DNA of 64,000 nt. Origin: Squalus acanthias. Taxonomy: Eukaryota. The stretch spans positions 17,918,001-17,982,000 of the forward strand of contig CM059440.1 in assembly GCA_030390025.1 (NCBI GenBank), in the 5' to 3' direction. The notes below the pieces were generated by a model. The model worked only from the letters and a program-made list of their open reading frames with translations, was not told the DNA's origin and did not search any database. Numbering within the stretch: the stretch's first letter is position 1; the number at the start of each line of letters is the position of its first letter. The position numbers and the translations under genes are program-made. Shown in pieces: positions 1 to 64,000 of the stretch.

Positions 1-199
1 CTGCAGGCTGCCATTGCTCCAATATGCTGCATCGGAGTGCAGGTCACAGATTGTGCCAAGAAATCAGCATGTGGGGAATGGTGGAGGTGAATTCGAACAA
101 TAATCCACAGGTCAGCACACCAGTACACAAACACTCAATGCCATTTATTCCTGTTGGTAACACTACAGTGGGCCACAAGTGCCTACATATATTTTTTTT

Positions 200-895
200 C
201 CAATGTCTTTTCTCTTTTCAATTCTCTCGCCTCTTCCCTTGAAGGCATGAGTTCTTGCCGGGGTTCGGGTCCCACAGACGTCAGGCAGTTTTCCAGTTCT
301 TCCTCCAGAGCGGAGCCTAGGCAGTAGGTGTTAACTTGTGATCCCACAGAGAGGCATTACAGCAGAAACTAATCCTGCAATCTTTCGGTTGAGACATTAA
401 ACTGACGCCCCGTCTGCTCTTTCAGGTGAACGTAAAAGATCCTACTGTACTATTTTGAAGAAGAGCAGGGGAGTTCTCCCCCCCTTGGGCCAATATTTAT
501 CCCTCAACCAACATCACTAAAACAGATTATCTAGTCATAATCACATTACCGTTTGTGGCAGCTTGCTGTGTTCAAATTGACTGCCGCGTTTCCGACATTA
601 CAACAGTGACTACACTTCAAAAAGTACTTCATTGGCTGTAAGGCATTTGGGACGTCCCAAGGTTTTGAAAGGTGCTGTACAAATGCAAGTCTTTCTTTCT
701 TTTTACCTTCGCCCAAAATACATCTCTCACACTTTCCAGCAGAGGAGCCTGGATAGCAATCAGGGGCAGGAACACTGGCTCAATTTCCATTCTCCATCCC
801 AACTGCTGTCTTGGTTGAGATCAGCTTACTCAGCAGAGACCGGGCTTAAACCGGGAACATTGCCGACTCGTGTTGCTCAGTTTCCATTGATTTGA
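200..895 (-). mobile_element. Old tRNA-like SINE family B (AmnSINE2-like), split by a DeuSINE at ~380-700
   Basis: 200-378 and ~705-895 are reverse complements of the 3' and 5' parts of the repeat seen at 40030-40395 and 30270-30585 (e.g. ctttccagcagaggagcctggatagcaatcaggggcaggaac). Confidence 0.7.
380..703 (+). mobile_element. DeuSINE/SacSINE1-like SINE, 5'-truncated
   Basis: Deu-domain-like tctttcggttgagacattaaac...gtaaaagatcc and tail aaatgcaagtctttctttc; matches copy at 58914-59385. Confidence 0.85.
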
Positions 896-1499
896 GGAAC
901 TTTTTGCAACAGGAAAAAAAAATGAAAATTCATGCACTTCATACATTGATATCTTACCCACGTGCACCGAACACGTCGGCTAGGCTGCATGTTCTTGGGT
1001 AGAATGGTCCTGGGCTGGTTTAACCCCCTCCCCTTGCTCCCCCACCCCCACTTACCCATGCCCCTACAGATTGAGATGGCTGCTCCTCTTTCATTATTCT
1101 AGCTGCACTAATTGGCCTTCCTCTTAGAGTTCCTGGGAGAGGTCTAGGAAGAGGCCACAGGTTGCCTGGTATTTGCCCGATTTCATGTGTAGGCTGCAAT
1201 TCTGATACATGGTGGATATAATCAAGTTTATCCTGCAAGGTCTAAATTATTTATACACTTATTATTCCCTTGTATCAGAGAAACATTTATTAAGTTGTTA
1301 TTTGCTTTGGAGTTCCCAGAATCTAACGCATCATCACAATGTGACATTTACCTTAAAACATGTAAACTGCTAAAGGCAGCAGAATAATGCATTTAAAGTA
1401 ACAATGGGCAAATCCCGGTGTACATGGGGAAATCCACTTCCACCAGCATTATATTTCTTGTAATATATGTGTGAAGTCAATCCGTGGACAGACTGGATA

Positions 1500-2050
1500 A
1501 ACTGAGGGGAAGTAACTGTGGAGGTGGGGGAAAGAGAACAATAAAAATCAGGATGCCATGAAGAGGAGGGGGTGAGGGGAAATGGGGCAACTACGCCTTG
1601 CTGGGGGTGGGGCTTTCAAATCTTTTATTAGTACCTATATTATTCAATATTTGAATCCAGTGATGGAGAGAGAAGAGAAAGATGGGGAAGGAAGAAAGAG
1701 TCAGACAAAGGGGGGAGGGGCAGAGTTACAAAGAGAGGGCGAGGTAAACGGGGAGAGAGAGAGAAGGGATTTAGAGTATTATGAGAGATACACAAGGCAA
1801 GAGAGGGAGGATAAATACTAAGTATTACGAAATATCTACAGCATGGAAACAGACCATTTGGTCCAACAGGTCCATGCTGGTGTTTCTACTCCCACCTTAC
1901 TTCATCGAACCCCAATAGAGGAAGGAGAGGAGATAAAATAGAGGAGGGCGAGAAGGAGGAGGAGAAAGAAGAAAAACAGATCAGATGAGGGCTGGGGAGG
2001 GGGGGGGGGGGGGGGGAGCAGCAAAGGCACCAAACAGAATCAGGGATGGA
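1500..2050. repeat. Purine-rich (GA/G) low-complexity tract with a G run at ~1994-2015 and a short CR1 3' tail remnant (-) at ~1836-1915
   Basis: Directly visible GA-rich composition; ctacagcatggaaacagaccatttggtcc is an antisense CR1-type tail. Confidence 0.7.
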
Positions 2051-3286
2051 AAATTCTACTTTATCAAAATAAATAGCCGCCCATAATCATGTCCATTTTA
2101 TGCTTGTGGTCAGTCTGCAGAGAGGGATTCCAAGGACCAGCAATGCCTGGAGGACAGAAATCAACACATAATTCAGATTTATTTTGCGGGCAAACTGGAC
2201 AGGTGTCGGAGAAAGGGCCCAGGCTCCAACGTCTGTGTTCCCATCCCTACCAGGATCCGACCAGCCAGTCACAGCAATAAGTCTTCACGGTCACGCAGGA
2301 TATAATAGTCACAACCACAGCCCCTCCCCAAAACAAACACAAAGTGATGTATTGATTGAGGCAAGTTTGGAAAAACAGCTAAACGTGGTTGAAATATGCA
2401 AAGAAAAGATTAAAATGTTTCAAATTGAGAAAAAAAAACTACTAGCCCAACACTGACTATTGAAGCTTTGTTCTTTATTAATTTTACGGATTTTATTTCT
2501 TTGACTTTTTAAGTTATCCTTTCGTAGCGCGAGTTAGAAATAGCTTTACAGCCTTGCTGACAAGACGTGACCAGGAAAATATATTACTGTACAAATAAAA
2601 CTAACAATAACATGCAATAAACTCAAGCGGAGCAGAGTTGCTAATGCCTGTCTATGTATCTGCCCGGGCGAGAGACATTCCAACACATTTCTATAGCAAG
2701 CCTAGTAACTCTGCCACATTCATGGGGAGTCTCACATGGGAATCACTATCTCCAACCCCCTCCTGTATTATGGATTGTGCTGGTAATCCCTTTGAAGATG
2801 TATCTGTCCCAACATTCCTAGTAATAATGAAAGCCCCCTATCAAAACTATGGGGTTTTCACCATAGCTATGGATGCTGGATAGGCTTCCCTCCCTTGCAG
2901 TCTTTCATCCTCCAGTGAAGGAAAGCAAGAAGGAAAAACTTGCAATTCTCAGTCAATTGGGCTGTGAAAGACAGAAAGTGAAATAAAGGAAAAGGGAGAC
3001 AGAGAGAGAGAGAAACACAGAAACGATGAGAGACTAGTATATTAATTTGCCCCTGGACTCATGGGATGGCCGCAGCCTGCTGCTTTCAGCCATGTTTGGT
3101 TTTGGTTTGACAATGCCTCAGGTTTATGACCCATGACTGATAATCTCCCACCTGGAATTTGCCCAATGTCGACAGCTCTGCTACATGGACATCACTCCCA
3201 CCTTTAAAGAGGACCATCCATATGTTCAGTTTAGTTGTGCTTTTTGAAGTCAGAATGGTAAGGAGGAAAACAGACTCTTTGTCAAT

Positions 3287-3555
3287 AAGAAGGACAAGAG
3301 CAGCAGGTGCATGGGAACACCATCACCTCCAAGTCACACACCATCCTGACTTGGACGTATATCGCCGTTCCTTCATCGTCGCTGGGTCAAAATCCAGGAA
3401 CTCCTGACCTCGTGGCACTGTGGGAGCCCCTGCACCACACGGACTGCAGTGGTTCAAGAAAAAGGCTTACCACAACCTTCTCAAGGGCAACTAGGGATGG
3501 ACAGTAAATGCTGGTCCTGCCAGCGACACCCATATCCCAAGAATGAATTTAAAAA
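3287..3555 (+). mobile_element. 3' end of LINE family B (CR1/L2-group, clade unassigned)
   Basis: agaaggacaagagcagcagg...aagggcaactagggatgg...gccagcgacacccatatcccaagaatgaat; same sequence as 28975-29190 and antisense 15725-15990. Confidence 0.75.
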
Positions 3556-5059
3556 TGCAATTTGTAAACTTACAACACCGCCAAGCATGTTCAAATCTGA
3601 AAAACTTCAGCTTTTGAAGCATGAGTTTCAATGCATGCAAGAAGGATGCTGAGGATTCATTTATTGTTGATGATGGAAAGACAGAGATCTGGCCATTAAA
3701 GCTCCACTCAGAGCTCTCCATCCCAACCACGTTGGTACGATCTTAACCCTTTGTCCATCTCCTCAGTGGCACCAAGTTTCTAGATTGTAGAAAGAAGACT
3801 GAGGGCGGGGAGGGGTTCCACAGCTTTGAGATGCTGGGAAATAAGAAGTCAGAGTAGGAAATGGTGCAATGAGTCTTGTTGCAGGGAGAATGAAGAGTGT
3901 GCAAGATAGCATTCACAGACTTTGGGAGGAACAAGAGGGAACATTCAAAGGAGTAATGATTGTAACAGCAGTGATAGAATCGAGAAAAATGAAGGCTGAG
4001 ATGGATCGAGGGAGAGAGATGCAAGGCTGGAATTGAACAAAGAGTTCCCCGTCAGATGAGAAGCTTGCAGAAAAAAGATACATTTAATTTGTAGTTTCAG
4101 TGCCATAGAATCCCATTTTTCTTCTCCGAGTTCAGAACAAAGAACACCTCAACATCTACCTCAGCATGAATACCCACTGGACCAGCCAAAGACCAAAATA
4201 AGTTCTTGATTGCTGGGGATTCTACTCCAGTATCGATTATTTTCTGCTTCAGAGAAGATGCTCGATGAGCTCCGATGTTGCTCACTGAACAAAGGCCGCA
4301 GACTGTCAGATTCCTCATCAATAGGTATTAAAAATAAATATTTTTCTCAGACAACTGAAGTGTTGTAAAAACAGTTTTAGTGTCCAATAAACTGTAACCA
4401 AGACATTACATTGCTGGCCAGAATTTTTCCCGGGATTAAATCAACTTGGTGATTGGATTTTTTTAAAAACTCACCAGCCCCTGCTGACTTCCATGTTGTA
4501 GTAAATTTACAATAAACTATCCCCTTGACAAATGTATATCCAACTCACAGTCATTAGATTTTAAAACAAAAACCCGCAGCAGCCCCTTGCAATCCCTCTC
4601 ATTCCTCTGCTGATGACTCCACTTCCAAACTGCAGACTGTATTTCAGTTCCTTGTGGCAATACTTGAAGTTGGCTTCCAATGGTCTCATCTTGGATTTTG
4701 GGGTTTTTATTCTCCAAATTTTTCCCCCATTTTCTGATTTCCCAAACCCTTCTCAGCCCATTTCCAGTGGCTGGGAGGAGAGAGAGCCAATCTCCCCTCC
4801 ACCCCCGACCCCCGACTCCACTACCCCATAATCTCGACCAAACTGGTTCTTCCACATCTCTTCGCAGATGGCTAGATAGCAGCTCAAGCCCATCCAGATG
4901 TTCCTTCTGGGGCAGTGGCCTTCCAACAACTAGCCTAACCCAGGTGAAATCCAGCACTCGACTTGAGTGGGGAAACCCAACCTCCATTTTATCATTGTGT
5001 GTTTAGTTGGATTTTTCAAAGTTCCAATGCATCCTTCAGATAAGACTTTAGACCAAGAT

Positions 5060-5880
5060 TCTGTTTGTCAGTGTTGAAGGTCCCACAGCACTATTCGAAC
5101 AATAGCAGTGTGTCCTCTCAGTGGCCTGGTCAACATTCCTCCCTCTACCAATAGCGCCAAAAACAGATGAACTGATCATTCTTCTCATTGCTGTTTGTGG
5201 GATGTCGCTGTGCACAAATGGGCTGTCGCTTTTTATAGAATCATATAGCGCAAGAGGCCTTTCGGCTCATCGTGTTTATGCCGGCTCTTTGAAAGAGCTA
5301 TCCAATTCGTCTCACTCCCCCTGCTCTTTCCCCGTAGCCCTGCAATTTTTTCCTTTCAATTTTCTTATGAAAGTTACTATTGAATCTGCTTCCACCGCCC
5401 TTTCAGGCAGTGAGTTCCAGATCACAAGAAGTTGCTGCATAAAAAAAATTCTCCTGTCGCCTCTGGTTCTTTTGCCAATCACCTTAAATCTGTGTTCTCT
5501 GGTTACCAACCCTCCTGCCACTGGAAACAGTTTCTCATTATATACTCTATCAAAACCCCTCATGATTTTGAACACTTCGATCAAATCTCCTCTTAACCTT
5601 CTCTGCTCTAAGGAGAATAACCCCAGCTTCTCCACGTAACTGAAGTCCCTCATCCCGGATACCATTCTTGTAAATCTCTTCTGCACCCTCTTTAAGGCCT
5701 TAACATCCTTCCTGAAGTGCGGTGCACATAATTGGACACAGTACACCGGCTGAGGCCTAACTAGTGATTTTGCCTACATAAAAACGGTCATTGCACTTCA
5801 AAGTATCTCGTTGTGTGTGAAGCATCTGAGGTATTTCTGAGTGCTGTGATGAAGCGCTACATAAAGGCAAGTCTTTCTGT
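5060..5880 (+). mobile_element. Diverged DeuSINE split by a CR1 insertion (5234-5768)
   Basis: attgctgtttgtgggatgtcgctgtgcacaaatgggctg before the CR1; cacttcaaagta...gcgctacataaaggcaagtctttc after it. Confidence 0.7.
5234..5768 (-). mobile_element. CR1 LINE 3' fragment
   Basis: ORF 5312-5746 (-): YCVQL.APHFRKDV.AL.RVQ.RFTRM...LFSLEQRRLRGDLIEVFKI...WNSLP, the CR1 ORF2 C-terminus, followed by a CR1 3'UTR. Confidence 0.92.
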
Positions 5881-6689
5881 TGCAGCAAGTCTATCAAAGG
5901 TTGTCTTCTTGTCTTCAGCCCAAAGTATTGCACTCCTCTGTAAACTGAAAACCACACCCGATTATCATATGGTGTACAGTTCCTGGTATTCACATCGACA
6001 GTAGAAGATTTCTAATCAGTCAGCACCTTATTGGCAGTAAGTCTGTTTACACAAGGATAGGGAGATTTTCATCTTTAGCACCTGGAAGGATATGCTGATA
6101 GGGTGAGATGAAGAGGGATGGGAGAAGGCTGTTGTGGAGCATAAACTCCGGCATGGACCAGTTGGGTTGAATGGCCTGTTTCTGTGCTTTAAATGCTATG
6201 TACGTAACCTGAGACCAAAGTGGGCAGTGCCCGAGGTGACAATTCAGTATTGTAAGCCAGTGTAATGAATGGTTACCCTACTTGGTGGTGGATGGAAGGA
6301 GGGCAAGAAACCTTAAAGTAAAAATATTTTCCTCTCAGTAATTAAAAAAAATATCTGTTTTGATATATGTTCTCGTGACTGAATGGAAGCAGGAAACCTA
6401 CCTTCAGATGGAAGGCCAGAATAGGTAGTTCTGTAAGTAATTAATCCTGCCTCCGCCCCGACCCCACGCATTACACAAAACTCGCCACCTGGTTTAAAAG
6501 ACACAAACTGCATCCGACTCATCAGAATCACTTTTGAAATCAGTTTAGTTCCTAAACTGCTGAAACTGAGACAATCGATTACCAGGAGAACTGAACAGTT
6601 CAGCTATAATTCGGTTACAAGCTAAAAATATATCCACCTGTCTGATATACATACATGTCTGATGCACTGAGGATGACACATGATGAGCT

Positions 6690-7050
6690 GACTACTGCAC
6701 GAAGCCATATAGACCAGAAGGTCCCAGGTGTGATTGTGTGATTACCCCAGTCTATGCTGGTATATCTGATCTCAGTTTGGCAGAGGTTAGTATAAGTGGC
6801 CTTAGAACCCCTAGTCTAAGATGGAAAGGGGGGGAGGGGGGGGGGGATAGAAATCCCTGGTCTTGATGGCTATCCAACAACTCCTGTTGTAAAATCCATG
6901 TGTGTGTGTGGATGTTGGATGAGACGGGCTTGTCTGTGATACCTCACATGCCTCCTCCGATGACACTCGCAGTCTAGGCTCACTCACAAAGAATGGCCAC
7001 TTGGGCAAGGTACTGGAGGGCAACCAGATGTCAGAAGAGGAAATCAGAAA
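6690..7050 (+). mobile_element. SINE family B (AmnSINE2-like)
   Basis: cagaaggtcccagg...gtctaggctcactcacaaagaatggccacttgggcaaggtactggagggc. Confidence 0.75.
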
Positions 7051-7969
7051 ACTAATTAATAAAATAGATGCATAGATAGACAAACAAACCAAGCCAGCAG
7101 GGGGTGAGGTTGGATCCAGATCAGCAGACTCCCCCAGCCTGGGGAAGGTTTTCCAATCTCTCCTTCCTTCACTCTCTCGAGGTGTAGGAATGAGTGGGTG
7201 GGACAGTAATAATCAGAAACAAAACTGGGGAGTGGGCGTGAAATCACTGGAGAAAATTAAATTGTTAAAGAATAAATAAATAACCGTGACACGACTAAGA
7301 ATATAACGTAATTATAATTAAATACAAATTGTCGTTCACAAATGTAAACAAGGCAGCTGTGATGGTCTGAAAATGGCAGTCAGTTCCCAGAAGACCAATT
7401 AACATTGACCTCTTTCCCCTTCTAATATACTGGGCAGGGGTTTGTAGCGTCTGACAGATGTAGCTGTGATGTCTCAGAGGACGGCTTGGTATTTTCAGTT
7501 ATTCCTCGGGCTGATTGAGAGCTTGACATCTCCGGAATCAAAACGCGACAGCAAATGCCGGTCTTCAGCCCCTGCATAAGGATGAAGGAGATGTGTGCGA
7601 TCATCCGGTCTTATCTACTTACCATAATTACCCTTTTTATGCAGCCAGCCACCAAACTCCTGTCCTTGAGTCCGTAAAGACCTGCATAATATGATTAAGA
7701 TACACAGCTAGTCACAGCCCATGATTATATCGAGATGTGCGTGCTATGAGCCCTAATTGCATGTGTACAGGGTATATGTGTGGAAAAGCTGTGTTGCTGC
7801 AGAGAACCAGAGACGGAGCTTTAAAATATATATTTATGTTTACATTTTATTCCCCCTTTGAGTCCTCTTTCACCATGCTCCCCCTTCCCGTACCCTCCCA
7901 TTGTTCATGCGCACCAACTCTCCACCCAGAATTCACAAGCCCAGCAGTCTGATCCTGCCAGTTTGTGAA

Positions 7970-8410
7970 GGAATGGATTTCCATTCCCCTGACGGAGCTG
8001 GCTCTCGCTGGTGTACAGTTCCACCAGCGTACCCCATCCTCCAGTACCTCGTTCGAGTCTCCCTTCTCCATGTGTGAGCCTAGACAGAGAGTATCAGCAG
8101 TGTGGGCAGTACAGTCAAACCTCCTCCTGTTGTCACACGCTATCCCATCCACGAGTCACTGGGGAATGTTCGCAAGTGGGGACCTCGGTTGAGTTTTCCG
8201 CTCCCTGGCCCTTGGGTTGCAGAGACACAGGCATGATGGGCCAAATGGCCGCCTTCTGTGCTGTATCATTCTCTGATTCTCTAATTGCAGCATTCCTACT
8301 GCCTTCCTGGCTGAGAATGGCGAACTCAGCAGAGACTAGGGAGCCAAACTGGGACCTTCTTCTGTGGCTCAGTCCAAACTGGGAAGAGTATTTACTTAAC
8401 TGAGCCTTCA
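7970..8410 (-). mobile_element. SINE family B, diverged, interrupted by a short CR1 tail (~8215-8280)
   Basis: ctccagtacctcg...catgtgtgagcctagacag and gggaccttcttctgtggctcag are antisense family B motifs. Confidence 0.6.
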
Positions 8411-9294
8411 GCGAGGAAGCACGTCCAACCTTTTAATAAGCATGGCGTTTTTCATTTCAGGACTGGTATATAGCAAGGCGGTCATTGTGCGACCAAACAG
8501 CTCTGCCAAATTCACAGTTACTAATCATTTTAACAGGCTTGTCGCGCCCCTGAACACTCCACTGAGAAGCCCATTTTGTGTACGAGCTTGAGGTTCCTCC
8601 ATATGGAGGCTGCTGAGCCTATTGCTCCTTCTGAAATATATCTCCAGTTGCTTCAGTGCTGCTGGCCTTTACCTGTTTTTAATGTTTTTCCTGATGGTAC
8701 CAGAAGTGTCAGAAATTGTCAATAAAACTTCAGTCTTCCCTGAAATGTCACCTACAGTTTTTGACATTTCCAACATTGCAGACACAGAAGGTAACTTGAA
8801 AAGCAATGTAATTATCAGTCAGTCTCCTTTTTTTTCTTCAGATCACTGGGCATTTCTCAACCTGAGCAGTGCATTTTTTTTATACAAGAAACTTCAAAGT
8901 GATATTGAAAAATAATAAAAGTATATTGTAGATTTTATTTGAAATCGGGTGCAGCAGGAGATGTAGCTTAGTTTCAGTTTTCTAACTCAGCAGTCAGCAG
9001 TTGTCCTCGTGTAATGACTGTCTGGTGGGTTCTGCTGATTCAGAGCATGGTTCTCCTGTCTGTAGTTACAGGCTGAGACACAATCAACACCAATAGCTCA
9101 ATCTTGTATTTGGTGGCAAGTCGCCCATCCTTACCACCAGCAAAAATGTTGTGTTTCTCTCTCCTGATTTACTGACAGTAAGGAATTCCCCAAGGGTTCT
9201 GGGTTGCGTGCAGTGCTGGTCAATGAGAGGGTGGGCTAGGCAGGACAACTAACTTTTTATCCAGTTTTCTGTACATCTGTTGGCAGTGAAAAAG

Positions 9295-9678
9295 TTAGAA
9301 TCATAGAATGGTTACAGCACAGAAGGCCATTCAGCCTGTCGAGCCCGTGCCGGCTCTCTGCAAGAGCACTTCAGCTAGTCCCACTCCCCCGCCCTTTCCC
9401 TGTAGCCCTGCAATTTATTTTCCTTCAGGTCCTTATCCAATTCCCTTTTGAAAGCCACGATTGAATCTGCCTCTACCACCCTTTCAGGCAGTGCATTCCA
9501 GATCCTAACCACTCGCTGCATAAAATAGTTTCTCATGTCGCTTTTGGTTCTTCTGCCAATCACCTTAAATCTGTGTCTTCTGGTTCTCAACCGTTCCGCC
9601 AATGGGAACAGTTTCTCTCTATCTACTCTGTCTAGACCCCTCATGATTTTGAACACCTCTATCAAATCTCCTCTCAAC
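9295..9678 (-). mobile_element. CR1 LINE 3' fragment
   Basis: ORF 9375-9677: RGDLIEVFKIMRGLDRVDREKLFP...QRVVRIWNALP; antisense (attct)-type tail tagaatcatagaat. Confidence 0.93.
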
Positions 9679-9943
9679 CAAGTTAATTGCCCTTGGATGG
9701 TTAATCTCAGTGTGTATGGTGCACATAGTTTAAGAGTATTTGCACATTTAAAGGAAGTGCTTTGGTATAAAACACTCCTCCATTCAGGTGACCTAAAAGA
9801 AGATGGGGAAAAAAATCATGTCTCTGGGAGACATTCCATTTCTCCTCTCTCTCTCTCTCCTCTCCTCCCCCACCCCACCTAAAGGTGCTGTCTGATGTTG
9901 GGACAGTTCCATGAGCACGGACCTCTGCTGATTTGCCCAAGTA

Positions 9944-10398
9944 GTGTCAGCTGTGGCTGCACTCTCACATCTCAGTCAGAAAGTTCTGGGTTCAAGTCCC
10001 ACACCAGAGACTTGAGACAAAAATCCAGGCTGACACTCCAGGGAGTGCTGCACTGTTGGAGGTGCCGTCTTTCAGATGAGACGTTAAACCGACGCCCCGG
10101 CTGCTCTCTCAGGTGAACATAAAATATCCCACGGCGCTATTTTGAAGAAAAGCAGGGGAGTTCTCCCTGGTGTCCTGGCCAATACTTATCCCTCAATCAA
10201 CATTACAAAAAAAAAACCAGATTATCTGGTTATTATCACATTACCGTTTGTGGGAGCTTGCTGTGCGCAAATTGGTTTGCCGCTTTTCCTACATCACAAC
10301 AGTGATTAGACTTCAAAAGTATTTCATTGGCTGTAAAGCGCTTTAGGACATCCTGAGGATGTGAAAGGCGTGGTATAAATGCAAGTCTTTTTTTCTTT
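9944..10398 (+). mobile_element. Near full-length DeuSINE/SacSINE1-like SINE
   Basis: tRNA-like head with B box gggttcaagtcc, Deu-like core ggaggtgccgtctttcagatgagacgttaaacc, tail tataaatgcaagtcttt. Confidence 0.9.
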
Positions 10399-10647
10399 CA
10401 AGTGACCTCCCTTTCTTTGTGGGCTTAGACAGAGTGTCAACAGAGCAGACAATTGTGGACCGTATCACAGCCAACTCTGATCCTGCCTTCACTGAGCATC
10501 CACACATCTACTCTTTCCAGTAAGGCCTCACTGGATAGCATACAGTGCAGCTGATTGTCTCCTCAGTGTAGCTGAGGTACGGAGGACAATTCTAATGGCC
10601 CAACTACAGAGGATACATTTGAGCTTTTAAGTTTATTTTTAAATTTC

Positions 10648-11080
10648 AGTGTAGCTCAGTGGGTAGCACTCTCACCTCTGAGTCAGAAGGTTGTGGGTTC
10701 AAGCCCCACTCTAGAGACTGGAGCACAAAATCTAGGCTGACAGTGCAGTAGTGAGGGAGCTATATTGTTGGAGATGCCATCTTTTGGATGAGATGTTAAA
10801 CTGAGATTCAATCTGATGGATGTTAAGATCCCATCGTACTCTCTGAACAAAAGGAGGGATCTCTTGGCGTCCTCACCAACATTCAGCCCTCAACCAACAC
10901 CAATAAAACAGATTAACTCACTGTTCCATCTTCTTCTGTTTGTGGGATCTTGCTGTCCACAAATTGGCTGTTTCATTTGCCTACATAACAGTAACTGCAC
11001 TTGAAAAGTAATTAGTGTAAAGCATGTTCAGAGGTTTCCCAGAGATGGGATAAGGCGCTGTATAAATACAAGTCTTTTAT
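10648..11080 (+). mobile_element. DeuSINE-like SINE, more diverged
   Basis: tagctcagtgg A box, ggttcaagccc B box, tail aaggcgctgtataaatacaagtcttt. Confidence 0.85.
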
Positions 11081-11721
11081 TCCTTAACTTTCCCTCTGCA
11101 GTGGAGACTGGCAATGTGCCTCGTTTGGGACTAATGCAGATCGCTAGAATGAGCTGTACTGGATGGTAATGAGTCTGAGCTCACAGAGGAAGTGTGGCCA
11201 TTTGGGTGAGGTACTGAAGGGGAGCCAGTGCCCAGGGAACTGCATCCTAGCAACACGAGAGGAGAAAACTAGAGAAATTAAACACCATTATGGACTTACA
11301 ACGCATTCCTATTTATTATTCTTTGCAGTCTGCATAATTTACTCAATCAAGCAAATCAGCTGAGTGGTAACATTGCCAGATGTGCCCACGCACACTCGCA
11401 ATATGCGAGTCAGGCTGGTGAGGCAGCATCATGTGACCCACACTATAGTGACACTAATTACTTTAAAGAAAAAACACAAAATCTAGCCTCCTTTCCTTAA
11501 GGCACTAACTCTTACTGGGGTTCATTTCCACAGGTCCAGGCAGCCAGTCAGTATCTCGCCAAAGTGCCTATTCTTCCTGTGCGAGCTGTTCGACTGTGTA
11601 ATGTAGGAGCCTGGTCATATCCTCACCCGACATCTGCACACTATCCAGGTGTCACAGGATAGTGGGTTTTAGAGACTGTTATCGGAAAAATATAAAATGC
11701 AGCATAGCTTCAATTCAACAA

Positions 11722-12035
11722 ACAGACAGCACAGAAGGAGGCCATTAGGCCCATCGTGCCCATGCTGGCTCTTCAAATGAGCTTTCCAATTAGTCCCAAT
11801 CCCATGTTCTTTCCCCATAGCCCTGTAAATCATTCCTTTTCAAATATTTACCCAACTCCCTTTTGAAAGTACTACTGAATCTGCTTCCATTATCCTTTCA
11901 GGCAGTCCATTCTAGACCACAACTTGCTGTGCAAAAAAAGTTCCCCTCATCCCCGCTGGTTCTTTTGCCAATTATCTTAAATCTATGTCCTCTGGTTCCT
12001 CCTGCCAGTGAAAATAGTTTCTCTCTATCTACTCT
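11722..12035 (-). mobile_element. CR1 LINE 3' fragment
   Basis: Antisense CR1 3'UTR acagcacagaaggaggccatt and coding end ...ctggttcttttgccaattatcttaaatct. Confidence 0.85.
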
Positions 12036-12486
12036 ATTCACTAGAATGTTACCAGAGATGAGGGATTACAAGTGGCAAAGAGACTTGCAAAATTAGAGTT
12101 GCTTTACACCAGAGTTCAGAAGGTTAAGGGGGGACCTGAGAAAGGTCGTCAGGATAATGAAGGGTTAAAATAAAATAAGCTGTTTCTACTAGTAAGGAAA
12201 ACAAAAACGAGGGGGCCCAAATTTAAGATAATCACAAGGCGAATTAAAGGGGAGGCTAGAAAAAAGAATTCTTTGCACAGAGGGTGGTTAAAATGTTGAA
12301 TTCTCTGCCTTTGTTGAGGGAGAGACCATAAACTAGCTACTTGCATAACAAAGAACAATATCAAATGGTATGGGGAGCAAGCAGGGAAAGTGGGATTAGA
12401 TTTAGTTGTTCATGTGGAGAAAAACAACAGCACAGATTTGATGGGCCGAAGGGCCTGTTTCTGTGCGGTAACATTCCATGATTCTA
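12036..12486 (+). mobile_element. CR1 LINE 3' fragment (older), head-to-head with the previous one
   Basis: ttcactagaatgttaccagagatgaggg (FTRMLPEMR) ... gggccgaagggcctgtttctgtgc...ccatgattct tail. Confidence 0.8.
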
Positions 12487-12554
12487 GTTTTACAATCTTA
12501 GCTCTAACAATGCAGAGAAATCAAGCCCAAGGATAAAGGAATCTCCTTCACATT

Positions 12555-12650
12555 CTGCACCGAGTGCGTGAGCGAGCAAGGGAGCAAGTGCGTAAGTGTG
12601 CGAGAGCAAGCGACTGAGTGAGCGAGGGAGCGAGTTAGCGAGTGTGACCG
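12555..12650 (+). repeat. Degenerate (GAGC/GAGT)n CpG-rich simple repeat
   Basis: gagtgcgtgagcgagcaagggagcaagtgcg...gagtgagcgagggagcgagttagcgagtg. Confidence 0.65.
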
Positions 12651-13799
12651 GGCGAATACGGAAGCCACTTCCACAAGCTGCCCCAACCACAGCAGTGAAC
12701 TCAGCAGCTCCAGCTCCGTAGGTTGGGACACAGGCGGCAGAGGACGCAAATGTCACCTGGAAGCACTCAGGTGAGACTGGGATTTGCAGTAAGTCATATT
12801 GGCAGAGTAATAGAAACGGAGTGTAGCAGTGCTATGACCTGCACTGAGCCAGAACTCAACGCCAAATATAAATAATTAAAAAAAAATCCATTCTTCAGCA
12901 TTCTTGTCCCTCAGCTTAATAAGCACAGCAAAACACAAAACAGGTACCTCATCAAACTGAGCAAATATTCCTTAATGCAGTCGGTGACAAGACAGGAGGT
13001 GATATTAAATATAGATTACCATCCAGCGTATGGGACACGATGAAGGTCATCTGTAATCGAATGAGAACCGAGTCTTTGAAGGATGATTGGTCTCAGCTAT
13101 GGCAAGTAGAGGAACAGAAAGTTGCTCGCAGACTGTTATCCCAATGAGGCGCCCCAACCTTAACAGAGAAGCTTTATTTCACATAATAAAGATAGGTTGG
13201 GACTGGGAGGATAGACCAGTCTGTGCAACATTTCAGTTACGTATTACACTATGAAAGGTCATGACTCATGGATAGCAAATGTAAACTGCTATAAAAATGG
13301 AATTTAATTCCCAGCTGGGGCTCCAGACAGGCACGATGGGGAGGGAAAACAACCACACAGGCAGGCATTAAAAAAAAATCAACTGATAGTGAAAGGACGC
13401 TGCACTAGTCGCTCAGAGACAAGGTCAGGGAAAACAACCTGTTTGTAACCACTATTCAGCCATTTTGTCACTCAGCGCCTCTTCATTGCAGAAGCCATTA
13501 GTACCTGTCACCAAACTACGGCTGCAAACACTAACAGGGCTTTCTTTAACACGGCAATGCTGATGGAGAGCAGGAGATTGGTAATTCCCTTCTGCACTGT
13601 ACGCTCAGAAGTTCAGGAACTTTACACAGACTGAATTAGAGTTATTTCACTTGACTCCAATTAACAAAGTCAACTTGAACTCAACACTTGAAGATAAATT
13701 GAAAATATTATTTTTTTTAAATTCTTATATTGAGTTACACAAAGCAGGAAGGTTCAAAGGTTCTCTCCTCTCCTGTGCTCTTACTGCCTCCTCAGGGGA

Positions 13800-14045
13800 T
13801 GTGCTAAGAGCACAATTCACCTTGGTGCCCCGGGTCAGGGTTACAAAAATAAACCAGGCAGGTTTCCCAGCTCCTGAGCTGCTGGACGTTTTTGCATGTG
13901 CATGTAGAGTGAAGACAGATTGGGTGTGGTTGTGGTGCCCCTTAAGATTGAATAGTTTGCTGGCACTCACTATCTAGGTTCATAGGTGCAAAATGGTCAC
14001 TTGGGAGATCCCAGCGAACAGCCGGCACCTTCAGGGGAGAAAACT
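13800..14045 (+). mobile_element. SINE family B fragment
   Basis: aaccaggcaggtttcccagctcctgag...ggcactcactatctaggttcata...aatggtcacttggg. Confidence 0.6.
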
Positions 14046-15724
14046 GGTGAAACAAAACCCTGATCAAGCCATGATCCTACCTCCCTGCCTCATCCTATCC
14101 TATGCCCTGTTGGTTTTGGACTTGGGAAAACCTGAGTAACCACAGAGTGAACTGGAATTATTTGTCTTGATAGCAATGCAACATTTATTGAGTACCTTCG
14201 TTTCCATTTTTTTTAAATTGCCGAAATGGGTCACATCACGACAGCTTTTAAAATTCCCAGTTTGACATATTTTTGGAACTCTCCTCAGTAACAGGATCTT
14301 TATCTAGAAAAGGACAGAAAACAAGAGAATGCGAGTCCTGTCTTATCAAGGCCTTTACTGTAATGAAAGATCACTGAAAACACTGACCAAATATTCAGAA
14401 ACATTAACCATGAAAGAAATTCTGGTTAATCACACATTGAGCATCCTGTGTTGCAGGTTCTCACCTCCTGCGCAACCAACCCAAAGATTGTTCAGATCAT
14501 ACACTCCAGACAATACAATACAAACCGTCAAGTAGGAGGCTAAGCAACTAAATGCCAAAAAAATTCACATACAGGTTATCTTCTGCAAAACAGATCTGAA
14601 AGGTGACATCAAATATGTGTTCAGTACTCAGGGTACAGTGTGTTTCAAAGCCTGGCTTGCTGACAAGATATGATTCAATTCTTCAGCTTTCTGTATCTTC
14701 TCATCCTTCATTTTCCCACCTCCACATTGTACATATGCTGAGAAAGCAGAATGTAGACTCCTCCGTCACTGTGCTGATAATGCCACTGTTCCATCTCCTG
14801 CCTACATGAGCTGTACTGCACAGGATGAGCCACATCCCAATAACCCCCACTCCTGAAAAAACACACACCCAGCTGGAGCACTCTGCTGCTTAAATAAAAG
14901 ACCCTACTCCAAAGTACTGTGTGAATGTTGGGCGAGGGCAGGATTGGACTCAGTTGCGATGCCCTCTATGGGCGAGTTGTCTTGTCGATCTTTATCTGAT
15001 CGCACACAAGAGTTAACCACGAAGGGATGGTATTGGAAGGTGACCCAGCAAGAGACAATACTTTTAGGAGAGGAAAGCAAGATAAATGGAACCAGGTAAA
15101 AAAGCTAATTTGAGGGACGATAATTTGGAACTGGGCCTGGCTGCTCTGCCTACTGGGTTAGGCACATGAAGGGAGAAAAAAAATTACTTTGGAAAAGAAA
15201 AGCTGGGGCGGAACCAGAAGAATAATAATCACTTGATATACATTTCTGTAATGGTTTTGGTAAATTTGATTCATCGTGTCAATTATCACTAAAATATTCT
15301 ATTACAAAAATGATCAGATGCCACTGATTATAAGTCCTTCTGAGGCTTACATCAAATTAATCACCAGTATCTGACCTTTCTTGAGGCTAGATTTAGCCAT
15401 TAAGTCACTTGCCTGCTGCAGGCTCGTGCCTGATTCAAGTGGAATAAAATGACAACATTTAGAGTCACTTATGGGTTTGCTTACAGCAGGCTCAGCCAAG
15501 CCTGTGTCACGTCACAATGTCCCAAATGCATCCAAATTCAACAAGTTCAATCTGTGACCACTGACATCTAGTTGGCACGGGAGCAAAAGTGAGACACACT
15601 GCCTGAATCACTTTTACATTCTATTCCAATTCTCTGTCCCAGTTATTCATTTTTTTAAAAAGATATGGTGCTCACGCTCAGTCAGAGGTGGTACTTTTTT
15701 TTTTTACAGGGTGTTTTGTTTTAA

Positions 15725-16340
15725 TTTATTCATTCATGGGATGTGGGCGTCGCTGGCAATGCTGGCATTTATTGCCCATCTCTAATGGCCCTCGAGAAGT
15801 TGGTATTGAGCCATCTTCTTGAACTGCTGCAGTCCATGTGGTGAAGGATAGGGAGTTCCAGGATTTTGACCCAGCGACGTTGAAGGAACGGTGATATATT
15901 TCTAAGTCAGGATGGTGTGTGACTTGGAGGGCAACTTGGAAGTGATGGTGTTCACATGCGCCTGCTGCCCTTGTCCCTCTAGGTAGTGGAGGTCGCGGGT
16001 TTTAGAGGTGCTGTCGAAGAAGCCTTGGCGAGTTACTGCAGTGCATCTCAGTACACACTGCAGCCACGTTGCTCCAGTGGTGGAGGAAATTAATGTTTAA
16101 GGTTTAAGATGGGGTGCCGATCAAGTGGGCTGCTTTGTCCTGGATGGTGTCGAGCTTCTTGAGTGTTGTTGGAGCTGCACTCATCCAGGCAAGTGGAGAG
16201 TATTCCATCACACTCCTGACTTGTGCCTCGTAGGCTTTGGGGAAATCAGGAGGTGAGTCACTCGCCGCAGAATACACAGCCTCTGACCTGCTCTTCTAGC
16301 CATAGTATTTATGTGGCTGGTCCAGTCACGTTTCTGGTAT
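15725..16340 (-). mobile_element. LINE family B 3' fragment (RT C-terminal remnant plus 3'UTR)
   Basis: Antisense translation WTSHINTMARRAGQRLCILRRVTHLL is a non-LTR RT C-terminal motif; tail (rc) gccagcgacgcccacatcccatgaatgaataaa. Confidence 0.85.
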
Positions 16341-16345
16341 CGTCT

Positions 16346-17630
16346 AACATAGAACATAGAACAGTACAGCACAGTACAGGCCCTTCGGCCCTCGATGTTG
16401 TGCCGAGCATTGTCCGAGACCAAGATCAAGCTATCACACTCCCTATCACTCTGGTGTGCTCCATGTGCTTATCCAATAACCGCTTGAAAGTTCCTAAAGT
16501 GTCCGACTCCACTATCACAGCAGGCAGTCCATTCCACACCCCAACCACTCTCTGAGTAAAGAATCTACCTCGGACATCCCTTCTATATCTCCCCCCATGC
16601 ACCTTATAGTTATGCCCCCTTGTAACAGCTGCCTCTACCCGAGGAAATAGTCTCTGAACATCCACTCTATCTATCCCCCTCATCATCTTATAAACCTCTA
16701 TTAAGTCGCCTCTCATCCTCCTCCGCTCTAAAGAGAAAAGCCCCAACTCCCTCAATCTTTCCTCATAAGACCTCCCCCCCAAACCAGGCAGCATCCTGGT
16801 AAATCTCCTTTGCACTCTTTCCAATGCTTCCACGTCCTTCCTATAGTGAGGTGACCAGAACTGCACACAATATTCCAAATGTGGTCTCACCAAGGTCCTG
16901 TACAGTTGCAGCATAACCTCACGGTTCTTAAACTCAAACCCTCTGTTAATAAACGCCAACACACCATAGGCCTTCTTTACTGCTCTATCCACTTGAGTGG
17001 CAACCTTCAGAGATCTGTGGATATGAACCCCCAGATCCCTCTGCTCCTCCACGTTCCTCAGAACCCTGCCGTTGACCCTGTAATCCTTATTCAAATTTGC
17101 CCTACCAAAATGAATCACCTCGCACTTATCAGGGTTAAATTCCATCTGCCATTTTTCGGCCCAGCTCTGCATCCTATCAATGTCTCTTTGCAGCCTACAA
17201 CTGCCCTCCACCTCATCCACTACTCCACCAATCTTGGCGTCATCAGCAAATTTACTGATCCACCCTTCAGTCCCCTCCTCCAAGTCATTGATAAAAATCA
17301 CAAACAGCAGAGGACCCAGCACCGACCCCTGTGGCACACCGCTGGTAACTGGTCTCCAGTCCGAAAATGTTCCATCCACCACCACCCTCTGCCTTCTATG
17401 AGATAGCCAGTTACTTATCCAATCGGCCAAATTTCCCTCTATCCCACAACTCCTTACTTTCTTCATGAGACGACCATGGGGAACCTTATCAAACGCCTTA
17501 CTAAAATCCATGTATACGACATCAACTGCTCTACCTTCATCTACACACTTAGTTACCTCCTCAAAGAATTCAATCAAATTTGTTAGGCAAGACTTACCCT
17601 TCACGAATCCGTGTTGACTATCCCTGATTT
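16346..17630 (-). mobile_element. Young 5'-truncated CR1 LINE (~1.3 kb)
   Basis: Uninterrupted ORF2 segment plus 3'UTR ending in a (ttctatg)n tail (aacatagaacatagaac on +). Confidence 0.96.
16426..17630 (-). CDS. CR1 ORF2 reverse transcriptase domain and C-terminus (partial, no native start)
   Basis: SQHGF.KGKSCLTNL, VYMDFSKAFDKVPH, SGVPQGSVLGPLLF, FADD, RPHLEYCVQFWSP, ERRRMRGDLIEVYK; stop-free for ~400 codons. Confidence 0.93.
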
Positions 17631-17639
17631 TTAACAAGG

Positions 17640-18126
17640 TAAGTGGTTAATTAATTACAATTTAAAAATCTTTTCAACAGGTTTATCTTTTTTAGATACT
17701 TTAAAGAAAGGTAAGTTTATTTTTAGCACCGTTACAAATAATTAATTTTTTCAAAAATTTACATTTTTGTTTAAAGTAGTTAATTTATTTAACATATTTA
17801 TTTTTAAAAAGTGATTTTTGAAAAAAATTTATTTGAAGTTTAAGTGTAGTTTTGGGGCCGATCTCTATTCATAGATTTGACAGGTCTTCCTGTCAAATCT
17901 ATGAATGAAAATGCCCTGCTAGGATTGGCTCTCCATGGCTCACGTGATCCCAGGGGACACTTCGAACTAACTGCGCCCCTGGGATACACAAGCACTGCGC
18001 ACCGGCAGCTGTAGGAGGCCCAGGACCCGAAGTCCTCGTGGGCCCAAAGCACAACTGCAGGCGCGGTAGGCAAGTACGCGTGCGATGTTTGCACCCGCAG
18101 GAAGCCTGAAAGCTGAATTTCTGGCC
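17640..18126. mobile_element. Right half of a putative non-autonomous DNA transposon
   Basis: AT-rich then GC/CpG-rich segment ending aatttctggcc, similar to the terminus aatttctaggcc at ~56000-56011; contains a perfect 18-bp hairpin at 17867-17906. Confidence 0.45.
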
Positions 18127-18199
18127 GATTAAGATTTACAGCAAGGTTTCTGTCTTAGCAAAATAAGGGAAATAATTAACAGAATTGGGCAGGCAAATT

Positions 18200-18460
18200 C
18201 TTCGCTATGGGCCAGGGGTTCAACTGCCATGGGATACAACCTGAAAGTTAGGAGCAGTAAAGGGAAATCAGGGGGAACTTTTTCACCCTTAGGGTAATAG
18301 AATTATGGAATAAATTAGCACAGGAGTAGACAGTGGAAATGCAATCAAGAGGCAATTAGATGTGTTTTAAAGAGAGAAGCATTTGAACGATATGGTGAAA
18401 AGGTGGGTGGGTGGGGTTCAGGTCTGTCAAGAAGGAACGGGCTTCTTTGGCCTTTTCCTA
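18200..18460 (+). mobile_element. Old CR1 3' remnant
   Basis: gggggaactttttcacccttagggtaatagaattatggaataaatt (FF..RV..LWN.L) then degenerate 3'UTR. Confidence 0.6.
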
Positions 18461-19125
18461 TTGCTAAAAATTCAAAATACTATACTCCATTATGCATCCT
18501 GACTATGGAGAGCAGGGTCTCTTCAACGGAGGACTGCAACAGTTGCACCTGGATTGCTGGTGCAAAGCTGAGACACTCTGTACAGATCCACAGCACTCCC
18601 TCTGGAAGAATCAGTGACCTGAATCACTAAACAGGACCCGCCACAGAAACTATCTGCAGCAATAGAATTAATGAGATGCATTCTTTACCTGGCCTGCATC
18701 AAGAATAGAATCAAGGTGCCAGGGGTTGTGATTATTCAATTTCAGATCATAAAACCACCAGTGCGGTGACAAGGCCTGGTAGGGCCGTGACTCGAATAGG
18801 CAGCAATTGTGAAATGATCTCTGCGTGCTGAATCACGGGACTGCAGGACTTCATTTTGATAAATGTGTCCAAGAAAAAACAAGTTTTCAAATTTGTTTCT
18901 ACTGCTGCCTGTCCTTTTGTCACTAAAGGGAAAGTCTGACACTTTTAAACAACGCTACAGAACCATTATTTGATTTTGTATTGCACATATTCTACAGTAA
19001 GCCATAACTCTATAAAACCGAAGTCCATCCAAGGCTTGAATACTGTCTCTGTATCTATTCGGCTCTTCAAACACTTCTATCTCATTCTTTTGAACAGGAT
19101 ACAGAAACGCGTGCTATCTGATGGG

Positions 19126-19626
19126 TGAAGGATATATTGGCCTTTGAGGGAGTGCAGCATAGGTTTACCAGAATGATACATGGACTCCAAGGGTAAATTA
19201 CAAGGAGAGATTAAACAAACTAGGGCTGTATTCCCTAGAATTTAGAAGGTTAAGGGTGATCTGATTGAAGTTTTCAAGATATTAAGGGGAATTGATAGGG
19301 TAGATAGAGAGAAACTATTTCCGCTGGTTGGGAAGTCTAGGATTAGGGGGCATAACCTTAAAATTAGAGCCAGACCTTTCAGGAGTGAAGTTAGGAAACA
19401 CTTCTACACACAAAGGGTGGTAGAAGTTTGGAACTCTCTTCTGCAAATGGCAGCTGATGCTAGGTCAATTGTTAATTTTAAATCGGAGATTGATGGATTT
19501 TTGTTAACCAAAGGTATTAAGGGATAAGGGGCAAAGGCGGGTATATGGAGTTCAGTCACAGATCAGCCATGATTTCAATGGCGGAATAGGCTTGAGGGGC
19601 TAAATAGGCTACTCCTGTTCCTATGT
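19126..19626 (+). mobile_element. CR1 LINE 3' fragment (frameshifted)
   Basis: aaggatatattggcc...gaatttagaaggttaagggtgatctgattgaagtt...tggaactctct...cagatcagccatgat...actcctgttcctatg. Confidence 0.9.
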
Positions 19627-19750
19627 GATCCCTCTCTCACCTCCAACCTCTCTTGCTCTCTCATGAAGTTTATCATCTATTTTGTTGGTACCACTGTGGT
19701 CATTGCTCCTCTTAACTTTCCTCTCTTGTTTCTTCTAAGTCAGAAATTAG

Positions 19751-20288
19751 GAGAACGGAAGCATAGTGGTTATGTTACTGGACTAGTAATCCAGAGGCCT
19801 GGACTAATGATCCGGAGACGTGAGTTCAAATCCCACCACAACAGCTGGGGAATTTAAATTCAGTTAATTAAATAAATCTGGATAAATAAAGCTCGTATCA
19901 GTAATGGTGACCATGAAACTATCGGATTGTCGTAAAAACCCATCTGGTTCACTAATGTCCTTCAGGGAAGGAAATCTGCCATCCTTAACCAGTCTGGCCT
20001 ATACTCCAGACTGACAGCAATGTGTTTGACTCTCAACTACCCTCTGAAATGGCCCAGCAAGCCACTCAGCTCTCCTGGTGTACTGGCCAAAATTTGACCC
20101 TCAACCAACATCACCAAAACAAGATTATCTGATCATTTATCACATTGCTGTTTGTAGGACCTTGCTGTGCACGGATTGGCTGCTGCATTTCTTATATTAC
20201 AACAGTAATTACAATTCAGTAATTCATTGGCTGTGAAATGCTTTGGGACGTCCTAAGGTTGTGATATAAATGCAAGTCCTTTTTTTCT
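19751..20288 (+). mobile_element. Chimeric SINE: family C head/body (19751-~20069) joined to DeuSINE 3' half (~20070-20288)
   Basis: 5' part matches the reverse complement of the family C copy at 39000-39383 (B box gagttcaaatcc); 3' part matches DeuSINE cctggtgt.ctggccaa...tataaatgcaagtc. Confidence 0.8.
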
Positions 20289-20384
20289 ACCCTGCCTGTG
20301 GATAACCCCTGAAATCACCGCACCAATCCAAAGCACCAAATTTCCAGCTTTATGGCATGTTATCAAGTGGCCATGTTTTGGCTT

Positions 20385-20765
20385 TTCTCCCTCATCCTAA
20401 TTAGTGCCTCTTCAGAAAACACTGGTCCTTGCTGGGGTACAGTTCCACAGGAAGGCCCCCAGCCCTTCACTAACTCTCCCAAGTGGCGACTCTTCATGTG
20501 TGTCGGAGGATTATTCAACAGCGGCGCTTGATCCAGTCTTCACCTGATCCCCACACACATGCACTTTTCAGCGGGGAATGGGCAGAAATCAGCAGCAGGA
20601 ACCCCCAGCTAACTTTTACCCTTTAAAGTAGGGCCACCGAGGCCAACTGTAACACCCCAACTGCTGCCCTAGTGGAGTAACTCAACACAGGCCAGGAATG
20701 GAACATGAAATCGCCTGGTCAGTATGGCTGAGCACCAACCATGCATTGCATTTACCCACAGATCA
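20385..20765 (-). mobile_element. SINE family B, near full length
   Basis: gctggggtacagttccacagg...cccaagtggcgactcttcatgtgtg...gcaggaacccc...cctggtcagtatggctgag...tgcatttacccac. Confidence 0.75.
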
Positions 20766-22351
20766 ATCCGGGGAGCTTCCCACTCTATTTTGAGAGAAAT
20801 AATTTAGGATTAAATGAAACAAAGAGCAGGCATCCACTGTAGAGAGGGTGGAACCAAGGAAAGAATATCCACAAACTACTTGACATAAATATTACGTCAC
20901 CTCTAATCTACAGGTTACCCATAATAATAGTATTCTTCTCCAAGGTGGAAAGTTCACTAATGCAGTATTTACAATAAAGGAAGGTGAAACACATTTCTGG
21001 AGTTTTGACAGCAGAATCCTTCAGCAAAGCCCAGCTTCCACCAGGTGCTTCAGAAATATTTTCACGTAGAGCTCTGAAAGCTGTTAATTGAAGACACCCA
21101 CGCAAGCCTGTGCTCTATTATTGCGGGTTAGAAGCTTCACAAGTGAAAGGCAGAAGCCTGTTTTGTATGTACAGGCTCTATTCAAGAGGCATTCTCTGAA
21201 CACTTTCAATGAGTCATAATAATTTAAAAAACTTAAGAAAAACCCTTACGGTACTCTTTGTGCTTGTGCACATCGAGTCATTCCTTTCAGAGAACCAGAG
21301 AAGCACCTACAGCTGCCTCTGCAATTTACCCAATCTCACCTAAAATGGGCAGGGGGCACTGAAATCACATTTACCCTGCTAAACTCCAGCTACAATATAA
21401 AACCCTGCTTATGACAAAGCAAGATGATTGAAAAGGGAAAGCACTCAGCAAACTAATCTGGAGTGATTGCTGTGAAGGAGTTCACTGTAAGCTTTATTCA
21501 AATCGATGCATACTGTCAGATTAAGAGATGATGTCATTGTTGTGTGGCAGATAAGCTTGCAAGGAAACACCATGATCAGAGCCAACAACAAAGTGGGAGG
21601 AGTTTGACCACAGGTGTAAAAAATTAAGATACATTTTCCTTCTTTTGCCCTGTCCCAAGGAAAATGACAGCAGTATTGCTTGCTGTACAGAAATGAGCAA
21701 ATTTGGATCTTTATTTATGCAGTGTATTGATTCCATTCCCAACTGATGGGAATACAGATTCCTTAGAGCCAGGAGGCTGTGCACACAAATGCACTTAACG
21801 GATTTTTAAAACTGCACGGATTTATGTGCCTGACTTGCACATGCTTGTGTGATATTAGGAGACAAACTTTTCAATATCAACTGCTTTTAATATCTGACCT
21901 TCTTGCCGATTGTAGACAAGGTGTATGCTGGCAATATGCCATTGCAGCAAATAAGCATAGCTGTTTAAATTCTAACTCTGCTCGAGTTGGTTGCAAGGAG
22001 ATGTGCAGCAGTGACTCTGGATGACTCGCCCTGTGATTTTAGCTATAAGGTGAGCATCATTACACACTGTTCCTAGGAACACCACTGCTTTATTAGGTTT
22101 TTTTTAAACAGCCCAGTGCTTTCAGTGGTAACCAAGGTATCTCAAAACAAAATGAAAATTGGACAGAAAAAGGTCCAGTTTTCTAATGCTTGAGATGTGT
22201 CAAGAGGCTGCACACATCCCTGAAAGGCCTGCTTGTGCACATCGTGACTGGGTCTTGCTTTGCATGTGCTCACAGCCTTAATTTAAGAATGTCCCACCCC
22301 CTATCTGGTTTAACATTGGGGAAAAAGTGGTCACACCAACATCACATACTC

Positions 22352-22532
22352 AAAACAACAACAGAAAACGCTGGAAAAACTCAGCAGGCCAGGCAACATC
22401 CGTGGAGAGAGAAGGGTCTTCGAACTGAAACGTTAACTCTGTTTCTCTCTCCACGGATGTTGCCTGGCCTGCTGAGTTTTTCCAGCGTTTTCTGTTGTTG
22501 TTTCAATTTTCCAGCATCCGCCGTATTTTGCT
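22352..22532 (+). mobile_element. Short Penelope-type fold-back element with 11-bp TSD
   Basis: Perfect 61-bp inverted arms 22353-22413/22443-22503; TSD ATCACATACTC at 22341-22351 and 22533-22543; same family as 33028-33688. Confidence 0.85.
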
Positions 22533-22604
22533 ATCACATACTCGACATGTGGTGATCGCTAGTAATGAGCCCTTACCCTTGCACATTCCCAGAGCATTAG
22601 TATA

Positions 22605-22908
22605 AAAGAAAGAAAGACTTGCATGTCATATAGCGCCTTTCACGACCACCGGACGTCCCAAAGCGCTTTACAGCCAATGAAGTTGGCAGCCAATTTGCGC
22701 ACAGCAAGCTCTCACAAACAGCAATGTGATAATGACCAGATAATCTGTTTTGGGGATGTTGATTGAGGGATAAATATTGGTCAGGACACCAGGAATAACT
22801 CCCCTGCTCTTCTTCAAAATAGTGCCATGGGATCTTGTACTTCCACTTGAAAGAGCAAACAGGGCCTCGGTTTTAAGTTTCATCCAAAAGATGGCACCTC
22901 CAACAGTA
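22605..22908 (-). mobile_element. DeuSINE/SacSINE1-like SINE, 5'-truncated
   Basis: aaagaaagacttgcat...tagcgcctttcacgacc...gtgccatgggatctt...ggcacctccaacagt, antisense to 59040-59380. Confidence 0.88.
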
Positions 22909-24829
22909 TAGGAGAGATCCTGGGTGTGGGAGTTTCAGGTGGGAGCCATTACCTGAGACAGCGGCGAAAAACATAAACAAGGCTAAAATACTGAGAAGTG
23001 CACCCGAGTCACAATGAGGTCTCGTGGCATTGTGTCAAGTTCTTTTCCCTGCAATTCTCTTAGTTTCTCTTTCGATCATTCCCTTTCCTGTGTTTAACTT
23101 AATCCCTTCTCAGCTCACCTGGCTGTGGGATTTGTGAATGTTTTTCCTTGCAGCTGCGGCTGAGGGGTTATCCCAGGAAGGGATACAAGGCCTATTGTTT
23201 TAATCGAGAACTTTCACTACCATGATGAATGCTGGGATAGTTTTGCCTCCATGGCCTTCTATTGCTTTCTCTCACTCTCTAGGAACAGAAAGTAAGCTAC
23301 ATGGCAGCAAATTCTTACACAGCCCCTACATGCATTAGATTGCAATCCTGAGGTGGTGAGGTGGCAGACAGTGATCTAATGTGCAAGTCTCCTGCTGAAT
23401 GTGGGAAAGTTTGTAGCCTTGGCCACTCCATATAATAGAGTACTACTAATACTGTTATATTAGTTCTCCGACCAAAAATAAAGACAGAATATGTAACAAC
23501 CATAACAGGAGAAATTATTCTGAGGTGTAAACACCAGTCTTGAAGAAGTATTTATGTATTACTAGCTGATCTTCTGTGGCAATGCTCGTGCAAGGCCTGG
23601 AGAATGGTTGTGATGGTTCACTACCAAAGTGGAACTCTGTTTAACCTGGCCTGTCACTTTAACGTCGCTGATTAGCTACTCGCTGTGAGGAAATGATTCA
23701 AATAGACACATCCTGAGGACAACTGGTCTTGCTCTTGAAAACTTCTCTGCATTGAGCAACCACTTGGTTCGTCTTTTTGGGGAAAGGTTAGGTTATCACG
23801 AGGTCAGAAAAAAACAAATGATTGTCTCTCTTTGTATTTTTTTTTGAATATTGTTCGGTTGGCATCCCTTGGCATTGTTTATATCGTGTGAGGGAGCACT
23901 GGATAAAGACAGGCACACACAAAGTGCCAGTGGTATTGCCCATGTGCAGTGGATGACTACAAGTCTTCTTTATTCAAAAGATCACAACAGAGCTGGGAAG
24001 AGAGACTTCCAAAACTCGCGCCACAAAGCCACCTAGTAGCCAGGCCCTGCAATTAAACTGTGACAGCTGACATAGCAAAATTGAATGGGAAATGTTGACA
24101 ATAATTTACATCGGCAATGGTTGACAGAAATGCGTGACCAAAAATCCTAACAGCAGGAAGTAAGGTTTGTGGACAGGAAGTGCATGGCCTACGCAAGATT
24201 TCTATCGATGTTTCTATTTCAATAGTTAGATATAGACAGATAGGTGGACAGATGAGTAATACTTATATAAAAACACAATACTGCACATGGTTAAAGAACA
24301 AGAGAAAAGACCCGTGCTCGTAGCTGCAAATTGAGCAGTACTATGTTACACATGTCAAGAACTACACTTTACGAACTGTGCTGTCACTATTACTAAAATA
24401 TGGAAATTTCAATGGTTCTTACCAACTAAATAAGAGGACAGTAAATTTCTGTAATTTCAATTTACCAAGAAAAAGGCTGCTTGCTGATATTAGGAGCCCA
24501 TGTTCACTCTGTTAATAACTGATCTCTGAACTGATATTTAGAGATAAATTGCTTCTAAACCACATGCTTTTAAGAGAAGTATTAGTGTCGGTTGGTACTT
24601 ACGTGCAATGCGCTTACCACTGTATTTGTCACACGGGATGGACTTCATGAGCACACTAAAATAAAGTAATAGATCTGCACGGGCTTTTTTGAGATACATG
24701 CTACAACAAACCTTTCAATAGGAGATAACCAGAAAAAGGTGGCTGTGGTTGGATCCTGTGGGTAAATATTCCACGTGCATAGACTTGTCTGACACACATG
24801 TTGCTGCTTCAGTGACTCTTTCCCACTCC

Positions 24830-25205
24830 TTCAATTTTCTTCCCTCTTCACCTGAAGACCCTAACTCATGTTGGCGTACAATTACATTGGCCCCCAGCAC
24901 CTTGCCCAAGTGGCTATTCTTCACATGCTAGCATAAACAGTGCGAGCCAATAACCTACTTAACCACGTATGCCATCACAACTAGACAGAACTCGCCCTGA
25001 TCCAACATCCTTTACACACTGTTTTTTGCCAAGGGGGGGTCACTGACTGCGGGAACCCTGGCTGATTTTTTCTCTTAGCCCAAAAGGTACTGAGGTCAGT
25101 TGCAGCACTACTGCCTCTGCCTGGCTGATGTCAGTTAGCTCAACACAGACCTGGGATCACACTTGGGACCCTGCTGGTCTGTGCGGCTAGTACCATCAAG
25201 CAGTG
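24830..25205 (-). mobile_element. SINE family B
   Basis: cttgcccaagtggctattcttcacatg...gggaaccctggctgattttt...gttagctcaacacagacc. Confidence 0.7.
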
Positions 25206-25214
25206 CATTTTTTT

Positions 25215-26645
25215 TCTTATTTGTTCTGGGGATGTGGGCAACACTAGCAAGGGTGCATTTAATGCTAATTGCCCTCCAGAGAGCATTTAAAAGTCAACCA
25301 CGTAATGTGGGACTGGAGTCACGTGTAGTCAAACAGGGTAGGAGTGGCAGGTCCACTTCTCTGAAGGACATTCGTGAACCCGTTGGTTTTTATTACACAA
25401 TCTAGCAGTTTTCATGGTCATTTTTTCTCGTGCCAGTCCACAAATTGCCAGATTTATTTAATTCAGTCTTACAACTCTTATCAATCTATATTAACGATTT
25501 GGAGGAGGGGACCGAGTGTAACATATCAAAGTTTGCAGATGATACAAAGATGGGAGGGAAAGTAGAAAGTGAGAAGGACATAAAAAACCTACAAGGGGAT
25601 ATAGACAGGCTGGGTGAGTGGGCGGAGATTTGGCAGATGCAATACAATATTGGAAAATGTGAGGTTATGCACTTTGGCAGGAAAAATCAGAGAGCAAGTT
25701 ATTATCTTAATGGCGAGAAACTGGAAAGTACTGCAGTACAAAGGGATCTGGGGGTCCTCGTGCAAGAAAATCAAAAAGTTAGTGTGCAGGTGCAGCAGGT
25801 GATCAAGAAGGCCAACGGAATGTTGGCTTTTATTGCTAGGGGGATAGATTATAAAAACAGGGAGGTATTGCTGCAGTTATATAAAGGTATTGGTGAGACC
25901 GCACCTGGAATACTGCATACAGTTTTGGTGTCCATACTTAAGAAAAGACATACTTGCTCTCGAGGCAGTACAAAGAAGGTTCACTCGGTTAACCCCGGGG
26001 ATGAGGGGGTGGACATATGAGGAGAGGTTGAGTAGATTGGGACTCTACTCATTGGAGTTCAGAAGAATGAGAGGCGATCTTATTGAAACATATAAGATTG
26101 TGAAGGGGCTTGATCGGGTGGATGCGGTAAGGATGTTCCCAAGGATGGGTGAAACTAGAACTAGGGGGCATAATCTTAGAATAAGGGGCTGCTCTTTCAA
26201 AACTGAGATGAGGAGAAACTTCTTCACTCAGAGGGTAGTAGGTCTGTGGAATTTGCTGCCCCAGGAAGCTGTGGAAGCTACATCATTAAATAAATTTAAA
26301 ACAGAAATAGACAGTTTCCTAGAAGTAAAGGAAATTAGGGGTTACGGGGAGCGGGCAGGAAATTGGACATGAGGCTGAGTTCGGATCGGTCAAGGCCCTG
26401 TGGGTGGCGGAGCGGGCCCAGGGGCTGAGTGGCCGGGTCCTGCTCCTACTTCTTGTGTTCTTTAGATTTGAGGTTAGGATCAGATCAGCCATGATCTTAT
26501 TGAATGGCGGAGCAGGCTCGAGGTGCCGATTGGCCTACCCCTGCTCCTATTTCTTATGCTCTTATGTTCACTTGCAATGGTGGAGTTTGAACGCACAGCC
26601 TCTGCGTTGCTAATCCAGAACCATAACCACGACACTGCCATACTA
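25215..26645 (-). mobile_element. tRNA SINE family C split by a CR1 insertion (25482-26569)
   Basis: 25215-25475 matches family C body/tail (gggatgtgggc...aaggacattcgtgaacc); 26570-26645 is its head (ggagtttgaac...ccataaccac). Confidence 0.7.
25482..26569 (+). mobile_element. CR1 LINE 3' ~1.1 kb with one frameshift and a double 3'UTR
   Basis: IYINDL..G.ECNISKFADDTK...; frameshift near 25885; then VRPHLEYCIQFWCP...RRMRGDLIETYKI...LWNLLP. Confidence 0.95.
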
Positions 26646-27231
26646 GTTTGTTGCGTTTGCTCTCAGAATATGGATGAGATAGGCAAGGCTGCATTTGCTG
26701 CACATCCCCAGTTGCCCTAAGATGGTGGTGAGCCTCCCCCTTGGTCCGCTGCAGTTCCAACCATCAGAGCTACTGAGGATGCGAACTTGAGTTTCTAAAA
26801 ATAACAAATTGGTTTGCACATATCCCTCAGACACTTAGGAAATTTGTTTCCAAGAGAAATTTAGCTCAACAAACCTGAACAGGAAGATGAACCTTGACCA
26901 TTCCAGATGGAACCATCAGGCATGCGCATCACTCTTTCAGTCCTAATAATGCATCTGTACAGTTCCTGGTGCAAAGACATCATTGCTGTTCATAGAATCA
27001 TAGAATGATTACAGCACAGGAGGAGGCCATTCGGCCTGTCGAGCCCATGCCGGCTCTCTGCAAGAGCTCTTCAGCTAGGCCCACTCCCCCGTTAATACAA
27101 TTCATTTACAAAGGCAACAAGGGAAATGACAGGAACATACAGTTCTACTCATGTACAAACCTAATGTCTCAGGTCATGGGAAATAGTGGATATGGAGAAA
27201 AGGAAGGAAATGGGGGGGGGGGGGGGATGGG

Positions 27232-28665
27232 GGAAGTATGGAGGTAACAAAAGCAAGGATGAGGGTTTCAGCAGCAGATGAGCTGAGGCAAGGGCGGAGA
27301 CAGGCGATGTTAGAGGTGGAAATAGGCGGTCTTAGTTATGCTGCGGATATGTGCTCGGTAGCTCATTTCAGGGTCAAATATGACACCAAGGTTGCAAACA
27401 GTGTGGTTCAGCCTCAGGCAGATGTTAGGGAGAGGAATGGAGTCAGTGGCTAGGGGACGGAGTTTGTGGCGGGGACCGAAAACATTGGCTTCGGTCTTCC
27501 CAATATTTAATTGGAGAAAATTTCTGCTCATCCAGAACTGGATGTCGGATAAGCAGTCTGACAATTTAGAGACCGTGGAGGGGTCGAGAGAAGTGGTAGT
27601 GAGGTAGAGCTGGGTGTCGTCAGTGTACATGTGGAAACTGACGCTGTGTTTTCGGATGATGTTGCCAAGGGGCAACATGTAGATGAGAAATAGGAGGGGG
27701 GCCAAGGATAGATCCTTGGGGGACACCAGAGGTAACGATGCGGGAGCGGGAAGAGAAGCCGTTGCAGGTGATTCTCTGGCTATGATTAGATAGATAAGAA
27801 TGGAACCAGGTGAGTGCAGTTCCACCAAGCTGGACGACAGTGGAGAGGCGTTGGAGAAGGATGGAGTGGTCAAACGTGTCAAAGGCCGCAGACAAGTCAA
27901 GAAGGACGAGGAGGGATAGTTTACCTTTGTCACAGTCACAAAGGATGCCATTTGTGACTTTGATGAGAGCAGTTTCAGAACTATGGCAAGGGCGGAAACC
28001 TGATTGGAGGGATTCAAACATGGAATTGCGGGAAAGATGGGCACGGGTTTGGGAGGCGACAACACGTTCAAGGACTTGAGAGGAAAGGGAGGTTGGAGAT
28101 GGGGCAGTAGTTGGCAAGGACGGAGGGGTCAAGGGGTTTTTTTTTTGAGGAAAGGGGTGACGACGGCAGATTTGAGGGAGAGGGGGACAGTACCTGAGGA
28201 GAGAGAACCATTAACAATGTCAGCTAACATGGGAGCCAGAAAAGGAAGTTGGGTGGTCAGCAGTTTCGTGGGAATAGGGCCGAGGGAGCAGGAAGTGAGT
28301 CTCACGGACAAGATGAGCGTGGAGAGGTCATGAGGAGAGATCGGAGAGAAACTGGAGAAAGATGAGAGTTCAGGGCTAGGGCAGGGGGGAACCTTAGAGG
28401 AAGTTTGGCCCGGTGGGCTAGGGGAAGGAAGGGAAGTGGCAAAGACAGCTGAACGGATGGTCTCAATCTTAGAGACAAAGAAGTCCATGAGCTCCTCACA
28501 CCTGTTGTCGGAAATGAGGGTGGAGGAGACAGGGGAGAGGGGTTAAAGAAGATGGTTAGCAGTGGAGAATAGAAGCCGGGATTTATCTCTGCATTCCAGA
28601 ATGATTCTGGAATTGTGAGCAATTTTGGCAGACGAGAGCAGGACCCGATAATGCTTTGTGGTCCA
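27232..28665 (-). pseudogene. L2-clade LINE ORF2 RT fragment (frameshifted)
   Basis: QSGFRP.HS.ETAL.KV, LLVLLDLSAAFDT.DH.ILL.RL, SGVPQGSILGP, HMYTDDTQLY, NFLQLN..KTE spread over ORFs 27310-28071, 27620-28132, 28129-28488; typical L2 RT motifs. Confidence 0.93.
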
Positions 28666-28767
28666 GCCAGATCTGGCGGTGAATGGCTAATCTCAAGTGT
28701 CCTCACACCATGATGTAACATCACTGATCGGGTTCCCAACTTTTTGCCATGTCCTAAACCAAACCGA

Positions 28768-29340
28768 GAAAGAAAGAACTTGCATTTACATAGAGCCTTT
28801 CACAGCTCAAAGCGCTCTACAGCCTTATCAGCTTGATTATCACCCCAACCACCACCTTAAACATTCACTCCCTCCACCACCGGCGCACCGTGGCTGTGTA
28901 CCTTCTACAAGCTGCACTGCAGTAACTCGCCAAGGCTTCTTCAACAGCACCTCCCAAACCCGCAACCTCTACCACCTAGAAGGACAAGGGCAGCAGGCGC
29001 ATAGTAACACCATCACCTCCAAGTTCCCCTCCAAGTCACACGCTATCCTGACTTGGACATATATCACTGTTCCTTCATCATTGCTGGGTCAAAATCCTGG
29101 AAATCCCTACCTAAGGGAGCATCTTCACCACACGGACTGCAGCGGTTCAGTCATGCCAGTGATGCCCATATCCAATGAATGAATTTTAAAAATGCCAATG
29201 AAGTACTTTTAAAGTAGTCACTGCTGTAACGTAAGAAACAAGGCAGCAAATTTGTGCACAGCAATCTCCCACAAACACAATGTGATAATGATCAGATAAT
29301 CTGTTTTAATGATGTTGGTTGAGGGATTAATATTGATCAG
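28768..29340 (-). mobile_element. DeuSINE tail region split by a LINE-B insertion
   Basis: aaagaacttgcatttacatagagcc...ctacagcc | insertion | gccaatgaagtactttt...gagggattaatattg; gcc repeated at both junctions. Confidence 0.75.
28828..29192 (+). mobile_element. LINE family B 3' fragment
   Basis: cattcactccctccaccaccggcgcacc...agaaggacaagggcagcagg...gatgcccatatccaatgaatgaat. Confidence 0.85.
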
Positions 29341-30269
29341 TCCAAAGATGGACATGAAGCAACCCCAATTACAGAGAGTGGTCCTCAGGCAAGACACTGC
29401 CGACCATTATAGCCCTCCTCAAAAATTAACTGACGTTGATCTGTAGTTTCAGAGCAGTCAGATCTGGGATCTGCACTGTCAAAAGGATAGTTGCCAAGAA
29501 AATAGTAAAAAATTGCACATAAATGCAAGTGAGGTATCATTCTGTCAGATCCTGTTCAACCTCAGATTAAATACTTTCAATTACTTTTAACTTATGACAT
29601 GGGACAGCAATGATTTTTTTTAATATAATCATTTTTACAGGCAATATGAAAGAATCTTTTTATCTTGCTAAGTGAATGACCCTATAATAAGCAGTTTATT
29701 AAATGCTGAGGTAACTCATCTGTCCACAGTGCTCGGATAAATGTTGTAAGCCACATTTCACCTCTGGCGATGAGCAATATGAATAGTCTTGGCAATAACA
29801 CTGAACAGTTCTGACAAATCTGCTGTGGTGTCTTATAACAACTCTGCTGTATGAACGGCAACATTAACTTTCAAGCAGTCATGGCTGAGAGTGTCTGGAG
29901 GTCCTCGGCCCCACTTAGACCCTACAAAACCCGACAGGACCACGACAGTGCAGACCTTCACACACCAATGGACCTGTAATTCAACAATCACTGTACAAAT
30001 TACACACTTCCATATGTTAACTGTATCTAATAAATTACATGCACAGAGTACCTGCATAAGGGACTGTCTGAAACACAATTTTTTTGTTGATAGATTGCTC
30101 AGAGAAATATTTAATCACCTTACTGCCTTGAGAAGAAGAAACTTAAAAGAATCCACATTGAGGGATACAGCAGACAAGGAAAGGAAAGTGTGAAGAAAGC
30201 GAAGGCATAACACCTAGAGTTCTGCCAGCAGCACAGCGCTTAAAGGCATTGCCTAGTGTGTTACCGAAC

Positions 30270-30585
30270 CAGAGAGACCAGAAGGTCCCTGGCTGCACTG
30301 TTAGCTGATCTGAACAGAGGTACTAAATCAAAGCCCTGGGCTGGGGAGTGGGGGCAGGGAGAAAATATCAACCAGGGCTCATTTTCTGTGCAGTAACCCC
30401 TGCTGGAAAGTGCATATATGGATATAGGGATGAGGATGGGATTTTGCTCGTGCTGTGCTTCCCTACATGACTGAATAGCCGGCTGAACCTCTATCTGGGC
30501 TCACATGTGAATAATGTTTAACTGGTGAAATCGTACCTCCGAGAATCAGTGCCTTCAGGAAAGAAGGGAAGACAACTGGAGTTTA
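30270..30585 (+). mobile_element. SINE family B
   Basis: gaccagaaggtccc...ttagctgatc...cccctgctggaaagtgc...gctcacatgtgaataatg...gccttcaggaaagaagg. Confidence 0.75.
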
Positions 30586-32214
30586 ATTTTTTTCTTTTTA
30601 AAAAGGCCTATCAGATCTTTTAATTTTTGTTGCTCAACCACCCTCAATTGCCCAGTGCAGCGCACTTGTTAAATCATTAAAGGTTTCAGCTTTCAAGCTC
30701 CCAAAATTATTTTATTCCAAAATCACATTATACCATGAATACCACTCAAAACATCTGCTCCTAGGTGGCCAAGGAGAGGATGTTCAAGCCAGTAACTCTC
30801 CTCACCAAAACAAAAAGCCATATACAAGGGCCCTAACACCCAGTGCTGCAGTATGCTGTTATACTAATACCTTAGACATTTCAATCAATACTTCCTTCCA
30901 AATCTTTGTCACAGACACTTTGCTGCTCCTCCTTCTAAACTCTAATCCGTCTCTGGTTGCTTACACTGGCACATTGGGCCAATGGTCTGTCTTTTGATTT
31001 TTCCACTGTCTGGGCAAGATTTCAATTTCTCTGAGACCTGAACAAAAACGGCTTGCTGAAAAGGAGCGGATTAAAAAAAAGAAACGAAAGCAGCTTCCGA
31101 TGTGTTTGTGCTTAGCCCACCTAATTACCAGGAGATATGTCACATTTGTGCTGGCTGCCCGGTTTAAAAAAATATAATAAACGACACACAGGCAGGATTC
31201 AATTCCACCAAGGGAGCTTCGTGGCTTTGTAATTGTTCACTGTTTATCTCGCAGAAAGAGAAGACAGACCAGGGGAAAAACAGGATGAGATGCAAGAAGG
31301 AGACATTTAATACTTTAGCTGCCCCGTGATGGACGCAACTTGCAGCTTTTAGCTGTTCCATGTTTTTTTTGAGTAAAGCAGACACATCAGGTATGTGGCT
31401 TGCCATTAAGAACTTCACACTTCCAGAAACTGTCCGAGGCTGACAGTGTGGACACTGCCAAAGAAACTGTTACGGCCAATTATAAATTGACTCGACCTGA
31501 CCTCACCCTTAACATGGTGTTGCACTGAACCGCTTTGCATTCACTCCTATTGTGTGAAATACTTCATCCATGTACAGCACTTAAAATAGAAAATTGTGAT
31601 CCTGGTGTAAAACATCACCCGATTATCTATTCTTGATGCTCAGCACTAATCAATGCACTGCCAAATGTTACTAAGACACAGCAGCTTTAAAAAATCTCAT
31701 CCCTCTTGTGTAAAATGTATTTTCTAAGAGATTTCTGGTTCTTGTTCTGGTTGTACTGCTCAGTGACTGCTGTGGGACAACGGTTTCCAAATTTCCTATT
31801 TTTATCCACAGGTTTTAGAAATGTAGGTCCAAGCACAATTTCTGGCATAAACATTTATAGGAATCTGACTGTGCTGCAGAATGCCCTGGAAACAATTATT
31901 GTCCATTGAGGCAGATGTTTCTTCATTTTTAGGCCACTATTTGCCTATAGTTCACACGTTCAAGGTCCTCTGAACCTTCTTTTCTAGTTTCTCAAACTCC
32001 AAATACACTGTCCTACAGGTTACTCCTCCTCCCTGCACCTTTAATGTGTTGAAATCCAGACTTGTTGCACCATTTCCACCTGATCCCCAACTGTGAGGTG
32101 CCTTGAAATGTTCCATGTTAAAGGCGCTAGCCCTTACCTCCCTCAGACAAGCTTTCCTCTGACAATCTACAAGACCCAACTTAGCACCAACCAATCACTA
32201 CAATGGATTTTTAT

Positions 32215-32680
32215 TATTTGTTCTCATAATGACGCTGGCAAGGCTGTATTTATTGCCCCTCTATTTTCTTCGAGAAGGTTGTGGACTGTGGATGCTCAGT
32301 CATTGAGTATATTTAAGACGGAGATCAATAGATTTTTGGACACTAAGGGAATCAAGGGATATGGGGATAGGACGGGAAAGTGTTGCGATAGAAGATCAGC
32401 CATGATCGTAGTGAAACGGCAAAGCAGGCTCGAGGGGCCGTATGGCCTACTCCGGCTCCTATTTCTTGTATTCTTCTGTAATTTGGTGGTGGGCCTTCTT
32501 CTTGAACCACAGCAGGTTGTGTGGTGATGGTGCTCCTATGATGACGTTAGGTTGGAAATTTCAAGATTTTGACCCAAGGATCAGCGATATATGTCCCAGT
32601 CAGGATGTGATTTGGAGGGGAACGTGGCAGTGATAGTGTCCCCATGATCTTGCTGCTCTTGCTCTTCTTGATGGGAGGTG
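32215..32680 (-). mobile_element. LINE-B 3' remnant interrupted by a + strand CR1 3' end (~32270-32478)
   Basis: gacgctggcaaggctgtatttattgccc | ggatgctcagtcattgagtatatttaagac...ctcctatttcttg | gggccttcttcttgaaccacagcag. Confidence 0.7.
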
Positions 32681-33083
32681 CTGCTGATTTACTTCGTCTT
32701 CTCTCCTGCTTTTTTAAAGCTTGGTAATGTTCTGCTCTATAGGGCTTGGCCCTTCACCTAGACTTTAAAAAAAACTGTAGCCAGGGTGTTATGTTTAGTC
32801 GAATAATAAGGATCAATGATGCCTCCACTCCGACCAGGTTTACTGCAAATGGTTCATAATAAATTTATTTCAGTAGCCAACTACAAATATGAATAGAATT
32901 GGTATTATGGGGGCTTTTTTACCTTTCTTTTCTTCTGTAAACAGTCAGCCCAAGCCTTACATATGCTGAACCTTATTTCACTTAGGTCTCTTAGAGGTTA
33001 CAGCCAGGAGGAGAGGCATTCATTCTTGAACAGAAAATGCTGGAAATACTCAGCAGGTCAGGCAGCATCTGTGGAGAGAGAAA

Positions 33084-33125
33084 CAGAGTTAACGTTTCAG
33101 GTCGATGACCCTTCGTCAGAACTGG
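33084..33125 (-). ncRNA. Minimal type-I hammerhead ribozyme motif (intact core)
   Basis: Minus strand reads ccagtt-CTGACGA-a-gggtc-atc-gacct-GAAA-cgtt-aactctg: CUGANGA and GAAA cores, helix II, palindromic ACGU helix III, GUU triplet, agtt/aact helix I. Confidence 0.75.
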
Positions 33126-33552
33126 AAAAAGCTGGAGATGGAGCAGGTTTTAAGCAAGTGTAGGGGCAGGAAAAGGGGGGAGGAGGAAAGAACAAAAGGG
33201 AAGGTGTCTGTGATAGGATGGAAGGCAGGAGAGATTAAGAGACATTAAGAGATGGTGCAAGGCAAAAGGAGATGGTAATGGGACAAGTTAAGAAACAAAA
33301 GATGGCTCTAGATGAAGTGTAAATGGCACTGGTGTAAGTGTCATTTACACTTCATCTAGAGCCATCTTTTGTTTCTTAACTTGTCCCATTACCATTTCCT
33401 TTTGCCTTGCACCATCTCTTAATCTTTCTTAATGTCACTTAATCTCTCCTGCTTTCCATCCTATCACAGACCTTCCCTTTTGTTCTTTCCTCCCCTCCCC
33501 CCTTTTCCTGCCCCTACACTTGCTTAAAAACCTGTTCCATCTCCAGCTTTTT

Positions 33553-33594
33553 CCAGTTCTGGCGAAGGGTCATCGACCTGAAACGTTAACTCTG
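33553..33594 (+). ncRNA. Hammerhead motif copy with mutated core (CUGGCGA)
   Basis: ccagtt-CTGGCGA-agggtcatcgacct-GAAA-cgttaactctg; single A>G change in the invariant CUGA. Confidence 0.6.
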
Positions 33595-33789
33595 TTTCTC
33601 TCTCCACAGATGCTGTCTGACCTGCTGAGTATTTCCAGCATTTTCTGTTTTTATTTCAGATTTCCAGCATCTGCAGTATTTTGCTTTTGCATTCATTCTT
33701 TAAGTCTGGGCTGAACTCAAACCAAGGTTCTGTGGGTGAAAGGACACTGGACTAACCAATTACAATCAATGGTCCCTTATCACAGGTCG

Positions 33790-34541
33790 AGTGAATGGAC
33801 AAGAAGGTAGCAGATAGCTTATAATGAGGGGAAATGTGAAATTGTCCACTTTGGTAGGAAGAACAGAAAAGCAGAATATTTTTTACAAAATGAGAGACTT
33901 GTAAATGTTGGGATTCAGAGGGATTTGGGTGTCCTTGTACACAAATCCCTCAGAAGGTTAACATGCAGGTACAGCAAGCAATTGGGAAGGCATATAGTAT
34001 GTTAGCTTCTATTGGAGTGTAAGAGTAAGGTAGTCTTGCTGCAATTATATAGGGCTTTGGCAAGACCAGACCTGGAGTACGAGTACAGTTTTGGTCTCCT
34101 TACCTAAGGAAGGATATACTTGCCTTGGAGGTGGTGCAACGAAGGTTCACTAGATTGATTCCTGGGATGAGAAGGTTGTCCTATGAGAAGAGATTGTGTA
34201 GAATAAGCCTATATTCTCTGGAGTTGAGAAGAATGAGAAGTGATCTCACTGAAACATATAAAATTCTTAGAGGGCTTGATAGGGTCGATGCTGGGAGGCC
34301 GTTTCCCCTGGCTGGAGAGTCTAGAACTAGGGGTCATTGTCTTAGGATAAGGCACCAGCCATTTAGGACTGAGGTGAGGAGAAATTTCTTCACTCAGAGG
34401 GTTGTGAATCTTTTGACACCAAGGGAATCAAGGGATATGGGGACATGGCGGGGAAGTGGAGTTGAGGTAGAAGATCAGCCATGATCTTATTGAATGGTCG
34501 AAGGACCGAATGGCCTACTGCTCCTATTTCTTCTGTTCTTA
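33790..34541 (+). mobile_element. CR1 LINE 3' fragment
   Basis: ORF 34125-34484 VQRRFTRLIPGMRRLSYE.RL...RRMRSDL.ETYKIL; upstream aaatgtgaaattgtccactttgg; tail ctcctatttcttctgttctt. Confidence 0.92.
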
Positions 34542-35479
34542 TCACACTCAACTCATTCTTTTTAAGAGTATTAAATCTTTCATTTTCTCCTCAATCTGTG
34601 ACAGTAGTCAAGTTTAGCACCCTTCTCCTACGACTCTGCCAATAACACATTATGCATTCTGCTACTCATGCAAGCATTCCCAGGGGCACCACGTTCCCTT
34701 TGCTGAGCCCCTCTCTGCAGCACTCTGGTTGGTCTGAAAAGTCTGCTGCGCAGCAACAGAAACATCTCCCCCAGCACAAGGTTCTAAGAAGAACTCGACC
34801 TCAATTTAAAAAAAGGTAAAACCAAAATGGTGCAGGATGATGAAGCACCAACACACAGCAGCACACGGTTTCATTTAAATACTTCACAACCACTTTGCAT
34901 TAAATGGGTTTTTGATGTTAGAAATATGAAGTACAGACATTGAGACATTTCAGGAATCTGCCAGTGGTATTCCTCTGAGGATCACAGAACCAAGAAATTA
35001 AGAGAAATCATTCAGGAGCCTTATTTAGCATTAGCTTTGCAAAACCTTGTGACCATTATGTGTATTTTTGAGATTCAGGGGTTATTTTAAATGGGATTTT
35101 TTTTTTTTATGTTAATGCCTCAATAAATTTAGGCAATTCTGTGTTTAGCAAATCACTTGCTGTTGAATTTGCTTTTAAAGGTCGGGTCCTTTGCTTCAAC
35201 TGTCAGCTAAAGATCAGAGGACGATGTTTACTATACTGTTTCCTCCTGCCCATGGCAGAAAGCTTAGTTCTGGAAAGTGTTTAATCCTGTTAAAAATAAG
35301 GCAGTCTTCAGGGTAAGGAGATTTACAGGTCACTGCAGAAAACCTCTTGCACATCAGACACTTCGATCCACTGGTAGTGACCTCTGCAGACACAGAACTG
35401 CGAGAAAAAGAACATTTGCTCTGAGCATGTACAAACATATCGAACAACAATGGAAACACAAGCGCATGTTTTGTGAGAA

Positions 35480-35745
35480 CATAAGAATTATTTAGGAACA
35501 GGTAAAGGCCGCTCGGCCCTAATGGCCCATCCTTTTCTCAGAGATGAGTCATGTCTACACACCTTCTTACCACATCCCTCAAGCCCTTCTCTAGGAAAGA
35601 ATGCGAATGTTTCTTGAACCCATTTACACTGTATGCTTCAATGGCCTTTCCCCAGTAACTTAATGCACAGCTCCATGTCCCTTGGGGTGAAATCATTCCA
35701 TCTGACCTCCATCCTCTTTCTACTTTTTAAACTCTTGTCCCCTGG
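35480..35745 (-). mobile_element. Old CR1 3' remnant
   Basis: aacataagaattatttaggaacagg...ggccgctcggccc is an antisense CR1-type tail. Confidence 0.55.
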
Positions 35746-37626
35746 AATCTATCGCAAGAAATTTGGAGCAAATAATTGAGAAGCACACGTCAAATCCTAG
35801 AAGGAAATACTGTCCTTCAGAGGCTACCCAATGTCTTGTGGTGCCATTCAAGAGGGCCAGAAATACACACTACAGGTTAAATGATGCCAGCTACAATTGA
35901 TTAAGTTCTATCACTTTTGCAATCAATGGGAACTGCATGTTATGCTGAATACAGCATGTTTTATTGATTTCACATCATTGATTAACCCAGCAGCCTTGGT
36001 GGCACTTTGCGTTAGTGCACCAACATGCCATACTGTGAGGTCCTGGACAGAGACTGTTGGGCTACGGTTATACTCTGTACTGGTCTGAGACTGGCAGATG
36101 CAGAACACAATTCAAAACCAGCAATGCCTGCGTTGCACTGCCAACTGCGTCACACCAGAGCTGTATTCCTGGCCAGGAAATTTTGAAGGATTTGAAAGTC
36201 TGGACAGCGAGATATATATTCCTCTAACCCTGCCCTCCATTTGTAAAATAACAAAGACATCACTTGCTTTCTCTCTAAACATTAACTTTGAACAGAAGTT
36301 TGCTTACTGTGACCTCAATCTACCCTAACTCCCTGCCTAGCATGGCACAAAACCTTAAAACACACAGTGCTGCAGCACTTGGTTGCATGATTCAGACTCT
36401 GATTGCAGACTGCAACTGTCTGTAGACTCTCCCCAACACCCAAATTAATTCTGTAGTCGGCTCGCCACTGACCTGCTCGTCAAAGAGGACTACAACCAGT
36501 GATTCTGTGCGCTTCTCAAAGATCTCACGCAGAGCTGTTAATTAAACCCACTACCCCAGGTTGGGGCCTATCCGTTGATCCATGTCATGTGGCCTGGGGC
36601 CATGCCCCTCTCGCTACTGTCCTGAAACAAAATCAGTAAATGGGTGCATCGCTCATAAATGGCAGTGTGTATTTGCAACACCAGATTTCTGATTGGTCCC
36701 TTGGAAGATAAGACACACCAAGCAGTTTGTCTGGAATGTGTAATTAGATCATGCCTGCCTGAGTAATCAAGTACTTTGCAATGTGTAATTTGATCCATTC
36801 ATTCTGACTGCCAGGCTCCAGAGCTCACAGTACTGCTTTCAGAGAACATACAGGGCTCACCCTCGTAGGTTAGGACCTTCTCCTCCATCCGCCCGTCACC
36901 CCCCCAACCAAGTTCCTGACCACCGTCCCCAACAAGTGCCTGACCTTCCCCCCAATACATTAGGTCAAACAGCCATTCGTCAGTAGTGAACACACAGCCA
37001 ATCTTTAACAATGGCAAAGATGTCTGTGGTTGCAAGTAATGGCCTCAGGTTGATTGGCCAATTAACACTTCAGACAACCCTTGTGTGGGCCATAAAAACT
37101 TGCACCTTTCCAGACAATGTTTCTGTTCCAAGCAATCTTGGGTGTTAACCCCTTATATGCTGTTTCTAGCAACATAAAATAGAAGTGAAAAATTCAACAC
37201 AGGCAGATATTCATTTTTACCACATAGAGCAATGAAATTATCAGCTGCCCATAGTCCTTGTTTAACAGGTGCTGCCTGATCTTCTGTCATAATGATAACC
37301 TGTCTCTTAACTGTGGAAGCTTGGTGTATCTTTTTCTTTTTAAGTACCCACGTTTTGTAAAGGAAAGAATATAAACATGATTTAATTTTTACACAATTAT
37401 ATTGAGTAGGTGAAGTAACCTACAGGATTCTGCAAACACCTCAGTGGGTAAACGTGCTTCATGATCCGATATTGAGCCACAAGCACCATCGAAGGCCCCA
37501 GGTTCAATCTCAGTTTTTTTTTACTAAAGTAGCTGTTCTCAGCCTGGGTAGTTTTAGAAGTGCTGCAGCCTAGGGATCTACTGCCTTAAAGGAGTGTAAA
37601 GATTCTCTCTCCAGCTACCGAGAATA

Positions 37627-38022
37627 CCAACAACAACTTGCATTTATATAGCACCCTTAACGTAGTAAAACGTCCCAAGAAGCTTCACAGGAGCGTGATC
37701 AAACAAAATTTAAGACTGAGCCACATAAAGCGATATTAGGACAAGTGACCAAAAGCTTGGTCAAAGAGGTAGGTTTTAAGCAGCATCGTAAAGGAGGAGA
37801 GAGAGGTATAAAGGCAGAGAGGTTTAGGGAGAGAATTCCAGAGCTTAGGGCCTAGGTAGCTGAAAGCACAGCTACCAATGGTGGGAGTGATTAGAATTGG
37901 GGATGTGCAAGAGGCCAGAATTGGAGGAGTGCAGAGATCTTGGAGGGTTGCAGGGTTAGAGGAGGTTACAGAGATGGGGAGGGGAGAGAGCATGGAGCGA
38001 TTTGAAAACATGGATGAGAATT
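37627..38022 (-). mobile_element. L2 LINE 3' end
   Basis: Antisense tail caacaacaacttgcatttatatagc; translation TIG.CAFSYLGPKLWNSLP...FTMLLKTYLF. Confidence 0.9.
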
Positions 38023-38999
38023 AAAAAATTTAAAACACCTTGCATGTGAATAAGTCTAAGATCAGACTTTTCCTTTCCCAGGTACAGATTTATGTTCTTG
38101 GTACAGGAGATGTGTGGGATGCTCTATGACCATGGCTTATGGTTTTACCTCCGTGAGCAAGTTGATGTGCGAGAACATTGGGTGAAGAACAAGATCGAAC
38201 TTGGCTGTGGAGCCTCTCAATGGTCAAGTACCCTGGATGGGTCTCAGCATCTAAACTCAGACATGAGGTCACTAAGGCAAGGCACCCTGCATAAGTCTTC
38301 ACTCTCAGGAGAAAGGAAGAGTAGCTGAAAGGAATAGTAGTGGCTGTGGGGCGAAGGGATGGGGAAGAAAGAGGAGTCTGAAATAAAGAACAGTACTGTC
38401 AACATGGGAGGCCCTAAATAATACTGCACTGAGTTGCAAAGAACCAGGTAACCATATGGAGTGTTTTTTTGTGTTTGTATTAATTATGCTGAACGGATAT
38501 ACGGAGAGTAAGAACAGGATACATGGAACGTATTGTGTCTGAACAACATTAATGTCAGCTACAACCTGTGTGTATTTAACTTCAGTACAAAAGCCAATGA
38601 AGAGCTAAAGCTGTGAATTTGACTCCACAGCTGCTGTGTGGAGAGGGGCCTGCTTATCCAAGTGTTCTGTTGATTCAGTGCAGTAGTGACTGTTACTGTC
38701 TGAGCAGCAACCTGCAATTAAACTTCAGATAGGTAAAGAACAGTTGTCTCGCCATTCACTGGGTTATTTGCATAGTTTACTAGAAGCACTACCAGTGCAA
38801 TATTTGATTTTTCTCCTCCAATTTTCTCATTACCTAAAAGGTGCAGATTGATGCTGGGTACAATCCAGGAGCGCCAGAGTCCAGTACTTGTGCTCCAAGC
38901 TAATTTTCTCCTCTCGAGGCCAATTGCAATACCCCAGGTGAGATCAGCTAAATCAGATCAAATCAGAGGCCTTCTGCAATGTATGACCAACATTCTATT

Positions 39000-39383
39000 T
39001 TTTTTATTCATTGGACGTGGGCATCGCTGACAATGCCAGCATTTTTTGCCCATCCCTAATTGCCCTTTGATACAATTGAGGGGCTTGCTAGGACATTTCA
39101 GAGCGCAGTTAAGAGTCAACCACATTGCTGCAGGTCTGGTGTCACATATAGGCCAGACCAGGTAAGGACGGCAGATTTCCTTTCCTCAAGGACATTAGTA
39201 AACCAAATGGGTTTTTACAACAATCTGGTAGTTACTGATTACTAATACTAGCTTTGATTCCAGATTTATTTAATGAACTGAATTTAAATGCCCCAGTTGT
39301 GGTGGGATTTGAACGCGTGTCTCTGGATCATTATTCCAGGCCTCTTACTAGTCCAGTAACATAACCACTATGCTACCGTTCCC
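39000..39383 (-). mobile_element. Full-length tRNA SINE family C
   Basis: Head (rc) gggaacggtagcatagtggttatg...gttcaaatccc; body aaaacccatttggtttactaatgtcc; tail shared with LINE-B (gggcaattagggatgggc...gcgatgcccac). Confidence 0.85.
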
Positions 39384-39564
39384 GTATTTACTGTACATTT
39401 AAAAAGATTTTCCTTAAACAATTAAAGTTCCTGGTTCTCTTGGTGTTGGTGGTGTTGGTTATGGGAAGAATGATCCACTGTTCCGATAAGTGCAGCGACA
39501 GTTCGTTTTGGGAGGGAGCTGGTTATTTTTTTTTTTAAAGCAAGCTGAAATGGAAGGACAAGAG

Positions 39565-39955
39565 ATCGAAAGAAAGCCATTCATTTATACAACACCTTAT
39601 CGTGCTCCCAAAGCATCATCCAGATTGTTTTTGAAGTTCGGTCCCTGTTATGTGGGTAAACACGGCAGCCAATTTTGTGCACGGGATGATCCCACAAACA
39701 CCAAACGAGATGGGTAACCAGACAATCTGTTTGGTGGTGTTGGTTAAGGGAAGAATGTTGGTCAGGACACTGGGGAGACTCCCTGCTCTTCATTGATTAG
39801 TGCTATGGAATCAGCTACCTCCACCAGGACCAGCAGAACAGACAAACAGGGGCTCAAGTGACGCACCTGTACGGAGGTTTATCTGCTCAGGTATTGGCGT
39901 GGGCTTGAAGATGCACTCTTCTGACTCAGAGGCAAGAGCACTACCAACTGAGTCG
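39565..39955 (-). mobile_element. Diverged DeuSINE-like SINE
   Basis: ggcagccaattttgtgcac...ggtcaggacactggggagactccctgctctt...ttctgactcagaggcaagagcactaccaactgag. Confidence 0.75.
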
Positions 39956-40029
39956 GGCCAAAACTTTGGTTCGAAAGAGGCTAGTGAGTGAAAAGGCCGT
40001 TCAGTCCATCCATCCAGCCAGCTAATTAA

Positions 40030-40395
40030 GGCAGTGAGGATTGAACCACACAGACCAGGAAGATCCCAGGTTCAATCCCCAGATTGTGTGGAGCTAACTG
40101 ATCTCAGCCAAGGTGTTGGTAGAGAGCTGCAATTGCCCTCACCACCCCTGCTGTGGAGGAGAAAAACCAGCCGGCGTTCCTGCTTGCTATCCAATGATCC
40201 TGGCTGCAAAGCGTGGGTGCGGACAAGAGGTGAGAACAGGGCTGGGCTTGGGTGCGATGCCCTCCACTGTCCAATACCCGCCAATACTAGGTGCACTCAA
40301 AGAATGATTGTTTGGTTGAGGTATTGTACTCCAGCAAAGATTTTAGGAAAGGGGGAAAGGATGGAGGACAACTGGCAGGAGAGAAGGTGGAAATA
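40030..40395 (+). mobile_element. SINE family B, near full length
   Basis: cagaccaggaagatcccaggttcaatccc...gctaactgatctcagcc...gctatccaatgatcctggctg...ggtgagaacaggg. Confidence 0.78.
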
Positions 40396-42252
40396 AAGGA
40401 AACAGCATTGACTCAATCCATTGATAAATAGTCCTAACTAATAGCTTACCAAAGATGGCAGTTTGCGTTTACCTACTGTTGTCTTATTTTGAAAATGCTA
40501 CTGAAAAAGTTGTCAGATTTTGTCTGTGACAGACAATAGTCTTTATCGGTGAGGGATAGAGTTTGGCTTCATCTGCATACTAACCGCCAGGAAGTCCATG
40601 ACTCGTTGAGATCTCTCGACACAAAACTTCAATAATAGGTCAACTCAGTGTAAATAGACTGGAGTAATAACTCATCCTGTTTGATCAGCGCTGGGCCAAC
40701 AAGAAACTGAGACACCCAGCTTCACGTACTTACAGCAAGTGCAGATGGAAGCATCCCCTACACTAAATATTGGTCCTTGTTCCATCACTGCCCGAGGTGT
40801 AAGAAAGCTACATCTTTTGAAGAAAGCTCTGCGTTGAAGGCACCTCAGGATTAGCAGTCTGGAGCCATCGATACAACTTTGGGAATCTGTTACATCAGCA
40901 GGTGAAAATCCCACCGAGTGTCATTTGGCAACTAGATGTCTTAACCCGTGCGGCTATGTCTGGGCGATGCCACGATAGACACACCATGCGGGATACCTCA
41001 GCCTCCTCTATTACACCCTTTGTCTTTGTTTCTTAAGCTCCTCATCAGCAATCTGAAAGGAGAGCCTAAAGTTGCCCTACTCATTGCAACCTCCCAGGCC
41101 TATAGCAGCAAGGGAGGACTGCTCCTTTGGTATCGTGCAAGTATTAGCAAGTGAAATCCACAAGACGAGGATGATGATGATATTCCATTAAAAGGTTTCA
41201 ACTTCTGAGGGTTTCACTGGTGAACCCCTCTGGCTGTATAAATTATGCTTATCCAAGATTTAATTTAAAAAAACAGTTTCAAAAAGGTACCAATCAGTCT
41301 CGCATGTCATCAGTGAAAGGAAGGCATTTTCTGATATCAATAAAATATAGCAATGATAGAAGTGCCTGAATCAATGAATCATGGATACTCAGACTAAAAA
41401 ATGTCGTTACAAATTTAAATTTTTGGTTGTGTTCTTTTCCCCTCAGTCCCCATAGCAATAAAGAATCAATTTTTAACTATAAGGCACCTACAAAGGAAGT
41501 CTATTTCACGCTTTATTAGACACAGAGCACTTTTACACTCAGCTTTAAAGGCTTTTTAAATTACCTATTGGAAACTACAAACAGCGGGCATGTGTAAAAA
41601 TAAATGCAGGTATGATCTGAACTTTCAAAATCTATTAACACTTAAAAGACTAATCTGATCATTTACACAGTCTGCATTTTCTGTTTTTCTTTACAAAAAG
41701 GTACATAAAACGCTGGCAAAAATTTAAAAAAAACTATTGCTTCTGCTGGTAATTTCTAGCTTCTGCACATATTTTAACTGCAGTTGCAAATTATTTTGTG
41801 GTGTTATCATTACCATATAAACAGACTCGAGGACTATATGAAAAAATAACCTGCAGCCACAAACATTCCCCTGGAACAAATACACTTTCAACATCCCAAC
41901 AGAATCCCTTCTGCTACTTTAAACTGGCCGTTTTCCATTGACTGCTGCCCAAAGGTGCATTGCTGGACTGAAGTAGGTGCAGCTGGTTTAAATATGGACT
42001 CCCAGAACAGAGCCATCCAATGTACAGGCCAAGCAATTACTTGCACCTATACATATATAGCACCAGCTCTCAGGAGAACTGGACAGCAGTGAGTAAGGAA
42101 ACAAGAACTACCTGAGGCAACAAAGTCACTTGGAAATTAAGTGTTGATTTGGAATAATGCAAAGAACTAGACAGGTAAAGCACCAGTCATTAGAGGACAC
42201 CTGTCCACTCCACTGTTACTTCACAGCTGAAAAGCCAATATGGTATCACTCT

Positions 42253-42707
42253 TAACAACAACTTGCAGTTATATAGCACCTTTAACATAGTAAAATGTCT
42301 CAAGGCGCTTCACAGGAGCATTATCAAACAAAATTTGATACAAAGCCACGAGATATTAGGACAGATGAGCGGTAAGGTTTAAAGAGCATCTTAAAGGAGG
42401 AGAGAGAGGTAGAGAGGTTTAGAGAGAGAATTCCAGAGCTTAGGGCCTTGGCAGCTGAAGGCACGGCCACCAATGGTGGAGCGATTAAAATCAGGGCTGC
42501 ACAAGAGGCCAGAATTGGAGGAGCAGAGATCTTGGAGGGTTGTATGGCTGGAGGAGGTTACAAAGATAGGGAGGGGGCAAGGCAATGGAGGGATTTGAAA
42601 ACAAGGATGAGAATTTTAAAATCGAGGCGTTGCCGGACCGGGAGCTAATGTAGGCCAGCAAGGGGTGACGAGTGAACGGGATTTGGTGCGAGTTAGGATA
42701 CGGGCAG
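42253..42707 (-). mobile_element. L2 LINE 3' end
   Basis: aacaacaacttgcagttatatagc; translation STIGGRAFSCQGPKLWNSL. Confidence 0.88.
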
Positions 42708-42869
42708 CATAGAAGGAGGCCATTCGACCCATCAAGTCTCTGCTGGCTATTTCCAAGAACAATCCAAAACTAATCCCACTGCCTCCCTCTTCCTTTGTTT
42801 CAAATATTTATCCAATTTTCCCTTAAAAGAGGCAATGGTCTTTTTGCATGTGCGCGTCCCTGATCTCCA

Positions 42870-43190
42870 TTGATATAGCTGAACTCAACAAAGGCAGCAA
42901 CTGGGGCACAACAGTTGGCCTGAAACCTCTGATTAGGGGTGGGGAAGAGAAATCAGCCAGGCTTCATGCTCCTGATCACCAGCCAATGACTCCTGCTGGA
43001 AGGTGTGGGCAGATGTTGGGGGAGAACTGGATCGAGCTCAACTGTGACGCCCGCAACAGTAAAATAGCCTGCTGATGGTCACTCCCTAAGCTCACAAATT
43101 AATAGCCGCTTCAACAAGGTACCAAAGGGCAGATGGGCTCTGTAGAACTGAACCTCAGCAAGAGTCAGCATCTATCGAAGAGGAGGATAG
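42870..43190 (+). mobile_element. SINE family B
   Basis: aaatcagccagg...gctcctgatc...cctgctggaaggtg...aatagcctgctga...cagcaagagtcagc. Confidence 0.75.
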
Positions 43191-43999
43191 TGTGCCAATG
43201 TTACATCTTTTCACGTTTCCTCACTGTGTCACTTTGAAAGCAGTGTAATTACCCATCATCACTATTATACTGCAATAAATTCAGCAGCAGCTACACAATC
43301 AAGAGTGACCTGTTTGCGACGGATGGGTGCTTTTTTCAATCTTTGGAAATGTACATTTTATCCCTCTCCAACAATGACTTGAGAGTTAATTTGATTTTGT
43401 TAAAGCTCAAACAGTAACGCCAGCTAAAAATCCCTAAACCTCATATCTGCACAAAACCTTTGCACGGTTTCAGCAACACACGTCAACAATTCCCCCAGTT
43501 ATTGGAGTGGATAAACAAATAGATCTTTTTTTCTTCAATCTCTTTAGAGATCTCAATGTAAACAAGGAGCAGCAGGCTATTTACCAGCTGCAAAAATTTT
43601 CCCAATGCTCCAGAATAGCTGCTCTGAGGCTCACAGCTCTCACTAAAAGAAAAGATAATGGCCTCGTATCAAAACCGCCGCTCCAGAAGGTTTACAATGT
43701 ACCAAGGCCTTTTTTTATGAACCTGTCCTTGATAGCCCAACACCAAACCCACTGGATCTCATTATCTCAATGCAAATTGCTGCCTCGCTTGTGCCATTTT
43801 AGTGACAGATTTAATTCATGTAAATTTATAGGCCAATTCTACAGCTGTTTTATAGACTTTTATTTGATACCAAGAGATGCCAACTGCTGCCCAAGAGCAA
43901 AAAGAATCACAATGCTGATCTCCATCAGCTCTTGGACAGCTATCTCCGTCTTGTGAGGATCTGTGGGATTACTCTGTGCATGGTCACTCTTGGGAAATG

Positions 44000-44670
44000 G
44001 TGACAGTGGTTACCAGGTTCAATTGCTGCTCTGTGCCGAGTTAACTGATTTCACTGGATCAGGAGTAGGGTTTACAACTGGCCTCAGTGCCTCATGGGCT
44101 AGGAATAGGGGAAAAAAAATAACCCATGCTCCTGAACTCTTTCCAGTAACTCCTCCTACAAAGGGCATGCGTGTGGTCAAGGTTGGCTAGAAATTTCTCC
44201 ATGTGCTACATTTATCATGAGAAAAGCCCATTATACTATGGGTGCGGTAGTGTAGTTGGACAGGTACTTGAGGATGAGGTACTTACAGGGTTACACACAA
44301 AAAGCAAGGGGGTGGGGGTGGTGTGGGACTAAGCACAACTGCTCTTTCAAACAGCCAGCACAGGCACGATGGGCTGTAAGTTTCTATGATTATGTTTGGC
44401 TATGGGTAAATGTAATGCAAGCTGGAATTTCTAGCCAGCGATGAACATCGGATCAGGCTTGGCTGTGATTCTTCGCCCACGACAGTCGAATGATCCGCCA
44501 ACATGCTCTGCCTAGGCTCACACATCAATAATGCTCACTTGAGTGAGGAACAGTAGGGTTACACAGTAGCTGTATAATAGTACTACAGCATGAGTCAGCA
44601 TGTTCTGGAGAGGAGAGGGAAAAAGCTGAGGAATTTGTTCGGGGGCGGGAGGGGGAAAGAGAGAGAATTG
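44000..44670 (+). mobile_element. SINE family B split by a CR1 tail (~44250-44395)
   Basis: ccaggttcaatt...tgtgccgagttaactgat before; ggatcaggcttggctgtga...ctaggctcacac...gagtcagc after. Confidence 0.65.
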
Positions 44671-46349
44671 AAAAATAAATTTTTTGAACCTCTATTTCGG
44701 CTTGCATCAGTGTTTTACAAAAAATAAAATCATCTCACTAGCAATACTGATAAATGGGGCACAATAATCAATAACATTCAAGCTAGCTAACATTTAGTGG
44801 ATATTTCAATTCCGTTAGAATCCATTCCCACAAAAATATACAGGGTCTGCATACCTCCAGGAGCCAGTTATCAAACACCATCACAGAGCCATTGTATCAC
44901 ATCATCAATCTGGTTTCTGGGGATGCTCCATGGCACAGGGAGAAAAATAGCAGTTACTGTATAAAAAAAAAATCAATATCTAAATAAAATACCAATCACA
45001 TCTACATCCTTACACTTACAACTAGCAGCAATGTTGGACCTCCAATCCTTCTATAATTTGCCGAATTTTAAAATCCAACCTTTGCAACACCTAAGCACTA
45101 CTGCTTTGCTTACCTAATCTTCTCTCCTACTCTTTTGCACAATGGTGCTGTCCTGCACTATATGCCTCGGTTCTTCGCCTCAGTAAGATAGTAAAATTCT
45201 TAAGGCTGCACCCACTTCCTGTCTACAAAAGCTTACTTCTGTTGTCAAGTTTTTATCATACTCCTGTATCAACTTTTTCCATTATAATGGAAACAGCCTA
45301 TGTAAACTGGTCACGGTGTAATGCAGCCTCCCGCCAGTGGTGGCGGCGCTGCAGTGCCTCTCCCAGTTCCTCAGGCTCGACTTCCATGTTCCAACCAACT
45401 CTACTTCTCACTATAAATAATAATGTATAATAGAAGTACTATCTAAAAATAAGGACAAAATGTTTGACTTTAAAATGGGGGCTGAATTACATTGGCGCAC
45501 CCTGTTCCAATTATCCCTCATCCTGTAACTCCGCTTCACCTAAAGGCTACACTTGGTCTTGGCTCCCCACAGGAAACCAGCAAGTACAAAAAGAACATGA
45601 AGGGTTATCAGATTTTAGTGATTGTGAAGCAAATGGCTGATTGCAGACTTCGGCATTTAACAGGAGCTAAGAAAGGTGATGGGTAATGGCACACAGGCCA
45701 GCCTACCCATCATAGCAGTGTCGATAGTGGTTCAGATACATATCCGGAGGCTAGAGACCGTCGTCAGTTCCACAGCCTCCAGGGAAGCCCAGCTTGTTTG
45801 CAAGTTTGCTAATTGGTTTTCAGTTATGTGTAGCAGCCCTACTAATCAAGCCCCAAAAATTATTTTCAGCCTGGACTGATAAAAATAATTAACTCAGCTG
45901 GCTGTGGGGTTGAATACAGATTATTTTGCCTGCGAAAATGTATCAGATTTGCCCCAGTCTTTCCGAAAACCTGTGCTGGCTGCTGAACGCAAGAATCGAG
46001 AACAGAGACCAAGAAAAGATGCCCATCAAACTCGCTCCTACCAATAGAGTGTATGTCACTGGTCCTGCCATGGTTACTCATACACATTGCAGTAACATAG
46101 TAAAGTTTTGGCTGGGAGAAGACTTTTGATCCATCTAGCCTGCCCTTCCAAATCTCCCATCACTTTAGATTCTGGAACTAATATCCCTGCATCTCCTTGC
46201 CCAACAGGAATTCATCCTTCACTTTTTTAAAGCCTGCCATGGTTCTCTGTTCCACACTCTCGCTGCTAATCTGTTTCATAATTCTATCACAGTCTCACGA
46301 AAAAATATTTCCTAAGTTTCCCATTTGACTTAATTTTAAACTGTGTCCC

Positions 46350-46640
46350 GTCACGGGCTAGGGAGGGGGCGGGGGGGGAATCAGAAGTTCCCATTTTTGA
46401 TCACTATCCAATGACCCCTGCTGGAGCTTGAGCACATGCAAATGTCAGGTGAGAGCAGAATTGCAGGTCAGCGCTGAAGACTTTCACGGTCGAATGTCCT
46501 GTAGACACTCACTGTCTCGGCTCACACATGAAGAAAATTCAGTTGAGTGAGGAAGTAGAGGCCTGACGAAGCCTGTTGGATTGTGCTCCAGTACTTTGGG
46601 GAAAGGAGGGGACAGAGGGGAGAAAATTACTGGAAAAAGG
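46350..46640 (+). mobile_element. SINE family B (3' part)
   Basis: gatcactatccaatgacccctgctgg...gacactcactgtctcggctcacacatgaagaa. Confidence 0.72.
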
Positions 46641-47289
46641 AAGGAAAAAAATTTGATTTTCTGATGAGGTCAATATCCAAAACTTAAATTCCTCAATCAC
46701 AAAGGCAACAAAGTGCAATGTTGATTGTTGTTGATTTGAGTTCATTGGACACATGCCTGAGTTTCACACTATCCTGACACAAGGAACACACTCCAGTTTT
46801 GGTATAATCACAATTGGCCAACATCATAACTTGCAATTAGTCAAACCCTTTGTAATTGGTGACAACCCTGTTTACTATAATGCAGGTGCAGGTCCTGTTT
46901 AATTACCCGGGAAACCCTTGGGCTCTGAGCATTGATGGCGGTTTGAGACAGGTGGAGAACAATACCTGCACAGGAAAGTATTTGCAACCCGAAGCATTCC
47001 TTCACCCCTCTGATCGAAGGGCAAATTCTTCACGTCGAATCCTAGGGAGGACCCAGTCCGAGAGGAAACAGAGCCTCTGCTGACGGATGAGGCCGTTCAG
47101 TCAGTGGGCGGCTCTCATTACATTGAGTGACGAGTGTCAATTCTTCCCAATGCTGGATGCTAATCTTGGTTATTTGTCATGATTAAAACATTCAAAGTTA
47201 CAGTGAGACTCCAGTAATTAGGATTAACTGCTTCAGTGACATATCTACCATATGCTCTCACAGAAAATTATCTTTCATATAAATGACTG

Positions 47290-47555
47290 AGTTGTTGCTG
47301 AGCCACACAGGCAGCAAGGTCCCAGGTTCAATTCTTGCTCTTTGCCGTGTTAGCTCACCTCAGCCAGGGTAACAAGATGGGGATCCTACGATTGGCCTCA
47401 ATCCCCCAGGACGACAAAGGAGCAAAGAAAACAGCCAAGGTTCCTGCTTCATCATTAAACAGTAACTCCTGTTGGAATGTAGACGGGTGTGGATGTTAAG
47501 TCGATTAGAATGCCGACATTCACTCTCACGGCTCACATGAGGAATGACCAAAGAA
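47290..47555 (+). mobile_element. SINE family B (internally deleted)
   Basis: aaggtcccaggttcaatt...gttagctcacctcagcc...gattggcctca...gctcacatgaggaatg. Confidence 0.68.
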
Positions 47556-48119
47556 CCGGTGCATGCATCCGCAGAGGGACTGACTGACTTCTCGCTGCAC
47601 GACCCGCAGACAAGGGTCCCTTGCAGACTGCCCTATGAATCCATGTGACGAATTTCTCATCGCTGAGACTGCCATTACCTGTACAACAGTTTTCCACCAA
47701 GAGTCAGTTCCTTCGGGAAAGAAAGTGGGAGGGAATTTTAAAAAGACTCGCACTATAATCGCACAACACCACTGTCATTATGGTTAGCGTGATGTCAATA
47801 GTTTCTTCCTTTTTTTAAATGTGTGTAATAATATAGTGTGTGTGTTAGGAAGAATATAAACAGCTGGTTTATGGCTCAACTGAATAACTGCTTTATAACT
47901 GACTGTAAGCTATTCATTGTTATGTATGCAGGACAGCCAATTATGGGAAAAGTCACCTGTAATGCTAAAGGTCTCGCACCACAAGACGAATGTTCCTTTT
48001 GGTTCTCTGTCATTGTCTTGATATCCACTGTCCTCCAATGCAGCTGGGGCCCATTTACACACCACCTCCTCCCTCACTTACAAACCCCCAGAGAACAAGA
48101 AGTTTAAAGCAGAGAGACC

Positions 48120-49300
48120 GACCGTTCAGCCATCGTATCCATGTCGGCTCATTGCTAAGCAATCCAAAACTATTCCCACTGCCCCACTCTCTCCCCGTAA
48201 CTCTATTTCCCTCTGCTTCAAACATTTAACTGATTTTTTTTCCTTTAAAAGATGCAATGGTCTGTGCCTTAACCACTCCCTGTGGCAAAGCATTACACGC
48301 TCCAACAATTGTGTGTGAAGAAATTTCTCCTAATCTCACCTCCTCCTCCTCTGTGATAATTTTAAACTGACAACACCTCATCACGGACTTCCCAACCAGA
48401 GGAAGTAGTCTTTCCCCCTCACTGTATTAAAACTCTGCAGAATTTTAAAAATTTCAATAAAATTTCCTTTTAGCCTTCTCTGCTCCAGTGGAAATCGTCT
48501 CAGTATCTTATGTCCCTCCTCAGGAAGGGGTGGTCATTCAGCCCCTCAAGCCTGTTCTGCAATTCAATTAGATCATGGCTGAACTGTATCTTAACTCCAT
48601 CTACCCGCCTTGTTTCCGTAACCCTTAATACCCTTGCCCAACAAAAATCTATCAATCTCAGTTTTGACATTTCCAATTGACCCCTAGCCACAACAGCTTT
48701 TTGGGGGAGAGTTTTCCAGATTTCCACTATCCTTTGTGTGAAGAAGTGCTTCCTGACATCACCCTGAACGGCCTAGCTCTAATTTTAAGGTTTTGCCCCT
48801 TGTACTGGACTCACCCCACCAGAGGAAATAGTTTCTCTCTATCTACCCCATCAACTCCTATAGTCATTCAAACACCTCAATTAGATCACCCCGCAATCTT
48901 CTGTACTCAAGGGAATGCAAACCTAGTCTACACAACCTGTCCTCATAATTTAACTCTTTTAGCCCAGGTATCATTCTGGTGAATCTGCGCGGCACTCACT
49001 CCAAGGCCAATATATCCTTCCTGAGGTGCGGTGCCCAGAACTGACCGTAATACTCCAGATGCGGTTTAACCAGAGCTTTATATAACTCGAACATAACTTC
49101 CACCTCACTGTATTCCAGCCCACTTGAGATAAAGTATAGCTGCAGCTTTGCTGTTCCTGGGATCATTAGGTTAATATATGCCATTTTCTCTCTACAGCTT
49201 TCAAGTTCTTTCCAGAACTGCATACAGTACTCTTAACTGTAGCCTAATAAGTAGCTTGTACAAATTTATCAATACCTTCTTGCTCTTGTACTCTATGCCT
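48120..49300 (-). mobile_element. Cluster of CR1 3' fragments (~48120-48495, ~48505-49135, ~49160-49300)
   Basis: Translation GLEY...[31 protein letters not shown]; repeated antisense CR1 3'UTRs. Confidence 0.85.
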
Positions 49301-50164
49301 CTAGATGTGCTGCTACATGTATATCTGGGTAGCTATCAATGGCCCACCAGCTCTGGCATGTTGCAAGAGTTGAGCTACAAAGGGAATGATGAAAAAATAA
49401 TGGGGTGGCCCCTTGACAAAATGTTTGAGTAACTTTACACTGCATCTTGCAGGAATACATCTCTGTCAAACTCTCTTCCTGTTAGCGGAGCCTGTAACAC
49501 TTCCAATCTAGCATCATAATATTGTTTAACATTTATTCATGTTAGATTTCCAACTAGGGATGTGAAGTTGGACAGCGAAGCACAACTGCCTGAACAGTGG
49601 CTGTTTAAGGAAATTGGTAATGGAAAAGTGAGAGCTAGGACCAACACGTGGAAAGTGTAATTATTGGAAGACAATATGCATTATTATAAATAATAAAAAC
49701 ATGTTTGGGAGTGTGCTCAAGGCTGTAACACACTCAAGAGGCTGATGATGTCTATAACCTGCCATAGTGGTTTATACAGTAATTCAAATCACTTGAGTGT
49801 GTTACAGGACTTCCAACACAGTCTCGATACCGGTTACTCTCTAATACATTGCTAGTGGATTCTTAATGAACATATGATTAACCTACAAATCTTTACTGAT
49901 CCTTGGAAGGGCTATTTTTAGAAAAGCATTCTATACTAAACACTGGGATCAGGTAACAGCAGCACAGAGGTACACGGGCATTCACTATAAATGTATGATA
50001 CCCAATTCCTAATTCACCAGGTTGTGGTTTCCAGCAGCACTTGAGCACATAATCTAGGCTGACACTTCCAGTTCTGAGGAGCGATGTAATGTTGGAGGTG
50101 CCATTTTTCAGATGAGACTCTCATGTTTCAAGATTGTTTGACTATTTTTCCAAAGAAAGGATAT

Positions 50165-50199
50165 GGCGGGGGGGGGGGGGGGGGGGGGGGGCGGGGGGG
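50165..50199 (+). repeat. Poly-G tract
   Basis: ggcggg(g)n cggggggg, about 30 G. Confidence 0.9.
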
Positions 50200-50687
50200 A
50201 AAGAGTTCCTTTTAGATATAGTGCTTTAAAGCATAGTGCATTCATACAAGTTTTTTTGTAAAAAAGGAACTGAGACGATATGTGGTTAAAATAAGTTAAG
50301 CTTTGATGTTGTTTCACCATAGATTGTAAATAATAAGCACTTCATTAGTCTGTATCAGTAATCAATAAGCACCTCACATTGTGTTGGGAAGTCTCAGATC
50401 CCTTTTGGCTGTGAGCAGAGGAAAGTAAAAAAAGAAAATAGAAACTGAAACAGAGTAAGTCAGGTCTACTGTGGAGGGGGAATATCCAAGGGAAGACACT
50501 GAACTTCTAACAGACATTCTGGTCTCTATAGTTCAGTTACATACAGACTACAAATCCCTTTAAGTCCTTGCCCCACCCTATCTTTGCAATCTTCTTCAAC
50601 CTTACATCCCCCTCCTGTCCCTCCAGTGCGCTGGCTTTAGTTTACTGTACAACATATCCAAACCTTCAGCCATCTCAGACCTACTGT

Positions 50688-51137
50688 GATCAGCTGTGGC
50701 TCAGTTGGTAGCACACTTGCCTCTGAGTCAGAAGGTTGTGGGTTCAAGTCCCACTGCAGGGACTTGAGCACATAAAGCTACGCTGACACTCCAGTGCAGT
50801 GCTGAGGGAGTGCTGCACTGTCGGAGGTGCAGTCTTTCGGATGAGACGTTAAACCGAGGCTCCGTCTGCTCTCAGGTGGACGTAAAAGATCCCATGGCAC
50901 TATTCAAAGAAAAGTTGGGGAGTTATCCCTGGTGTCCTGGCCAACATTTCTCCCTCAACCAACACAACAAAAGCAGATTATCTGGGCATTTTCACATTGC
51001 TGTTTGTGGGAGCTTGCTGTGCGCAAATTGGCTGCCACGTTTCCCACATTTCAAAAGTACTTAATTGGCTGTAAAACACTTTGAGACGTCCGGTGATCGT
51101 GAAAGGTGCTATATAAATGCAAGTCTGTCTTTCTTTC
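50688..51137 (+). mobile_element. Full-length DeuSINE/SacSINE1-like SINE
   Basis: tggctcagttgg A box, ggttcaagtcc B box, gtcggaggtg..gtctttcggatgagacgttaaaccgagg, tail gctatataaatgcaagtc. Confidence 0.92.
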
Positions 51138-51139
51138 TT

Positions 51140-51760
51140 ACTCCCTGGAACTCCCTGACACTCTACCGCTCTCTCCTCCTTCAAAAGCCTTCTCAAAATC
51201 CATCTCTTTGAGCAAGTTTTTAGTTGCCTCGAACTCCCCCACAAAGGCTTGGCATCTGTTCCTTTCTCTGCCTGTGAACCATCTTTTGAGAGGTTTTTCT
51301 ATGCTAAAGGCACTATATACAGGAAACTTTCGTTTATCCGGCACCCAAATATCCGGAATTCTCGCTTAACCGGCAAAAATCATCCTCCGAAAACTCCTCT
51401 CAAATAACCGGCAATGTTGCCGAGTCGCAGTCGAGTCTCCGCGAACGCCGAGTGCTCCGAAAAATCCTCTCAAATAACCGGCAATGTTGCCGATCCCGAG
51501 TCCGAGTCAGAGTCCGCGAAAGCCGATTTAGTCAGTAAGGGTACTTTTCAAAGGTGCCACTATTCGGCCTCCTGGCGCTGTTGCAATTCCGAAACATTGC
51601 AGTAGCATGAGTAGATTCTCCCGTGCTGCTTGGAGTCTCTTTGTTAAAAATAGCCTCGGTAGATATAACTCTCTGTTATCCGGTACTTTCGATAAACCGG
51701 CACCACGCCGGTCCCGTCGATGCCGGATAAACGAAAGTTTCCTGTAAATGCAAGTTGTTG
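51140..51760 (+). mobile_element. L2 3' end split by a MITE
   Basis: ctggaactccctg...ttcaaaagccttctcaaaatccatctcttt; removing 51320-51746 restores aaggcactatata|aatgcaagttgttg. Confidence 0.75.
51320..51744. mobile_element. Tc1/mariner (pogo/Tigger-like) non-autonomous MITE, 425 bp
   Basis: Perfect 24-bp TIR CAGGAAACTTTCGTTTATCCGGCA (51320-51343; rc 51721-51744), flanking TA at 51318-19 and 51745-46, internal ~70-bp tandem duplication, CpG-rich. Confidence 0.92.
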
Positions 51761-52699
51761 GTGTTCCCTGATAAGTTATTTAAATAGTGTCTGTACAGAG
51801 CGAAGAGAAACAAAATGCTTTGACAAGATCTACAATAAAATTTTGTGTCATGTTACCTTAGAAAGGTTGCATCTAAAAGTCATCATATAATTTTTTAATG
51901 ATATAGTACGTCCCACCTAATTGCATAATAACTAACTGTAAGAGACTCTAATTGGTCTCATTATTTCTCATGTATACCCCAACCAGTTTAAAAGGCAGAG
52001 TGTTTTATTAAATTGCACACATTCCTAAATGCAGAGATATATCTGCATACTTGTTGGTACCTTAGTCTCTTCCCTTGTTCCTGTATTTTATGCTTCCATA
52101 TTGCTGTTGCGAGTCATGTGGAAGTTCACATTTTGTGCAGAATCCTTTCTTCTAGGACTACAGGAAGCACTTGTCCCCAATAATGAGGAGCGTCTGTACA
52201 AAATGTCTTCCATCAAACAAGTGATCTCCAGACTTGCACCAAATTTGCTGTAATGTGTCATCTACAAGGGGACCTGCACAAGGGTGCCTTTAAGACTTCA
52301 AGAAACACAATGAAAACTTTGATTTCAAACTGCATTTATTAATTTATGGTGCCTTTCTTGCTTTCTGCTCTAATACACAGTTTTAGTCTAAATAAGGTTA
52401 GGGATGTGATCAAAATGGAGGCGCAGCCACATAACCCATTTAGTTGCATAATAAACAATTAAACAGGAGGTATCACAGAAATATCATATTCAACATGATG
52501 CCATAGGTTACCAACTCTGCCATTTTCCATATAAGGTCTTTTTGTTGAAAAGGATTCATTTGTATACAATCACAATATAAACAACATCTGGTGACTCACT
52601 AAAACTGCTTTTTTGCACCTTTGCAACATTGCCCTACTTCTCTTTCTCCATGGTCAAACCTTTGATCCATACCCCATTACCTCAACGATGCATTACTGA

Positions 52700-53152
52700 A
52701 ATGCTTTCCACATAGGCCTCCTTCCCCATCTGTCACAAACTCCAATTAATCCAAAATGCTGCGGCTGTATCCTCTCTCACACAAGTCCTGCATGTTCTGT
52801 CCTTGCCAAGCTCCAATGGCATCCAGTCCCCAAATCCCTCATCTTCAATTCCCTCCACCATCTTGATCCACCTCACCTCAACAATCTTCTGCAGCCACAC
52901 TCAGCTTCTCCAACTCTGGCTTCCTGCTCACCCCTACTCCCTCCACACCACCAATGGTGGCTGATCGTTTAGTCACTCACCTGTGCTCTTTGGAACTCTC
53001 TCCCAAAACCCCTTCACCCTGATAACTCTGTGCCTTCCTTGAACATCCTCCTGGAAGTCTATTTATTTGATTATGCCTTTAGTTCTTGTACTCCAAATTC
53101 CTTCCCTTCCCTTGTGCTTTACAGTGGACACTATATAAATCCAAGTTGTTGC
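52700..53152 (+). mobile_element. Old L2 LINE 3' fragment
   Basis: aaactccaattaatccaaaatgctgcggc (KLQLIQNAA)...ctccaatggc...tggaactctctccc...ctatataaatccaagttgttg. Confidence 0.8.
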
Positions 53153-53414
53153 TATCACTTTAACAGGTTTACAATTGTCACATTAGTAGGAAGGTAAATC
53201 TCCCAGACCTGTGTTGCAAACCAACAGTTACAAACCACCCGAAGAATAATTCACTGTATATGAAGCACTGATATGTTTGAGATACACGATAAGGCGCTAT
53301 ATAAATGCATGTTTTTCTACATGTACCTAACCCTTGAGTAGTCGTGTGGGGCAAACAACATTTCACTTGGATTGTACAATCAGCAGTCAGTGCCTAATAG
53401 CATCAGTGAACAAT

Positions 53415-53605
53415 TCTCACTGACATCACTCTCTACAGATTTGCCCAATGACGTCAGTTCTGGTTTCTTTCCATTTGATGGCCCGTCGGCCAATCGCAAC
53501 AGTGTAATAAAAGGGGACACTGCTCAGATAACAAGAGATCATACGCAGCACTGTGCTGGGACATCCCTAATCATATCCACTTATCACTGGCAGCATATAA
53601 AACAG
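53415..53605 (+). promoter_or_regulatory. Candidate promoter/enhancer: CRE + CCAAT + TATA-like motifs
   Basis: TGACATCA 53421-28, CCAAT 53445-49 overlapping palindromic CRE TGACGTCA 53449-56, GGCCAATCG 53488-96, TAATAAAAG ~53505, TATAAAA 53596-602, in non-repeat DNA. Confidence 0.45.
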
Positions 53606-54289
53606 CAATCCTATTAAAATACAACCTGTAATTTGAAATAAGCTGTTTCACAGCGACTGGGTATGAAGCCTACTGTAAAACACTCTGAACAAGAGTTAAT
53701 AAAATACAAATAGGCATTTGTTAGAGTGTTTTGCAGAACTGAACCATTCTGTTGGACGCAAGTTAATTTATTTCAGGACAACACTCTCTTTTCTCTCGCT
53801 CCCTCTCTCTTTCCAGATAAGCAAATCGTCTTAAAATGAAGTGTGCTTTTGACAGTCCTAGCAGCAAGGCTGGGGAAAGAGATTGGGTGCGAGGACGTGA
53901 TGTGGCATGAAAATTAAATGACTTTCATTGCTTCTCAGCTGCTGCGGGTGCTGGATGAATAAATATCTGTGCGCTTGTTTCATCAGCTGGAAGAATGTAA
54001 ATTTCACACCATAAAAAAAATCCTCTTCACAAGGGATAAATGAGATCCATATGCAGATTTTCCAGCTTTGATATTTTGAAGGCTAGTGGGGATTTTGTAT
54101 GCGTTTCCAGTGGGAGAATCCTCCTGCTGGACAGTAACAATTTGATAAATGGAGAAACGGCACCCTTTGCCTTCCTCCGCATATGCTGCCCCTTTCCTCA
54201 TTTTCTCTCCTCCCCTCCTTTCTCCTCCCATAGATAACTGCACGCTTTCTTTTCATCAAGTATGTACACAACTGCTTTTGTGTTATTCC

Positions 54290-54480
54290 AGTTTCTCTCC
54301 TCTCCCGATGGTGTGAACTCCTTGATGGGGTACGGTTCCCTTGGTACCTCTCCCAAATAGCCATTCTTCAAGGGTAAGCCTAGACACGGAACAGTAGATT
54401 TTCTGGTCCTACCAAAAAGGACGACAGGACCACATAGCATCAGGCACGGCAGTAGCAAGGACGCAGACCTCACTCAATAC
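54290..54480 (-). mobile_element. SINE family B 3' remnant
   Basis: rc gtctaggcttacccttgaagaatggctatttgggagaggtacc...ggaaccgtacccc...ggagaggagagaaactgg. Confidence 0.7.
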
Positions 54481-55192
54481 CACCAGGTCAACCTAGTATA
54501 ATCATTTTACCATGCTTCCTGTGCAGCTTCAGCTTTCTGTCGGGAAGGCAACTAAGTTGCATGGCGAGTGGCAGGGTCAGGAAGTCGACTGAGTTAGCAG
54601 ACCTTAAAGAGGCTGCAGAAAATTTAAAGCAATCTGACCACGTAAGATAAGCGGATGCATATAGGGTCAAAATTATTTGAGTCTTCTTAAAGGTTCAAAA
54701 GGCATTCTTTAAAATTGTCAGCCTCAACAAAGAGGGGGAGGGGAAGAATTAACAGACGCAAATGAAGGAATGGAAAACCCAATGTGGAGTTATGGGCATG
54801 TGGTGGATCACCCCATTTGATAGCTGGCAAAGAAAAGGTAGCTTCAACAGATGGGTGTGAAATGCCTCCCGTTTGGCACTCCAGAAAAAGGATAGGTTCA
54901 GTGCCGTCTCCAGTACTTGCAGGACCAGAGAACAGATGCAGGAGAGAAATATTTTAAGGAATCTGCTAAAATACAAATACCCAACAGTGTCGTTTATCAA
55001 GTAAATGGCTCAAGATTCCTATGCCATAAACTGTGCCCAGTTAACCGATTCCAATATACTGCTCACCCATGCCAAGCCCGTACCCATAACTTAGCAAGCA
55101 CTCGGGTCAAGCTACAACGTACAATTGAAAGCCTCATCACGTTCACATCTTCTAAGGGCGCCACATAGGAAATCATTGCAACACAAACACAG

Positions 55193-56010
55193 ACCTAGAA
55201 TAGGATCGTGCTGTGCCCATTTTATAGGTGTAAAATAAGCACCTAAGGAGCAACTATCCCGCTAATTAGCGTGCAGCGGTCTGGAGGTCCCATGCAGGCC
55301 GCTCACCGGCTTTTACATGGAAGAAACCGCAAATGCGCGAAAATTTGAATGGGCCGCGCAACCAATTCGAGGCCATACACACAAAAAAGTGAGGAAACAT
55401 TGCTAAGGGTCCAATACAATGGGTGGCATGCAGTCATTCCGGGCTGGAAGTGCGGCAACCACCATATTGGTTTCGGGTGCTCAGTAGGCGCAGATCTGAA
55501 ACTGCCGTGAGGCCCATGGTATATGTAAATCTGGGACCTAATGCCTGTTTCGGGCTCCTTTGTCACATTGGATTACCAATGACCACAGTGCACACCTAGG
55601 TCAGTTTCTTAAGGTGCTCAGCAGCCAAGCCAACAGTTCTTAAAGGGACCGCTGGAGACTGCCACCCGAGTAAGTTCAAAGTTTTTTTTTAACCATACCT
55701 TATTGTGGAGCCAGGAGTGCTCCACATTAAAACCGCGGGCCTCTGCTGGCCACCGCTCGCACCCCTTCCGATTGTCTTCTCCCCCCACCTCCCCAGAGAA
55801 CCTCGGCTAGCATCTGAACTGGTTGATTTTGCTGCTCCCCCACCCGTCCCCGCAATCGGCGAGCTGCCTCTGGGGCTGCGAATGGTACCTGCAGCTTGCT
55901 GGTACAATCCTAATGACACGGCGGTCTAATTTGCTGTGGTTCTGTCAGGACCTCATTAGGCGTGTGCACTGGGATCGGGCCCCAATTTGGCCGCAGCCTA
56001 ATTTCTAGGC
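55193..56010. mobile_element. Putative non-autonomous DNA transposon (PIF/Harbinger-like), ~0.8 kb
   Basis: Imperfect termini acctagaa-tagg / cctaatttctaggc, flanking CAG at 55190-92 and 56011-13, GC/CpG-rich interior without ORF homology. Confidence 0.5.
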
Positions 56011-56344
56011 CAGGGTCATTTACGGACACCCATGACAGGAGCTATGTACTCAGGCTTGGCCCAACAGTGATCTCACATACTATAGAAAATGCCCCAATTT
56101 GCTGAATTTAGGCAGCCATATCATTCAGTGGGAAAGGAGGAGATGAATGCACCATCAATGCAACAGTCACCAATTTGGCACATGAACGGGCAGCACATTA
56201 GTTGATATTGTAGTGATAAGTATAAGCTGGAGGCATAACAGTTGAGAGCAGTAATAACCCTGTCAGCCACTGGCAGTGCAGTCCGCATGCTGCAAGTTGG
56301 CTGCAGGTGTTTTTGCTTCAGATGATATAGCTCTACAACAGTCT

Positions 56345-56775
56345 CTCTGCTGTCCATGGAGTGTGCAGAAAGGATTCATTAAAATGATCCTGGGAATGAG
56401 ACACTTTAGTTATGAGGAGAGACTGGAGAAACTGGGGACTTATTCAAATAAAAAGGTTAAGAGGTGATCTGATTGAGAATTTTTCATAAGGTAAATTTCC
56501 ACTGGTCAGAGAGTTGGTAATTAGAGGGCCGAGGTTTAAGGTCATTTCCAAAGAACAAAGGGAGAGGTTAAGAGAGGGTTGTTTTGACAAAGAATGTTGC
56601 TCTAGAAACAGTTGTGGAGCCAGAATTCATAATAGCTTTTAAAAGGGAAATTTTAAATGGCTTTGGGGAAAGAACAGGGAATGGGATTCAGTGGATCGCT
56701 CTTTCAGAGAACCTGCACAGGCACGATAGGCCAAATGGCCTCCGTCTGTGTTGTAAAACTTCTATGATTCTATCA
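56345..56775 (+). mobile_element. CR1 LINE 3' fragment
   Basis: VQKGFIKMILGMRHFSYEERLEKLG; tail gggccaaatggcctc-like motif and ttctatgattctat. Confidence 0.85.
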
Positions 56776-58154
56776 TGTACTACATCGACCATGAAATGCT
56801 GTATTTATTCAAAAATAAATTTACCAGAATTAGTAAATAAAATTTTGACCTTGAAAAATGTTCCAAAAATATATCTATTAGAAAAATGGTAACAAATCTC
56901 AAAACATAAAAACACAATACTAAAAAGGACAAATGTATTGCAAAAGCTACACTATTATGTTGGCGTTCATTTACATAATTTCTTCATCAAATTTGGGGCC
57001 TTAATGAGGCCAAGTATGAAATGGGCACAAGGACTTCCGCTCAGAAGATGCAGATTGTAGAATTGCAGGCCAGCCCTGCCCTCCCTGTTTCATATTACCT
57101 CTGCATCCATTGCACACCGACTTACCTGGCACACAGCATTGCAACAATCGACCCCGATTGTTTGTAGGGGCTTGAACCCACAACCGTCTGACCAGAGAGC
57201 TCTGAGTTCTGCCAGCTGAAGCAAGCTGATTCATTTAAGCCGAAATGGGTGGTAGGGTGGTGCAGTGAGTCAGCGAACTATGTCGCAGAATGGTAGGATG
57301 TGGATTCAGGGGTTCAGTTACTGAGCCACACAAGAAATTCCTAATCACAGCTGGATAAGCTAAGGGAGATCCTAACTGGAGGCGAGCAGCTCAAGTATGG
57401 GGACACAAAATCAGAGTTTGGGTAGTGTGAGGAGGGTGTCAACTTAGCGACCATTTACAGAGAAGCTGGGGTCTAGGAACATGCTGTCTCTTTGGGAATA
57501 CTGCAGGGAACAGGAGACCTAAGGAAGAGGGTTAAAAATGGCATGGTGTGTGCAGTAGAGGGGAGGTGAAAAATCAAATTAACAGTAAGCAAAGACAACT
57601 GAGAGCATTTTATTTGAATTTTTTTAAAGCAATTTTCTGTCAGAAATGATGTTTTCCTTCAGTGATCCATATCGTGACCTAATGTATTGCAAACACAGAA
57701 CACTGATAAGTCACACAGTTCTGCACGGTACTATAATGAACCAGACATTCAAATTATCTAAAAATAAATGCGGTTCTTACTCTAGCTGTTTCAAGCTAAT
57801 TTCTCCTTTACACAGATGTACTTCAATCTTTCCATTGTTTGCTACACGAAAATATTTTAAGCACTGATGCTTCAGCTGAAAGTATAATATTTTCCTTCAA
57901 AGATGACTTTAAAAATGCAAGTTAGAAATATCACTGAAATGTAAGTCAAAAAGGTTAGAAACAAATTAAAGCACAATCCTAAAATCTGGTACTGCTCTCT
58001 AAACAGAGTAGTTTTATAAACCACAAATAACACTTCCCCCAAATTCAGCTGACAAAAGTATGGGCCTTACCTATGGCCTAGATTGTCTGTCCGTTGATTA
58101 TGAATGAATGAATAAATCTAGCCCCAAGTCTCATCCTTAGATTCTTGTGTGATG

Positions 58155-58390
58155 TGTCAGCTTGGGTTAGTTGGGGGCACCCTTGACTCTAAGCCAGTAG
58201 GTTGTGGGTTCAACATCCACCACCACAGCACATAATCTAGGTTGATCCTGACCACAATGTTGTATTGCAGGAAGTGGTGCTGCATTGTTGGAGGTGCTAT
58301 CCTCCAAATGAGACATTAAACAGAGGCCCAAACTATTCAAGTGGGCATTCAAGATACCATGGCACTATTGGAAAAGCAGAATTCCCCCAG
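58155..58390 (+). mobile_element. Diverged DeuSINE 5' half
   Basis: ggttgtgggttcaacatcc...gttggaggtgc...atgagacattaaac...ccatggcactatt. Confidence 0.7.
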
Positions 58391-58913
58391 TGTTATATTT
58401 ATTATTAATGAAACATATAACAGATAATGTCAAACAATACCAGTAAAAAAAAAAGCACAATTGCCAACGAAATAAGAGCTACAACAGACGTCGCATGGAT
58501 CAGGAGATACTCCTACAAACTCCTCCGTTAAAAAGAAAGCTCACTGAATTTTAAATGACTTCCAGTAATGCTGCCTTCTGAGCATATTAACTGGCAAAAT
58601 GTATTATTTATACCACACATGCGGTGCAGGGAACTGTGGAAATATTTCTATTTCACTTCAGTTCTCATGCGTTTACAAATGTGCTACACACACAGTAGGG
58701 TAAAGATTAACATACTGAGAAGCCCATGATTAACACCTCCTGGACGGGTTCTACATTGGAAGGCCTAACACCTCAGGTTCATGACAATCCTTGGCAGCAC
58801 CTCTAGGAACAAAAGTGCTTGTTTTGGATATAACCCATTACAAATATTGCAATGGGCATCAAATATTGCCTAACTCATACCACGCCCTAGTTTATTCATT
58901 TATCAGAGTTTTA

Positions 58914-59385
58914 GTGTCAGCTGTGGCTCAGTGGGCAGCACTCTCGCCTCTGAGTCAGAAGGCTGTGGGTTCAAGTCCCACTCCAGAGACTTGAGCACAA
59001 AATCTAGGCTGACACTCCAGTGCAGTACTGAGGGAGCGCTGCACTGTCGGAGGTGCCGTCTTTCAGATCAGGTGTTAAACCAAGGCCCCATCCGCCCTCT
59101 CAGATGGAAGTAAAAGATCCCATGGCACTATTTCGAAGAAGAGCAGGGGAGTTATCCCCGGTGTCCTGCCCAATATTTATCCCTCAATCAACATCACTAA
59201 AACAGATTATCTGGTCATCATCACATTCCTGTTTGTGGGAGCTTGCTGTGTGCAAATTGGCTGCCGCGTTTCCCACATTACAACAGTGACTACACTTCAA
59301 AAAGTATTTCATTGGCTGTAAAGCATCTTGGGACGTTCGGTGGTCGTGAAAGGCGCTATATAAATGCAAGTCTTTCTTTTTTCTT
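58914..59385 (+). mobile_element. Full-length, well-preserved DeuSINE/SacSINE1-like SINE
   Basis: A box TGGCTCAGTGG (58924-34), B box GGTTCAAGTCC (58968-78), Deu-like core, L2-type tail gaaaggcgctatataaatgcaagtctttc. Confidence 0.93.
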
Positions 59386-60109
59386 TTTATTGCAATGCAT
59401 TTCTTTCCTTTTACTTTTTAATCTGCCTAATTTTTTTTCTCTTAGTTTCCCCTCTTCTTTGACCTTCCCAATCACTTTTCTGACCCTGGTACAGCAAAGG
59501 GGAGGCACAGTAGATAATATAGCACATAGCAATCACACGTATTTCATTGTTACCAAAATCTAACAATCCAATATAGAATTTCTTTTTTTGAAATGGGTTC
59601 TGCATGTCGCACTTGGGTGTTCTAATTGGAAAACATTAGTAAAAGCTTGTGCAGCAAGTGAAGAATTTCAATTAGCCTATGTTTCTTAGACTGACACTGC
59701 ACTTCTTAACTGGTCATAAAGTTTACTTGACACCTCATGAATTATGGGTGTGCAATTTCAAAGCCTGTGCAATGCAATTTCAATGCACTCGCTACTGTTT
59801 TCAACAGAGACTGCATGTGAAATTGTAACAGGCTACAAGGCAATATAGCTTCTTTAATACAACAGTGAGATGCTGGAATGAATCACTCTCAATCTTTCCT
59901 CATTCACAGGGCTGTCGAGAAGGCATGGCTCCAAGTGATCTTTCCATATTCAATAAAAGAGTATTGGAAATGGTGAAAAATCTTAGACTTGAACTGAGTG
60001 TAATTTTCCAACCATAATATTATGTATACAAGGCTGAAGAATGGTCACCAATACAACTTGCTCATGAATGAGAAAGTAAGGAACTTGGGCGGTATGCTGT
60101 TAGAACTCT

Positions 60110-61150
60110 ACTTGATGGTTCAGTGGGTAAATACACTAGCACGATGAGGTAGTGAAGCATACAGACCAGGAAGGTCATAACCTCAATCGTGCAGACTTAG
60201 CTCATCTCAGCATACATAATGTTTGGTGTGGAGCTAGCTTGGGCCAGGGACTGAGAGAGATCAGGGAATGAAGGAGACTCAACACTTATATAAAGTCACT
60301 GCAGAGGCTAATCAACAAAGCAAATAGAACGCTAAGCTATAATCCAGAATACAAGTCTGAGGCTGTCATGCTGAAGCTACATAGTGCTCTGGTCAAGCTA
60401 ACCCTAGTATACTCCATTCTGGTCACTGAGGCACATCCAAACCCTGGAAACAGTACAAGAGCCGAGCCATGTGGCCAATTCTCCATGCAGAGAACTGATT
60501 TATGAGGAAAGGTTACAAAAACTTCTTGCTCGTCATTGCGAGAGTACTTTGTGGAGGTACAGAACATACCAAATAGAAAAGGTTAATCTTGAGCACTATT
60601 TTAAGTTATACTAAAACTGCAGGACATGGGGACATAGGTACAAACTGGTAAAAAACAAGTTTAGGACTAATGTCAGGGAGCACAATACCTGAAATGGTCT
60701 TCCCAATCGTGGAGTCAAAAACTCTGGAGTCACTCAAGAGGCAGTTAGATGTGGTGATGGATTGTAGGCTTTCTATTGAAAGACAAGCAAGTTGGCCAAA
60801 TGGCCTCCCTCATTTGTATTTAGCTTTGTGATCTTTAAGAAGGCACTACAGTTGGCCCGGTGACTCCAGGCTATGGAGGGTCAAAACAAAATCAGCCAGG
60901 TCTCGCACACCAGTTTACTATCTAATACCACTACAGCAAAGCATCTGTGTGGACATCAAGTGAGGACTTTTCTGTGATGAGATCCTGTTAAATATAGCCC
61001 ACCACAGCACAATCTAGCATCATTCTTTTTGACACTTGCCATCAAAGAGTGACCACTTCAGTTAGGTGTGGAACACTGCTAGCACCTCTGGAGTTACACC
61101 CGAAGAACAGTTTGCACCTTTAGGAGAGGACAGGGAGAAAATTGGAAAAA
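60110..61150 (+). mobile_element. SINE family B split by an old CR1 fragment (~60350-60835)
   Basis: Head tggttcagtgggtaaatacact...cagaccaggaaggtc; CR1 gtcatgctgaagctacatagtgctctggtc...ggccaaatggcctccc; resumes acagttggccc...aaatcagccagg...ggagaaaattgg. Confidence 0.7.
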
Positions 61151-62159
61151 AGGAAAACTAAAATTCACTAGCAGTGTCAGTCACCTTGATAAGCACAAAA
61201 AAAACTGAACAGCAACAGTTAGGAAACAAAACAATGTTATAAAACATATTATATGGAACTTTGACAGTAGATATCAGGCATTTTCATGTCAAGTTAAAGT
61301 TACACTTGATACACTCACATTCAACATTTATAAAAAAATTAGGTCCCTTACTAGATTTCATGAGATTTGTTGGGTCTTGCTATGCATTACACTCACTCAC
61401 AGTGATATTTGCCAGGTTGAATTGCCTTTTTCCCCCCTATGCCTTGAAGGTTTTGTATGGTTCTTCAGGTGGCCATCACTCTGCAGTATTATTGTCCATT
61501 ATTCTTGTGTGAGCCTCAATAGTGAGTGGAGACCAGCTCCTTGTGGGGGAGCAATACCAATCAGGAGTAGGTATCCTGCCTAACTGTGGTCAACTGTAGT
61601 GCCCCAAACTTGCCCCAACCCTGAAATCAGCCAATTTGGCACAGACCGGGGATTGAACCAGAGGCCAGGATTTATAATCCAGAGAACGTAAGATAGCTCA
61701 GTGATCCGACTCCCAAGCACAGTGAAGCCATGTACGCAATCTCACATAGCTTGCGCTTTGCACCAGGTGCAGTACAACTCCAGCCCAGTATGCAGGCATA
61801 TTTAAAAAATCCCACTGGAACTTCTTAAACCAATAGCGCTGCTAGAACATTCATAATTAGCCATCCAAAGAGCAGAGCTCTGCTCCAAATGTACATAGGC
61901 AGAGTATATAATAAGTAGCAAAGTGCAGCTAGCAGTATAACTTGGATCTGCTGGCTGAGCATCACATTATACAGACAGCAGTCTAAGACCAGATGTCATC
62001 CTACACCAACAGCCTTCCTAACTAGCAAACTACAGTATTCATCTTTCACCTATTGCATTGTATTTGGATTTGATCATCTCTGTCAGTACTTCTTCTTATT
62101 ACCGCTAATCTCACCCTTAACCAGGTATTCAGCTAGCTCGTCTTTAGCACGGTCAATCA

Positions 62160-62500
62160 ACAGTATTAACCGCTTTCACTGGGAGTCTGCTCTTTACATC
62201 CACTACTCGGTGGGGAAATAATTTCTCCTAATCTCTAGTCTCACTTGAGGCTCATTAATTTTATATTCACGTCCTATAATTCTGCATTCGCAGTCCCAGT
62301 TAAATAGTCTGCTTAGATCTATATTATCATGCCTCTCAGCATTTTTAAAACCTCAACCATATCTCCCCTCCATCTTCATTTCTTTAATGAAAACTAATCC
62401 AGTTCTGCAAACCTCTCTCCATAACTCAGAGCACCAAGTTCCCAAATAATGCTCGTCACTCTTTCCCAAACCCTTTCCAATGCCCTTTTGAAAATAGAGT
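62160..62500 (-). mobile_element. Old CR1 fragment
   Basis: ccactactcggtggggaaataatttctcctaatctc...ctctttcccaaaccctttccaatgcc is antisense CR1 ORF2 end. Confidence 0.6.
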
Positions 62501-62662
62501 GACCACTTAGGGGTGGTGAAATACCTCCCGTCAATAGCTTTTGCATTTCCTGTGCTGAACCAACACCAGTTTTTCACTTAAATTGACAGGAGAAATTTCA
62601 ACTGCTAATTCTCCCCTCCCTAGGTTTGGACTCTTGACAGGATACAACTTACGACCTCCCCA

Positions 62663-63035
62663 AACAAGAAAGACTTACATTTATCGAGCATCTTATGATG
62701 TCTCTCTGGAACATACCCAAGCGCTTCACAGACAATAAATTAATTTGAAGTTAGGAGGCAAACGTGGCAGTCATTTTCTGCACAGCAGGGTCCCATATCT
62801 TTGTTTCTCTTCCACTTGGAACATGCCATGGAATCGTCAACATCCACCTGAACAAGCCAAATAATGCCTCCATTTAATGTCTCATTTGAAGGACAGCACC
62901 CATGACAATGCTGCACTCTGGCAGTACTGAACTGGACTGTCAGCCTAGATTATGTGCTCAAGTCCTGCAATGGGGTTTGAACCCACAATCTTCAGACTCT
63001 GAGCCAGTGAGAATGCCAACAACTGATCCAAGTTG
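62663..63035 (-). mobile_element. Diverged DeuSINE-like SINE
   Basis: aagaaagacttacattta...gtcagcctagattatgtgctcaagtcc...tttgaacccacaatcttcagactctgag. Confidence 0.75.
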
Positions 63036-63379
63036 ATATCAAGAGCCCCGTCATATTGACACCACTTATTTTCCATAAAAGGAATCAACACACAACCCTA
63101 AGGTGTTCACCAGGCCTGTGCATTGGTGCAAAAAAAACCCCACCACAATCAGCAACAAGTGCGACACATCGCGTGGAGGGTAAATGTCAACATGGGCTAG
63201 TTGAACCGAACGGACTGTTTCTGTGATGTAACTTCCTTGTATTACCTCAGAGAAACTTACCTCTCAAAAGGCAACATTTCAAACACTGGACAGAAACAGA
63301 ACTGTGCAATTTATTTCCCACAGCAGACCCTCCCCCCTGCAGACAAAGTGACCAAGAAACAAAATTGAGTCCATTCGTG

Positions 63380-63600
63380 CAAAGAAAGAACTTGAATTTC
63401 TATAGCACCTTTCACATCAGGACATCTCAAAGCTCTTTGCAGCCAATGAAATCTTTAGAAGTGTAGTCACTGTTGTAATGTAAGAAACATGACATCCAAT
63501 TTGCACACAGCAAGATCCCACAAACAGCATTGAGATAATGACCAAATAATCTGTTTTAGTGATGTTGGTTGAGTGATAAATATTGGCCAGGACAACCTCT
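63380..63600 (-). mobile_element. DeuSINE 3' half
   Basis: aaagaacttgaatttctatagcacctttcac...cacagcaagatcccacaaacagc...taaatattggccaggac. Confidence 0.82.
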
Positions 63601-63704
63601 TCTTTAGAGCAAGGTCCATATTATTACAGTAGACCTGTCCAAAACCTGGCCAACTGAGATGCTTAAATTGCAGCTATGCGTGTTTTTTTACTAGATATTT
63701 CAAT

Positions 63705-64000
63705 TATTTGCAACTGTTCTTTTCTCCTGAAGGTGTCAACTCTTGCTGAGGTATAGTTCCAATGGTTCAAACTACAGTAAGCACCCAAGTGACCATGTAT
63801 TACCCTGCCCTGGACTGCAAGGGACAGCAGGCACTGAAACAATGGAGGATCACCACAGTCCAACCTGTTCCTATATTCGCCTGTTGTCCCTGTACATTCG
63901 CTTTCCAGCAAGAGACACTGGATAATGATGAAGAGCATGAACCCTGACTGATTTTTCTCCTCTCTAAGCCAGGGGCTGAGGAGCAATTTTATTCCATTTA
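63705..64000 (-). mobile_element. SINE family B, truncated by window end
   Basis: ctctcctgaaggtgtcaactcttgctgaggtatagttcca...cccaagtgacca...ctttccagca...gaaccctgactgatttttc. Confidence 0.72.

What the first reader, a model, noticed from the sequence alone, without database searches (positions are those of the whole stretch)
33016..33700. Penelope-derived fold-back element carrying a hammerhead ribozyme motif on each strand (retrozyme-like)
Seen: a 661-bp insert bounded by a 12-bp TSD (GCATTCATTCTT) that folds into a ~300-bp hairpin with a 6-nt loop plus a ~39-nt unpaired 3' tail, with no protein homology. Established: Penelope-like elements often insert as inverted partial pseudo-LTRs with a short 3' tail, and they carry minimal hammerhead ribozymes. 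Inference: this is a non-autonomous PLE derivative. Whichever strand is transcribed yields an HHR motif embedded in long dsRNA, so it could be a mobile ribozyme RNA and a source of dsRNA/endo-siRNA in host transcripts.
Basis: partly seen in the sequence, partly recalled or inferred. Interest (0 to 1): 0.7.

Follow-up and report, generated by a model that had tools for sequence, protein, structure and literature searches.

The report
One-off mirror-image Penelope retrotransposon insertion
This 661-base hairpin is a one-off insertion of two back-to-back end pieces of a very common Penelope-type jumping gene, not a self-copying ribozyme element, and its sister copies suggest that such mirror images are likely made by copying one uncut, probably capped RNA from both sides of the DNA break.

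Summary
The insert is real: 661 nt, 12-bp TSD, arms 293/301 identical, 39-nt tail. Only the minus-strand arm has an intact minimal hammerhead; the plus arm reads CUGGCGA. Both arms are the non-coding 3' end (pLTR) of an autonomous Neptune-type Penelope-like element with RT, CX4CXXC linker and GIY-YIG; 9,762 hammerhead-pattern matches lie in this genome. The fold-back junction is unique genome-wide, and 37 contiguous inverted copies fold at scattered points, so the self-propagating 'retrozyme' reading fails. The layout is published. Family-level tests favour two cDNAs primed from both target ends: one tail in 34 of 37; the tail-less arm is the longer in 16 of 34; arms share alleles (17 of 129 discordant sites, 53.7 expected). 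Copies pile up at a TATA/initiator-like start on the hammerhead's first base (618 against 135 and 138 in controls), with extra G in 62 of 100, but not at the ribozyme cut (156). This scan noted both ideas before on other shark DNA.

The parts
33016..33027 (+). left target-site duplication, 12 bp
33029..33332 (-). tail-less arm: inverted copy of the PLE 3' end, reference positions 1929-2242
33147..33155 (-). TATA-like box of the left arm, about 30 nt upstream of the inferred start; would drive transcription outward to the left (inferred)
   Evidence: position by comparison with family 5' ends
33087..33123 (-). intact minimal type I hammerhead: stem I AGUU/AACU, core CUGACGA, stem II GGGUC/GACCU, GAAAC-GUU with no helix III; predicted cut between 33091 and 33090; 33123 is the inferred transcript start (A+1)
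   Evidence: descriptor hit; coordinates
33333..33336 (.). 4-nt junction filler TGTA; GTGTAA occurs 14 nt to the left, so it may be locally templated
   Evidence: templating is inference
33337..33649 (+). tailed arm body: PLE 3' UTR/pLTR from reference position 1931, about 90 nt after the ORF stop codon
33523..33559 (+). TATA-like CTTAAAAAC (33523-33531) and initiator-like TCCAGTTC (33552-33559; A+1 = 33555) of the right arm
   Evidence: family 5'-end pile-up
33555..33591 (+). hammerhead motif with mutated core (CUGGCGA, A6G); likely inactive
33650..33688 (+). 39-nt PLE tail between the two family 3'-end sites (about 2244-2252 and 2282)
33689..33700 (+). right target-site duplication, 12 bp; its first G may also be the element's last base

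Best explanation
This is a single, dead insertion of two 5'-truncated copies of the non-coding 3' end of a high-copy, likely Neptune-clade Penelope-like retrotransposon, joined head to head, and likely made by reverse transcription primed from both ends of one staggered DNA cut. Shown: family, layout, unique junction, TSD. Inferred mechanism: the element's protein cuts both strands 12 bp apart. One DNA end primes at the distal site (tail end) and the other at the site about 39 nt upstream, probably on the same uncleaved RNA. Both cDNAs stopped within 2 nt of each other, at a broken RNA end or at the base of a predicted hairpin just upstream. They were end-joined with a 4-nt filler. The hammerheads are passengers of the pLTR and were not needed for this event.
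For: Parent element: the 30 best loci share one 3' end with 5' ends spread over about 1,500 nt. Longer copies encode RT (Pfam RVT_1, E 5.7e-5, below the curated cut-off), FPC-x4-C-x2-C in 27 frames and GIY-YIG (E 6.4e-5, above the cut-off). About 10 of 25 loci with the ORF's N-terminal part have a direct pLTR+tail upstream (my reading), so the tail end is internal to the transcript. One-off: 1 match to the junction pattern against 9,762 and 13,753 matches to family patterns. Two primers: 3' ends are bimodal, near 2244-2252 and at 2282. 34 of 37 contiguous inverted copies carry the tail on exactly one arm; the tail-less arm reaches further 5' by more than 5 nt in 16, the tailed arm in 8, and they are equal in 10. 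L033, L035 and L145 have tail-less arms 700-1,160 nt longer with TSDs intact, and L193 and L250 have a tail-only arm beside a non-overlapping arm; a fold-back of one tailed cDNA cannot give these. Junctions show 1-9 nt overlaps or fillers, some repeating nearby sequence (L131; L204). Same source: arms differ at 17 of 129 family-polymorphic non-CpG sites against 53.7 expected, this insert at 1 of 14 against 5.8. Uncut, capped sense template: 618 copies start exactly at A+1 against 135 (6 nt upstream), 138 (6 nt downstream) and 156 at the predicted ribozyme cut. The base before A+1 is G in 62 of the 100 listed (28.6% expected, p 4e-12; control 29 of 100), and in 22 of 41 solo copies (p 7e-4). 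Fits PMC11167929 (both strands cut and extended, two internal RT starts bounding the tail, HHR cleavage not needed) and the extra cap-derived G of full-length L1 (PMC11702581, passage).
Against: This copy alone does not decide the mechanism: its arms end within 2 nt of each other, which a fold-back would also give; the case rests on sister copies. 17 of 129 discordant sites (13%) is above the roughly 4% arm divergence, so some pairs may come from two RNAs. Allele sharing could also reflect same-age subfamilies or later gene conversion, 14 of 24 shared rare alleles came from two pairs. Of 13 G in inverted entries, 6 are explained by the partner arm, and several solo G are inside the TSD. The A+1 site also reads like a 3' splice site (TTTTTCCAG); no shared upstream exon was seen, but no RNA 5'-end data were available. 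Arm ends come from BLAST and are uncertain by a few nt; L100 and L126 are doubtful pairs. Samples come mostly from contig C1 and from pattern-selected, younger copies. No empty-site allele was seen. Neptune is inferred from the linker motif and the host group, not from a tree.
Confidence: 0.7

Rival explanations
1. Same PLE origin and one-off status, but the mirror half forms by self-priming: a snap-back of one cDNA, or self-priming on an antisense RNA as proposed by Arkhipova et al. 2013.
For: This insert and 9 others of 34 have arms ending within 5 nt of each other. Arms share alleles. PMC3846280 (Discussion, read) argues for self-priming on an antisense template.
Against: The tail-less arm is the longer one in 16 of 34; L193 and L250 have non-overlapping arms; junctions carry fillers. 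In L222 both arms stop at the sense-strand A+1 and each has a G next to it.
Confidence: 0.15
2. Twin priming, but often on two different RNA molecules held by a protein dimer.
For: 17 of 129 polymorphic sites are discordant; L033 differs at 4 of 29. A dimer is predicted for PAc (PMC11167929).
Against: Discordance is a third of the random expectation. This insert has 1 of 14. Equal stops away from A+1 (1929/1931 here; 2035/2048 in L144) suit one truncated template.
Confidence: 0.1
3. One reading: a non-autonomous fold-back family or retrozyme that spreads as a unit through a self-cleaving or circular RNA.
For: A TSD flanks the whole unit and one hammerhead is intact. A preprint links animal retrozymes to PLE pLTRs (10.64898/2026.07.22.740005).
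Against: The junction is unique. There are no tandem head-to-tail units. The plus core is mutated. The hammerhead is fully paired in read-through RNA. Copies are not enriched at the cut site.
Confidence: 0.03
4. A DNA-transposon MITE with long terminal inverted repeats, or an assembly artefact.
For: Long inverted arms and a TSD.
Against: The arms are the 3' end of an RT-encoding element with variable 5' truncation. They differ by 8 substitutions and several indels, and the tail is on one side only.
Confidence: 0.02

Closest known systems
EN+ PLE insertions with inverted pLTR, one-sided tail and TSD (Pen2a_Av and Pen2_Av, PMC3846280, passages and Discussion; general scheme in Craig et al. 2021, PMC8557442, passages; D. 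virilis Penelope, PMC2377424, passages)
   Same: Head-to-head inverted 5'-truncated copy, 30-40-nt tail on one end, TSD, TATA/Inr-like motifs in the pLTR.
   Different: Here no ORF is left between the arms: both are 3' UTR only. The host group is cartilaginous fish by protein similarity, with thousands of copies.
Minimal type I hammerheads of metazoan PLEs (Cervera and De la Pena 2014, PMC4209133; parts 1-2 of 4 read)
   Same: No helix III, palindromic 15.2-16.2 junction, extra base before stem II, 4-bp helix I. That paper already reports dual min-HHRs 100-700 bp apart on opposite strands.
   Different: The 10.1-11.1 pair is G-U, not the conserved G-C; helix II is 5 bp; one copy here has an A6G core.
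Poseidon PAc of Anolis carolinensis (Frangieh et al. 2024, PMC11167929; parts 1-2 of 4 read)
   Same: Two internal RT start sites bounding the tail; both strands cut and extended; HHR cleavage dispensable.
   Different: Different clade (Zn-finger-like linker here). The first ATG lies at +173, after the tail (2 loci), whereas in PAc the ORF starts inside the HHR. The parts read do not model head-to-head copies or map a capped start.
LINE-1 twin priming and cap-derived extra G (PMC11702581, passages)
   Same: Both target ends primed, TSD of 12-18 bp kept, central junction by end joining, extra G on run-off copies.
   Different: L1 inversions have nearly non-overlapping arms. Here the arms overlap almost wholly because the two priming sites are fixed about 39 nt apart.
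Non-LTR retrozymes (bioRxiv 10.64898/2026.07.22.740005; part 1 of 5 and passages read, supplements closed)
   Same: Type I hammerhead derived from a PLE pLTR, non-coding.
   Different: Retrozymes are defined as tandem head-to-tail repeats with at least two consecutive intact HHRs. This is a single inverted pair with one intact HHR.

Membership tests
EN+ Penelope-like element (parent family) | single ORF with PLE-type RT and C-terminal GIY-YIG | tested here: met
   In sister copies, not in the insert: (RVT_1 below its cut-off; GIY-YIG above its cut-off); homologues in sharks, rays and marine invertebrates
EN+ Penelope-like element (parent family) | pLTRs from partial tandems, variable 5' truncation, fixed 3' end | tested here: met
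EN+ Penelope-like element (parent family) | 30-40-nt tail on one end of inverted insertions | tested here: met
   39 nt here; 34 of 37
Neptune clade | CX2-5CxxC linker between RT and EN (shared with Nematis) | tested here: met
   FPC-x4-C-x2-C in 27 frames; feature from PMC8557442 passages
Neptune clade | RT phylogeny groups with named Neptune elements | not tested
   No labelled reference set was held
Minimal type I hammerhead | core CUGANGA...GAAA...UH with stems I and II | tested here: met
   Minus arm only; 0 hits in 50 shuffles. The plus arm fails (A6G).
Minimal type I hammerhead | self-cleavage as a dimer or with protein help | not testable with these tools
   The HHR fold (-5.9 kcal/mol) is above the 37-mer's MFE (-9.1); no enrichment of copies at the cut site
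Non-LTR retrozyme | tandem head-to-tail units with two or more intact HHRs | tested here: not met
Non-LTR retrozyme | unit propagates as a family | tested here: not met
   Exact-pattern junction search gave 1 match; fold points scattered
Non-LTR retrozyme | circular RNA intermediate | not testable with these tools
   Only contigs were served and no run is on record as RNA
MITE / DNA transposon | TIRs at both termini shared with a transposase family | tested here: not met
   The arms belong to an RT element and the tail is outside the repeat

The most novel reading that the evidence does not exclude
The genome is a fossil record of the PLE replication cycle. The capped mRNA starts on the first base of the minimal hammerhead, so cleavage would act as a decapping switch rather than make the template. 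The protein primes one uncut RNA from both ends of its double-strand cut at two fixed sites about 39 nt apart. That one rule gives the tail, the inverted pLTR and hundreds of cap-marked 100-135-nt leader copies, and each full inverted insert such as this one plants two outward-facing promoters.
Probability: 0.5. Interest if true: 0.6.

Novelty: new member of a known kind. Interest (0 to 1): 0.36.

Why it matters
The locus itself is an ordinary dead PLE footprint. Its value is as one of thousands of natural reaction products. How PLEs make inverted pLTRs and tails, and what their hammerheads do, are open questions: PMC3846280 proposes antisense self-priming and calls for experiments, and PMC11167929 leaves the later steps unvalidated. 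The end statistics here give specific predictions (start at A+1, two priming sites, uncut template) that the existing in vitro PLE assay and CAGE could test. I did not find twin priming or cap copying stated for PLEs in my searches. The library lacks most subscription journals, and supplements were not read.

Tried and rejected
Rfam: no hit at gathering score in the window; at E up to 10 only sub-threshold matches, the best being miRNA-type hairpins caused by the fold-back, and no hammerhead. Host gene: 29 of the 30 long frames were scanned; only four RT fragments (and one weak RAP1 match, E 0.0075) were found. Short exons would be missed, so an intronic location is neither shown nor excluded. 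Expression: no RNA holder listed. Empty site: four runs' contigs laid on 32550-33085 did not cover the unique left flank, so no result. The idea that the 10-nt indel marks two templates was dropped: it lies in a short tandem repeat and recurs in other copies. The first allele test (40 pairs) mixed in non-contiguous pairs; it was redone on 31 of the 37 contiguous pairs, those with at least 45 usable sites. HHR cleavage as the source of the 5' ends: 156 against 135 and 138 in controls, and 1 of 30 loci; rejected for this family. Pattern bias as the cause of the 5'-end spike: among 122 copies not picked by the HHR pattern, 17 still start in the 2146-2150 bin against 1-9 in other 5-nt bins. A splice acceptor at CAG|TT was not preferred because no shared upstream exon appears among about 26 such copies. 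A search for a paper on cap-derived G in processed pseudogenes returned 0; another returned 2.

Full report
Observation. The insert spans 33028-33688 (661 nt) between two exact copies of GCATTCATTCTT. The arms align with 293 identities, 8 mismatches and 15 gap columns, and either strand folds as one hairpin (-578.6 and -552.3 kcal/mol) with a 39-nt 3' extension. No frame of 110 aa or more overlaps it. Rfam has no hammerhead hit. A minimal-hammerhead descriptor written from the features in PMC4209133 finds exactly one site in the window, on the minus strand at 33123, and none in 50 shuffles. The plus-arm copy reads CUGGCGA, an A6G change where 181 of 191 family copies have A. So 'a hammerhead on each strand' holds for the motif but not for an intact core.

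Parent element. The window lies in a 3.7-Gb genome. The right arm has 2,963 candidate places, of which 40 were scored. All 30 fetched loci end at the same 3' point and begin at scattered 5' points. Longer copies run upstream into an ORF with RT motifs, an FPC-x4-C-x2-C linker and GIY-YIG. The stop codon lies about 90 nt before the start of the window's arms, so both arms are pure 3' UTR/pLTR. In about 10 of 25 loci fetched with the ORF's N-terminal part, a direct pLTR plus tail stands upstream and runs on into the 5' region (my reading); the first ATG is at +173 in the two loci that the script parsed. The best protein matches are from sharks and rays. The linker marks Neptune or Nematis (PMC8557442, passages); I infer Neptune and built no tree. 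Exact patterns count 9,762 hammerheads and 13,753 downstream segments; these are lower bounds. Reference positions below count on a natural copy, locus L031.

Is the fold-back a family? No. A pattern across this junction, allowing 0-25 nt in the centre, matches once: here. Among 89 loci picked by the hammerhead pattern along contig C1, 13 are strictly contiguous head-to-head pairs at the picked site, and several more have longer or complex centres. Pooling all loci gives 37 contiguous inverted copies, this one included, with fold points from position 75 to 2244 and TSD calls of 8-18 bp in 25, one of them spurious. A second, older inverted copy lies in the window at 22353-22532. The layout is published: inverted 5'-truncated copy plus one-sided tail (PMC8557442 and PMC3846280, passages) and dual min-HHRs on opposite strands 100-700 bp apart (PMC4209133). 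Retrozymes are tandem repeats with two or more intact HHRs (preprint 10.64898/2026.07.22.740005); this insert fails that test.

How the mirror image forms. The 3' ends of 239 copies fall in two groups, near 2244-2252 and at 2282. These match the two internal RT starts that bound the tail in PAc (PMC11167929). Exactly one arm has the tail in 34 of 37 copies. Of the 34, the tail-less arm reaches further 5' by more than 5 nt in 16, the tailed arm in 8, and 10 are equal. A fold-back of one tailed cDNA cannot make the tail-less arm the longer, yet L033, L035 and L145 do so by 700-1,160 nt with TSDs intact. L193 and L250 pair a tail-only arm with a non-overlapping arm, as in L1 twin priming (PMC11702581, passages). 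Junctions show short overlaps or fillers, some copied from nearby sequence. The arms are close kin: in 31 of the 37 pairs with enough sites they disagree at 17 of 129 polymorphic non-CpG sites against 53.7 expected, and this insert at 1 of 14 against 5.8. Against this: 13% discordance exceeds the arm divergence; subfamily age and gene conversion give the same signal; and this insert, with arms ending at 1929 and 1931 at the base of a predicted -11.3 kcal/mol hairpin, fits either model on its own.

Where the RNA starts. About 26 of 91 hammerhead matches lose family sequence within a few bases upstream of the core, with no shared upstream sequence. The spike persists in copies not picked by that pattern: 17 of 122 in one 5-nt bin. 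Genome-wide, 618 copies begin exactly at the A of TCCAGTTC, against 135 six bases upstream (many of them T-run deletions), 138 six bases downstream and 156 at the predicted ribozyme cut. That A sits in an initiator-like context with a TATA-like box about 30 nt upstream (consensus motifs recalled). The base before it is G in 62 of the 100 matches listed, against 28.6% expected and 29 of 100 in the control (my hand count; p values). In 60 of those loci fetched, solo copies have G in 22 of 41 after removing 2 duplicates (p 7e-4). Several G lie outside the TSD (L213, L246, L255), and L222 has one next to each arm; 6 of 13 G in inverted entries are explained by the partner arm. An extra G marks cap copying in full-length L1 (PMC11702581). 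I infer a capped RNA whose first four bases are hammerhead stem I, copied uncut. A 3' splice site is the alternative, and no RNA data could test it.

Function at this locus. In read-through of either strand the hammerhead follows its complement; for the intact copy the predicted fold pairs 36 of its 37 bases. A read-through RNA would be long dsRNA, but I found no host gene and no expression data. Each arm keeps the TATA/initiator-like motifs facing outward, so weak outward transcription is as plausible as dsRNA; both are untested.

Earlier notes of this scan were opened only after these tests. They hold 269 findings on shark Penelope palindromes, including twin priming and capped-leader copies. 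They are unchecked AI notes, not independent support. One reports arms starting at the ribozyme cut; I see no such enrichment in this family.

Verdict. A real feature and an ordinary PLE by-product, not a mobile ribozyme. The family's end statistics give testable support for two-ended priming on an uncut, capped RNA. Papers seen: PMC4209133 and PMC11167929, parts 1-2 of 4; the retrozyme preprint, part 1 of 5 and passages; PMC3846280, passages and Discussion; PMC8557442, PMC6155905, PMC2377424 and PMC11702581, passages; no supplements, which may bear on shark retrozyme families and PLE start sites.

Noticed in passing
window 22353-22532: Second, older head-to-head insert of a related subfamily (arms at reference 2189-2249 and 2157-2278), 13-bp TSD call, 3-nt junction overlap; the arms are identical at 53 non-CpG sites although diverged from the family, which hints at gene conversion or a young copy of another subfamily.
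   Followed up: partly
several fetched loci: A second, unrelated minimal-hammerhead family (stem I TCAC/GTGA, variable stem II loop) occurs in this genome, probably from another PLE.
   Followed up: no
L207, L256, L260: Copies classed as solo carry a few bases of inverted tail end at their 5' junction, so two-ended priming may be commoner than visible palindromes suggest.
   Followed up: partly
L149 (G000:C10 near 54963900): A unit that begins with only the 39-nt tail before the 5' region, preceded by an inverted tailed arm.
   Followed up: no
L016, L081/L147, L014 and this insert: Several 5' ends fall at reference 1929-1941, at the 3' base of a predicted hairpin in the 3' UTR; a possible RT stall or RNA break site.
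   Followed up: partly
window 16426-17646, 25406-26020, 27310-28210; also 32084-32527 and 33800-34534: RT fragments (Pfam RVT_1 in four frames) and repeated LINE-like 3' ends; CR1-type by my recall. No host exon was recognised in the window.
   Followed up: no
L010-L013 (C16 near 39.65 Mb), L077-L079, L033 1-2925: PLE copies carried in tandem segmental duplications of about 6 kb and less, and a 33-bp-period minisatellite array of about 2.9 kb.
   Followed up: no
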